Below are positions 1-40,868 of a stretch of DNA of 40,868 nt, piece after piece. Position numbers and translations under genes: made by a program. The notes under the pieces were generated by a model, which ran no database searches, was not told the DNA's origin, and worked only from the letters and a program-made list of their open reading frames with translations. The stretch lies in the IMG/VR virus record IMGVR_UViG_3300016265_000761, positions 1 through 40,868 of that record; one strand, 5' to 3'. The stretch is from a virus. Its lineage: Duplodnaviria > Caudoviricetes. How positions within the stretch are numbered: position 1 is the stretch's first letter; each line of letters starts with the position of its first letter.

Positions 1-12
1 GTTCAAATTACC
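1..12. repeat. Terminal 12-bp direct repeat, putative cosN cohesive end (copy 1)
   Basis: GTTCAAATTACC identical to 40857-40868. Confidence 0.8.
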
Positions 13-30
13 CTTGCGCTTCAATACCTT

Positions 31-40
31 GGAAGTACCT
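31..40 (-). promoter_or_regulatory. cosQ-like element
   Basis: Minus strand AGGTACTTCC about 20 bp before the 12-mer; resembles lambda cosQ context GGGTCCTTTCC in sequence and position. Confidence 0.45.
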
Positions 41-180
41 TTTTACTTTCCACTTTAAATGCTGCCAATAATTTCGGCTTACATCTTCATCACTAACTAA
101 TTGACCGCATGTAATACGTTTATTTGCTATTCGCTTGATATGCTCTCGCCGCATCATAGTTGCTATCAGATCAACAGACC

Positions 181-618
181 CTAGCCGTTTGCTATTTTTT
201 CCATTATCACCTGCTCAATTTCATCAGCAAGATTGCGTAATCTATCGGCAAAAATCTTTAAATTATCTGGATCTTCGTTATCATTTTCTATATCTTCTAA
301 TATCATTTCTTTTAAATTGATATTTGAGCACAGATAACCGTCTCCACATTGATTTGCAACAGAGAATTCTATTTCTAATGGGTCCTTTTCCCACCCGCGG
401 AGAAATGGGATTGAATAATCCCCTTGCTCCATCAACCTTTTAACTGAAATATAATTTACATCCCCGATCATCAACTTTATTTCATCAAACTTATCGTCTA
501 TATTTTTATAAACTTTTTCAATATCATTTATTATATCTTTATTAACCTTATCTCTTTCATTTATAAACAATTCTTTGTAATGACCATCAAAATATGATTC
601 GTCTATTTTTGCTTTCAT
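181..618 (-). CDS. Hypothetical acidic protein, AT-rich gene
   Basis: 145-aa ORF with GAGGAG RBS; no recognised motif. Confidence 0.7.
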   Translation of the reverse strand: MKAKIDESYFDGHYKELFINERDKVNKDIINDIEKVYKNIDDKFDEIKLMIGDVNYISVKRLMEQGDYSIPFLRGWEKDPLEIEFSVANQCGDGYLCSNINLKEMILEDIENDNEDPDNLKIFADRLRNLADEIEQVIMEKIANG

Positions 619-717
619 TCTCTCTCCTCAATATCTCACGCGCTCGCCGTTTATTATCTGCTAACGCTATTTGTAATAAGATCATATTGACTGCCTCGCC
701 TTACCCAGCTTACCTCA

Positions 718-1476
718 CTACTTCGCTGTTGCCACTGCTTCTTTCATTGCTTTGCTAAACTCATCATCAATGTACTTTTTGACTGTGCTTTCAGCCACAT
801 ATTTAAAGTCGTATATTGGCTCGTAGTTTGTTGATTTAATGAATATCAATACCGGCCTCGGATTTGATGCGCCAAAGTTTGTATTTACCTTCATCCAGAT
901 ACCAAGCGGCAATTTACCGCCAGCCGGTGCGCCAACAAAATAACTAATCCCGTACCGACTTTTCGTACTCTTTGCCAGCTTTGCGCGTGTCTTATCCGTT
1001 GAATTGCTACTTGATCCTGATTCTCTATTTGCTCGAAAATACGAAATAATTTGAACTATCTGTGACCTTGCTATGTTTCCATACGCATCGATACTTGCCG
1101 CGTCTCCTGGAACTGTAAAATATCCTTCTGGCAACACACCAGCCGATCTTAAAGCCACCTCATAGCGTTTCAATCGTCTCTCGCCGCCGCCGATCTCTGC
1201 TTCAAGATACTTTGCCGCTGCTGTGCCTTTTAATGCGTAATCTTTCAGCCCAACTCTGGCCGTTAATGTTTGCTTGGTTGATGGCTTGATAAACAGCGAA
1301 TTGATCGTGAATTGTGTTGGCCTGTCGAATACGTCGCGCATTTCTTTTTGCTGCGCTTCCTTTACCTTCTGAGCGGTGCGATTAATTGCCAACGATGTAG
1401 CAAATGGTATCTGCCGCTTTTGCACGTCATCAAGCTGCTTTATTAAATCTTTGAAATCTGTTTTTACTGAGAACAT
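718..1476 (-). CDS. Lambda gpZ-like tail completion/neck protein
   Basis: N-terminus KQLDDVQKRQIPFATSLAINRTA typical of gpZ/minor tail Z-like proteins; basic protein. Confidence 0.6.
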   Translation of the reverse strand: MFSVKTDFKDLIKQLDDVQKRQIPFATSLAINRTAQKVKEAQQKEMRDVFDRPTQFTINSLFIKPSTKQTLTARVGLKDYALKGTAAAKYLEAEIGGGERRLKRYEVALRSAGVLPEGYFTVPGDAASIDAYGNIARSQIVQIISYFRANRESGSSSNSTDKTRAKLAKSTKSRYGISYFVGAPAGGKLPLGIWMKVNTNFGASNPRPVLIFIKSTNYEPIYDFKYVAESTVKKYIDDEFSKAMKEAVATAK

Positions 1477-1479
1477 GAT

Positions 1480-1668
1480 TTATCCTAATTTAAACTCATC
1501 ACGACACCTTCCGCACGCGCTTTTCACCAGCCTTTCAAAGTATTCGCCACAGTATTCGCACTCGCCTGAATAGCCAGCCGGAATATCTGCCGCCTTCTTG
1601 CGTGCTGCGTCAATAATCTGCTTTTCTGTTGCTTCAATGTGCGCTCCTGCTCGGTCTATGTCATCCAT
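1480..1668 (-). CDS. TraR/DksA C4-type zinc finger protein
   Basis: MDDIDRA N-terminus with DxxDxA; CxxC...CxxC (CEYC/CGRC); 62 aa. Confidence 0.75.
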   Translation of the reverse strand: MDDIDRAGAHIEATEKQIIDAARKKAADIPAGYSGECEYCGEYFERLVKSACGRCRDEFKLG

Positions 1669-2044
1669 TTATCGGCCTGATCTCAATCTCAACACGCGGG
1701 CACGCTTTGTCGATGCCGTGATAAACATGCTTTTCTTTTACCTGTCGATCATTAAGGTACACGCCGCGCCGAATCAATACGCCCTTCTTGTACTTGGCTT
1801 GCAGCACGTCCAACACAATCGATTCATCCAGATCAGGCCTACGTGTTGCATAAAATATCTTTATAGTTGCCGCCACATCACCTTCTATCATCTGCTTTGC
1901 CTGTGCCGGTATTTGCAACAAAGCAGATTTTTCAAACGCCAGCGCTTTGCTTGATTTGATCGATGCCGGACGGCCTGCAATAGTCACAATCTTGCGACTG
2001 TTCGCTTTTGATGCTGCCTCTCCAAATATCGTGAATTTAATCAT
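1661..2044 (-). CDS. rusA: RusA family Holliday junction resolvase
   Basis: FTIFGEAASKAN, RRPDLDES-VLDVLQ, YLNDRQV, PRVEIEI motifs. Confidence 0.85.
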   Translation of the reverse strand: MIKFTIFGEAASKANSRKIVTIAGRPASIKSSKALAFEKSALLQIPAQAKQMIEGDVAATIKIFYATRRPDLDESIVLDVLQAKYKKGVLIRRGVYLNDRQVKEKHVYHGIDKACPRVEIEIRPING

Positions 2045-2137
2045 TTATCAATCAAACCATTTAACTTCAATAATTGCCGGGATGGTGCGCCTACTACCGT
2101 TGCGGTAATTGTTCTTCTCGGCGTCCCGGCTATACGT

Positions 2138-2320
2138 TTATTTACTAAAAATATCCACCGCTCCATTCATCGTAAAATCATCAATATCGGCCACCTCTGT
2201 TTTACACATGGCGCATACATGCGTATCAACATCAAATCCAGCCTGTAACAATCTCACGCCGTTCTTGCACTCTTTGCACACGCTATAGCCCTGCTCTTTT
2301 TCTTCATCTGTAAAGTTCAT
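2138..2320 (-). CDS. Small Cys-rich hypothetical protein
   Basis: 60 aa with CKEC and CAMC; overlaps the upstream gene. Confidence 0.6.
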   Translation of the reverse strand: MNFTDEEKEQGYSVCKECKNGVRLLQAGFDVDTHVCAMCKTEVADIDDFTMNGAVDIFSK

Positions 2321-2597
2321 CGATTGCCCTGTATTTGTTAACTAATTCAAGTAAATGATATTCGCTTGGTAATTTATACAGCCTCAAAAACTGTTTAACG
2401 CCTGCCCCATGCAGGCTTGCTGATCCTGTTCTGTGGTGCTTTTCACAAAGTCCAGCCACGAGCCAATTCGATCTGTTGCCGCTACCTTCGCCAATGTGAT
2501 GCACCTCGCACGGCGTAATTGTTTCTTCAAACTCTCGGCAAATTACGCATCCAATAGATGCAACCGTGTCAACGTGCTTTTGCTCTGCTTTATTCAT
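2304..2597 (-). CDS. Ref-like/HNH recombination-enhancement nuclease
   Basis: GCVIC...EVHH...LCEKHH motifs. Confidence 0.7.
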   Translation of the reverse strand: MNKAEQKHVDTVASIGCVICREFEETITPCEVHHIGEGSGNRSNWLVAGLCEKHHRTGSASLHGAGVKQFLRLYKLPSEYHLLELVNKYRAIDELYR

Positions 2598-2749
2598 TTT
2601 TTAGGCAAATTAGGTAGCAGTTTATAATATTCGCTTTTCTTGCATTTTTTGCACGTAACATGCTGTTTATATCCTGCATTTTTGTAAACATTTCGCTCGC
2701 CGCAAGCAGCATGTATGGTGTATGGTATTAATACGTGCGTCTTAGTCAT
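2594..2749 (-). CDS. Small Cys/His-containing protein (51 aa, not in ORF track)
   Basis: Manual translation MTKTHVLIPYTIHAACGERN...VTCKKCKK; overlaps both neighbours, ATGA coupling to the Ref-like gene. Confidence 0.6.
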   Translation of the reverse strand: MTKTHVLIPYTIHAACGERNVYKNAGYKQHVTCKKCKKSEYYKLLPNLPKK

Positions 2750-3140
2750 AATTCAACTTCACTTCAAACCGCGCCACGCAATAATGCAAATATTCGAGCC
2801 ACTCCGAAAACTCTTTTTTCTTAAATTTGCTTGTTCGCTGCCCTAGCATCACAACACCGCCGTCGATGCCTTGTGCCAATCTCACCCGCTCTTTTTTATA
2901 AGCCGCCGTTAAAATATCCTTCCATTCTTCTTCCGTTAACCAGCATAATTCGCCGTTTACCGGCCATTTTTTTTGCTTTGCAAATGCTTCTAAAATTGGC
3001 CATTGAGCTGCATTCTGCTCCAGCGTTCTATTCGCATCCTTGAATTCTGCTATCGATCCATCTGGCGCAATCATGCAATATTCGGCGGCTCTTCTTCTTG
3101 CCTCGTTATGCACAAATCTGAAAACAACCTTTTCCGTCAT
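2742..3140 (-). CDS. ninB: NinB/YbcN recombination protein
   Basis: RTLEQNA, WKDILTA, GGVVMLGQRTSK...EFSEWLEY motifs. Confidence 0.88.
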   Translation of the reverse strand: MTEKVVFRFVHNEARRRAAEYCMIAPDGSIAEFKDANRTLEQNAAQWPILEAFAKQKKWPVNGELCWLTEEEWKDILTAAYKKERVRLAQGIDGGVVMLGQRTSKFKKKEFSEWLEYLHYCVARFEVKLNYD

Positions 3141-3192
3141 TTTCTATACACGTTTCTTCTATATGTCGATTTTTTTGAGTTTTCTATACATA

Positions 3193-3318
3193 TCAAAACG
3201 CCTTATCCAACACACCCAAAAACATACCCAGAAAAAGATCGATTCCACAGCCAATCGATATTGCAGCAATTAATGACAGGTAATACTCAAAAATTAAAAT
3301 TGTGATTTGTTTTTTCAT
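3193..3318 (-). CDS. Small membrane peptide (41 aa, not in ORF track)
   Basis: MKKQITILIFEYYLSLIAAISIGCGIDLFLGMFLGVLDKAF; ATGA overlap with upstream stop. Confidence 0.45.
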   Translation of the reverse strand: MKKQITILIFEYYLSLIAAISIGCGIDLFLGMFLGVLDKAF

Positions 3319-3527
3319 TTCTTCCACCCTTTCAAAACATCCATTCTCAATCGATCAGCCGCCGCTTTGCCGCGCTTTGTTTCAACTCCCTCGAGATACT
3401 CGCGCCGCTCTTCAATCGTTTTCATTCTGATTACCATATCAACCTCGGTTAAGTGCCGATACTGTTCTGAATACTTGTAATCTGGAGTTTCTGAGCAATC
3501 CACGCACAAGCATTGAAACGACGACAC
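3315..3527 (-). CDS. Conserved phage hypothetical protein
   Basis: EQYRH...RREYLEGVETKRGKAAADRLR motif seen in proteobacterial prophage proteins. Confidence 0.7.
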   Translation of the reverse strand: MSSFQCLCVDCSETPDYKYSEQYRHLTEVDMVIRMKTIEERREYLEGVETKRGKAAADRLRMDVLKGWKK

Positions 3528-3569
3528 GATCAGTATTTGCTTGTGATTAAATAAAATCGTGCCGCCACC

Positions 3570-3785
3570 TCAAACCTTTCCGTTTCTTATGTTTTCAGCT
3601 ACCGCCAAATAACACATTTCAGCATCCGCATAATTTGCTCTAACACGCTGCTTTTCGTATTCGATTTCTTCAGCGGTGCATTCATAGTGCTTCATGCACA
3701 AGTTGAATGCTTCTTTAAATTCTTTTGATACCGTTATTGGCATTTTCACCGCCGAAATTTTGCGTTTTTGATACAAAACCACCAT
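3570..3785 (-). CDS. Hypothetical protein
   Basis: 71-aa ORF in operon direction; start uncertain. Confidence 0.5.
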   Translation of the reverse strand: MVVLYQKRKISAVKMPITVSKEFKEAFNLCMKHYECTAEEIEYEKQRVRANYADAEMCYLAVAENIRNGKV

Positions 3786-4046
3786 TTAAACGATAAGATT
3801 CTTCAGCCAAAATCCCCCCCTACCCCAAACAATGAGGATCGGGAGGCTATAAGCTGCTTCAGCCCGGATTACCGGATGATTCATGCACAGTGACGGCTTA
3901 TTGCACTGTAGCCCCGCGACGTGAATCTGATCCCAGTCGCTCGGATTGTTTCGGATCTGCCCCGCCTGATCTAACATCGATCGGTTACCGATACCCTTTT
4001 GTTCCACGCAGCCGGGTTAGGCTCTCAATATCGTTTGGAGTACGTT

Positions 4047-4895
4047 TTATGCTGCTTTTCTAATCAATTTATTCAACGCTGCACATACCGCCATCAATCC
4101 GTATTCGGCGTGCACATCGTTCCAATCCATGCCGATACATTCCGGCATAGACCATGGCAATTTTGTTTCTATGGCAGCTTTCTCGCCTGTCTTAGACTTG
4201 TCGTTATCAGCCATTACAAAATGGCCATGCGTTGAAGATACATGGGTCATATTGCTTGCCGAAAAACAGCAAACAACACTAACATCAAGGCGCATCTGAC
4301 ACGCAGCGGCATGTACGCTAAGACCTGTTGCATATCCTTCCACTAAAACAATCCTGCGCCCTTTGCCAATTTTAAAAACTGATCTTCTAGCCTTCATCCC
4401 TAGCAAAAAACGCTTTTCGAATCCGTCTTGCCTTTCGTTCAAATAAATTGATTGCACGCCGTTGACCTTGTTTGTATCAACATCGCGCATCGGAATAAGC
4501 AAAGAACCGTCCGTATAGATCAATCCTTGCGCTTCCGGCAATTGTTTTGATCTAAGATATGCGTGCGTTCCAAGAGCGCATTCAGAAAGCATGCTGATAG
4601 CCTTTTTGGATGCGTTCTCATAACCTTCGGTCTTTCGTTTCTGATCTTCTATTCGTTGCGCGTTCCATTGTTTTTTTTCTGACTCGCTCCACGGTTTTGC
4701 GTCTTTATCACTCCACCAATTTGCTACCGCCGAACCAGACCAATCGAATACAAACCCTCTCCGCCCGTCAAACATATATGCGCCATTCTTCGATCTTGGA
4801 TGTTCTAATGTGGCGCATCTGTGAATGCGTCCATCAGCAACAATCGACTTGATAAGCAATCCAGAAGCGGCGGCAAATTGTGCAAAATTCATCAT
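4047..4895 (-). CDS. Toprim-domain primase
   Basis: LVEGYATGLS, MADND, DWND Toprim motifs; coupled to helicase. Confidence 0.85.
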   Translation of the reverse strand: MMNFAQFAAASGLLIKSIVADGRIHRCATLEHPRSKNGAYMFDGRRGFVFDWSGSAVANWWSDKDAKPWSESEKKQWNAQRIEDQKRKTEGYENASKKAISMLSECALGTHAYLRSKQLPEAQGLIYTDGSLLIPMRDVDTNKVNGVQSIYLNERQDGFEKRFLLGMKARRSVFKIGKGRRIVLVEGYATGLSVHAAACQMRLDVSVVCCFSASNMTHVSSTHGHFVMADNDKSKTGEKAAIETKLPWSMPECIGMDWNDVHAEYGLMAVCAALNKLIRKAA

Positions 4896-6430
4896 CGCTT
4901 CTCTTTATTAATTGCTTTGAAATAAGCAATTTTCTTGCGGTTGATATGATTCATTGTGGCTCTGCTTATAGCCACGTTTGGCTGATCTTCAAAACGCCAT
5001 TGCGAGCTTGGTTCAATACCGACAAATTCCCTAAACATGTGCCAAGCACGACCTCTTGCTGTTTCAGGATTTCCATGCGCTCGCGTATAAGTGCAAAGCT
5101 GTTCCCATAAATGCTTTCTGTCATCAGCAAGCTTCTGTTTGCCGATTTTTACTTCAACCATTTCCCCAGGAATATGCTCTACTAAGCTTTTTGGTTGTCT
5201 CTCATGGCCGCACGATATGCAGCGTTTCCCGCACGGAGAGAAGCCACAGGATGGGCATTTGCTTGGCTCTTTTTCTTCCGGATCGCGCCGGATTGCCTTG
5301 TCCAGTTTTTCTCCAACATCTAGCGCATCGAGTCCGCTGTGATAAATGTCTGCAAAATCATCGGCGAAACGAATAATGTTCCCGGAAAAATCCAATAAAA
5401 TACAATCGGCTTTCCCAGTATCCGGAGACGATCTAAGGCCGCGTCCCCACATTTGTATTGCTGTCGATAACGACTTGCGGAGTGGTCGGCAGTCGCAAAC
5501 GCACCCAACATCACGCACATCGAAACCTTTGGCCAATGCTTCGACAGAAATAAGCACTCTCAACAAGCTGTCCGGCTTTGAGTATTCATTCAATAATTCT
5601 TTTCGCTGTGCTTCAGTAGTCTCTGAAGTAAAAGTAGCCGCCATTATTCCGGCTTCGTTGAATTGTCTGCACATCTCTTCGCAATGATGAATAGTTGCGC
5701 CGAATACAATTGTTTTGCGATTCTCTGCATGTTTTTGCCATTCGATTACAACATCGCCGATGATCTCCATTCCGCGTTCTTCGGATGCTCGATCTGTCCA
5801 TTCTCCACCGGCTGTTTCTGCCCCGGTCATATCGATTTTTGTGCATGAGAAAACACGCATCGGAACCAGCACGCCTGATTGCGTTAAATCGCGCATCGTG
5901 GCTGCATTGATAAGGTTAGTGAATAATCGGCCAAGTCCTTTACTAAATGGCGTTGCGGATAAGCCGATAACGTTCGCCCTACATGTCTGTATATGCTCAG
6001 TCCATGCTGAATACATTGAATGCGCTTCGTCGATAACAATAACGTCAGCATCAGGCCATTGCCTTCTCGCTAAGGTTTGCACACTAGCGATTTGGAATTG
6101 CTGCCTTAAATCGTAGCGCCAATGTCCTGCTTGAATTATCGAATGCGCTCCAAGGCCGTATTGATCCGCAACTTCGGAAGTTTGATTTATCAGTGTTGTC
6201 CGATCACATACAAACATTGCACGTTTGCCGCGCAGCAATGCTTCGTGAATGATCCGCATACCAAGATAAGTTTTTCCAGATCCGGTAGGACTCATAATCA
6301 ACTGACATCTATGCCCGTCACGCGCACCTTGCCGCAATTTCTCATGTGCGGAATTTTGAAATGGCCTTGGCTCCGGGAACCTTGCCGCGTCATAATTTGC
6401 CTCAAAGTCGATTAAATCTGCTTGCATCAT
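4892..6430 (-). CDS. SF2 DEAD/DEAH helicase (RadD/YejH-like) with C-terminal Zn finger
   Basis: SPTGSGKT, IDEAH, LSATP, KGFD, QMWGRGLR; CPSC/CISC. Confidence 0.92.
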   Translation of the reverse strand: MMQADLIDFEANYDAARFPEPRPFQNSAHEKLRQGARDGHRCQLIMSPTGSGKTYLGMRIIHEALLRGKRAMFVCDRTTLINQTSEVADQYGLGAHSIIQAGHWRYDLRQQFQIASVQTLARRQWPDADVIVIDEAHSMYSAWTEHIQTCRANVIGLSATPFSKGLGRLFTNLINAATMRDLTQSGVLVPMRVFSCTKIDMTGAETAGGEWTDRASEERGMEIIGDVVIEWQKHAENRKTIVFGATIHHCEEMCRQFNEAGIMAATFTSETTEAQRKELLNEYSKPDSLLRVLISVEALAKGFDVRDVGCVCDCRPLRKSLSTAIQMWGRGLRSSPDTGKADCILLDFSGNIIRFADDFADIYHSGLDALDVGEKLDKAIRRDPEEKEPSKCPSCGFSPCGKRCISCGHERQPKSLVEHIPGEMVEVKIGKQKLADDRKHLWEQLCTYTRAHGNPETARGRAWHMFREFVGIEPSSQWRFEDQPNVAISRATMNHINRKKIAYFKAINKEKR

Positions 6431-7305
6431 TAGAAGCTCGCTAATCCGGATGCCTTAACTTGTTTTTCCAAGTCTTCAAATTTTTTCTTCCACATTCTTG
6501 CTTTGCGAACAGCATCATTTTCTGATGATTGATAGCCACGGCATCGATCCTCAATTACACGGCATAACTCTGTTAGGCGTTTGTTTTCAGCCATGGCAGC
6601 AGCAAGCTGATCGTCAGATTCGATGATTTTTGTTAACCGATCGATTTCTTTGTGCGCCGCTTCAAGTTCTGCCACGGGGTCAAAGTCTGAAAATGACTCA
6701 CGCTCTAATTCAGCATGACTTGTTTGTTTCTCGGTTTCTGAAAATATGTTTTGTTCTGTTGATAACTTGTGCTCGTCGTCACCAGTTGATTCTGGTTTGC
6801 TGATGGTGGAAGGATTTAATTCAGCATCATCATTATTACCCATACTATTGATAGGGGTTATAACGGTTATAACCTCCTTGCGAATTTTGCTTACAAAAGG
6901 CTGGGTTACTTTGCAGTGTTTTGCTATTTTATTGTCAGACCATTCTGACCATTCATCGTCTTCGATAAGCACAAGAACTGCTTTTCGTTTATCCTGGTTT
7001 GTAAGCCTGATTCCGTGCGTATTATTCACGCCAGCAGAGAATAACCTGGCGTCTCTCTTTGTCCCTTCGTGAACATCTGCTGCGATATTTTCAATGCCAG
7101 CACTTTTATGCGCCCAATAACGATGAAAACCATCGACTAGATAATATTCCGCTCCATTGAAAAATACAGTTACAGCCGGAAATTTTGCGCCACACTTCAT
7201 TGCTTCTGAATATTCAGCGACTATTTCATCATTGATTCTTTCGCGCTGCTGCGTTCCAGCGTCGATAACAATATCTTTAATTTTTATCGTTTTTGTCTTA
7301 ATCAT
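6430..7305 (-). CDS. ParB N-terminal domain protein with HTH and coiled coil
   Basis: YLVDGFHRYWA ParB/Srx motif; SDNKIAKHCKVTQPFVSKIR HTH. Confidence 0.82.
   Translation of the reverse strand: MIKTKTIKIKDIVIDAGTQQRERINDEIVAEYSEAMKCGAKFPAVTVFFNGAEYYLVDGFHRYWAHKSAGIENIAADVHEGTKRDARLFSAGVNNTHGIRLTNQDKRKAVLVLIEDDEWSEWSDNKIAKHCKVTQPFVSKIRKEVITVITPINSMGNNDDAELNPSTISKPESTGDDEHKLSTEQNIFSETEKQTSHAELERESFSDFDPVAELEAAHKEIDRLTKIIESDDQLAAAMAENKRLTELCRVIEDRCRGYQSSENDAVRKARMWKKKFEDLEKQVKASGLASF
6856..6874. repeat. Perfect 19-bp palindrome inside the ParB-like gene
   Basis: GGTTATAAC-G-GTTATAACC. Confidence 0.7.
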
Positions 7306-7416
7306 AATTTTTTATATTTAATTAATCACAGTCTATTAATACCGGTGTTTTTCTCACGCTAACCACTTCCTTGCATAAAAGGCCGCGCATAGACTGACCG
7401 GCGGTACTCTGTTTCC

Positions 7417-7453
7417 AAAAAAAACCAGCGGGAAAGGGATAGGAACCCGCTGG
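7417..7453 (-). terminator. Intrinsic terminator (tR-like) in the cro operon
   Basis: Minus strand CCAGCGGG-13 nt-CCCGCTGG followed by T8. Confidence 0.75.
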
Positions 7454-7673
7454 CTGTTAGTTGCGGTGGCTGCACCATCGCAAGGAAAATAGGTGTCGGA
7501 AGTCGGCTTGTAGGAACCACTCCGGACAAACTGGCAAAACTTCGCCAGCACGTAGACCAAATTCAACACCTCGCCATGCTCAAGGCATGTTCTGACGCTG
7601 CTGCCAGCGCTTTGGTCAAAGGGTTTGTAATCACAGGGAGGTGTGATGAAATTCAATAGGGCTAATTGTGGCC

Positions 7674-7877
7674 TCATGATTGGCCTCTGTTTGCAACAAC
7701 CTCAAGCGAAGATATGTGTCTATTAATCATTTCTTCCTTGCCATAAATGTGGATCATGAGAACAGCACGCACATATTCCGAATCGGTCATTCCAGCCTCG
7801 TGCGCCATACGTTGCAATTCAAGCTTGGCTGCATACGGCATACGAGTCTTGACTTCCTCTGTGCATTTTTCTTTCAT
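7674..7877 (-). CDS. Small DNA-binding protein in the CII position (ribbon-helix-helix-like)
   Basis: EVKTRM...LQRMAHEAGMTDSEYVRAVL; coupled to cro. Confidence 0.65.
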   Translation of the reverse strand: MKEKCTEEVKTRMPYAAKLELQRMAHEAGMTDSEYVRAVLMIHIYGKEEMINRHISSLEVVANRGQS

Positions 7878-8068
7878 GCTGCTTTGCCTCGCCGTTTCAC
7901 TTTTTCATGAAGCCGTAACAATCTATTGCCAATCGTCCAGCTTGGATTATTGCGAGCACCTGTTCCCAAAGCAGAAATATAGTTTTGCTTTGTTCCACAT
8001 TCCGCCGCAATCTCAGCTTGAGATTTGCCGCTTTCGTAAATTTCTTTAATGATTAATTTCCAATCCAT
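7874..8068 (-). CDS. cro: Cro-like HTH regulator
   Basis: SQAEIAAECGTKQNYISAL HTH; divergent from the repressor. Confidence 0.85.
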   Translation of the reverse strand: MDWKLIIKEIYESGKSQAEIAAECGTKQNYISALGTGARNNPSWTIGNRLLRLHEKVKRRGKAA

Positions 8069-8074
8069 ACGCGA

Positions 8075-8104
8075 ATGTTATCACTTTCGTGATTGCATAG
8101 TCAA
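8075..8104 (-). promoter_or_regulatory. PR-like promoter
   Basis: TTGACT (8104-8099)-N18-TAACAT (8080-8075), flanked by operators. Confidence 0.65.
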
Positions 8105-8141
8105 GCACCATAGTGAATATTCAAAAGAGCACAATATCGAT
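8080..8141. promoter_or_regulatory. OR: three operator-like sites at 24-bp period
   Basis: ATCACtttcGTGAT 8080-8093, AGCACcataGTGAA 8104-8117, AGCACaataTCGAT 8128-8141. Confidence 0.75.
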
Positions 8142-8543
8142 ATGGATACATTGGCAAAAAGACTTATTGAAGCAAGAGAGACGGCAGGGTTATCGCAAGC
8201 AAAACTTGCTAAACTCGCCGGTGTCAAACAATCTGTTATTGGAATGCTTGAAACAGGAGCGCGGAAAAAATCATCATATATCCCTGTCTTTGCAAAGCTA
8301 TTAAAAGTGTCTGCATTGTGGCTTGCGGAAGGGAGAGGCGATAAATACGATATAAGTAATTTACCTGCTGGGTCTAAGATTTATATATTGACAGACGAAG
8401 AAAAAGACATTCAAGAAATATTTGATTCCATACTTGAAATGAAAAAAGGGTCAGTCAAGAACTTAAAAAGTCTCGGATTTAATGCAAATGTTGATCAATC
8501 AGAACCAAAAAACGGAACAGAACACAGCAACGGAACTGAATAA
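8142..8543 (+). CDS. cI: CI-like XRE repressor, no S24 peptidase domain seen
   Basis: MDTLAKRLIEARETAGLSQAKLAKLAGVKQSVIGMLETG...WLAEG; start taken at the internal Met. Confidence 0.85.
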   Translation: MDTLAKRLIEARETAGLSQAKLAKLAGVKQSVIGMLETGARKKSSYIPVFAKLLKVSALWLAEGRGDKYDISNLPAGSKIYILTDEEKDIQEIFDSILEMKKGSVKNLKSLGFNANVDQSEPKNGTEHSNGTE

Positions 8544-8585
8544 TTTAGTTACAATTAAAGATTGGATTCTTCAAAAGAGGAAAAC

Positions 8586-9080
8586 ATGAAACCTTTAATT
8601 TTATTATTTGTTGCGTTTGTTATAAGCGGGTGCATAACACCATCTAAAGAAAAGCTTGAATCAGATGCAGAAATGGCAATATGGAACAATCCTAATATTG
8701 ACCAGAAAACCAAAGAAGAAATATTAAAAGCCAAATACTTAGAAAGAATATCTAAGAAACAAACACAACACGATTCATCAGAATACCGTCCTGTTGTTGA
8801 TCTTTCCAAATGCAAAACTTGTCCATACGACAAAGATTTAGCAACTTGCAGCAATATTGCAAGAGAGCATACTAATTACGCTCGTAACGCAATAAATAAT
8901 GCAGCAGGTGGCGCTGTAACTGGCGCAATATTTGGCGCGATTGTTGGCCTTGATGTTGGTATGCTTACTGCTGCCGGCGCTGCTGGTGGCGGTCTTGGCG
9001 GCCTAGGAAACGAAGCAATCACGGTGCGCCAAATGGTCATTAATTGCATGCGCGGACGCGGTTATTCAGTGCTTCGATAA
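8586..9080 (+). CDS. Lipoprotein with glycine zipper
   Basis: MKPLILLFVAFVISGC lipobox; GAVTGAIFGAIVG/GAAGGGLGGLG; C-terminal CMRGRGY; GAGGA RBS. Confidence 0.85.
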   Translation: MKPLILLFVAFVISGCITPSKEKLESDAEMAIWNNPNIDQKTKEEILKAKYLERISKKQTQHDSSEYRPVVDLSKCKTCPYDKDLATCSNIAREHTNYARNAINNAAGGAVTGAIFGAIVGLDVGMLTAAGAAGGGLGGLGNEAITVRQMVINCMRGRGYSVLR

Positions 9081-9106
9081 ATTCTTAAACTTTTCATATC
9101 TTTATT

Positions 9107-9130
9107 AACCAGCTTCGGCTGGTTTTTTAT
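9107..9130 (+). terminator. Intrinsic terminator of the cI operon
   Basis: AACCAGC-TTCG-GCTGGTT then T-run. Confidence 0.85.
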
Positions 9131-9147
9131 TGCCCAAACAAAAAATA

Positions 9148-9189
9148 ATCACTTTAGTGCTTGACATTAACGATCACTTGAGTGATACT
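9148..9189 (+). promoter_or_regulatory. PL-like promoter with two operators
   Basis: TTGACA (9161)-N17-GATACT (9184); ATCACtttaGTGCT 9148-9161 and ATCACttgaGTGAT 9173-9186. Confidence 0.88.
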
Positions 9190-9310
9190 CCTCACATCGA
9201 CAGCCACCATAAATCGTAAGCGTAGGTGAGTCGACAAGTTACCTCCTTAAGCCGTCAACTCGGTGATTCCGGTGGAAGCCCGGCTAACTATCAATTGCAG
9301 AATATATGAA

Positions 9311-9592
9311 ATGACATCTGACGAAATTAAACAACGAGCACTGAACGATCTTTATTCTAAAGAGAAGCTTTCTCGCAGAGAGTTTTGCATCAGATTGAAA
9401 ATGACCGCACCTGAAAACAGTGATGAATGGATTTTTTTTAACAAGGCCGAATCATTGTACGAAATGGCTGAAGTTTTCAAAAACTCGTCTAGCGCCGGAC
9501 ATAAAGTCAGAAATCGCGCTAGATATTGGTACAAAAAAGCTTGGGTATTACGTGAGCTGCGCGAAAACGAAGAAGCAAAGCAATCAGATTAA
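9311..9592 (+). CDS. Hypothetical early protein
   Basis: ORF from MTSDEIKQ; first gene after PL. Confidence 0.65.
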   Translation: MTSDEIKQRALNDLYSKEKLSRREFCIRLKMTAPENSDEWIFFNKAESLYEMAEVFKNSSSAGHKVRNRARYWYKKAWVLRELRENEEAKQSD

Positions 9593-9609
9593 TTAATTGC
9601 GAGGGTGAA

Positions 9610-9762
9610 ATGAATCCTCTTCTGAAATATGAAATTTGCGTCAAAACGGCGAGTAGCAGATACCGGTACATCGGTCTGTTTAGGTCGTCGGCATACGCAA
9701 CGATGGATGCAATTAAGCGTGTTGGTGAGATATGCAGCGTGACAGTTAAAGCGATTTATTAA
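9610..9762 (+). CDS. Small early protein (50 aa, not in ORF track)
   Basis: MNPLLKYEICVKTASSRYRYIGLFRSSAYATMDAIKRVGEICSVTVKAIY; GAGG RBS. Confidence 0.65.
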   Translation: MNPLLKYEICVKTASSRYRYIGLFRSSAYATMDAIKRVGEICSVTVKAIY

Positions 9763-9774
9763 GAGGCAATTGAC

Positions 9775-10095
9775 ATGACAATGACGCGGGAAGAATGGTT
9801 GCGGCATGTAGCTTATATTGAGGTGCTGATCGAGAACGATGGAGTAAATAACGCATTCGGTGCATTTCTTGAAGCGCTTCAGAACATCGAAAAAGAACGC
9901 AGGGAGGATTACGACGAAGAGTTCTACGAATCGCAGGAATACAGGAATCTCCAGCATTGCCAACAAGTAATCGAGCACGTAATGGCCACCTGTGATCTTG
10001 ATATTGAGTTCGGTGACGGTGAAGCTCGCAAAGTTGCAATGGAACGATTCAAAGAATTAACAGAAATGTCTGAACTATTGAAGGAGCAAGCATGA
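9775..10095 (+). CDS. Acidic hypothetical protein, paralog A
   Basis: GAGG RBS; 59/74 residues identical to 10530-10856 by manual alignment. Confidence 0.85.
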   Translation: MTMTREEWLRHVAYIEVLIENDGVNNAFGAFLEALQNIEKERREDYDEEFYESQEYRNLQHCQQVIEHVMATCDLDIEFGDGEARKVAMERFKELTEMSELLKEQA

Positions 10096-10256
10096 TGAAA
10101 CACGAAACCGTTGCGATTCTATGTTGTGTAGTGCTGGTGCTCACGATCTTGATAGTAGATTTTGATGAGTCTAATAGCCGCTGGTGTGAAACATATCCAG
10201 AACTTTGCGCCCCAGATCAAACAGAAATAGCCAAATCGGAGGATCGATCATGCTGA
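10092..10256 (+). CDS. Small single-TM protein (54 aa, not in ORF track)
   Basis: MMKHETVAILCCVVLVLTILIVDF...; AAGGAG RBS; ATGA overlap. Confidence 0.6.
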   Translation: MMKHETVAILCCVVLVLTILIVDFDESNSRWCETYPELCAPDQTEIAKSEDRSC

Positions 10257-10537
10257 AAATATCTTTGATTTTTATAACCGAGTTTGTTTCTTGCCTGCGC
10301 TCTCTGCCGGTTAGTTGCTCGTATCAGTGTGCCAAATTAAAAGCAATTATCGAAGCAAGAAAAATACAGATAGCCAAAGCAGAGAAGCAAGGCTCTGTGG
10401 CATATCTTCGTGACAAAAGCATTGCCGACAATCCGTACCTGACCGGTGAAATGTTTGTGGCTTGGCGCAATGGCTACAGGAAAGAAAAGAAGCAATGGCA
10501 GCCTAATTTAACCTTTTATGGGGTTGACTATGATTAA
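10250..10537 (+). CDS. Protein with C-terminal Rmf/CrpP-like motif
   Basis: AEKQGSVAYLRDKSIADNPY...AWRNGY; GGAGG RBS. Confidence 0.6.
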   Translation: MLKISLIFITEFVSCLRSLPVSCSYQCAKLKAIIEARKIQIAKAEKQGSVAYLRDKSIADNPYLTGEMFVAWRNGYRKEKKQWQPNLTFYGVDYD

Positions 10538-10856
10538 TCGTGAAGAATGGCTAAAACATGTGGCACGAATTGAAGTGCTAATCGAATCAGATGGTATGTA
10601 TAACGCACTCGGCGCATTTCTTGAAGCCTTACAAAACATCGAAAAGGATCGGGGTGAAGAATACGGCGAAGAGTTTTACGAATCGCAAGAATACAAAAAT
10701 TTGCAGCATTGCCAGCAAGTTATTGATTGCGTCATGACCGCGTGCGATTTGGATATTGAATGCAGCCAAAGCGAAACGAGAAACGCGGCAATGGATCAGC
10801 TTAAGGAAAACATCAGTGAACTTGAAACGCCAGAGTTATTTAAAACGCAAGCATGA
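10530..10856 (+). CDS. Acidic hypothetical protein, paralog B
   Basis: Near copy of 9775-10095. Confidence 0.85.
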   Translation: MINREEWLKHVARIEVLIESDGMYNALGAFLEALQNIEKDRGEEYGEEFYESQEYKNLQHCQQVIDCVMTACDLDIECSQSETRNAAMDQLKENISELETPELFKTQA

Positions 10857-11014
10857 CAGAGTTTGAAGCAGAGAAATTAGGCGCGGAAGCATACCGAAAC
10901 GGCGAATCTTTTAATTCAAATCCGTTCGATCGAGACAAAAAACCGGATTTGTTTCATGCGTGGGCAAACTCATGGAAACATGAGCGCGAATATTGGGAAT
11001 TTGGAGACATATAA
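10853..11014 (+). CDS. Rmf/CrpP-like small protein (53 aa, not in ORF track)
   Basis: MTEFEAEKLGAEAYRNGESFNSNPF...AWANSW; ATGA overlap. Confidence 0.65.
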   Translation: MTEFEAEKLGAEAYRNGESFNSNPFDRDKKPDLFHAWANSWKHEREYWEFGDI

Positions 11015-11016
11015 AA

Positions 11017-11487
11017 GTGAATACAGAGGCATCAATCAAATTATGCGAGTGCGGATGCGGCCAACCAACACGTCTGTACGATAAAACTGATCGCGCAGCG
11101 GGAAAGATCAAGGGCATTCATGCCAGATTCATCAAGGGGCACAATTGCGCTCGAGCGAGTGCGATACGGACAGAGCGATCTATCGGCAACAAGATGGTCA
11201 CAAGGCATGGCTACGTTATGGTAACCCTTGGCAACGGTAAGCGTCAGTATGAGCATATCTTGGTTGCAGAGCGGATACTTGGGAGGACGTTAAAAAATTT
11301 AGGACACGGAAATCCAATGACCGAGATAGTTCACCATATTAACGGAGACAAAACCGATAACAAACCAGAAAATTTATTGATCTGCACACATAAATATCAC
11401 ACCGAGTTGCATCATCGTCTTGAGTCATCATCAAATTGGCCAGAATTCCCAAAGATTGTTCGTAATGATAAGAGGTTTGCGGCATGA
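11017..11487 (+). CDS. HNH homing endonuclease
   Basis: CECGCGQ N-terminus; YEHILVAE...VHHINGDKTDNKPENL; GTG start assumed. Confidence 0.85.
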   Translation: MNTEASIKLCECGCGQPTRLYDKTDRAAGKIKGIHARFIKGHNCARASAIRTERSIGNKMVTRHGYVMVTLGNGKRQYEHILVAERILGRTLKNLGHGNPMTEIVHHINGDKTDNKPENLLICTHKYHTELHHRLESSSNWPEFPKIVRNDKRFAA

Positions 11488-12296
11488 GCGAATCATTATT
11501 CACTGTGCGCGCAAGCTCTTGGGGGTCTCTATTTGACTGCGGGTATCGTTTCGAAGGAATTCATCTGCTCGACATGAAAAATACCGTCGGATTACGTGCT
11601 GCACTAGGGACTGCAATACATGCCGGTTCTGCAGTATTCGATCTGGCGCGCATTTCCGGCGACACGGTTACCGCAGACGACGCTGCTGGCGTGCTGGTAG
11701 ATAAGCTGCGCGATCCGGATAACGAGTTTGATCCGGCGAAAGACGATCTCACAATGCGAGACGCCGAAAGCATCGGTATATCGCTGCTCACTAAGTATTG
11801 CCGTGATGTGTCTCCACAATACAACTTCGTGGCCGTGGAAATGGAAACCAAGCCACTAGACATCGATTGTGGGGGTGGAATTATTGTCCGTCTAACCGGA
11901 ACCATGGATCGGGCGCGCATCAAGAAATCGTCGAATGGTGTTGGTATTGCTGATTTAAAGAGTGGTGGCGGAGCCGTGCAAAAAGGTGTTGCTGTAACTA
12001 AAGGACACGGCGCCCAGGTTGGCACGTATGAGCTGCTATTTGAGCACACTACCGGGGAGCAGATCACCACTGAAGCCGAAATCATCGGCCTAAAAACAAA
12101 AGGTGCGGCAGAAATAGCAACCGGCACCATCAGCAACGCAAAAATAATCATGACCGGCGATCAAGATAACCCAGGCTTGATCGAGTTTGCAGCGGATATG
12201 TTCCGCAGCGGTCGGTTTTATCCAAATCCAAAATCATTATTTTGCTCGGAGAAATATTGTCCGCGCTGGAAAAAATGCACTTTCAAAGGAGATTGA
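11484..12296 (+). CDS. RecB-family PD-(D/E)xK exonuclease (Cas4-like Cys motif)
   Basis: LGTAIH, TGTMD...ADLKS, QVGTY, C-terminal CSEKYCPRWKKC. Confidence 0.85.
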   Translation: MSESLFTVRASSWGSLFDCGYRFEGIHLLDMKNTVGLRAALGTAIHAGSAVFDLARISGDTVTADDAAGVLVDKLRDPDNEFDPAKDDLTMRDAESIGISLLTKYCRDVSPQYNFVAVEMETKPLDIDCGGGIIVRLTGTMDRARIKKSSNGVGIADLKSGGGAVQKGVAVTKGHGAQVGTYELLFEHTTGEQITTEAEIIGLKTKGAAEIATGTISNAKIIMTGDQDNPGLIEFAADMFRSGRFYPNPKSLFCSEKYCPRWKKCTFKGD

Positions 12297-12297
12297 C

Positions 12298-13269
12298 ATG
12301 AGTGGCAATGCAGCAAGAAATTTATCAGATTTAAAAGCAGCGGCGACCGGAGAAAAGAAAAACCCTATTGCTGTTTTCAGTGGGTTTATGGACAAATTCA
12401 AGCCGCAGTTGGGACTTGCGCTTCCTAAGCATTTGTCGGTGGATCGTATGGCAAGGCTGGCATTAACTGAATTTAGCAAGAGCGAGAAATTACAACAATG
12501 TGACGCCAAAAGCATCGCTGCATCAATAATGACAGCCGGTCAGCTTGGACTTGAACCCGGTGTGAATGGAGCAGGATTCCTGGTTCCATACGGAAGAACA
12601 TGCACTTTTGTTCCGGGATGGAAGGGATTGGTCGATTTGGTTGCGCGTAGTGGACGAGGGACAGTATTCACCGGGGTTATATTCAAGGATCAAGAATACA
12701 CTTTTGTTGATGGTGCGCGTCGTGACTTAATTATTCACAACGAAACCGATCTTGACGATCCAGAAGATATTACTCATGCGTATGCAATCGGATGGGTTAA
12801 GGATGCCGCTATGCCAGTCATAGAATTATGGCGAGTCAGCAAAATCAAAAAACACCGAGATAAATATAACAAGGTTGGGAAAGCGCATTACAGTTTCCGC
12901 GATTGGGAAATGTACTGTCGCAAAGTGCCATTGCTACAGGTGTTGAAATACATGCCATGTTCCATCGAAGTGCAGAACGCTATAGCGGCCAGCCACGCTG
13001 CCGAAAACGGACGTTCAGTAACAATCGAAAACGGCATTGTGATTGACTCTGACGCTCACGGAGTCGGAAACATGGACCCGATAACCGGAGAAATAATTGG
13101 CGATCAGGGCAGCCAGGGCGGCCAACAAGAAAACCCCGAACCGAAAACTAAGGAAGCAACCGGTTCAAATGATCCTGCGCCTGCCACCAGCAGCAACACA
13201 GAAACGCCACCGGCAGACAAGCAGAAAAAGCAGTCTGCGACAGATCAAGATGATTTTAGCGTGGAGTAA
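12298..13269 (+). CDS. recT: RecT family single-strand annealing protein
   Basis: LALPKHLSVDRMARLAL, AGQLGLEPG...LVPY, GWKGLVDLVARSG; AGGAG RBS. Confidence 0.92.
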   Translation: MSGNAARNLSDLKAAATGEKKNPIAVFSGFMDKFKPQLGLALPKHLSVDRMARLALTEFSKSEKLQQCDAKSIAASIMTAGQLGLEPGVNGAGFLVPYGRTCTFVPGWKGLVDLVARSGRGTVFTGVIFKDQEYTFVDGARRDLIIHNETDLDDPEDITHAYAIGWVKDAAMPVIELWRVSKIKKHRDKYNKVGKAHYSFRDWEMYCRKVPLLQVLKYMPCSIEVQNAIAASHAAENGRSVTIENGIVIDSDAHGVGNMDPITGEIIGDQGSQGGQQENPEPKTKEATGSNDPAPATSSNTETPPADKQKKQSATDQDDFSVE

Positions 13270-13274
13270 CTATT

Positions 13275-13667
13275 GTGACCATTATTGACAAAGAAAAAAT
13301 AGAAGAATCTGCGGCATTCCTGCAAAGCGCATGTCACAAACTAGCCTTTGAAGCTGGCTGGTGGACAGATTTAAAGACTGGCGAGGATTTGCGCGGCAAA
13401 CGAAATGTCGGCGAGTTGCTATGTTTGGTGCATTCCGAAATCAGCGAGGCTATGGAAGGACATCGTAAAAATCTAAACGATGACAAATTGCCGCACAGAA
13501 AAATGTTCGAGGTTGAGCTTGCTGATGCGCTGATAAGGATATTCGATATTGCTGGTGGATATGATTTAGATCTTGCTGGAGCTATTGCCGAGAAGATGAA
13601 TTACAACATCAATCGCAGTGATCATAAGCCAGAAAATCGTGTGCTTGAAAACGGAAAGGCTTATTAA
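13275..13667 (+). CDS. MazG-like nucleotide pyrophosphohydrolase
   Basis: LVHSEISEAMEG...EVELADALIRIFD...EKMNYN. Confidence 0.8.
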   Translation: MTIIDKEKIEESAAFLQSACHKLAFEAGWWTDLKTGEDLRGKRNVGELLCLVHSEISEAMEGHRKNLNDDKLPHRKMFEVELADALIRIFDIAGGYDLDLAGAIAEKMNYNINRSDHKPENRVLENGKAY

Positions 13668-13672
13668 AAATC

Positions 13673-13870
13673 ATGAGCAATAAAGTTCAGGACATTTATT
13701 CGGAACTTGAGTTTTCCGATCTTTTGGATGAGGCAGAAAAAAATGCCGCGAATGCATGGGAAGAAAATTTCGTTTCCGATTTGAGAGCCAAATTTAACGA
13801 GTACGGTATCAGGATGTTTCTATCTGAATCGCAGCAAGAGCATCTTGAGCGTATTGCGGATGGGGAGTGA
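13673..13870 (+). CDS. Conserved phage hypothetical protein
   Basis: WEENFVSDL...YG-RMFLSESQ motif. Confidence 0.7.
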   Translation: MSNKVQDIYSELEFSDLLDEAEKNAANAWEENFVSDLRAKFNEYGIRMFLSESQQEHLERIADGE

Positions 13871-13873
13871 GGG

Positions 13874-14068
13874 ATGAAACTTACGTTTGAGCAAGAACTT
13901 GGAAGTTATCTGGTAGCTAAAGACAAAGAAGGCAAGAGGATAGGCACATTGTTCTTAAATAACCACAAAGGCAAATGGCACGTCTATTCAATATCTAGCA
14001 CACATGCCGAGCCGGAACATCTGCGCCAGATCGCCGACAAGCTTGATGAATTGAATGGGGAGCGATGA
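13874..14068 (+). CDS. Hypothetical protein
   Basis: 64 aa ending LRQIADKLDELN; GAGG RBS. Confidence 0.7.
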   Translation: MKLTFEQELGSYLVAKDKEGKRIGTLFLNNHKGKWHVYSISSTHAEPEHLRQIADKLDELNGER

Positions 14069-14628
14069 ATGTTATGACAATGCCAGTGCAGTACAACACA
14101 AGAGAAATCTCATGGCTAGCAGCATATGGACACGTATGTATTTTAATGCCAACTGGATCAAAACCATCAAAAACAAAAAAAGGACACAAAGAAGAAAATG
14201 TGTCGAACAGGCACGCTCTTCGGAGGGCAATAACTGACGAAGAAAAAACGTTGTTGATCGGAAAAATTATTGAGGCCGTTAATGCCGGCATTACAGATCG
14301 ATTTGACATTCTTGAGTACATACAAGAAGAGGAGGCCGAAAGTTGCGATCAGTGGTTGCCGCGCAATAAGGCAGGCGAAATACTCTCTTTCAGTACGTTT
14401 TGTGACTATGTGCTTAAAGCAAAAAAGCAGATGGGATTTGGTGCAGAAAAATCAATGAAAGAAAAGATTTTGGAATTGCATGAAGCAGGAAAGAATGACG
14501 CGCAAATCATGGCTGGCGTTAAAGGGAATCCCAAATATGTGGCACGGATCATGTGTGCACTTGGTTTGCGCAAGAAGTACCCAGGGGCTAGAAATGACTT
14601 ACATAACAAAAGGACAGTACATCTATGA
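14065..14628 (+). CDS. Hypothetical protein, possible C-terminal HTH
   Basis: ATGA overlaps at both ends; KILELHEAGKNDAQI. Confidence 0.7.
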   Translation: MNVMTMPVQYNTREISWLAAYGHVCILMPTGSKPSKTKKGHKEENVSNRHALRRAITDEEKTLLIGKIIEAVNAGITDRFDILEYIQEEEAESCDQWLPRNKAGEILSFSTFCDYVLKAKKQMGFGAEKSMKEKILELHEAGKNDAQIMAGVKGNPKYVARIMCALGLRKKYPGARNDLHNKRTVHL

Positions 14629-15506
14629 AAAACCTAACGATATTTAGATCAGAAAAAGGCTGGAAACCTAACATTGAATTGCTGAATAACAACCTATCCG
14701 TGTCCGGTAAATTGGGTTATGCGTGGAAGGCTTTGCGAGATAACAATCCGTTTATCACTGTCGGTTCGAATCACTTGATAACGTGCGAGAAGCAGGAAAA
14801 GTTATTACCTGCTCAGGTTGTTGATAAGGAACTAAAGGCACGAATCGATCAAATTGAAAAAGACCAAGGCTACAAAGTCGGCAAAAAACAAAAGCGTGAT
14901 TTAAAAGAGCAGATCATTGAAGCGCTTTATGTGAAGGCTTTTACCATCAGCAAGCTGGTTAATGTGTGGATCAATACTGAGCATGATTTGCTGTGCATTG
15001 AAACAACATCGACCAATGTTGCTGATGATGTGATTGCCCATTTGATTCGTGATCTTGAGTGGAGAGGCCATTTGCTTGTAACTGACACTCAATCTAAAGA
15101 GCTTATGCGCAATCTCATAATGGCAAATGAACACGGTCTTGTAGAAGGTGGAACGTCATTTGATTTAGGTAGAAGCTGCGTTTTGGAGTCACACGATAAT
15201 CAAAAGATAACCTACAAGAACGTGTCACTTGCGTCTCCGATGGTCAGTGATTGTGTTGCGAACGGGAAATATCCGGTGAAAATGGATCTTGTTTTTATGG
15301 ACGGTGAACAAGAATGCGCTTTTACAATTGATGAGCGTCTTGTTATCAGCAAAATCACCCTACCCGACATAACAATAGACAGCGCTGAATGCGACACCGT
15401 AAACGACTATTTCGACGCAGAATTTACTATCCGCGCCGGTCAATGCATCGCACTGATCAATGAACTGATTGCTGTGCTTGGCGAGAAAGGATCTGAACAA
15501 TCATGA
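14625..15506 (+). CDS. rdgC: Recombination-associated protein RdgC
   Basis: MKNLTIFR, EKLLPAQVV, GYKVGKKQKRDLKEQI...KAF, FDAEF. Confidence 0.88.
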   Translation: MKNLTIFRSEKGWKPNIELLNNNLSVSGKLGYAWKALRDNNPFITVGSNHLITCEKQEKLLPAQVVDKELKARIDQIEKDQGYKVGKKQKRDLKEQIIEALYVKAFTISKLVNVWINTEHDLLCIETTSTNVADDVIAHLIRDLEWRGHLLVTDTQSKELMRNLIMANEHGLVEGGTSFDLGRSCVLESHDNQKITYKNVSLASPMVSDCVANGKYPVKMDLVFMDGEQECAFTIDERLVISKITLPDITIDSAECDTVNDYFDAEFTIRAGQCIALINELIAVLGEKGSEQS

Positions 15507-16174
15507 GCAAAGCCATCATTTTTGACACAGAAACAACCGGCATCGTTGATCCCGAAATTATTGAAGCAGCATGGATTGAGCCTATGTTCATCGATCACCT
15601 TACCACTGACAAGATTGCTGATTCATTTCATGGGCGATACAAGCCATCGAAGCGAATATCTCTATCAGCAATGTCGGTGCATCACATTATGGATGAGGAT
15701 TTGGAAAATTGCCCACCATCTAGCACTTTCGCGCTACCGGATGATATTGACTACCTGATAGGCCATAACATTGATTTTGATTGGAGCGCAGCAGGAAAGC
15801 CGGTTGTTAATCGTATTTGCACTTTGGCACTCTCGCGGCATTTATGGCCAGAACTTGATTCGCACAATCAATCAGCAATGCTTTATTTTCTTGAACGAGA
15901 AAGCGCAAGGGATGGTTTGCGAGAGAAAGCGCACTCGGCGCTCCAAGATGTAAAAAACTGCTTAATAATACTTGCTCACATAGTTGATAAATTGGGCGAC
16001 GTTAAATCGTGGGGCGATCTTTGGAGGCACTCTGAAATCGCACGCATTCCTACTGTAATGACATTCGGGAAGCACAAAGGAACACCGATCAAAGAAATCC
16101 CACGAGATTACAAAATATGGCTGCTTAACCAACCAGATATCGATCAATATCTTTCAAAGGCACTGAGATCATGA
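15503..16174 (+). CDS. exoX: DEDDh 3'-5' exonuclease, exodeoxyribonuclease X-like
   Basis: IFDTETTG, GHNIDFD, AHSALQDV; C-terminal MTFGKHKG. Confidence 0.85.
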   Translation: MSKAIIFDTETTGIVDPEIIEAAWIEPMFIDHLTTDKIADSFHGRYKPSKRISLSAMSVHHIMDEDLENCPPSSTFALPDDIDYLIGHNIDFDWSAAGKPVVNRICTLALSRHLWPELDSHNQSAMLYFLERESARDGLREKAHSALQDVKNCLIILAHIVDKLGDVKSWGDLWRHSEIARIPTVMTFGKHKGTPIKEIPRDYKIWLLNQPDIDQYLSKALRS

Positions 16175-17925
16175 GAATCAAAAAAATAGCATCGTCCGGC
16201 ACTGTAGCGGTTAAAAACATCGAGATCCACTGCGATACACCGATAACCCTGATCGCGGCCCACAATCGCGGTGGCAAAACATCCATGCGCGATGGCGTCA
16301 TCCACGCATTTACCGGCGTGCATCCTAAAGAAAAGCTGAAGAAAAACTACCCGCTACTGATCAATCAGGCTGGCGGAAATAAGGTTGGTTACACCTATGT
16401 TGATTATGAGGAAGGTTCATCCGGACTTAATAGAAAGGCATGTATCACGCTACCGAACGGTACGCACGAGCTAACACAACCGGTACCGGCAGTATTGCCA
16501 TATGTGCTTGATCCATCCTTATTCGGCAGCATCACAGCGGATGAGCGCAGATCGTTTTTGTTCGACCTGATGAATTTGCGCAGCGATGGCGAAGCGGTGA
16601 AAAAGAATCTTGTTTTGCGTGGATTGAGCACCGACAGGATCGAGCAAGTCATGCCATTCTTAAAATCGAGCTTTGCTGCAGCGCAACGGCACGCCGATGA
16701 AAAGGTAAAGCAGGCGAGAGCTAATTGGAAAGCTGTTACCAATGAAACATACGGCGACAAGAAAGCGATTGACTGGAAAGCGCCGGTTCCGGATGTCGAT
16801 CTTAGCGCAAAAAAGCAGGCAGAAATTGATCTGGCTGGAATTGATCGTGAATTGACTGAAGCAAACCAGGAACTTGGAGCGCTTCAAGCATTGGCAAATG
16901 GCGTTAAACAGAAAGCCGGTGAAATTCAGCGACTGACAGAACTTGCTGGCAAAGAAGAACGTATTCGCCAGAAGCTTGATGTTGACCGGCATCAAGTTGA
17001 GGAATGGACGGTAAAAATTGAAGAGACGCGCAAAGTTGCGATGGGATCGAAGCCTGGATCAATTACTTGCGTATGCCCATCTTGCGGCACAGAACTTATT
17101 TTTGATGGGACAAAATTAATCGAACGCGGCGGCGATCTGCACGGCGACGAGGATGCTGCAGCAAAATTACCGGAATACGAGAACGCGCTGAAAACACTCA
17201 AAAACGCAGTGACAAACGGCGAGCGTGACCTTATTGCTGCAACCGCCGCACACGAACAATTGGCATTGATGAATGGCTCAACGGAAGATGCGCCATCCGA
17301 AGAAAAAATAGATGCCATCAAAAACAAAATAGCGTTGTTGCGCACAAGCCGCGATCAAGCACAAAAAACGCTCGACAAAATTAACAGCGACATCCGGCTG
17401 GCACTGGAAGCCGAAGAAAAAACTAAGAAGGCAGCGGAGCATCACGACGACGCCCAAGCGTGGAACGCTATTGCTGCTGCGCTTTCGCCTGATGGCATAC
17501 CGGGCGATATGCTTGGAGCGGCACTGAGGCCGATTAATGACCGGATCGCGCAGAGTGTAGAGCGTCTTGGGTTTCCCGGCAAGGTCCGCATCACCGATGA
17601 TATGACGATCATGGAGGATGATAATAAGCTTTACGCATTCTCTTCCAAAGCTACGCGATTGTTGATCGACTCGATGATTGCCGAGGCCATCAGCTTTTTG
17701 GCCGACATCAAATTTTTTATGATCGATGAATTCGATTTGATCGACATGCCTACGCGCGGCAAATATCTAAAATGGTTGGTTGGAATGGCGCGTGTTGGCG
17801 AGATTGAATCGGTAATTGTGTTCGGCACTCTCAAAGAAAAACCGGAAAATCTGCCTGCAGATATATCGGTGCACTGGTTGGTTAATGGTACTGTGCAGGA
17901 TGATGTTAGGGTGGAGGCGGCATGA
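16171..17925 (+). CDS. SbcC/Rad50-like ATPase with coiled coil
   Basis: HNRGGKTS Walker A, central CPSCG, FFMIDEFD Walker B. Confidence 0.8.
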   Translation: MRIKKIASSGTVAVKNIEIHCDTPITLIAAHNRGGKTSMRDGVIHAFTGVHPKEKLKKNYPLLINQAGGNKVGYTYVDYEEGSSGLNRKACITLPNGTHELTQPVPAVLPYVLDPSLFGSITADERRSFLFDLMNLRSDGEAVKKNLVLRGLSTDRIEQVMPFLKSSFAAAQRHADEKVKQARANWKAVTNETYGDKKAIDWKAPVPDVDLSAKKQAEIDLAGIDRELTEANQELGALQALANGVKQKAGEIQRLTELAGKEERIRQKLDVDRHQVEEWTVKIEETRKVAMGSKPGSITCVCPSCGTELIFDGTKLIERGGDLHGDEDAAAKLPEYENALKTLKNAVTNGERDLIAATAAHEQLALMNGSTEDAPSEEKIDAIKNKIALLRTSRDQAQKTLDKINSDIRLALEAEEKTKKAAEHHDDAQAWNAIAAALSPDGIPGDMLGAALRPINDRIAQSVERLGFPGKVRITDDMTIMEDDNKLYAFSSKATRLLIDSMIAEAISFLADIKFFMIDEFDLIDMPTRGKYLKWLVGMARVGEIESVIVFGTLKEKPENLPADISVHWLVNGTVQDDVRVEAA

Positions 17926-17926
17926 A

Positions 17927-18223
17927 ATGAACGAACTCGAACTAATAGAAAAGCTAAGCAAGGCAATATCAGACAATATCAGCGGTGTTAGTGTGCCTCT
18001 TGATAAAAGGCCGTGGTCATCTGCTCAATGTGCCGATTATCTTGGCATTGAGGTTAATACGTTTCACACCTCAATTGCACCGTTACCGCAATTTCCGCGA
18101 GCGATTCGCGCCATCACAGGCCGCGGACGCTCTCAGCCTCGCTGGATTGCCCAAGAGGTTATTGATTGGTGGCTATCGCATCGGGAAGAAACTGAGAATA
18201 GAAGAAAACGAAAAAGCGCTTAA
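17927..18223 (+). CDS. Excisionase/AlpA-like winged-helix protein
   Basis: WSSAQCADYLG...PQFPRAIR...PRWIAQEVIDW; last gene of the operon facing int. Confidence 0.75.
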   Translation: MNELELIEKLSKAISDNISGVSVPLDKRPWSSAQCADYLGIEVNTFHTSIAPLPQFPRAIRAITGRGRSQPRWIAQEVIDWWLSHREETENRRKRKSA

Positions 18224-18230
18224 ATATCAC

Positions 18231-18259
18231 TTGACATACAGGCACAATGAGCCTATAAT
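18231..18259 (+). promoter_or_regulatory. Consensus sigma70 promoter with operator palindrome in the spacer
   Basis: TTGACA-N17-TATAAT; AGGCACAATGAGCCT at 18240-18254. Confidence 0.9.
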
Positions 18260-18321
18260 TATTTCCATGGTTAGCAATAACGCAAACCGCCGCGCCTCGG
18301 GAACAGGGGCTGGAGATTAGA

Positions 18322-18564
18322 ATGATTAATACTGATAACGATATTTTAGAGGCGTGCCAAAAACATGGTAGCAAAAAAGTATATGAAGCAGCTTATGCTT
18401 TTATGCGTAACGACCTCGAAGCGCTCCCTAGCGTTGGACTAAAAAACCCGAATGGAATGGGGGAAGCTGATTACATAGGATCAAAGGTCTTTAAAATGCT
18501 AGGGCAAGTAGACAAAGCAAAAGACTTGGCTGACATTACAATTGATCTAGCAAAGATTAAATGA
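18322..18564 (+). CDS. Hypothetical 80-aa protein; candidate anti-CRISPR/anti-defence protein
   Basis: GGAG RBS; lies between a strong promoter and an Aca-like HTH gene; function inferred from context only. Confidence 0.7.
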   Translation: MINTDNDILEACQKHGSKKVYEAAYAFMRNDLEALPSVGLKNPNGMGEADYIGSKVFKMLGQVDKAKDLADITIDLAKIK

Positions 18565-18806
18565 CTAACCATCCAAATCGCAGCCGGGCGGCAAACCCGG
18601 CAAGCAATCCCACGCCGGACGAAATACTGGGTATGCGCTTTAACGCCGGATTAACGCAGCAAAAAGCAGCCGATCTGGTTTATGTTTCAGCGAAAACATG
18701 GAGGAGCTGGGAGGCAGATCCATCTAGCCAATCTCATCGCCGTATGCACCCGGCAATCTGGGAATTATTTTTGCTGAAAACTGGGCAGACAAAACTTGAC
18801 ATTTAA
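18561..18806 (+). CDS. Aca1/Aca3/KorC-like HTH repressor
   Basis: NPTPDEI...AGLTQQKAADLV...TWRSWEA...RRMHPAIWELF. Confidence 0.8.
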   Translation: MTNHPNRSRAANPASNPTPDEILGMRFNAGLTQQKAADLVYVSAKTWRSWEADPSSQSHRRMHPAIWELFLLKTGQTKLDI

Positions 18807-19783
18807 TCAAGCCGCTTTGCAATTTCTTCGGCTGGCATGTTGAAATAAACCTGCAATTGGCGTAAATCACGATGCCCGACCATTCTGGCAAGCTCAAGTA
18901 TATTCAGCTTTTTTGCTAATCTTGTAATAGCGGTGTGGCGTGTATCGTGAAAGTGCAAATCATTAATCAGCGCCATCTTTTTAGCTTTGCGAAATAACGA
19001 ATCGATCTGGCTTGTTTGCAGATCGAATACCAAATCATTGCTGCGCGTTAATTGATTCAATATCCGAATCGCTTCGCTTGATAACGGAACCTCGCGCTTA
19101 TGCCCGTTCTTTGTTTGCCACAACATCGCAACGCGCCGTTCCAGATCGACATCACGCCAGCACAATCCGCAAATCTCCCCGGCTCGCATTGCTGTTTCAA
19201 TTGCGAATAATAGCGCCGCCCCTACCCTAGCCGATATTGTCGCCGGTTGCCGCTCGAAATCGTAACCGAGCGCGTACAACAACCGCTCAAGCTCATCATC
19301 AGAAATCAGCCGATCCCGCGGCAATGGTTGTGCTGGTCGCTTAACTCCCTTAATCGGATTTTCTTTCAACCAGCCCCATTCATTGATTGCAACATTTACA
19401 GAATGCCGTAAAAGATTCCATTCACGCAGCACCGTGCCAGCCGTAACGACACGAAGCCTCCTATCGCGCCATGCCGCAAAATGTTCGGGTTTCAGATTAA
19501 TCAGCTTCACCGCTGCAATCTCATCGCGCCCAAGCGCTTTTATGCGCTTTATCTCCCACTCACCGCCGCGCTTTGTTGTGCTTACCTCATCTGCATACCT
19601 GTCAAGCAACTCGCCGAATGTCTTGTCAGGTATCTTGCCGTCTAACCCGTCGAGTATCTCGCGTTCAATATCAGCCGCCCAGTGTTGCGCCTCGGTCTTT
19701 GTATCAAATGTTCTAGACCTGCGGACACCTTTGCGACAGACGGACGCCTCCCATCCGTTACCTTTTTTTCTCAGCGATGCCAT
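18803..19783 (-). CDS. int: Tyrosine integrase
   Basis: ETAMRAGEI, TKNG, HFHDTRH, MVGH...QVYF catalytic R-K-H-R-H-Y set. Confidence 0.95.
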   Translation of the reverse strand: MASLRKKGNGWEASVCRKGVRRSRTFDTKTEAQHWAADIEREILDGLDGKIPDKTFGELLDRYADEVSTTKRGGEWEIKRIKALGRDEIAAVKLINLKPEHFAAWRDRRLRVVTAGTVLREWNLLRHSVNVAINEWGWLKENPIKGVKRPAQPLPRDRLISDDELERLLYALGYDFERQPATISARVGAALLFAIETAMRAGEICGLCWRDVDLERRVAMLWQTKNGHKREVPLSSEAIRILNQLTRSNDLVFDLQTSQIDSLFRKAKKMALINDLHFHDTRHTAITRLAKKLNILELARMVGHRDLRQLQVYFNMPAEEIAKRLD

Positions 19784-20019
19784 TCCGTAATTTATTCCGT
19801 AAAATTTCCGTAATATTAGCGGAAATTATCGAAACAAATCGAAGAAAATATTATTTTGATGCTGTTAAGTTTTGGCTTGAAACGGCTTGAATGCTACGTT
19901 TTAAAGAAAAATTGAAATTTATTGAATGTTTACGATAACTGCTACTGGTGCCGAGAGGGGGAATCACAAAACCGCTTATATGCTACGTTTGCGCTATGCG
20001 TTCCGTATAATTTCCGTAA
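19783..20019. other. attP region with arm-type repeats
   Basis: TTCCGTAA at 19783, 19795, 19806 and 20012, TTCCGTAT at 20001; 22-bp imperfect direct repeats at 19880 and 19969 flank the core. Confidence 0.8.
19946..19965 (-). other. att core: tRNA 3'-end fragment
   Basis: Minus strand GATTCCCCCTCTCGGCACCA = part of T-loop, T-stem, acceptor strand and CCA. Confidence 0.8.
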
Positions 20020-20370
20020 TCACTTGTAGATAATCCTTTCAAAACGATCCTTGCACATACCATCCGCGCAAGTTTTGATCTTTTTCGGTAGCCATTGCAT
20101 ATTAATTATTTTATCTACCCCGCCATTGGCGAGTGGTATTACGTGATCAACCTGCCATTCGTCACGATTATATTGAGGAGGCAATGGATACAACGCCTCA
20201 AATCTTTTGCGCTCTGCAACGCTTCTTAGAATCTTCCCGTCGGCGTTTCTTTTTGGTTCGCATTCACAATAACGCGGATCTGTATTTGCTGTTGGCTCTG
20301 CATAAGCAAGTGCAGTTGCAAGACAAGTTGCAACAATAACCGCAATAATGTTTTCAGTTACTTTTCCCAA
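20020..20370 (-). CDS. HNH-motif protein with N-terminal signal peptide
   Basis: IIAVIVATCLATALAYA-E; WQVDHVIPLANGGVDKIINMQWL. Confidence 0.75.
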   Translation of the reverse strand: MGKVTENIIAVIVATCLATALAYAEPTANTDPRYCECEPKRNADGKILRSVAERKRFEALYPLPPQYNRDEWQVDHVIPLANGGVDKIINMQWLPKKIKTCADGMCKDRFERIIYK

Positions 20371-20762
20371 TGACTTGCTCCTCCAAGTCTAACACCTGCC
20401 CACATCGCCCAGGCTATCGCTTTAGCCTTTAACTTACTTTTTCCATCTTTTGTTAAGCATTCAATGATCACGCCGCGCAAAACCTTATCAGCGGTTTCCC
20501 GGTCAATCTGTCGCTCGTGCCCGGTCGATTGTGTGTGTTCTTTACGATATAACCAATCATGCAAAGTAGCAGCCTCATCACCAACACCGCCAAATAACAT
20601 GTACATAAAGGGAAGTCTTGGAACCGATGCAAAGTTAGTGACAAACCCGGCATCGACAACTATCAAGCCAATTGTGTCGCTGTTATATACCAGCGGTTCC
20701 AGCAATTTCCAGCATCGCTCGCTTTCTTTTTCTACACGCAATGCCGTTTGAAATTTACCCAT
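20358..20762 (-). CDS. DUF1353 family protein
   Basis: AGFVTNFASVPR, AATLHDWLY, ADKVL, MWAGVRLGG. Confidence 0.88.
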   Translation of the reverse strand: MGKFQTALRVEKESERCWKLLEPLVYNSDTIGLIVVDAGFVTNFASVPRLPFMYMLFGGVGDEAATLHDWLYRKEHTQSTGHERQIDRETADKVLRGVIIECLTKDGKSKLKAKAIAWAMWAGVRLGGASHWEK

Positions 20763-20979
20763 TGGCGAAACGCTCCGCTATTACATTCTCAACTCCGCAT
20801 AACCCGCCCTCTGGATAATCCGGTTTTTTCATGCGAATTGCTTCAATCAACAATTTTCGCTTATCTGCATTTGTTTCTGAACAATATTTATCATTAAGCT
20901 CTTTAAGCCCATATAAAAATTCAAGATTGCAGCCTGTGCTAAAAACAACAATTAACATCATTATAAAAATTATTTTCAT
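20755..20979 (-). CDS. Small lipoprotein (possible lysis accessory)
   Basis: MKIIFIMMLIVVFSTGC lipobox; directly after the endolysin. Confidence 0.7.
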   Translation of the reverse strand: MKIIFIMMLIVVFSTGCNLEFLYGLKELNDKYCSETNADKRKLLIEAIRMKKPDYPEGGLCGVENVIAERFANG

Positions 20980-21452
20980 ATCATGCCCTCAAAAAGTTTA
21001 ATTTCGTTTTCTCTTCTATTAACCAATCCTTGCACGACCTTCCCGGCTGAACGGTTCCATCGCCGCAATTGATCATTAACGCGAGCGTATCTTCCTTCGT
21101 TCAACAATTTTCGTAATGTAGACTGATAGAAAGCTTGACGTCCTACATTAAAAACAAACGATACTAAAGCATCAAATTGATTTTGATTTAGTGTTACAGT
21201 AATCCCGCTATTGACAGCACCTTCTGCGCCAGCAAGGTCTTGCGTTAAGAGTCTATCAATCTGCAAGCTGGTCAAACCATCGTGATATTTAATGGCTTCG
21301 CCAAGTATCAGAATTTTCCCGCTAGTTAATTCGTCTTTTGTTAACAAATGTCCAACCCCTATAGTCCAAAGCCCTGCAACGTCTTGATACGCTTCGTTGC
21401 TTGATCCTTCCCATTCAGTCAGCAACGTTCTTCCGTGATCGCTCATTTTCAT
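20976..21452 (-). CDS. Endolysin, GH24 lysozyme
   Basis: EG...YQDVAGLWTIGVGH, QNQFDALVSFVFNVG, GLVNRRENE. Confidence 0.95.
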   Translation of the reverse strand: MKMSDHGRTLLTEWEGSSNEAYQDVAGLWTIGVGHLLTKDELTSGKILILGEAIKYHDGLTSLQIDRLLTQDLAGAEGAVNSGITVTLNQNQFDALVSFVFNVGRQAFYQSTLRKLLNEGRYARVNDQLRRWNRSAGKVVQGLVNRRENEIKLFEGMI

Positions 21453-21454
21453 CG

Positions 21455-22414
21455 TTACGCCGCCGCGTTAAATCTAAGTATCGGCAGTTTTGCCGCTATT
21501 TCCGAATAACTTAAATATGGGTTATTACTTGCGCCATAAATAGAATCGCCAGCGCCATCGATGTTTGTACTAAATCCGCTCCCACCGACGGTACAAAAAC
21601 TTACGCGCACAGAAGATCCGTCTGTCGGCAACTCAATCAAATTTCCACCACCCGCTCCTACATAATAAGTCACTCCAGCAAGCTCACCAGTATTTAATGT
21701 GCTTGTTAATTCTGGTTTTATATCGCTGCCAGCTTGTGCATATAATTTTGTTGTGCCGTTAAATGCTGCGCCGTTTGACGTAAACAATTTCGCTTTAAAT
21801 GTGACAAATATTCCGCCAACGTCCGACCCGTCAACCTCAACCATCGGAATCAGCGCATTATGTGCAATACGATATTTTGTTGTATCAGCAGAAGATGCGG
21901 ATCTGTCTCCAGCAGTCGGTACATTGCTCCAACCGCGCCTAGACGTAACCGGGTCGTGTGTAAATGATCCGGTACTACTTAATGCGTAAGTAGATAATGT
22001 ATAATAATTAAAGGCGTACTGTGGCATGCCATTCGAGGCATCCACTCGAGTCCATTGTCCAGTGGATAATAACAGCACATACAACTGCACATCGTAAAAT
22101 GACGTAAATGCGTTCGTTGTTGTGTTATTAGCACCAACCCAAACAACTCCCCATGCATTTAAACAATTCCAGTATCTAGCCAGGACGGTACCAGGATTTG
22201 TAAAATCATCGGCATACCAGCTTGGGAGTCCATCCCCGTGCATTCGATGCCCCTGGTAAATATAAGCGCCCTTCGTAGCAATCCAACTTGGCGCGCAATC
22301 CATAATGAACTGAGGGTCTACCCCATTATCAGACGATAGCGCGGTAGCCATTGTTGTTATATGCGCCAACGTTATTTCATCCTGGCCGCCGCGAAAAGTT
22401 TTAAATGTTCGCAT
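21455..22414 (-). CDS. Hypothetical beta-rich protein
   Basis: 319-aa ORF rich in aromatic, Gly and Thr residues; tight operon spacing. Confidence 0.75.
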   Translation of the reverse strand: MRTFKTFRGGQDEITLAHITTMATALSSDNGVDPQFIMDCAPSWIATKGAYIYQGHRMHGDGLPSWYADDFTNPGTVLARYWNCLNAWGVVWVGANNTTTNAFTSFYDVQLYVLLLSTGQWTRVDASNGMPQYAFNYYTLSTYALSSTGSFTHDPVTSRRGWSNVPTAGDRSASSADTTKYRIAHNALIPMVEVDGSDVGGIFVTFKAKLFTSNGAAFNGTTKLYAQAGSDIKPELTSTLNTGELAGVTYYVGAGGGNLIELPTDGSSVRVSFCTVGGSGFSTNIDGAGDSIYGASNNPYLSYSEIAAKLPILRFNAAA

Positions 22415-22417
22415 ATA

Positions 22418-23212
22418 TTAGCCTATAATTAACCTATAACCGTACAACGCTCCGCTATCCGCCCCAGCTCCAGTTGGCTCCCAAGAGAAACTTAAATAGG
22501 CGTCTTTTGTGAAATCTTGGCTGTTCGATACATCAACATAACCAGTGTCAGACGTCACGGCAGTGTTGTTGTTTTCTTGCAACCTATTAACCGAAACTTT
22601 ATTGCTGGCGGCTGAAGCGTATTCGGTTATCCTTGCGCGTCCGACAGTCCAACCTTGCCGGTTTGTGGCCGCCGCCGCCATTTGTGACCACGCAACTTGA
22701 CAATTATCTTTATATGTTGCTGACCATCCAAATCTCGCTGACATTACGGTTGCATCAGTTGCACTACCTGTCATGCCCCACATATAACCAATCTCTAAGT
22801 TAAAACCGACTTTTGCATAAATCTCAAGCGGAACTATAGGGTTCCCGTTTGGAAGAGCTATTTCAATCTTGGTCGCCGAGGTTGTTGACATAGTAGCAAG
22901 TGGTGATGCTTTAGTGCCCCACTCCTGACAAAATACTTGCCGGAAAGCCGGAACCCACACGTCATTAGATGCAGCAAGAAATATGCCATACTCTGGCATT
23001 CCCGGTATGGCCGCTGCTGACGATGTTACAAATTCGCTGCTCGGTATATTTATAATCGTGCCAACTTCAACAGCAGAGGCGTCCGGCATCGTTGCTAACG
23101 TAAAGGAGTTTGATATTGATGAGCCGTTAACCTCAAGACCAAGAGTTGTTGAGTTTTGTCGAACAAGTCGTAAAAATGCATTTTCGTAATAACCATCTAA
23201 AAAATCTTTCAT
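22418..23212 (-). CDS. Hypothetical, possibly virion fibre/appendage protein
   Basis: FTLATMPDASAVEVG resembles the TVATLP-type motif of fibre proteins. Confidence 0.65.
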   Translation of the reverse strand: MKDFLDGYYENAFLRLVRQNSTTLGLEVNGSSISNSFTLATMPDASAVEVGTIINIPSSEFVTSSAAAIPGMPEYGIFLAASNDVWVPAFRQVFCQEWGTKASPLATMSTTSATKIEIALPNGNPIVPLEIYAKVGFNLEIGYMWGMTGSATDATVMSARFGWSATYKDNCQVAWSQMAAAATNRQGWTVGRARITEYASAASNKVSVNRLQENNNTAVTSDTGYVDVSNSQDFTKDAYLSFSWEPTGAGADSGALYGYRLIIG

Positions 23213-23215
23213 TTT

Positions 23216-23458
23216 TTACCCCGCATAAGTGGCCGTCAGACCTTGTGCAACGGTTATCAACTGGCCTCTATCGGAAAAATCAGAAATGCTATTAGCAAAA
23301 GCACTTGTACCGTCTGCATTTTTTATACGTTTACATAACCATTTCGCTTGCGAAGTCGTTGCCGCCGCGTCATACGACATATAAATATACGTATATGTCG
23401 TGCTTGTTGTGTTGTCGATGTGCCGTCTTAAGCCGTCCTCGAAGAATACTGCTGCCAT
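23216..23458 (-). CDS. Hypothetical 80-aa protein, probably structural
   Basis: GAGG RBS; YTYIY...AATTSQAKWLCKRI. Confidence 0.65.
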   Translation of the reverse strand: MAAVFFEDGLRRHIDNTTSTTYTYIYMSYDAAATTSQAKWLCKRIKNADGTSAFANSISDFSDRGQLITVAQGLTATYAG

Positions 23459-23469
23459 ATTTGCCTCGC

Positions 23470-23784
23470 TTATCCAAAAAATTTAAACATTGCCGCAATA
23501 CTTGCAGCCGCCGCGCCAATTGCACCTATCCACAAAGCCCATATCTTTAACGTATCAACAGTTATAAAATTATTATGGGCTCGTTCAATTATTGGCTTGT
23601 TTTCTTTCAATGTTGCTGATATTTCTTTCAAGTACATAAGCGCCTCGTCTAATTTGTCGTATAGCCTTCGCCTATGTTCCACATGCTCACCATGCTGTCT
23701 TGTGCAGTCTTTTATATGGTCGTTTAAAACCTGTTCTAATGCGTCTATTCGCTCATTGGTTTTTGTTGTTGTTTCCCACATCAC
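23470..23784 (-). CDS. Holin-like membrane protein (coiled coil plus C-terminal TM)
   Basis: C-terminal IWALWIGAIGAAAASIAAMFKFFG; GAGG RBS. Confidence 0.55.
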   Translation of the reverse strand: MMWETTTKTNERIDALEQVLNDHIKDCTRQHGEHVEHRRRLYDKLDEALMYLKEISATLKENKPIIERAHNNFITVDTLKIWALWIGAIGAAAASIAAMFKFFG

Positions 23785-23794
23785 ATTGCACCTC

Positions 23795-24070
23795 TTACGC
23801 TGATAATTTTGCGGCCGCTATAAAAAGCGCATCGACCTGATCAGATGTTAAATTCAGCGCAGCCGCGCCAGCCAACAACACCGGATCATTTCTTTTCCAA
23901 ACTGTAGCGCGATTAATGAAAGCCAATTCTGCAAAGGTTCGCGCCGCGTCTGTTGCCCATACTTGATAGGATGTTGATAATCCATAACTATCTAAAACAA
24001 GCAGCGCTTTCAGTGGCTCAATTGATTCAGGAACCTCTGAGATTTCGCCGACCGGATAAATTGTCGTCAT
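23795..24070 (-). CDS. Tail-fibre-associated chaperone-like protein
   Basis: ATVWKRNDP...LNLTSDQVDALFIAAA motif typical of genes following fibre genes. Confidence 0.7.
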   Translation of the reverse strand: MTTIYPVGEISEVPESIEPLKALLVLDSYGLSTSYQVWATDAARTFAELAFINRATVWKRNDPVLLAGAAALNLTSDQVDALFIAAAKLSA

Positions 24071-26136
24071 GATATTGCCCCGCAGTATTTAAGATCATTG
24101 CCGGTTGCGTATAGCCATTTCGTGGCAGTTATAGCGCATGACATTGTTGTCAGTGTCCATTTGTACCAAGTGCCGCTGTAACTAGCAGCCTTGTCGGTTA
24201 ATGTGTCGCTGATAATGATTGTTGGCGATACTGCTACTTGCCAGCTCGATGATATCGTTGTGCCGCTGATCGTGATCTTGTCGAATGCCGAAGCTCCAAC
24301 TGCGTAGAAGCTTGTCCCCGCCGTGGTGTCAGTTAGAAAATCGCATGCAGAAGCTGGGCCGCCAGAACTACCCCAAGTTAACGTCGATCCTGAAATCGTC
24401 GCCGCAATCGGGCCAGCTGCTAAATGACCAAAAACCATAGTCGTTGTGTTATATGCTTTTATTGGCCTTTTCTTTTGATGTGTCCATGTTTGTGCAGAAA
24501 AAGCAGACGGCAGATTATTCGTCTTTGCGCTAATCGATCCTATGGTTGCCGTTGTGCCGCTGGCCGTCATGCCGTAGTAGTTGCCTGTCGTAGCCGTTGT
24601 GCCGTCCTGCGCGCATGCGATGTACGCCGTGCCCTCTTGATACGGAACCAGGCAACGTAACCCCGCGTTAGCACATACATTGGTTGCCGCGCCTGACGCT
24701 GTTCCAGGCGTTATTGCGCCTGCCGCTACGGTCAATACTCTGCACGATAATTGCCGCGCATTTGATCCACCGCCTGTTGCCAGATATGCCGCGAATCCTT
24801 CAGTGTTGCTTGACCTCGCTATTTTTAAATAACCAACACCAGCAGCGACAGCGCCAGACGCTACCGCAGTACCACCGGTTACAGTTGTTGATGAAACCGT
24901 GTAGGCTTTCAGATCGCTGGCATTATTACGCGCAGTCAAATATACGCCAGCCGCTAATTTCACAGGCGTATCTACGAATACCTCCACGTCTGTTACAGCA
25001 GATCCAAGCGTTATTGCAAGCGTTGTCGTATTGACGCTTCCAGCTCGGACAGTTGTGCCGCTTGCTGCGTGCTGAACAAATGCCACAAAAGTTGTCGTCG
25101 TGTCTTTGTAAATCGCGCAATAGTTTTCCGAGTTGTACGCCGCTATGGTTGCAACAGCGCCACATGCGCCGGTACTGTTATTGATTGCCGCAACGTACCA
25201 ATTTGAAGCATCGTGAAACAATACAACATCATAATTAGTATCAAGATTTGCTGTGCCGCATACAGTATTCGCCGCAGATCCGGTAATCGTGCCGAGCGTC
25301 GGCGGTGTCATGGTGCAGCTATCCCAAGTTCCGTGCGCGGTTCCGATGCTTGTCGGCATGATTGATCTTTCAGTGCCAGCGCTAAACCCGGTCGCAATAG
25401 TCCAGCCGTCAGAAGTTGTTACGCTCGAAGGTGGCGCACTGGCATTGCTCGGACACACTAAACCAAACTTAATATCACCGGTAATCGTGGATAAATCAGG
25501 CAGTGTGTACGATCCAGAAGCATAGGCGGCTATCTTGCAATACTTTTCAGTAATAGTTCGCGCCGCTGGCGCTACTATCGTGCCAATATCGGCCGATGTT
25601 TCGTCATAACTCGCTCCCGTGTCGCCTTTGTCACCTGTCCGAGTGAACAATAAAAGCAAACTGTCCGCATTAGAAAACGGTGATGCTGCGCTTGATGCAA
25701 CAACCGAAACAGTTACGTTCTTGTAGCCGCTTGGTGAAGCTAAAGAAGAAACTGAAAATATGATCCACTTGGAAGGATCATTTAATTTAACCAGTTTAAT
25801 GTGGCCTTTAACTGTGCTTGTCGAATCATCGAAAGTACCAAGCAGCGTTGATTGATCAATTGCTGCACCATCTACGTTGTCTATGCGTATAGTTGTCGCT
25901 GCGTTTTGCGTTGCGCTATCCAGTCGCAAAATACCGTCCCCAGGCTCCGCGTCGGTCGTCGTTGTGCTAAACGAATACTGCAAAGCGACAGCAGTGCCAG
26001 CGGCAAGGCTCGATAATTCGCCTTGAAATTGGACAAGCTCTGATCTAAATGTAAGCTGCCAATCGACAAAGGCTTCCGCTTTTGCAGCAAATCCAGGGCG
26101 GCTCGGTGCTTCTGGTGGCGTTGTAAATGTCGTCAT
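24067..26136 (-). CDS. Tail fibre/receptor-binding protein
   Basis: 689 aa, Thr/Ser/Ala-rich; YSFSTTTTDAEPGDG module; GDKGDTG linker; repeated VSSTTVT-G / ISGSTLT-G beta units. Confidence 0.78.
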   Translation of the reverse strand: MTTFTTPPEAPSRPGFAAKAEAFVDWQLTFRSELVQFQGELSSLAAGTAVALQYSFSTTTTDAEPGDGILRLDSATQNAATTIRIDNVDGAAIDQSTLLGTFDDSTSTVKGHIKLVKLNDPSKWIIFSVSSLASPSGYKNVTVSVVASSAASPFSNADSLLLLFTRTGDKGDTGASYDETSADIGTIVAPAARTITEKYCKIAAYASGSYTLPDLSTITGDIKFGLVCPSNASAPPSSVTTSDGWTIATGFSAGTERSIMPTSIGTAHGTWDSCTMTPPTLGTITGSAANTVCGTANLDTNYDVVLFHDASNWYVAAINNSTGACGAVATIAAYNSENYCAIYKDTTTTFVAFVQHAASGTTVRAGSVNTTTLAITLGSAVTDVEVFVDTPVKLAAGVYLTARNNASDLKAYTVSSTTVTGGTAVASGAVAAGVGYLKIARSSNTEGFAAYLATGGGSNARQLSCRVLTVAAGAITPGTASGAATNVCANAGLRCLVPYQEGTAYIACAQDGTTATTGNYYGMTASGTTATIGSISAKTNNLPSAFSAQTWTHQKKRPIKAYNTTTMVFGHLAAGPIAATISGSTLTWGSSGGPASACDFLTDTTAGTSFYAVGASAFDKITISGTTISSSWQVAVSPTIIISDTLTDKAASYSGTWYKWTLTTMSCAITATKWLYATGNDLKYCGAIS

Positions 26137-27053
26137 ATTTCCTCAATTTCTAAACTGATAACAGCATGGCGCGGATGTCGCATATCAATGCTAAATTTCT
26201 TATAAAAGCCGATCATGAAAATTGCTTCGTAGTAATCATGGTCAGAGTCATCTATTCCGATCCATGCCGCTGGTGTGGCGTTTAGATCGTCTCTCAAACC
26301 TCGAATCATGTTGATTCGTTCTTTGCCAACAATTATTTCTTGAATTGTTTTCGGTACGTTCCTACGCTGCACCATTTCAGAATTGCCAAACTCGTCACGA
26401 GTTACGCTGCTGAAATTCAACACATCAGATACAGCGCTCGGCCTGACTGTGCCAATGTACTTGCTCAAATTAGCTATAACTGCGCCAACAGAAACGTCGC
26501 CAGCATCAGCGGTAAACGTAATAGTGATAACCGCATCGGTGTAAGATGGAAGATCGAAAAAAGCTATTGCTGATTTGGTCGTGAATGGCTCGTAAAAGTA
26601 ATCTTCCCAATCGAGCACTTCCCGAGTGCTTAAATCCTCTTCATGTCGATCAATTTCTATTCCGCTGCGAGTAACGGTTAAAACCAAATCATCCACATTC
26701 TCCATTCCGGCAATTGCAACAGAATCAACAAACTCTCCGGGCGTAATCTCAACGGTTAACGGTGACGCTGCCGTAGTTTGGCTATTTCGGTAAGTGTCAA
26801 ACATTGCCCATTTGTTGGTCTTGCCATATTCGGCCCAATTGGTTGTATCTGCGTCAGGGCTGGTTGCCGTTGTGCCGCCGATCAATCGCTCGTATACAGT
26901 GTGATTTGATGCCAGATAAACCAAGTCGCCAGCCGTGTAAGCAGTTGCTCCATTCCACGCCACTTCGCCGGTATCCGGCTCATTCACGGTGCTACTTGTC
27001 AGCATCGCATCGGTTATCGTGAAACTGTTTGATAGTGGTCGTATTACTCTCAT
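26133..27053 (-). CDS. Distal tail/tail-tip protein with CBM-like insert
   Basis: Follows the TMP with ATGA overlap; AWNGATAYTAGDLV CBM5/12-like motif; TNKWAMFD; DEFGN. Confidence 0.7.
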   Translation of the reverse strand: MRVIRPLSNSFTITDAMLTSSTVNEPDTGEVAWNGATAYTAGDLVYLASNHTVYERLIGGTTATSPDADTTNWAEYGKTNKWAMFDTYRNSQTTAASPLTVEITPGEFVDSVAIAGMENVDDLVLTVTRSGIEIDRHEEDLSTREVLDWEDYFYEPFTTKSAIAFFDLPSYTDAVITITFTADAGDVSVGAVIANLSKYIGTVRPSAVSDVLNFSSVTRDEFGNSEMVQRRNVPKTIQEIIVGKERINMIRGLRDDLNATPAAWIGIDDSDHDYYEAIFMIGFYKKFSIDMRHPRHAVISLEIEEI

Positions 27054-30000
27054 GCTGCCACCGTGTTTAGTGCTGTACCGTTTGTCATGCCCAGCCATAA
27101 TCTATACATATCAAGCTGCGCCTTCGTGCTTTTTGATAGCTCGTCATTCATCGATAGCAAGGCTGTCATAATCGCGTTGCTGTTATCAGCGATTTCGGAT
27201 GGCGGTTTATATCCACCACTAAACCCGCTCGACATCAGAAATCCGGCATTTATTCCAGAGGTTAAAAACCCCGAATTAATAATTGCGTTTTGAATTTCAA
27301 GCTTTCTATATTTAGCTGCTGCAGAAATATCTTTATTTGCCCTGTCGAGCTGCTTTGCTTGATCTGCTGATAATTGATCAATGATGGTTTTCGAGAAAGC
27401 CACATCGCGCAAATAATCAAGCCGCGTGCCAGCTTGTGATTTAGCTATATCTAAGAATCCGCTTACTCGTCCTGAAATATTTTCAGCATTCGCCGACATT
27501 AGCGCATTACGTGACGCGAGTAATTTACCAGTCGGACTTAGGCCGCTTTGTTGCCCCAAATCAATTGATTCTCTTAATGATTTCAGGCTATCTATTAAAG
27601 ATGCAATAGAAGTTCTAAGGTTTTTTAGCGGAGTAACTACAGATTCATAACGATTATTTGCGCTCTGGATTGCTGAAACTAATTTTCCCTCGGCTCTATT
27701 GAATGACGCCACAAATGGATCGTAATCGCTACGTCCGCCGCTTATCATCTGGCCGTTACGTTGCAGATTAAACGCCGCCGCCTGCTCTTGCCAACGTTGA
27801 GCCCTGACTTTCTCGGTAGCATTGATGACAGCCGAAAATGCAGGCACAAGATCAAGCAAAGCCAAGAATGTTTCTTTTGATATGCCGTTTACTTGCCCAA
27901 AAGATTGAACCAACGATTTAAACTGCTCTCGCGTTATGTTTGTATTGATGCCAAGTTCTTTTAGTTGCTCATTAACTTTAGACTGTATAGGCGCAAGCCG
28001 CTCTTGCTCGGTTAGGAATGTTTGAGCAAAAAAGGATACTTTCTGATTAAGTTGGTCTATACCACCAGCAGCATCGATAAATCCGGTACGATCCTCGAAT
28101 GACACACTACTGATATACGCACGCGCATCATCCAAGTTCTTTCCAAGCGCCAGCGTTGCCGCATCAACCAATGATAAGTATTCAGTATTCAACCGCGAAA
28201 GCGCGTCGAATGAATCCTCACCGGCTTTTTTAAGGGTATCAACTATCGGCAAAACACCTTGAGCGAACTCGTTTCCGATGCCGTCAAGCAATGAAGCTAT
28301 GGCCTCTTCGGTTAGCTTCTCTTTCTTCTCGGATTTGATTTGAAAATCTTTATTGTACGAATCAATGAATTGCGTACTTAATCCAAGATTTTTTGCAAAA
28401 TCACGCGCAGAATTAGCAAAGCCGCTGATCGTCTCGTCGAATAGCGCGTCCATTTCTGCGGTCAATGGATTCGTGTAGGACTTGTGCTTGTTGCTCATGA
28501 ACAAGCCGCCTTTGCTGCGATATACGTCGGTTATCGTGCCGGTAAAGCCGTCAGCAGTGGCCGTACCTTCGAGCGATTGTTGCCGGAATTTATACGGTCC
28601 ACGTCCAAACATTGCAGCCAAGAAACCACCGATAACCGGTATCATTTCTGCGCCGCCTAGTTTCTTGTCACCGGCTAACATGCGACCTATTGCATCGACA
28701 GCAAACAAGGCAACCGCAGGCCCCGCAAATGCCCCAACACTTGCGCCCAAACTTGCAGCGCTTGCCGCTCCGCTTGTAAATCCACCAGCAGCCAAACCGC
28801 CTAAAGCATCGCCAGCCAAACCAGCGCCAAACGCACCAACATTGCCGCCAAACATCGAAAGGCCGCCGCCTATTAATGACGTTGCACCAAAACCGCCTTT
28901 AAACAAGCTAACTGCATTACTGCCAAGTGAAAGCGCATTGAGTGAACTAATACCGCCTCCACTCGATGCCGCAGCCGATCCGCTTAAACCGAGTAAGCTG
29001 CCAGCACCAACCGCATTCAATAATCTGATTGATACAACCTGTGAAACAATTTGCGAGACTGTATTGAGAATGCCATCCAATAAGCCGCGCACGCCTGATT
29101 TAAAGCCGTCTCGAAATCCTTGCTCAATGCCGAATGCTAGGCTCGATTGAATGTTTCTCGCTGCTTGTATTGCAAACTGATCATAAGCCTGCAATTCTGA
29201 TTGGCGTATCTTGTCGCCGTTTTGCTGCGCTTCCCGTGATTGAATAATCCCGATCATCTCGCGCCTTGCCGCTATTTCTTCGTTAATTGCAGCTATCGCG
29301 CCTGCATCTTTAGCGATTACGCGCTTTTCTTCCAGCCTTGCGATGGTTGTTTGTTCAATCGCTTGCTCAAGGCTAATCTGATTTTTCTTTGATAATTCCA
29401 GCGCCGCTACTTCGTTACGCATGTCCACAAGCCGGTCTTGTGCCGCTTTTGCGCTTTGCTGGTATGGCCGTATTAAATCTTCCCGCGCTTTGCGCTCAAT
29501 AACCAACAGTTTCACGTATTCGCTTTCGATGCGTGACTGATCGCTCATTGCTCGTGTTAATCGATCGATTTTAGGCGCGGTCTTGGTCGCATTGTTGCTT
29601 ACTTCGCTAACCGCTATAGCAAATTTCTTAGCGGAATTTGCCGCTTCATCATTTGCTTTTACCGTTTCACGGCTCTTAACGATTGCATTCTGTAAATCAA
29701 TCTCAAGCTGTGCGAGTTTTTCATGTTCGTGTGACAGCGCATTCTTATCAAAGAAAATTGAATCCTTCTTCAATTCCATCGATTTGATGGTTTCTTGCGT
29801 CAACAATATTTCGCGCCGAATCTGGCCAACATCGCCAAGAATCTTTGGATTGCCGAACGATTCGACAAAAAGTTGTTTAACGCCAGCAAACACACCGGCA
29901 AGGATGCCGCCTTGCTGGCTGGCCTTAACCATTTCGTCAGATACGCGAGTAAGCGAAGGGATAAAACCCTGCACCATCTCACGCCCTAATGCGGAAACAG

Positions 30001-30649
30001 ATTTGCTTAGTAAATTGATCTGATCGTTAAATCGCTCTGATTGTCTTGCCGATTCTTCCGTGACCGGGTTAAGTTTTTTGCCTTGCTCAATTAGTTTTTG
30101 AAGCTCTGCTGATCCACCGGCTAACAACGGAACCAAATCGGCCATTTTGTTGCCAAGTGTTGCTGTTAATGCGACCGCTCGATCTTCTCTGCTGAATTTG
30201 CTTAATGCGTCTGCAAGCGCAAGCAATTGCTTTTCAGGCGATAAATCTTTTAAATCTTTGTACGACAAGCCTAGCTGATCAAGTTTTTTTGCCGCGCCGC
30301 TTGATTTATCCGCAGCCTCAGCAACCAGCAACGAAAACGCCCTTGTAGCTTTTGCTACCTTTTCTAATGAAACGCCTGATTGTTCAGATGCAAACTCAAG
30401 ACCGGCAAGTGATTCAACCGCAATACCGGTTTTCTGTGATAGTTTGAATAATTGATCTTGCGCGTCGATTGTTTTGCGCGTAAATGCTGCCAGTGATCCA
30501 ACAACTGCGCCAGCGCCAACCGCTGCAAGTGATGTGCTTAACCTTGCCGCGCTACTGGCAAGACCTGTAATATTTGAATTTACAGAAGCGAAAGCCCCGG
30601 CGGTGCTATCTCGCGCCGTGATTACTATGTTTGTTGTGGCTTCGCTCAT
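27050..30649 (-). CDS. Tape measure protein
   Basis: 1199 aa, Ala-rich helical; NIVITARD N-terminus; LSQKTGIAVESL; Gly-rich hydrophobic block. Confidence 0.93.
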   Translation of the reverse strand: MSEATTNIVITARDSTAGAFASVNSNITGLASSAARLSTSLAAVGAGAVVGSLAAFTRKTIDAQDQLFKLSQKTGIAVESLAGLEFASEQSGVSLEKVAKATRAFSLLVAEAADKSSGAAKKLDQLGLSYKDLKDLSPEKQLLALADALSKFSREDRAVALTATLGNKMADLVPLLAGGSAELQKLIEQGKKLNPVTEESARQSERFNDQINLLSKSVSALGREMVQGFIPSLTRVSDEMVKASQQGGILAGVFAGVKQLFVESFGNPKILGDVGQIRREILLTQETIKSMELKKDSIFFDKNALSHEHEKLAQLEIDLQNAIVKSRETVKANDEAANSAKKFAIAVSEVSNNATKTAPKIDRLTRAMSDQSRIESEYVKLLVIERKAREDLIRPYQQSAKAAQDRLVDMRNEVAALELSKKNQISLEQAIEQTTIARLEEKRVIAKDAGAIAAINEEIAARREMIGIIQSREAQQNGDKIRQSELQAYDQFAIQAARNIQSSLAFGIEQGFRDGFKSGVRGLLDGILNTVSQIVSQVVSIRLLNAVGAGSLLGLSGSAAASSGGGISSLNALSLGSNAVSLFKGGFGATSLIGGGLSMFGGNVGAFGAGLAGDALGGLAAGGFTSGAASAASLGASVGAFAGPAVALFAVDAIGRMLAGDKKLGGAEMIPVIGGFLAAMFGRGPYKFRQQSLEGTATADGFTGTITDVYRSKGGLFMSNKHKSYTNPLTAEMDALFDETISGFANSARDFAKNLGLSTQFIDSYNKDFQIKSEKKEKLTEEAIASLLDGIGNEFAQGVLPIVDTLKKAGEDSFDALSRLNTEYLSLVDAATLALGKNLDDARAYISSVSFEDRTGFIDAAGGIDQLNQKVSFFAQTFLTEQERLAPIQSKVNEQLKELGINTNITREQFKSLVQSFGQVNGISKETFLALLDLVPAFSAVINATEKVRAQRWQEQAAAFNLQRNGQMISGGRSDYDPFVASFNRAEGKLVSAIQSANNRYESVVTPLKNLRTSIASLIDSLKSLRESIDLGQQSGLSPTGKLLASRNALMSANAENISGRVSGFLDIAKSQAGTRLDYLRDVAFSKTIIDQLSADQAKQLDRANKDISAAAKYRKLEIQNAIINSGFLTSGINAGFLMSSGFSGGYKPPSEIADNSNAIMTALLSMNDELSKSTKAQLDMYRLWLGMTNGTALNTVAA

Positions 30650-30882
30650 TTCTTGTTCGCTTGTTGATAGTCTTTTAGTGTTATCAGGTTATCGATAAAT
30701 AACTCTATGTCACTGATTTCTAAATACTCCGCCACATCATCAACCGATTGCCAGTTAAGCTCGCCGCCTAACAAATTAAAACCAGCAAGCGATTTCCTTT
30801 GAAACTCTCTAAGCTCTACTGGCTGCGCCCCTGGTATGTGCTTCCCTACATCTTCATAAGCCAGCCAGTCATTTAGTTTTTT
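30646..30882 (-). CDS. Tail assembly chaperone gpT part (-1 frameshift extension)
   Basis: Met-less open frame KLNDWLAYED...NLLGGELNW...ANKK entered at A AAA AAC; its stop overlaps the TMP ATG. Confidence 0.8.
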   Translation of the reverse strand, partial: KKLNDWLAYEDVGKHIPGAQPVELREFQRKSLAGFNLLGGELNWQSVDDVAEYLEISDIELFIDNLITLKDYQQANKK

Positions 30883-31211
30883 GCGTTTTCTGTCCTTTTG
30901 TTGATGCGGTCGATTGCATCAGATAGAACAGCCTTTGCAATTTCTCCTGCCCAGTCGGGTCGATCTCCAATCACTTCATCAAAATCAGCACGCTTGAATG
31001 CGACAATTTCCTTTGAACCTCCGTCGATCAAATCGCACTCTTTCACGCCCTCCCAGCCGGTGACGTGATTGCGTGCAACCTGCGCGTCTAACGTGGAATT
31101 GATTGAATATGCGGAAAACTGTTCAGCCGTTGCCCGTGTGCCAAAAAACTTGATATTCCCGATTTCGATTGTGATCTTTCTTGATTCTCTGATTCTTTCT
31201 GCCAAGCTCAT
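30873..31211 (-). CDS. Tail assembly chaperone gpG-like
   Basis: Between tail tube and TMP; VTGWEGVKE motif; ends GCA AAA AAC TAA. Confidence 0.85.
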   Translation of the reverse strand: MSLAERIRESRKITIEIGNIKFFGTRATAEQFSAYSINSTLDAQVARNHVTGWEGVKECDLIDGGSKEIVAFKRADFDEVIGDRPDWAGEIAKAVLSDAIDRINKRTENAKN

Positions 31212-31227
31212 TTTTCACCCCATGTTG

Positions 31228-31255
31228 AAAAAAAGCCCCGACAAAGCGCCGGGGC
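31228..31255 (-). terminator. Intrinsic terminator after the tail tube gene
   Basis: GCCCCGGC-loop-GTCGGGGC followed by T7. Confidence 0.78.
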
Positions 31256-31269
31256 AAATCCCCACGCTT

Positions 31270-31917
31270 CTAGCTTGAGAACCACTGCGCTTTAGTACGC
31301 AGCGAGAGAGAAATCTGACCAGTACCAGCTGCACCAACACCACCGCTGAAACCTGTACCGCCTGAGCAATAGGCGTTGAATAAGCATTTATAACCCGATG
31401 CTAACGTCACAAGAAAAGCTCTACGCTCTTGCGCTCTATCAGCAGTGCCAACCTCGACAACCGCAGTGGCTAATGGATCAGCGATACAACTGAATGAACC
31501 TTTTTGCGCCGCAGCGTGACCAAACTCGATTTGTCGTTCGTCGTCATGGATTGAGGTAACGTCGATTTCATCCGGTGTTGCATCAGGAATATCAAGCTGC
31601 GTGATGTTGTCGAATGACGCGCCGAAGGTAATCTTTTTAGCAGTGCCGCCGCTGGTGTAAGTTGTGTAACCTGAAGAATCTATACTTTCAAGCGTAAACG
31701 ATACGGTCGTGCTAACCGCAGAGACGCGAAATACTCGATCATTTACCTGTGTCATGCCTCCGACTGATGTGATAACAACATAATCACCAACACTGTAGTC
31801 GTGCGTTGCTGTTACTACAGCCGGAGACGCTTTTGTTATTCCTGTGATTGTTTTTGCTGATCCCAATGCGGTCTGGATTTGCACAACCGCGTTGCGTAAT
31901 ACTTGAGCATTTGCCAT
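31270..31917 (-). CDS. Major tail tube protein
   Basis: AKTITGITKASPAVVT...GGMTQVNDRVFRV insert; EIDVTSIHD; position in tail operon. Confidence 0.85.
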   Translation of the reverse strand: MANAQVLRNAVVQIQTALGSAKTITGITKASPAVVTATHDYSVGDYVVITSVGGMTQVNDRVFRVSAVSTTVSFTLESIDSSGYTTYTSGGTAKKITFGASFDNITQLDIPDATPDEIDVTSIHDDERQIEFGHAAAQKGSFSCIADPLATAVVEVGTADRAQERRAFLVTLASGYKCLFNAYCSGGTGFSGGVGAAGTGQISLSLRTKAQWFSS

Positions 31918-31923
31918 CTTGCT

Positions 31924-31951
31924 TTCTCCTGCGCCATCACGGCGTTAAGGT
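31924..31951 (-). repeat. RBS-linked hairpin repeat, copy 3 (variant)
   Basis: ACCTTAACGCCGTGATGGCGCAGGAGAA before the tail tube gene. Confidence 0.75.
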
Positions 31952-31960
31952 GTTAATCAA

Positions 31961-32401
31961 TTAAATCAATACATCTGGTGCATTTGATAAGGTGTATAAA
32001 TCCTTTGTGAAAATCATGGTTACTTTGCCGATGGGCTGCTCTCCGCTGCCGTCGTAATCAATTTGAGCGCCTTGGTAAATCAAGCCTTTGACGATTGCCG
32101 TTGATGATCCTGCAATAGCCGTTTCTACCTCTTTGCTGATCGTATCCAGCGTGTCATCAATATTGCTCACAGCCTTTGCTACGCCTTCAATCCTGATTGT
32201 CGTAGCTCGTTCTTGCTGATACGGCGAATGCACAGTGATTGCTTCTGATTTGTCGCCGTCACTCGTAACCAACAAACATGGCAGGTTTGATGTATCCAGC
32301 GGATAAACTCTGCTTTGATATACGCGGCTGCCAGTCGTAGATAATCCAGTTACAGCAGTCGCTACCGCTTCGCGTAACTGTTGCCGGACATGATTAGCCA
32401 T
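31961..32401 (-). CDS. Tail terminator protein (gpU-like)
   Basis: HVRQQLREAV...RVYQSRVYPL...LPCLLV; position. Confidence 0.75.
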   Translation of the reverse strand: MANHVRQQLREAVATAVTGLSTTGSRVYQSRVYPLDTSNLPCLLVTSDGDKSEAITVHSPYQQERATTIRIEGVAKAVSNIDDTLDTISKEVETAIAGSSTAIVKGLIYQGAQIDYDGSGEQPIGKVTMIFTKDLYTLSNAPDVLI

Positions 32402-32676
32402 TATTGTTTCTCCAGAATCAGCTTATTAATCATGTTTGTTTCATCCGGCTGCACGCCCTTAACCTTGTATGTCGTGCTGCTTCGCACAACCGTCGAATCA
32501 TAAGCAGCGTTTGGCGCATCGGTGCGAACATAGGAAAACACCGGTTTTTTTGTTTCCACATAATCAACCGTCACAAATTCCGCATCAAAGACGCCATTGA
32601 CAGAAACCCCGTCAATAGTTACCGTCTCCGCGAAATCGTCGGTATCAAAGAAAACCGATGCGTCCTCTGTCATCAT
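32401..32676 (-). CDS. Head-tail joining protein (gpFII-like)
   Basis: FFDTDDFA...GVFD...YKVKGVQPD; position. Confidence 0.72.
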   Translation of the reverse strand: MMTEDASVFFDTDDFAETVTIDGVSVNGVFDAEFVTVDYVETKKPVFSYVRTDAPNAAYDSTVVRSSTTYKVKGVQPDETNMINKLILEKQ

Positions 32677-32972
32677 TTTTTAGCTTTGCCTTTTTGCTTG
32701 GCAATGGTTTCAAATGTGACCGGTTCTTGTGGCTCGTCGGATTTCACAACAAGTTCACCGGATTCGCTTATCATCCGCTCCAAGTGATACTTGGATAATT
32801 CGCCCTCAAAACCAAATACCTCGCCAGCCTTGAACTGAACCGGCTTTATAATTTCATACAAACCGGAATTAAGTTTTTTAAGCCATCCTTTGCGCCGTCT
32901 TGCTTGATCTTCATTCAGATCAAGAACGCCACTCAACAAATCAACCTTATCGGTCGTTAGGTAGCGTTCCAT
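32673..32972 (-). CDS. Hypothetical head-associated protein
   Basis: Start at MERYL, 2 nt after the capsid stop; PVQFKAGE motif. Confidence 0.7.
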   Translation of the reverse strand: MERYLTTDKVDLLSGVLDLNEDQARRRKGWLKKLNSGLYEIIKPVQFKAGEVFGFEGELSKYHLERMISESGELVVKSDEPQEPVTFETIAKQKGKAKK

Positions 32973-32974
32973 GA

Positions 32975-33928
32975 TTACACCAGGGTCACATAACAAGCAC
33001 GTTGCCAGTACCCATAACCAGCGTTGCGCCAAGAATCAATGCCAATCAGAATTTCTTGATTTTTAAATGCGTGTTCTGAATTTTCATCCAGTATTTGCAA
33101 TTGTGGCGTCGTTTCTGCTTGGCGAATCAGCGCCTTAATTGGAGAGTCAGTGCGGAAAATTGCAAACGAATCTGTCCAGGTAAGACGCGGATTCATTTCC
33201 ACACGCACACTCATCCCATTCATGCCGTTCGGGTTCAAATTTTGCGCCAGCGATGCGGTTAATACTGCGCTTGTTGCAGCTGTTGCCTTTGCCCATAAGC
33301 TCACCGGAACCATGACAAGAAATTCGCGTGCATTGTCGTTCATTGGTTCGCCGTGATTGTCTTTGAATGACAATATTTGAGCGATACCAAGCATGATCGC
33401 TTGCTGCATTTCTTCCGTGCTTGGGTCGGTTGTTGAACCATGAGAAGCAGCAGAAAGCGCAGAAATATCAACGGTTATGTCGTTGCTTTGAGAGCCTGAG
33501 CTACCTTCGGAGTGATCGGTGTCAAAAAAGTATTGCCCGTCGTAGCAAGTTGTTGAAGGTGCTGCTAAAATAAAATCACTTAGCAAGCTGCCCCAATGCC
33601 GCATATCCTGATCAACAAACTCTTGGATTCTTGCTTGAATCTGGCCGGTTTTATCTCTTCGTAAATCTTTAGTAGCTATGCCAAGCGTTGCTTCATAATG
33701 CTTGTTAATAATCGTAACGCTATTCGATGCAAGCGCTTTCTCACCTCTGCCGCCCAACCATTCGCGCATTGTTGGCGATTGACCTAAAAACGGATAAGTT
33801 TCGCTTGCTTGATCTGAATTAAAGAGATTTGATACGCTGCCGATCCATGTTGCCCCGGCGCTTTGTTCGAGTTGCGCGTAATACATGCCAATCACTGCGC
33901 GACTAGATAGAATGCTTTGATCTGCCAT
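32975..33928 (-). CDS. Major capsid protein, Mu gpT-like family
   Basis: ETYPFLGQSPTMREWLGGR, NKHYEATL, CYDGQYFFDTDH, AGYGYWQ. Confidence 0.92.
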   Translation of the reverse strand: MADQSILSSRAVIGMYYAQLEQSAGATWIGSVSNLFNSDQASETYPFLGQSPTMREWLGGRGEKALASNSVTIINKHYEATLGIATKDLRRDKTGQIQARIQEFVDQDMRHWGSLLSDFILAAPSTTCYDGQYFFDTDHSEGSSGSQSNDITVDISALSAASHGSTTDPSTEEMQQAIMLGIAQILSFKDNHGEPMNDNAREFLVMVPVSLWAKATAATSAVLTASLAQNLNPNGMNGMSVRVEMNPRLTWTDSFAIFRTDSPIKALIRQAETTPQLQILDENSEHAFKNQEILIGIDSWRNAGYGYWQRACYVTLV

Positions 33929-33934
33929 CTTTAT

Positions 33935-33961
33935 TTCTCCAGCGCCTCACGGCGTTAGGTT
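33935..33961 (-). repeat. RBS-linked hairpin repeat, copy 2
   Basis: 27 bp identical to 34799-34825. Confidence 0.85.
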
Positions 33962-34017
33962 TGTAATTGCAGGGTCACGGCTTCACAGCGTTACCCCGCC
34001 TCAATTGCTACTTAAAA

Positions 34018-34794
34018 CTAAGCTTCACGCGCCCATGTGCCGCGCATTTCTGTAACCATGTACCCATCCGCATCACCGGCAATCAGGGTGACAAAATCGC
34101 CGCGTCGTTGCGTCGCTTTGGTGCAGATCAAATCTTTATCATCTGCGCCAGTAATATCAGGCCCTAGAATCATGTCTGAAGCATTAGGACTAATCGTCAC
34201 AGCCGTTGTGCCGAATGCGCCGATTGCCAGAATAGTGATGCCTGATAAGCCGGTAGCGATTGCCGGGAGAGTCAACGCATCCGCATCGCCGTCCGCCGTA
34301 ACTGTAAACAGCTTGCCGGAATCCTCAGCGTCAAATGTTTTAATGCCGGTCAGTTCTTCGCGCTTGGTTTTGTGTGCCCACGGATCGCGGAATGCGTATG
34401 CGTCAAATTCAACGATAACCACCCCACTTGAAACGAAACGCTTTACAAAGCCAATAAATACGCCACCAACCGGCGAAAATTGGAAAGTGTCGTCATCTGT
34501 TGCGTATATCGGCTGGCCAAGATCGGTTATAACCGCGCCGGTTACAGATAATTGAACCTCGCCGCGATATACGACCTCTACATTGATTGCTGCTGCTGCG
34601 CCTGCTGAATTGTCAGCTTTGGATACTGCGAAACCCACAAATCTATCGGTTGCCGCTAATGGCTGCGCGTGACCTGAAGCCGGAACTACTCCAACCGCTG
34701 CGCCCTCGTAGATGATGTCCGATGCAATGACCGGAATATGATTTAAATCGCCAAGCTCAAATTGGCGTTGTTTGTTTGCTGCCAGTGTAGTCAT
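34018..34794 (-). CDS. Capsid decoration/cement protein with C-terminal extra domain
   Basis: MTTLAAN...IIYEGAAVG...FVGFA...GQPIYATDD N-domain of about 130 aa, plus a second domain with LTLPA motif. Confidence 0.75.
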   Translation of the reverse strand: MTTLAANKQRQFELGDLNHIPVIASDIIYEGAAVGVVPASGHAQPLAATDRFVGFAVSKADNSAGAAAAINVEVVYRGEVQLSVTGAVITDLGQPIYATDDDTFQFSPVGGVFIGFVKRFVSSGVVIVEFDAYAFRDPWAHKTKREELTGIKTFDAEDSGKLFTVTADGDADALTLPAIATGLSGITILAIGAFGTTAVTISPNASDMILGPDITGADDKDLICTKATQRRGDFVTLIAGDADGYMVTEMRGTWAREA

Positions 34795-34798
34795 TTAG

Positions 34799-34825
34799 TT
34801 CTCCAGCGCCTCACGGCGTTAGGTT
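34799..34825 (-). repeat. RBS-linked hairpin repeat, copy 1
   Basis: AACCTAACGCCGTGAGGCGCTGGAGAA. Confidence 0.85.
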
Positions 34826-34831
34826 AAAAAA

Positions 34832-36160
34832 TTAAGCTCGTGCCACTCTTACTTTTCCAGCAGCAAACGCTTTTTCGTATGCCAAATAGCTTTCAAAATC
34901 GCCAAATTCGGCTCGAATCTTTTCATCAGCATCCCAGGCTTTTTGCGCCCATTGGTCAACCGGCTTGCTTTTATCGATTACAGATTCATCCTTTTCGATA
35001 GCGGGAACCGCTGCCAGAGGCACAACCTGAGGTGCATTCGCGCGAACCGATTCGAGATGATTTGCTCTTAGCGACTGCTCGGCTTTAACTATTGCCATTG
35101 CTACATCGCCGCCGGTTGACTTGCCGTCGTATTTCATGGTGTTCACAATTGCCTCGTGCCCAGATAAACCAGCCGCTTCACATGCCTGGATTCTTGCGCG
35201 CTCTTGCTCCGCGCCTTCTTTTGCCAGTGCTTGCGCGATTTCTGGATATTCAGCTTTTACCGTTTCAATAGTCATCGCAACCGGTTCCGGCTGCTTGTCT
35301 TGCTGTACTTGCTTATTCATCGGCCAAACTCCTGTTGCCATGTTGTTAATCGTAGTTTCTAAGCTTGCGATGTGATCCACCATCCCGCGCTTTTTTGCTT
35401 GCTTGCTCAAAAAAACACGACCGTCGGCCATGTCATCTATTACCGTATCAACATCAACCCCGCGATTTTGTGCAACCTCATCAACAAAAATCGTATAAAG
35501 TTGATCAACTTGATCTTGAATGTATTCTTTGCCTTCTTTGGTTAGTGGCGCATTGCTGCTTGCTATGCGTTTGTATTTTCCTGCCGTGATTTCTGTAGTC
35601 TTAATTCCTTGCGCTTCTTCTGCTTTTGAGTAATCTGTGTGTGTTGCAACAACACCGATTGATCCGATTTGAGTTGTATCCGATGCCGCCACAATTCCAT
35701 CAGCAGCCGATCCGATCCAATAAGCCGCGCTCGCTATCGTGCCATCAGCAAATGTCATGACCGGCTTTTGTGTCTTTGCGTCTCGAATAACGCTTGCAAG
35801 GTTTTGTGTACCGTCCACCGTCCCGCCGGGTGAATCGATATGCAAAAGAATGGAATTAACTTTTGAATCAGAAAGAGCGGTTTTTATATCGCGCTCGATC
35901 AATTGGGTAGATGTGCCGCCGGATATTTGAGAAAACATATTCATCCGCTTGCCGATAACACCGTGAATCGGTATTACCGCTACACCATCTTGGACGGTGT
36001 AGCCTTGCGGCTCGTTTGCTAGTGGCTTACCTAAACGCGCTTCAACCGCAGCTATATCAATCTGCTCGTTGCGGACATGAGCCGCATAAACGCTTTGAAT
36101 TTCGTTTAAAATTTCAGGCTGAATCGCCCAGGGTGCATTGATTACATCAGAAAGCCGCAT
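34832..36160 (-). CDS. S49 (SppA-like) prohead protease with C-terminal scaffold
   Basis: IDSPGGTV, ASAAYWIGS, GSIGV, AGKYK; ATG at 36160 chosen. Confidence 0.92.
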   Translation of the reverse strand: MRLSDVINAPWAIQPEILNEIQSVYAAHVRNEQIDIAAVEARLGKPLANEPQGYTVQDGVAVIPIHGVIGKRMNMFSQISGGTSTQLIERDIKTALSDSKVNSILLHIDSPGGTVDGTQNLASVIRDAKTQKPVMTFADGTIASAAYWIGSAADGIVAASDTTQIGSIGVVATHTDYSKAEEAQGIKTTEITAGKYKRIASSNAPLTKEGKEYIQDQVDQLYTIFVDEVAQNRGVDVDTVIDDMADGRVFLSKQAKKRGMVDHIASLETTINNMATGVWPMNKQVQQDKQPEPVAMTIETVKAEYPEIAQALAKEGAEQERARIQACEAAGLSGHEAIVNTMKYDGKSTGGDVAMAIVKAEQSLRANHLESVRANAPQVVPLAAVPAIEKDESVIDKSKPVDQWAQKAWDADEKIRAEFGDFESYLAYEKAFAAGKVRVARA

Positions 36161-36232
36161 AACCGCCAACCTTTATGGATTGGTGGCACAATAACGGTTA
36201 AACGCTAGTAATTACAGGCAAAAATCGTAATT

Positions 36233-37786
36233 TTATGTTTGTTGCGGAAGTGTGTCGGTTTGCTGGTTTGGATCAATGGATAACCCGGCATCATCCATCA
36301 TTTGCTTCTCTTTCATCCGTTGATTGATGTTAGCTTCCCAATCACCGCCATCATAAGCTGCCGATTCTTTTTCGAGCGTTGATACGCCTGCGTTAATGCG
36401 TTTGATTGCTGCGTTAATTTCTTTTTCAGGGTCAATACTTCCAGGGCCGTCTCCGATCCATAATGCCCGTGTATATGCTTGCTTAAGTCTTGGATCTGCA
36501 AAAAATCCAGGCGCAGGAATGCGACCTAGTGCCACAGCCTCCTCGAACCAAAGGTTTTTTATTGGCTCACAAAAATAGGTAGCCATGAAATCACGGCGGA
36601 CTCTAACAATGCGCCAAAAATCCAGCAATGCCGCACGGCTTGCAGAATAGCTGCTTGAAAAATGTTTTACTAAAATTTCAAATGGAATTTCTAACGCTGG
36701 CCCGATCTGTTTCAGCATTGCTAAGAAGAACGGATCAAAATTAGCATTGGGGCGGCCAAGATTTGGAACACTGGCTTCCTCTCCGGGCATTAGATTAATT
36801 ACGTTGCCGGGTGAATCTACGCTAATCTTGCCGTCCCACTCGCTTGATCTATTTATGTATGATTGCTGGCTTTGCTCGTTCAGCACGCTGCTGAATGCGT
36901 CCGCGTCCATCTTGAGAAATACCGCAAACGCAGCAGAAACAACAGCCGCTTGCAATTCCGCATCAGAATATCTTGATAGCTGCTTCAAATGCTCGATAAC
37001 TGGCGCAAGATACGGCACTCCACGCATTTGCCCAGGTCGTTTACGCTCAAACAAGTGGATTACATTTTTGCGCCCGTCTTTGCCGTATGCCTGAATAGTT
37101 ATCCATTCCTGACCAGCAACACGCACCGCGCCAGGGTGTTTCTTTGCTATGTCGTAGCTTACTGCCGCGCCGTTTTCATCAATCGTAATGCCTGAAATTC
37201 GTTTATCTGAATCTTGCGCGTTTTTGTCATTACAAAGCCGATCCGCTTCAACAATCTGTATCGCTAGTTGATACGGCCTTCTGTCTCTAATCGATGGCGT
37301 AATCGCTAACACATCGCCGGATTCAAGCATTGATCGCAACGCCAAACCTTGCAGCCCATAGAAATTCATGGTTCTGGTCGCGTCGCATTCGTAACTGTTT
37401 GCCCATAGTTGCCACTCGGCTTCTACTAATCTTTTCCATTCTCCAGCCTGTTCATCGCTCCATCCAAGCGTTTTTGCGTCTGGATTGGATTGCATCGATA
37501 GCCCTGTGCCGATTACATTTGATACAACGGTATTAATTGCTGATCCGCCTACCGGCGCATTCCTAGCCAAATCTCTTGATCTTGCCCTGAGTGTCGGTAA
37601 ATCAAGAATTATGTCTGAATTTGCATCGCCGCCGTATGGATTCCAATTCTGCAATGCTGCGCGGCTTCTTGATGCGCCGTTATAGCCGCCAAGCAAGGCA
37701 AGCGCTTCGCGGTGCTGTAACCGCCTCATTGCTTCTTTCGGAGAAAATACCGCAATAGCCCGGTCAATAAAATTCATTTTTGCCAT
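36233..37786 (-). CDS. Portal protein, lambda family
   Basis: LRARSRDLARN, RPGQMRGVP-LAPV, SYSASRAALL, IDPEKE. Confidence 0.95.
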   Translation of the reverse strand: MAKMNFIDRAIAVFSPKEAMRRLQHREALALLGGYNGASRSRAALQNWNPYGGDANSDIILDLPTLRARSRDLARNAPVGGSAINTVVSNVIGTGLSMQSNPDAKTLGWSDEQAGEWKRLVEAEWQLWANSYECDATRTMNFYGLQGLALRSMLESGDVLAITPSIRDRRPYQLAIQIVEADRLCNDKNAQDSDKRISGITIDENGAAVSYDIAKKHPGAVRVAGQEWITIQAYGKDGRKNVIHLFERKRPGQMRGVPYLAPVIEHLKQLSRYSDAELQAAVVSAAFAVFLKMDADAFSSVLNEQSQQSYINRSSEWDGKISVDSPGNVINLMPGEEASVPNLGRPNANFDPFFLAMLKQIGPALEIPFEILVKHFSSSYSASRAALLDFWRIVRVRRDFMATYFCEPIKNLWFEEAVALGRIPAPGFFADPRLKQAYTRALWIGDGPGSIDPEKEINAAIKRINAGVSTLEKESAAYDGGDWEANINQRMKEKQMMDDAGLSIDPNQQTDTLPQQT

Positions 37787-37787
37787 G

Positions 37788-38015
37788 CTACCACCCTGGA
37801 CAAATTGTTCGAGTACGTGGCGTGCCGCTTGCAAACGCAGAAAGCGCTTTTACTTTCTCGTCCCATAACTTTATGCCTTCGCGGATTTCTTGCAGGTTTG
37901 CTCTAGTCATTCGCCGCCCTGCTATTTCGTATGCTTGACCCAAAAGAACTTTTTCTTCTGCATCAAGATAATTTTGGAGTCTTGCTTCTGCTTGCGCTAG
38001 TGTAATTCCGGCCAT
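37788..38015 (-). CDS. Head-tail adaptor, gpW-like
   Basis: YLDAEEKVLLGQAYEIAGRRMTRANL; GGAGG upstream. Confidence 0.82.
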   Translation of the reverse strand: MAGITLAQAEARLQNYLDAEEKVLLGQAYEIAGRRMTRANLQEIREGIKLWDEKVKALSAFASGTPRTRTICPGW

Positions 38016-38049
38016 ACCTTCCTCCATTTTGGAAGAAAATTATTATATT

Positions 38050-38346
38050 TTATAACGCATTAACAGCCTTCTTTCGTAAAAAACGATACACAGTATCTTG
38101 GCAAATACCCGCTTTTTTGCCAGCTTCTCTCGCTGACATACCTTGACGCATCAATTCGAGTACAACTTTTTTGGCTTGAGCGCTTTCTCGCCTGGAAATG
38201 TGGCCTATGTAATACCGACCACCTCCATAATAAACCCTGACCGCTTTTTCTTCTTTCTCCAACAACACCGACACTTCACCGGCAAATTTTTCGCCTAAAA
38301 TCTGCTTTACTCGATCAAAAATATCATCCACGACATCTTTTTTCAT
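38050..38346 (-). CDS. Mor/C family transcription activator-like protein
   Basis: YYGGGRYYI motif plus C-terminal HTH GMSAREAGKKAGICQDTVYRFL; ATGA overlap with terL. Confidence 0.7.
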   Translation of the reverse strand: MKKDVVDDIFDRVKQILGEKFAGEVSVLLEKEEKAVRVYYGGGRYYIGHISRRESAQAKKVVLELMRQGMSAREAGKKAGICQDTVYRFLRKKAVNAL

Positions 38347-40205
38347 CGAAACCTCGCAAACGTATTTATGCTGATCTTGCCAGCCGATACCGACAGCGAA
38401 ACCTTTTTTTCTGAGATTGTATGCTCTAATCTCAGCCAATCCGTTTCAGTAAAACGGTGCGCCCTGATTGTTGCGTGATGTAGTGCTGAATATGCGTATA
38501 CAAGCGTATCTAGCGGCTCGTTGCGAACTCCAGGCTTTTTCTCGTACCTTCGCTTGTTTGGGTTGTATGATTCACTAACGATTCCTGCAAAATATTCGTC
38601 TGTCAATTGGTTGCTGAAATGCAGCGTTATTTCTTCAGGCTCTTTGTTAGTGTCGTTTTGTAATCTCGCAAACAAATGATGTTTAATCTCAATCGTTCCA
38701 ACGCTGTGCAGTGTTACGCCTCGCTTATCAAGTACGCCCTTCCAAGTCACATCTTGCATACTGCCCTTACTCAATGGCTGCGCGTTAATTTTCACCGCGC
38801 CATGAATCGCTATTGGACATTGAATGCGTTTTGATCTCACAAAGTTTTTTACCGCTTCCCCGCGATGGCCACCGGTATCGATTGCGCTTGCAATCACTCT
38901 TAGTTCCGCGCCGGTCACATGCTCAATGTTTCGATTTAATAAATCAGTCAAATCATTCCAAACTTTATCCTCTGCCGGATCTCCGGGTAATTCGACATAA
39001 TCGATTACCCAAGCATGTAAATTCCTGCCCCATCCGATAATATGCACCGCTAGCCGGTTGTCTTGAGTATCAACGCCAGCCGTCAGAAACAAAACACCGC
39101 TCGGACATACTCTCAAACTGTAATTTTCTGCCCTTTCCTTAATTGCCTCGAAGCTCACTTTTTGAATTGTGCGCCTCCATGTTCTTGCTAGCCGGGTATT
39201 GTAGAAAACAATCATCATGGAATCATTGCCAGCCTCTTGCGCTTTCTTGGCCGTTTCGTATTCATCCATCAAATCAGCCCAAGTCAACCAACCATAAGGC
39301 TGAAACATTGCGCTTGCGGTGAATGATTCAACATCTGCGTTTTGAATTTCTGGCTCTGACCATAGCCCGCGCCTGAACATTTGCGGCTTATCAGATTCTT
39401 TGTGCATCGCGCCGCATGATTCGCACGGATACAAAACCAAGCCGTCATCAGTGCGGACTAGGTTTTCAAAAATCAATTCTTGCGGATGCCCACAATGCAC
39501 ACATTCGGCCAATGCACGCCGCTGTGTACCAAACCGATACAATTCATCAATTTTAGATTCGCCGTCGATTGTTGGACTTGAGTAAAAAAATGATTTACGG
39601 TTATATGTGAAAGTTGTCTGCCGCGCTTTTGCCAACTTGATAGGATCGCCTTCGCCGTCAACGTTCGCCTCGCACCGGTCAACCTCATCAACAGCAACCC
39701 GCCGCGCCGGAACCTCTGCCAGATTTGCTGCGCTGCCAGCCGTAGCAATGAACAAAGTCCCGCCTTTGTACTCTTTTGTATCAATATTATTGATTGCTGA
39801 TCGTGAATTTGGCTTGGCTACTCGCTCGCGCAACACGTCAACCGCTGCAATTGTTTTGTCAATCCTTGCCGCTAATCGCTTGTGAAGCTTGCCGGTCGGC
39901 ATTAGCCATAGAAAGTTACTTGGCGACTGGTGTACTGTTGATCCAAACCAATTCAAACAAACCTGCGTTTTAAACATCTGAGAAGCAACCATCGCAACAA
40001 CTTCCTTGCATGGATGCGAATCTGACAAACACCGCATGATTTCGCGTGCGTGCGGCGTCCGATCTGTTCGATAATTTCCATATTCATTTGAACCGGAACT
40101 TTTCGGTATCACCATAAATTGATCTGACCATTCATCGACCGACAGATCAAGATCCGGTAATAATCCGATTGATATTGTTTCGTATAGTTGCTGGTAGCCT
40201 ATCAT
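38343..40205 (-). CDS. terL: Terminase large subunit, lambda GpA family
   Basis: ASQMFKT, VDEVD, SSPT, LTAGVDTQDNRL, IDTGG, RNEPLD. Confidence 0.95.
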   Translation of the reverse strand: MIGYQQLYETISIGLLPDLDLSVDEWSDQFMVIPKSSGSNEYGNYRTDRTPHAREIMRCLSDSHPCKEVVAMVASQMFKTQVCLNWFGSTVHQSPSNFLWLMPTGKLHKRLAARIDKTIAAVDVLRERVAKPNSRSAINNIDTKEYKGGTLFIATAGSAANLAEVPARRVAVDEVDRCEANVDGEGDPIKLAKARQTTFTYNRKSFFYSSPTIDGESKIDELYRFGTQRRALAECVHCGHPQELIFENLVRTDDGLVLYPCESCGAMHKESDKPQMFRRGLWSEPEIQNADVESFTASAMFQPYGWLTWADLMDEYETAKKAQEAGNDSMMIVFYNTRLARTWRRTIQKVSFEAIKERAENYSLRVCPSGVLFLTAGVDTQDNRLAVHIIGWGRNLHAWVIDYVELPGDPAEDKVWNDLTDLLNRNIEHVTGAELRVIASAIDTGGHRGEAVKNFVRSKRIQCPIAIHGAVKINAQPLSKGSMQDVTWKGVLDKRGVTLHSVGTIEIKHHLFARLQNDTNKEPEEITLHFSNQLTDEYFAGIVSESYNPNKRRYEKKPGVRNEPLDTLVYAYSALHHATIRAHRFTETDWLRLEHTISEKKVSLSVSAGKISINTFARFR

Positions 40206-40789
40206 TCAATAACCGGCAATTTTGCAAACTGCTCAAGCATTGCTCGTAGTTCCTTTTGAATCAGCGCCTCAATTTCTTGTATCGATTCTTTACCGATCAC
40301 ATCCGGCGCAATTCGTCGTGAACATGCCATTACGCCATCACGAAACTGTCGCGCACGCTCGAATACAATCTTTTCAACCACCTCTTTCTCAACCAACGTA
40401 CCGACAAACTTTTCATGCTCTGCCGCCGCTTGTAATGCCGCCGCTTTTTCTCTTAAAGCCCGCGCATTTCTGAATAAAACATCAGCATCATCAGTTTCCA
40501 AGTCCAGTTGCGTCGATTTAACATCCCAGGTTAATTCGGTTAACCCTTTTTCTTTTATGATTTTATTAACTTTTTCCTTTTCTACAGCGCCAATTTTTTC
40601 ATTGAATGAGTTATTCAGGCTTGCAGTTAACCTGATTCGCGCATCAGACTCAGCGACTAACACAAATTTCTCGTCATGAGTTAACACTAACCGATTATCA
40701 CGCGCCCATTTTGTGACCATCGGTTTGCTCACGCCCTTATAAATAGCGTATTCTGATCGTGTTAACTGATTATTAACCTGTTCAGTCAT
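40202..40789 (-). CDS. terS: Terminase small subunit (Nu1-like)
   Basis: N-terminal wHTH RSEYAIYKGVSKPMVTKW; coupled to terL; next to the genome end. Confidence 0.85.
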   Translation of the reverse strand: MTEQVNNQLTRSEYAIYKGVSKPMVTKWARDNRLVLTHDEKFVLVAESDARIRLTASLNNSFNEKIGAVEKEKVNKIIKEKGLTELTWDVKSTQLDLETDDADVLFRNARALREKAAALQAAAEHEKFVGTLVEKEVVEKIVFERARQFRDGVMACSRRIAPDVIGKESIQEIEALIQKELRAMLEQFAKLPVIE

Positions 40790-40856
40790 TATTTACCTAT
40801 AAACCATGCTTACGGTTAACCTGTTTTAAAAATTCGCTCGCTAGAATTAAAATGGG

Positions 40857-40868
40857 GTTCAAATTACC
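40857..40868. repeat. Terminal 12-bp direct repeat, putative cosN (copy 2)
   Basis: Identical to 1-12; the joined sequence GGGT-TCAAATT-ACCC has partial dyad symmetry. Confidence 0.8.

What the first reader, a model, noticed from the sequence alone, without database searches (positions are those of the whole stretch)
18231..18806. acr-aca-type cassette encoding an unknown 80-aa candidate anti-CRISPR/anti-defence protein
Seen: between xis and the 3' end of int lies an independent unit with a perfect TTGACA-N17-TATAAT promoter. An imperfect palindrome, AGGCACAATGAGCCT, fills the spacer. An 80-aa ORF follows, with an overlapping (coupled) 81-aa HTH gene. Knowledge, from memory and needing verification: the Aca1 operator of Pseudomonas phage JBD30 is AGGCACAATGTGCCT, one mismatch away and also in the -35/-10 spacer. 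The HTH pattern TP..I..R..AGLTQ..AA...R.WEA...R.M...W resembles Aca3/Aca1/KorC. Inference: this is an immediately expressed, autorepressed anti-defence locus. I cannot match the cargo to any known Acr, so it may be a new family.
Basis: partly seen in the sequence, partly recalled or inferred. Interest (0 to 1): 0.87.

Follow-up and report, generated by a model that had tools for sequence, protein, structure and literature searches.

The report
Swappable self-repressing phage counter-defence cassette
A small insert in a temperate phage joins a consensus-perfect promoter and an Aca10-like repressor gene to an unnamed 80-residue protein family; the layout matches known anti-CRISPR operons, so the protein likely blocks a host defence early in infection, but its target is unknown.

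Summary
In detail: 12/12 promoter, spacer palindrome, 80-aa ORF, overlapping HTH. The HTH is closest to Aca10 (PDB 7XI5, E 1e-13), not Aca1 or Aca3 (E about 0.1-0.4). The genes behind that leader are highly varied (67 families among 69). One contig from another sample lacks exactly the 583-bp unit, so it is likely an accessory insert. The Aca1-like operator probably reflects one shared residue: Arg48 sits where Aca1 Arg47 reads that guanine and where Aca10 has Gln. The cargo is a real three-helix family (about 75 homologues) with no match in Pfam, PHROGs, NCBIfam, PADLOC or PDB. It travels with several unrelated regulators and is sometimes fused to them, which argues against a toxin-antitoxin pair. 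Counter-defence of some kind about 0.55, anti-CRISPR specifically about 0.25; no activity is shown. The cassette class is published, and this scan noted similar cassettes in two other genomes; the cargo family and the operator variant are what is new.

The parts
18220..18223 (.). left TTAA repeat, containing the xis stop codon; left border of the insert
   Evidence: sequence; a contig of run X3 joins 18219 to 18803 with 4 shared letters
18231..18259 (+). sigma-70 promoter, TTGACA-N17-TATAAT, 12/12
18238..18256 (.). predicted operator: imperfect inverted repeat centred on 18247, overlapping the -10 box; Aca10 register with Aca1-type GGC arms
   Evidence: binding untested
18269..18288 (+). predicted leader hairpin 1 (sequence varies among relatives, hairpin kept)
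   Evidence: z below -1.64 in 79 of 89 leaders with a promoter
18290..18315 (+). near-invariant leader element CCGCGCCTCGGG-loop-CAGGGGC (predicted hairpin 2) followed by the GGAG ribosome-binding site
   Evidence: no Rfam family
18322..18564 (+). cargo gene, 80 aa, predicted three-helix protein of an unnamed family; candidate counter-defence factor
   Evidence: homologues; models; no family match
18561..18806 (+). Aca10-like helix-turn-helix gene, 81 aa, overlapping the cargo stop by 4 nt; predicted autorepressor
18803..18806 (.). right TTAA repeat: HTH stop codon overlapping the integrase stop codon; right border of the insert
17927..18223 (+). flank: excisionase-like gene
   Evidence: PHROG hits, best named phrog_668 E 1.4e-6 and phrog_66 E 0.006
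18803..19783 (-). flank: tyrosine integrase, converging on the cassette
   Evidence: PF00589 E 4e-27

Best explanation
The unit is a 583-bp cassette between the converging xis-like and integrase genes of a temperate phage, in which a consensus promoter likely fires as soon as the DNA enters the cell, an Aca10-like dimer likely shuts it off by binding the palindrome over the -10 box, and the 80-aa cargo likely disables a host defence protein by binding it during that early window. Shown: promoter, palindrome, leader, gene order, HTH kinship, variable cargo slot, cargo family and its changing regulators. Inferred: early expression; repression, with Arg48 reading the outer G of each arm as Aca1 Arg47 does; a role of the leader hairpins in translation; that the cargo is a non-enzymatic binder (its conserved positions are nearly all Gly, Ala, Val, Leu). 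The target is not identified; type I CRISPR-Cas is one candidate, restriction and abortive systems are others.
For: HTH: best PDB match 7XI5 = Aca10 (E 1.4e-13; family profile E 7e-26; identity of 7XI5); Aca10 residues Q22, R44, E52, K57 kept as Q33, R60, E68, K73. Aca10 binds a palindrome in this position. Leader: found upstream of 27 of 60 HTH-retrieved loci (loose pattern 40 of 60; background 1 of 65); conversely 28 of 52 leader hits with a ribosome site have such an HTH within 2 kb against 0 of 20 without; 17 of 69 in cellular genomes; the same motif stands in published aca promoter sets (11 places; of the 3 labels seen, 2 aca10 and 1 aca3). Slot contents: 67 families among 69 first genes, among them ArdC-N, DUF932 (3), RadC/JAB and LPD29 and a weak AcrIF2 relative (E 2.6e-4); the founding aca10 operon carries AcrIC7 and AcrIC6. 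Accessory status: one contig skips 18220-18802, and loose ends suggest the same leader and HTH with another cargo; xis abuts int in two related prophages (L311, L314). Cargo relatives sit before an Aca10-like HTH (L326), before other HTHs (L324/L325, L019) or are fused to RHH- or HTH-like tails.
Against: No activity, binding or expression data. No cargo relative was seen beside a verified Acr (3 distinct loci with context besides the window). No Acr-named Pfam or NCBIfam model hit any slot gene. The cargo is not strongly acidic (pI 5.7), whereas most AcrIC proteins are acidic. The leader also occurs without the HTH, for example before an IrrE-type gene and an SSB gene, so it is not specific to counter-defence. 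Aca10 did not bind its predicted RNA motif in published gel shifts. The empty-site and cargo-swap contigs are single, short and of depth 2-3. In all 4 loci with context the cargo is the gene directly before the regulator, which also fits a partner or co-regulator role.
Confidence: 0.55

Rival explanations
1. Narrow form of the main reading: the cargo is a new anti-CRISPR against a type I system (I-C, I-E or I-F) of the host. Counted within the 0.55 above.
For: Aca10 was defined beside AcrIC6 and AcrIC7; a slot gene weakly matches AcrIF2; in the likely host family Cas8c, type I-E Cas7 and Csy3 occur in 42, 25 and 27 of 190 genomes (one of the 25 is the unpublished G566).
Against: Known Acrs are rare in this slot; Aca10 is linked to few known Acrs in the literature; no sequence or fold match to a solved Acr; pI 5.7.
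Confidence: 0.25
2. The cassette is regulated as described, but the cargo serves phage-phage competition or host take-over (superinfection exclusion, lysogeny bias, slowing a host process), not counter-defence.
For: Most slot genes are unannotated, and some are not obvious counter-defence genes (SSB, YccJ-like, AAA ATPase). The phage is temperate and the unit lies at the att/int end.
Against: Autorepression would keep expression low in a lysogen (inference from Aca biology), a poor design for exclusion; the annotated slot genes lean to anti-restriction and polyvalent domains.
Confidence: 0.22
3. The cargo is a regulatory partner (co-repressor, anti-repressor or sensor domain) of the adjacent DNA-binding protein, so the pair is a split regulator.
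For: It directly precedes the regulator in 4 of 4 loci with context and is fused to RHH- or HTH-like domains in several homologues (P0026, P0058, P0073 with sub-threshold Pfam hits; P0079, P0033, P0031, P0060 by eye).
Against: The partners are of unrelated folds and lie on either side (RHH-like N-terminal in P0060); none of the other 80 HTH-retrieved loci holds the cargo; most homologues are stand-alone proteins of 73-88 aa.
Confidence: 0.13
4. Type II toxin-antitoxin pair: the cargo is a toxin neutralised by the HTH protein.
For: Toxin-first order as in higBA; Aca10-type HTHs resemble HigA and MqsA.
Against: No fixed partner on either side: 29 families among 32 genes upstream of the HTH, and at least three kinds of regulator beside the cargo; no toxin model hit; the HTH has no extra neutralising domain.
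Confidence: 0.07

Closest known systems
acrIC7-acrIC6-aca10 operon of Pseudomonas citronellolis (Aca10, PDB 7XI5; PMC7913775, PMC9410881)
   Same: HTH clearly homologous (E 1.4e-13); palindrome with a CA-N-TG core in the promoter spacer, right arm running into the -10 box; small gene(s) followed by the HTH; hairpin-rich leader.
   Different: Cargo matched no family searched; recognition-helix Q37 is Arg, R34 is Lys, Q38 is Ser; operator arms read AGGC instead of ACGC; 5-residue longer loop before the conserved Arg; second leader hairpin differs from the founding operon's but equals that of other published aca10 promoters.
acrIF1-aca1 operon of phage JBD30 (Aca1; PMC8633003)
   Same: Operator differs by one base; Ser42, Arg47 and Arg59 have counterparts Ser43, Arg48, Arg60 and Arg44 is Lys45 in the alignment.
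   Different: Protein similarity is not significant (E 0.095-0.11); one operator here, two at JBD30; different leader.
Structured 5' UTR motifs of acr-aca operons (Aca2, Aca1, predicted for Aca10; PMC13551039)
   Same: Hairpin directly after the predicted start site, fixed distance to the start codon, reported for 139 aca10 operons.
   Different: Their consensus is a figure that could not be seen; Aca10 did not bind it in their assays; here the second, invariant hairpin also occurs with no Aca10-like gene nearby.
Self-regulating anti-CRISPRs and RHH-type Aca14 (AcrIIA1, AcrIF24; PMC13551039, PMC9410906)
   Same: Cargo homologues are fused to HTH- or RHH-like domains.
   Different: The window's cargo is unfused, and no function is known for the fused forms.

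Membership tests
Aca10 | Sequence homology to the founding protein | tested here: met
   phmmer E 1.4e-13 over residues 15-75; family profile E 7.3e-26
Aca10 | Residues Q22 and R44 (DNA) and E52, K57 (dimer) | tested here: met
   Q33, R60, E68, K73 in the alignment; roles. G49 is Ala, as in many relatives
Aca10 | Recognition-helix Q37 and ACGC-type operator arms | tested here: not met
   Arg48 and AGGC arms; Gln in 28 of 36 HTH-promoter pairs, 25 of them with C..G arms. Hence 'Aca10-like variant', not a strict member
Aca10 | Dimer binds the promoter palindrome and represses | not testable with these tools
   needs gel shift and reporter
Aca10 | Encoded with a verified acr gene | tested here: inconclusive
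   cargo matches no library searched; libraries do not hold every Acr
Aca1 | Sequence homology | tested here: not met
   E 0.095-0.11
Aca1 | GGCAC half-site operator in the promoter | tested here: met
   left arm identical, right arm one mismatch
Aca3 | Sequence homology | tested here: not met
   PDB 9vt3 E 0.44
KorC | Sequence homology | tested here: inconclusive
   no KorC entry appeared in PDB, Pfam, PHROGs or NCBIfam hits; no direct comparison was made
Known anti-CRISPR families (cargo) | Sequence or fold match to a described Acr | tested here: inconclusive
   no hit in PDB sequences, Pfam, NCBIfam, PHROGs; fold searches best Z 6.1 and 5.1, generic helices; no dedicated Acr database on hand
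Known anti-CRISPR families (cargo) | Inhibits a CRISPR-Cas system | not testable with these tools
   needs plaque or transformation assays
Type II toxin-antitoxin system | Fixed cognate pairing of the two genes | tested here: not met
Type II toxin-antitoxin system | Toxicity neutralised by the partner | not testable with these tools
   needs expression assays

The most novel reading that the evidence does not exclude
The cargo founds a new, widely scattered anti-CRISPR family with a fold unlike solved Acrs, active against a type I system of ammonia-oxidising bacteria, some members of which regulate themselves through fused RHH or HTH domains; and one Gln-to-Arg change moves an Aca10-type repressor onto Aca1-type operators, allowing cross-repression between unrelated phages.
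Probability: 0.2. Interest if true: 0.75.

Novelty: new variant of a known kind. Interest (0 to 1): 0.48.

Why it matters
The cassette class is known, but its contents mostly are not. The cargo is a conserved, unannotated family that is cheap to test. The invariant leader is a DNA handle that retrieves such expression units without any protein search (about 460 stretches estimated in the viral collection; roughly seven in ten hits carried a ribosome site), giving a pool of dozens of candidate counter-defence families. The Gln/Arg correlation offers a one-residue, testable rule for operator choice among Aca-type repressors. A counter-defence gene in a phage of nitrifying bacteria bears on a poorly studied host group.

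Tried and rejected
Cargo identity: no hit in Pfam, PHROGs, NCBIfam, PADLOC; PDB sequence hits were repeat artefacts (Pizza proteins) or E 1.9; Foldseek against PDB and viral models gave nothing at E 0.001; wide structural searches gave only generic helical matches (best Z 6.1, rmsd 3.5, 68 aligned; Z 5.1, rmsd 3.9, 64 aligned); ESM Atlas gave no usable hit. None of this shows that the fold is new. A deeper alignment did not improve the model (pLDDT 79 with 18 rows, 73 with 76; residues after about 60 uncertain). Homodimer prediction gave no answer. No cargo match in annotated phages or plasmids, in 190 genomes of the likely host family or, apart from one weak hit with stops, in 401 genomes of the phylum; none in the leader-, HTH- or operator-retrieved loci. 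Three representative hits were dropped from alignments as junk or fragments (P0030, P0039, P0077). Rfam: no family. Covariation of hairpin 2 could not be tested: the alignment was selected on that sequence (5 pairs, none compensatory). No second operator or leader in the window beyond chance. No RNA holder listed. Two upstream genes (L281, L286) look like AcrIC6 from recall only; PDB gave no hit and the supplement that might hold the sequence could not be read, so this is not counted. A second laying of reads was not obtained, so the empty-site joint rests on one contig. 'Aca1 homologue' and 'Aca3 homologue' rejected on E-values; TA pair made unlikely by partner swapping.

Full report
1. Observation. 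The window is a linear, 71% complete virus record with terminase, portal, capsid, lysozyme, RecT and integrase genes. The promoter at 18231-18259 is the only 12/12 match in 4.5 kb. The palindrome at 18240-18254, the 80-aa ORF (18322-18564) and the overlapping 81-aa ORF (18561-18806) are as described. The palindrome alone is modest (6 of 8 pairs; 3.5% of shuffles). The cargo gene is AT-rich (39% G+C against 45% for the window and 49% for int).

2. The regulator is Aca10-like. Against PDB sequences the HTH matches 7XI5 at E 1.4e-13; Aca1 scores 0.095-0.11, Aca3 0.44, HigA2 0.025. A profile of 13 relatives gives E 7e-26 for 7XI5. 7XI5 is Aca10 (PMC9410881), a dimer that binds a 19-bp palindrome over its promoter and did not bind the Aca1 operator. 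Q22, R44, E52 and K57 are kept; R34, Q37 and Q38 are Lys, Arg and Ser.

3. Why the operator looks like Aca1's. Relatives share a spacer palindrome with a CA-N-TG core ending in the -10 box. The window has G where Aca10 has C in the left arm, with the mirrored change in the right arm. In Aca1, Arg47 reads the first G of GGCAC (PMC8633003), and window Arg48 aligns with it. Among 36 distinct HTH-promoter pairs, all 5 with Arg there have G..C arms; of the other 31, 28 have Gln (25 with C..G arms), 2 have Ala, and 1 truncated match has G..C arms. Caveat: 4 of the 5 Arg cases came from a search for the G..C operator (16 of 126 hits in promoter register, 4 with an HTH, all remote from Aca10), and the Gln cases are related to each other, so this is a lead, not a statistic.

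4. The transcript would start with a hairpin (18269-18288), then CCGCGCCTCGGG-loop-CAGGGGC and a GGAG site (whole-leader z only -1.3). A DNA search found 122 loci in 17 of 64 parts of the viral collection and 93 in cellular genomes with a stricter pattern. Of viral hits with 1 kb or more downstream, 28 of 52 with a ribosome site had an Aca10-like gene within 2 kb, against 0 of 20 without; in genomes 17 of 69. In the reverse direction, 80 loci retrieved by the HTH (the best of 307) reduce to 65; of 60 with enough upstream DNA, 27 hold the strict and 40 the loose motif, against 1 of 65 control stretches (some contigs are shared with the motif set). Hairpin 1 varies in sequence but folds better than shuffles in 79 of 89 leaders. 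Rfam has no match. The motif is in 11 places of the published aca promoter tables; I saw 3 labels, two aca10 and one aca3, all with hypothetical cargo (PMC9410906 supplement). PMC13551039 reports a predicted RNA motif in 139 aca10 operons that Aca10 did not bind; its consensus is a picture I could not see, so identity with this element is likely but unchecked.

5. The slot is variable. First genes behind the leader form 67 clusters among 69; genes before the HTH 29 among 32 callable. Annotated ones include ArdC-N, DUF932 (three), RadC/JAB, LPD29, DUF6948, DUF7699, SSB and IrrE-type proteins; most have no family, and no Acr-named model hit (79, 85 and 87 proteins). Of two genes picked because they looked Acr-like to me, one matched AcrIF2 weakly (E 2.6e-4) and one nothing.

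6. The unit is accessory. In run X3 a contig joins 18219 to 18803, skipping 583 nt with 4 shared letters; that leaves the xis and int stop codons overlapping in one TTAA, of which the window has a copy at each end. Other X3 contigs share only the leader (18266-18324) or begin to match at the HTH start, with different flanks, as expected for a swapped cargo. These are single low-depth contigs of a relative and could be misassembled. Among 14 integrase relatives in 13 of 190 genomes, xis abuts the int 3' end in two (L311, L314), and none carried the cargo or HTH within the fetched loci.

7. The cargo is a real family without a name. 17 close homologues at 70-93%, 58 representatives up to E 0.001 (three dropped) and further ones give a 76-row alignment whose near-invariant positions are G16, V20, A23, A24, L35, L40 (D68 too). 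AlphaFold predicts three helices, the last long and uncertain after residue 60. No library or fold search named it (see Tried and rejected). Context is known for three other loci: L326 (same leader, another first gene, cargo, Aca10-like HTH), L324/L325 (small gene, cargo, an HTH with no significant PDB match) and L019 (gene shared with an Aca10-type cassette, cargo, remote HTH). Several homologues are fused to RHH- or HTH-like domains, including P0079 at 69% identity. This refutes fixed pairing; but the cargo is next to the regulator in all four loci, which keeps the co-regulator rival alive.

8. Host. G001 is the genome of locus L164, titled Nitrosomonas sp.. In its family, 47 of 190 genomes match the window's DNA, up to 76% over 2.7 kb, and the integrase reaches 66%, against 47% for the best listed annotated phage. 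Other families were not compared, so a Nitrosomonas-like host is likely, not shown. Type I-C, I-E and I-F markers occur in 42, 25 and 27 of those 190 genomes (one of the 25 is the unpublished G566).

9. Mechanism. Best reading (0.55): strong early transcription, translation from the structured leader, coupled synthesis of the HTH, shut-off at the palindrome, and a small helical cargo that binds and blocks a host defence protein. The regulatory half I put near 0.9; the uncertainty is the cargo. Anti-CRISPR specifically 0.25 (within the 0.55); other accessory role 0.22; co-regulator 0.13; TA 0.07.

10. Literature seen. PMC9410881: parts 2-4 of 5 of the text, supplement searched. PMC13551039: abstract, all Results, supplementary text, no figures. 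PMC9410906: passages, two of 330 supplement parts and motif searches. PMC7913775, PMC8633003, PMC12658196 and bioRxiv 10.64898/2026.05.02.722434: passages only; the supplement of the first could not be read and that of the preprint is closed, and either could list relatives of the cargo. Four paper searches (aca10 + anti-CRISPR; aca10 + anti-defence; Aca1 + R47 + DNA complex; Nitrosomonas + anti-CRISPR + phage) cannot test by sequence whether the cargo family is in print; it may lie among the unannotated clusters of PMC13551039.

11. Verdict. A real, well-delimited aca10-class cassette with a changed operator code and an unnamed cargo family. New variant of a known kind; interest 0.48.

Noticed in passing
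window 19930-19965: 26-45-nt near-exact matches in 9 of 190 genomes of the likely host family, upstream of int; by eye the 3' end of a tRNA (recall: Leu), so probably the attP core. ARAGORN finds no whole tRNA in the window.
   Followed up: partly
L160, L178, L179, L184, L192, L197 (around 3001): The invariant leader element stands, without its own promoter, between the end of a higB-like gene (by eye) and a 400-aa IrrE/M78-domain gene: it may act as a portable translation signal.
   Followed up: no
L037 1428-3897: One phage carries five copies of promoter plus leader within 2.5 kb, each before a different small gene, with one Aca10-like gene at the end: a likely regulon.
   Followed up: partly
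L035, L036, L056, L059, L064, L098 (first ORFs): Several unrelated genes behind the leader begin with the same N-terminal motif (NHPNRS-like) as the HTH proteins; the motif may be a mobile 5' coding tag rather than part of the HTH fold.
   Followed up: no
window 18803-18806: The cassette meets the integrase gene head-on with overlapping stop codons and no predicted terminator at its end, so read-through would be antisense to int.
   Followed up: no
L019 3-224; L237/L045: The gene before the cargo relative in L019 is 61% identical to a first gene of an Aca10-type cassette: both draw on one gene pool.
   Followed up: partly
L281:2691-2996, L286:2681-2998, P0060 N-terminus: Resemble AcrIC6 and its N-terminal RHH-like part from recall only; not verified.
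   Followed up: partly
L170 (NZ_JBHSGG010000036.1): This leader-bearing contig is also cited as an Aca-regulated locus in figure 3E of PMC13551039.
   Followed up: no
window 10205-10537: 110-aa ORF with a ribosome modulation factor domain at the curated cut-off (PF04957, E 2e-6).
   Followed up: no
plasmid records H15-H44: Aca10-like HTH genes occur on 87 plasmids, 67 of them conjugative; their neighbours were not examined.
   Followed up: no
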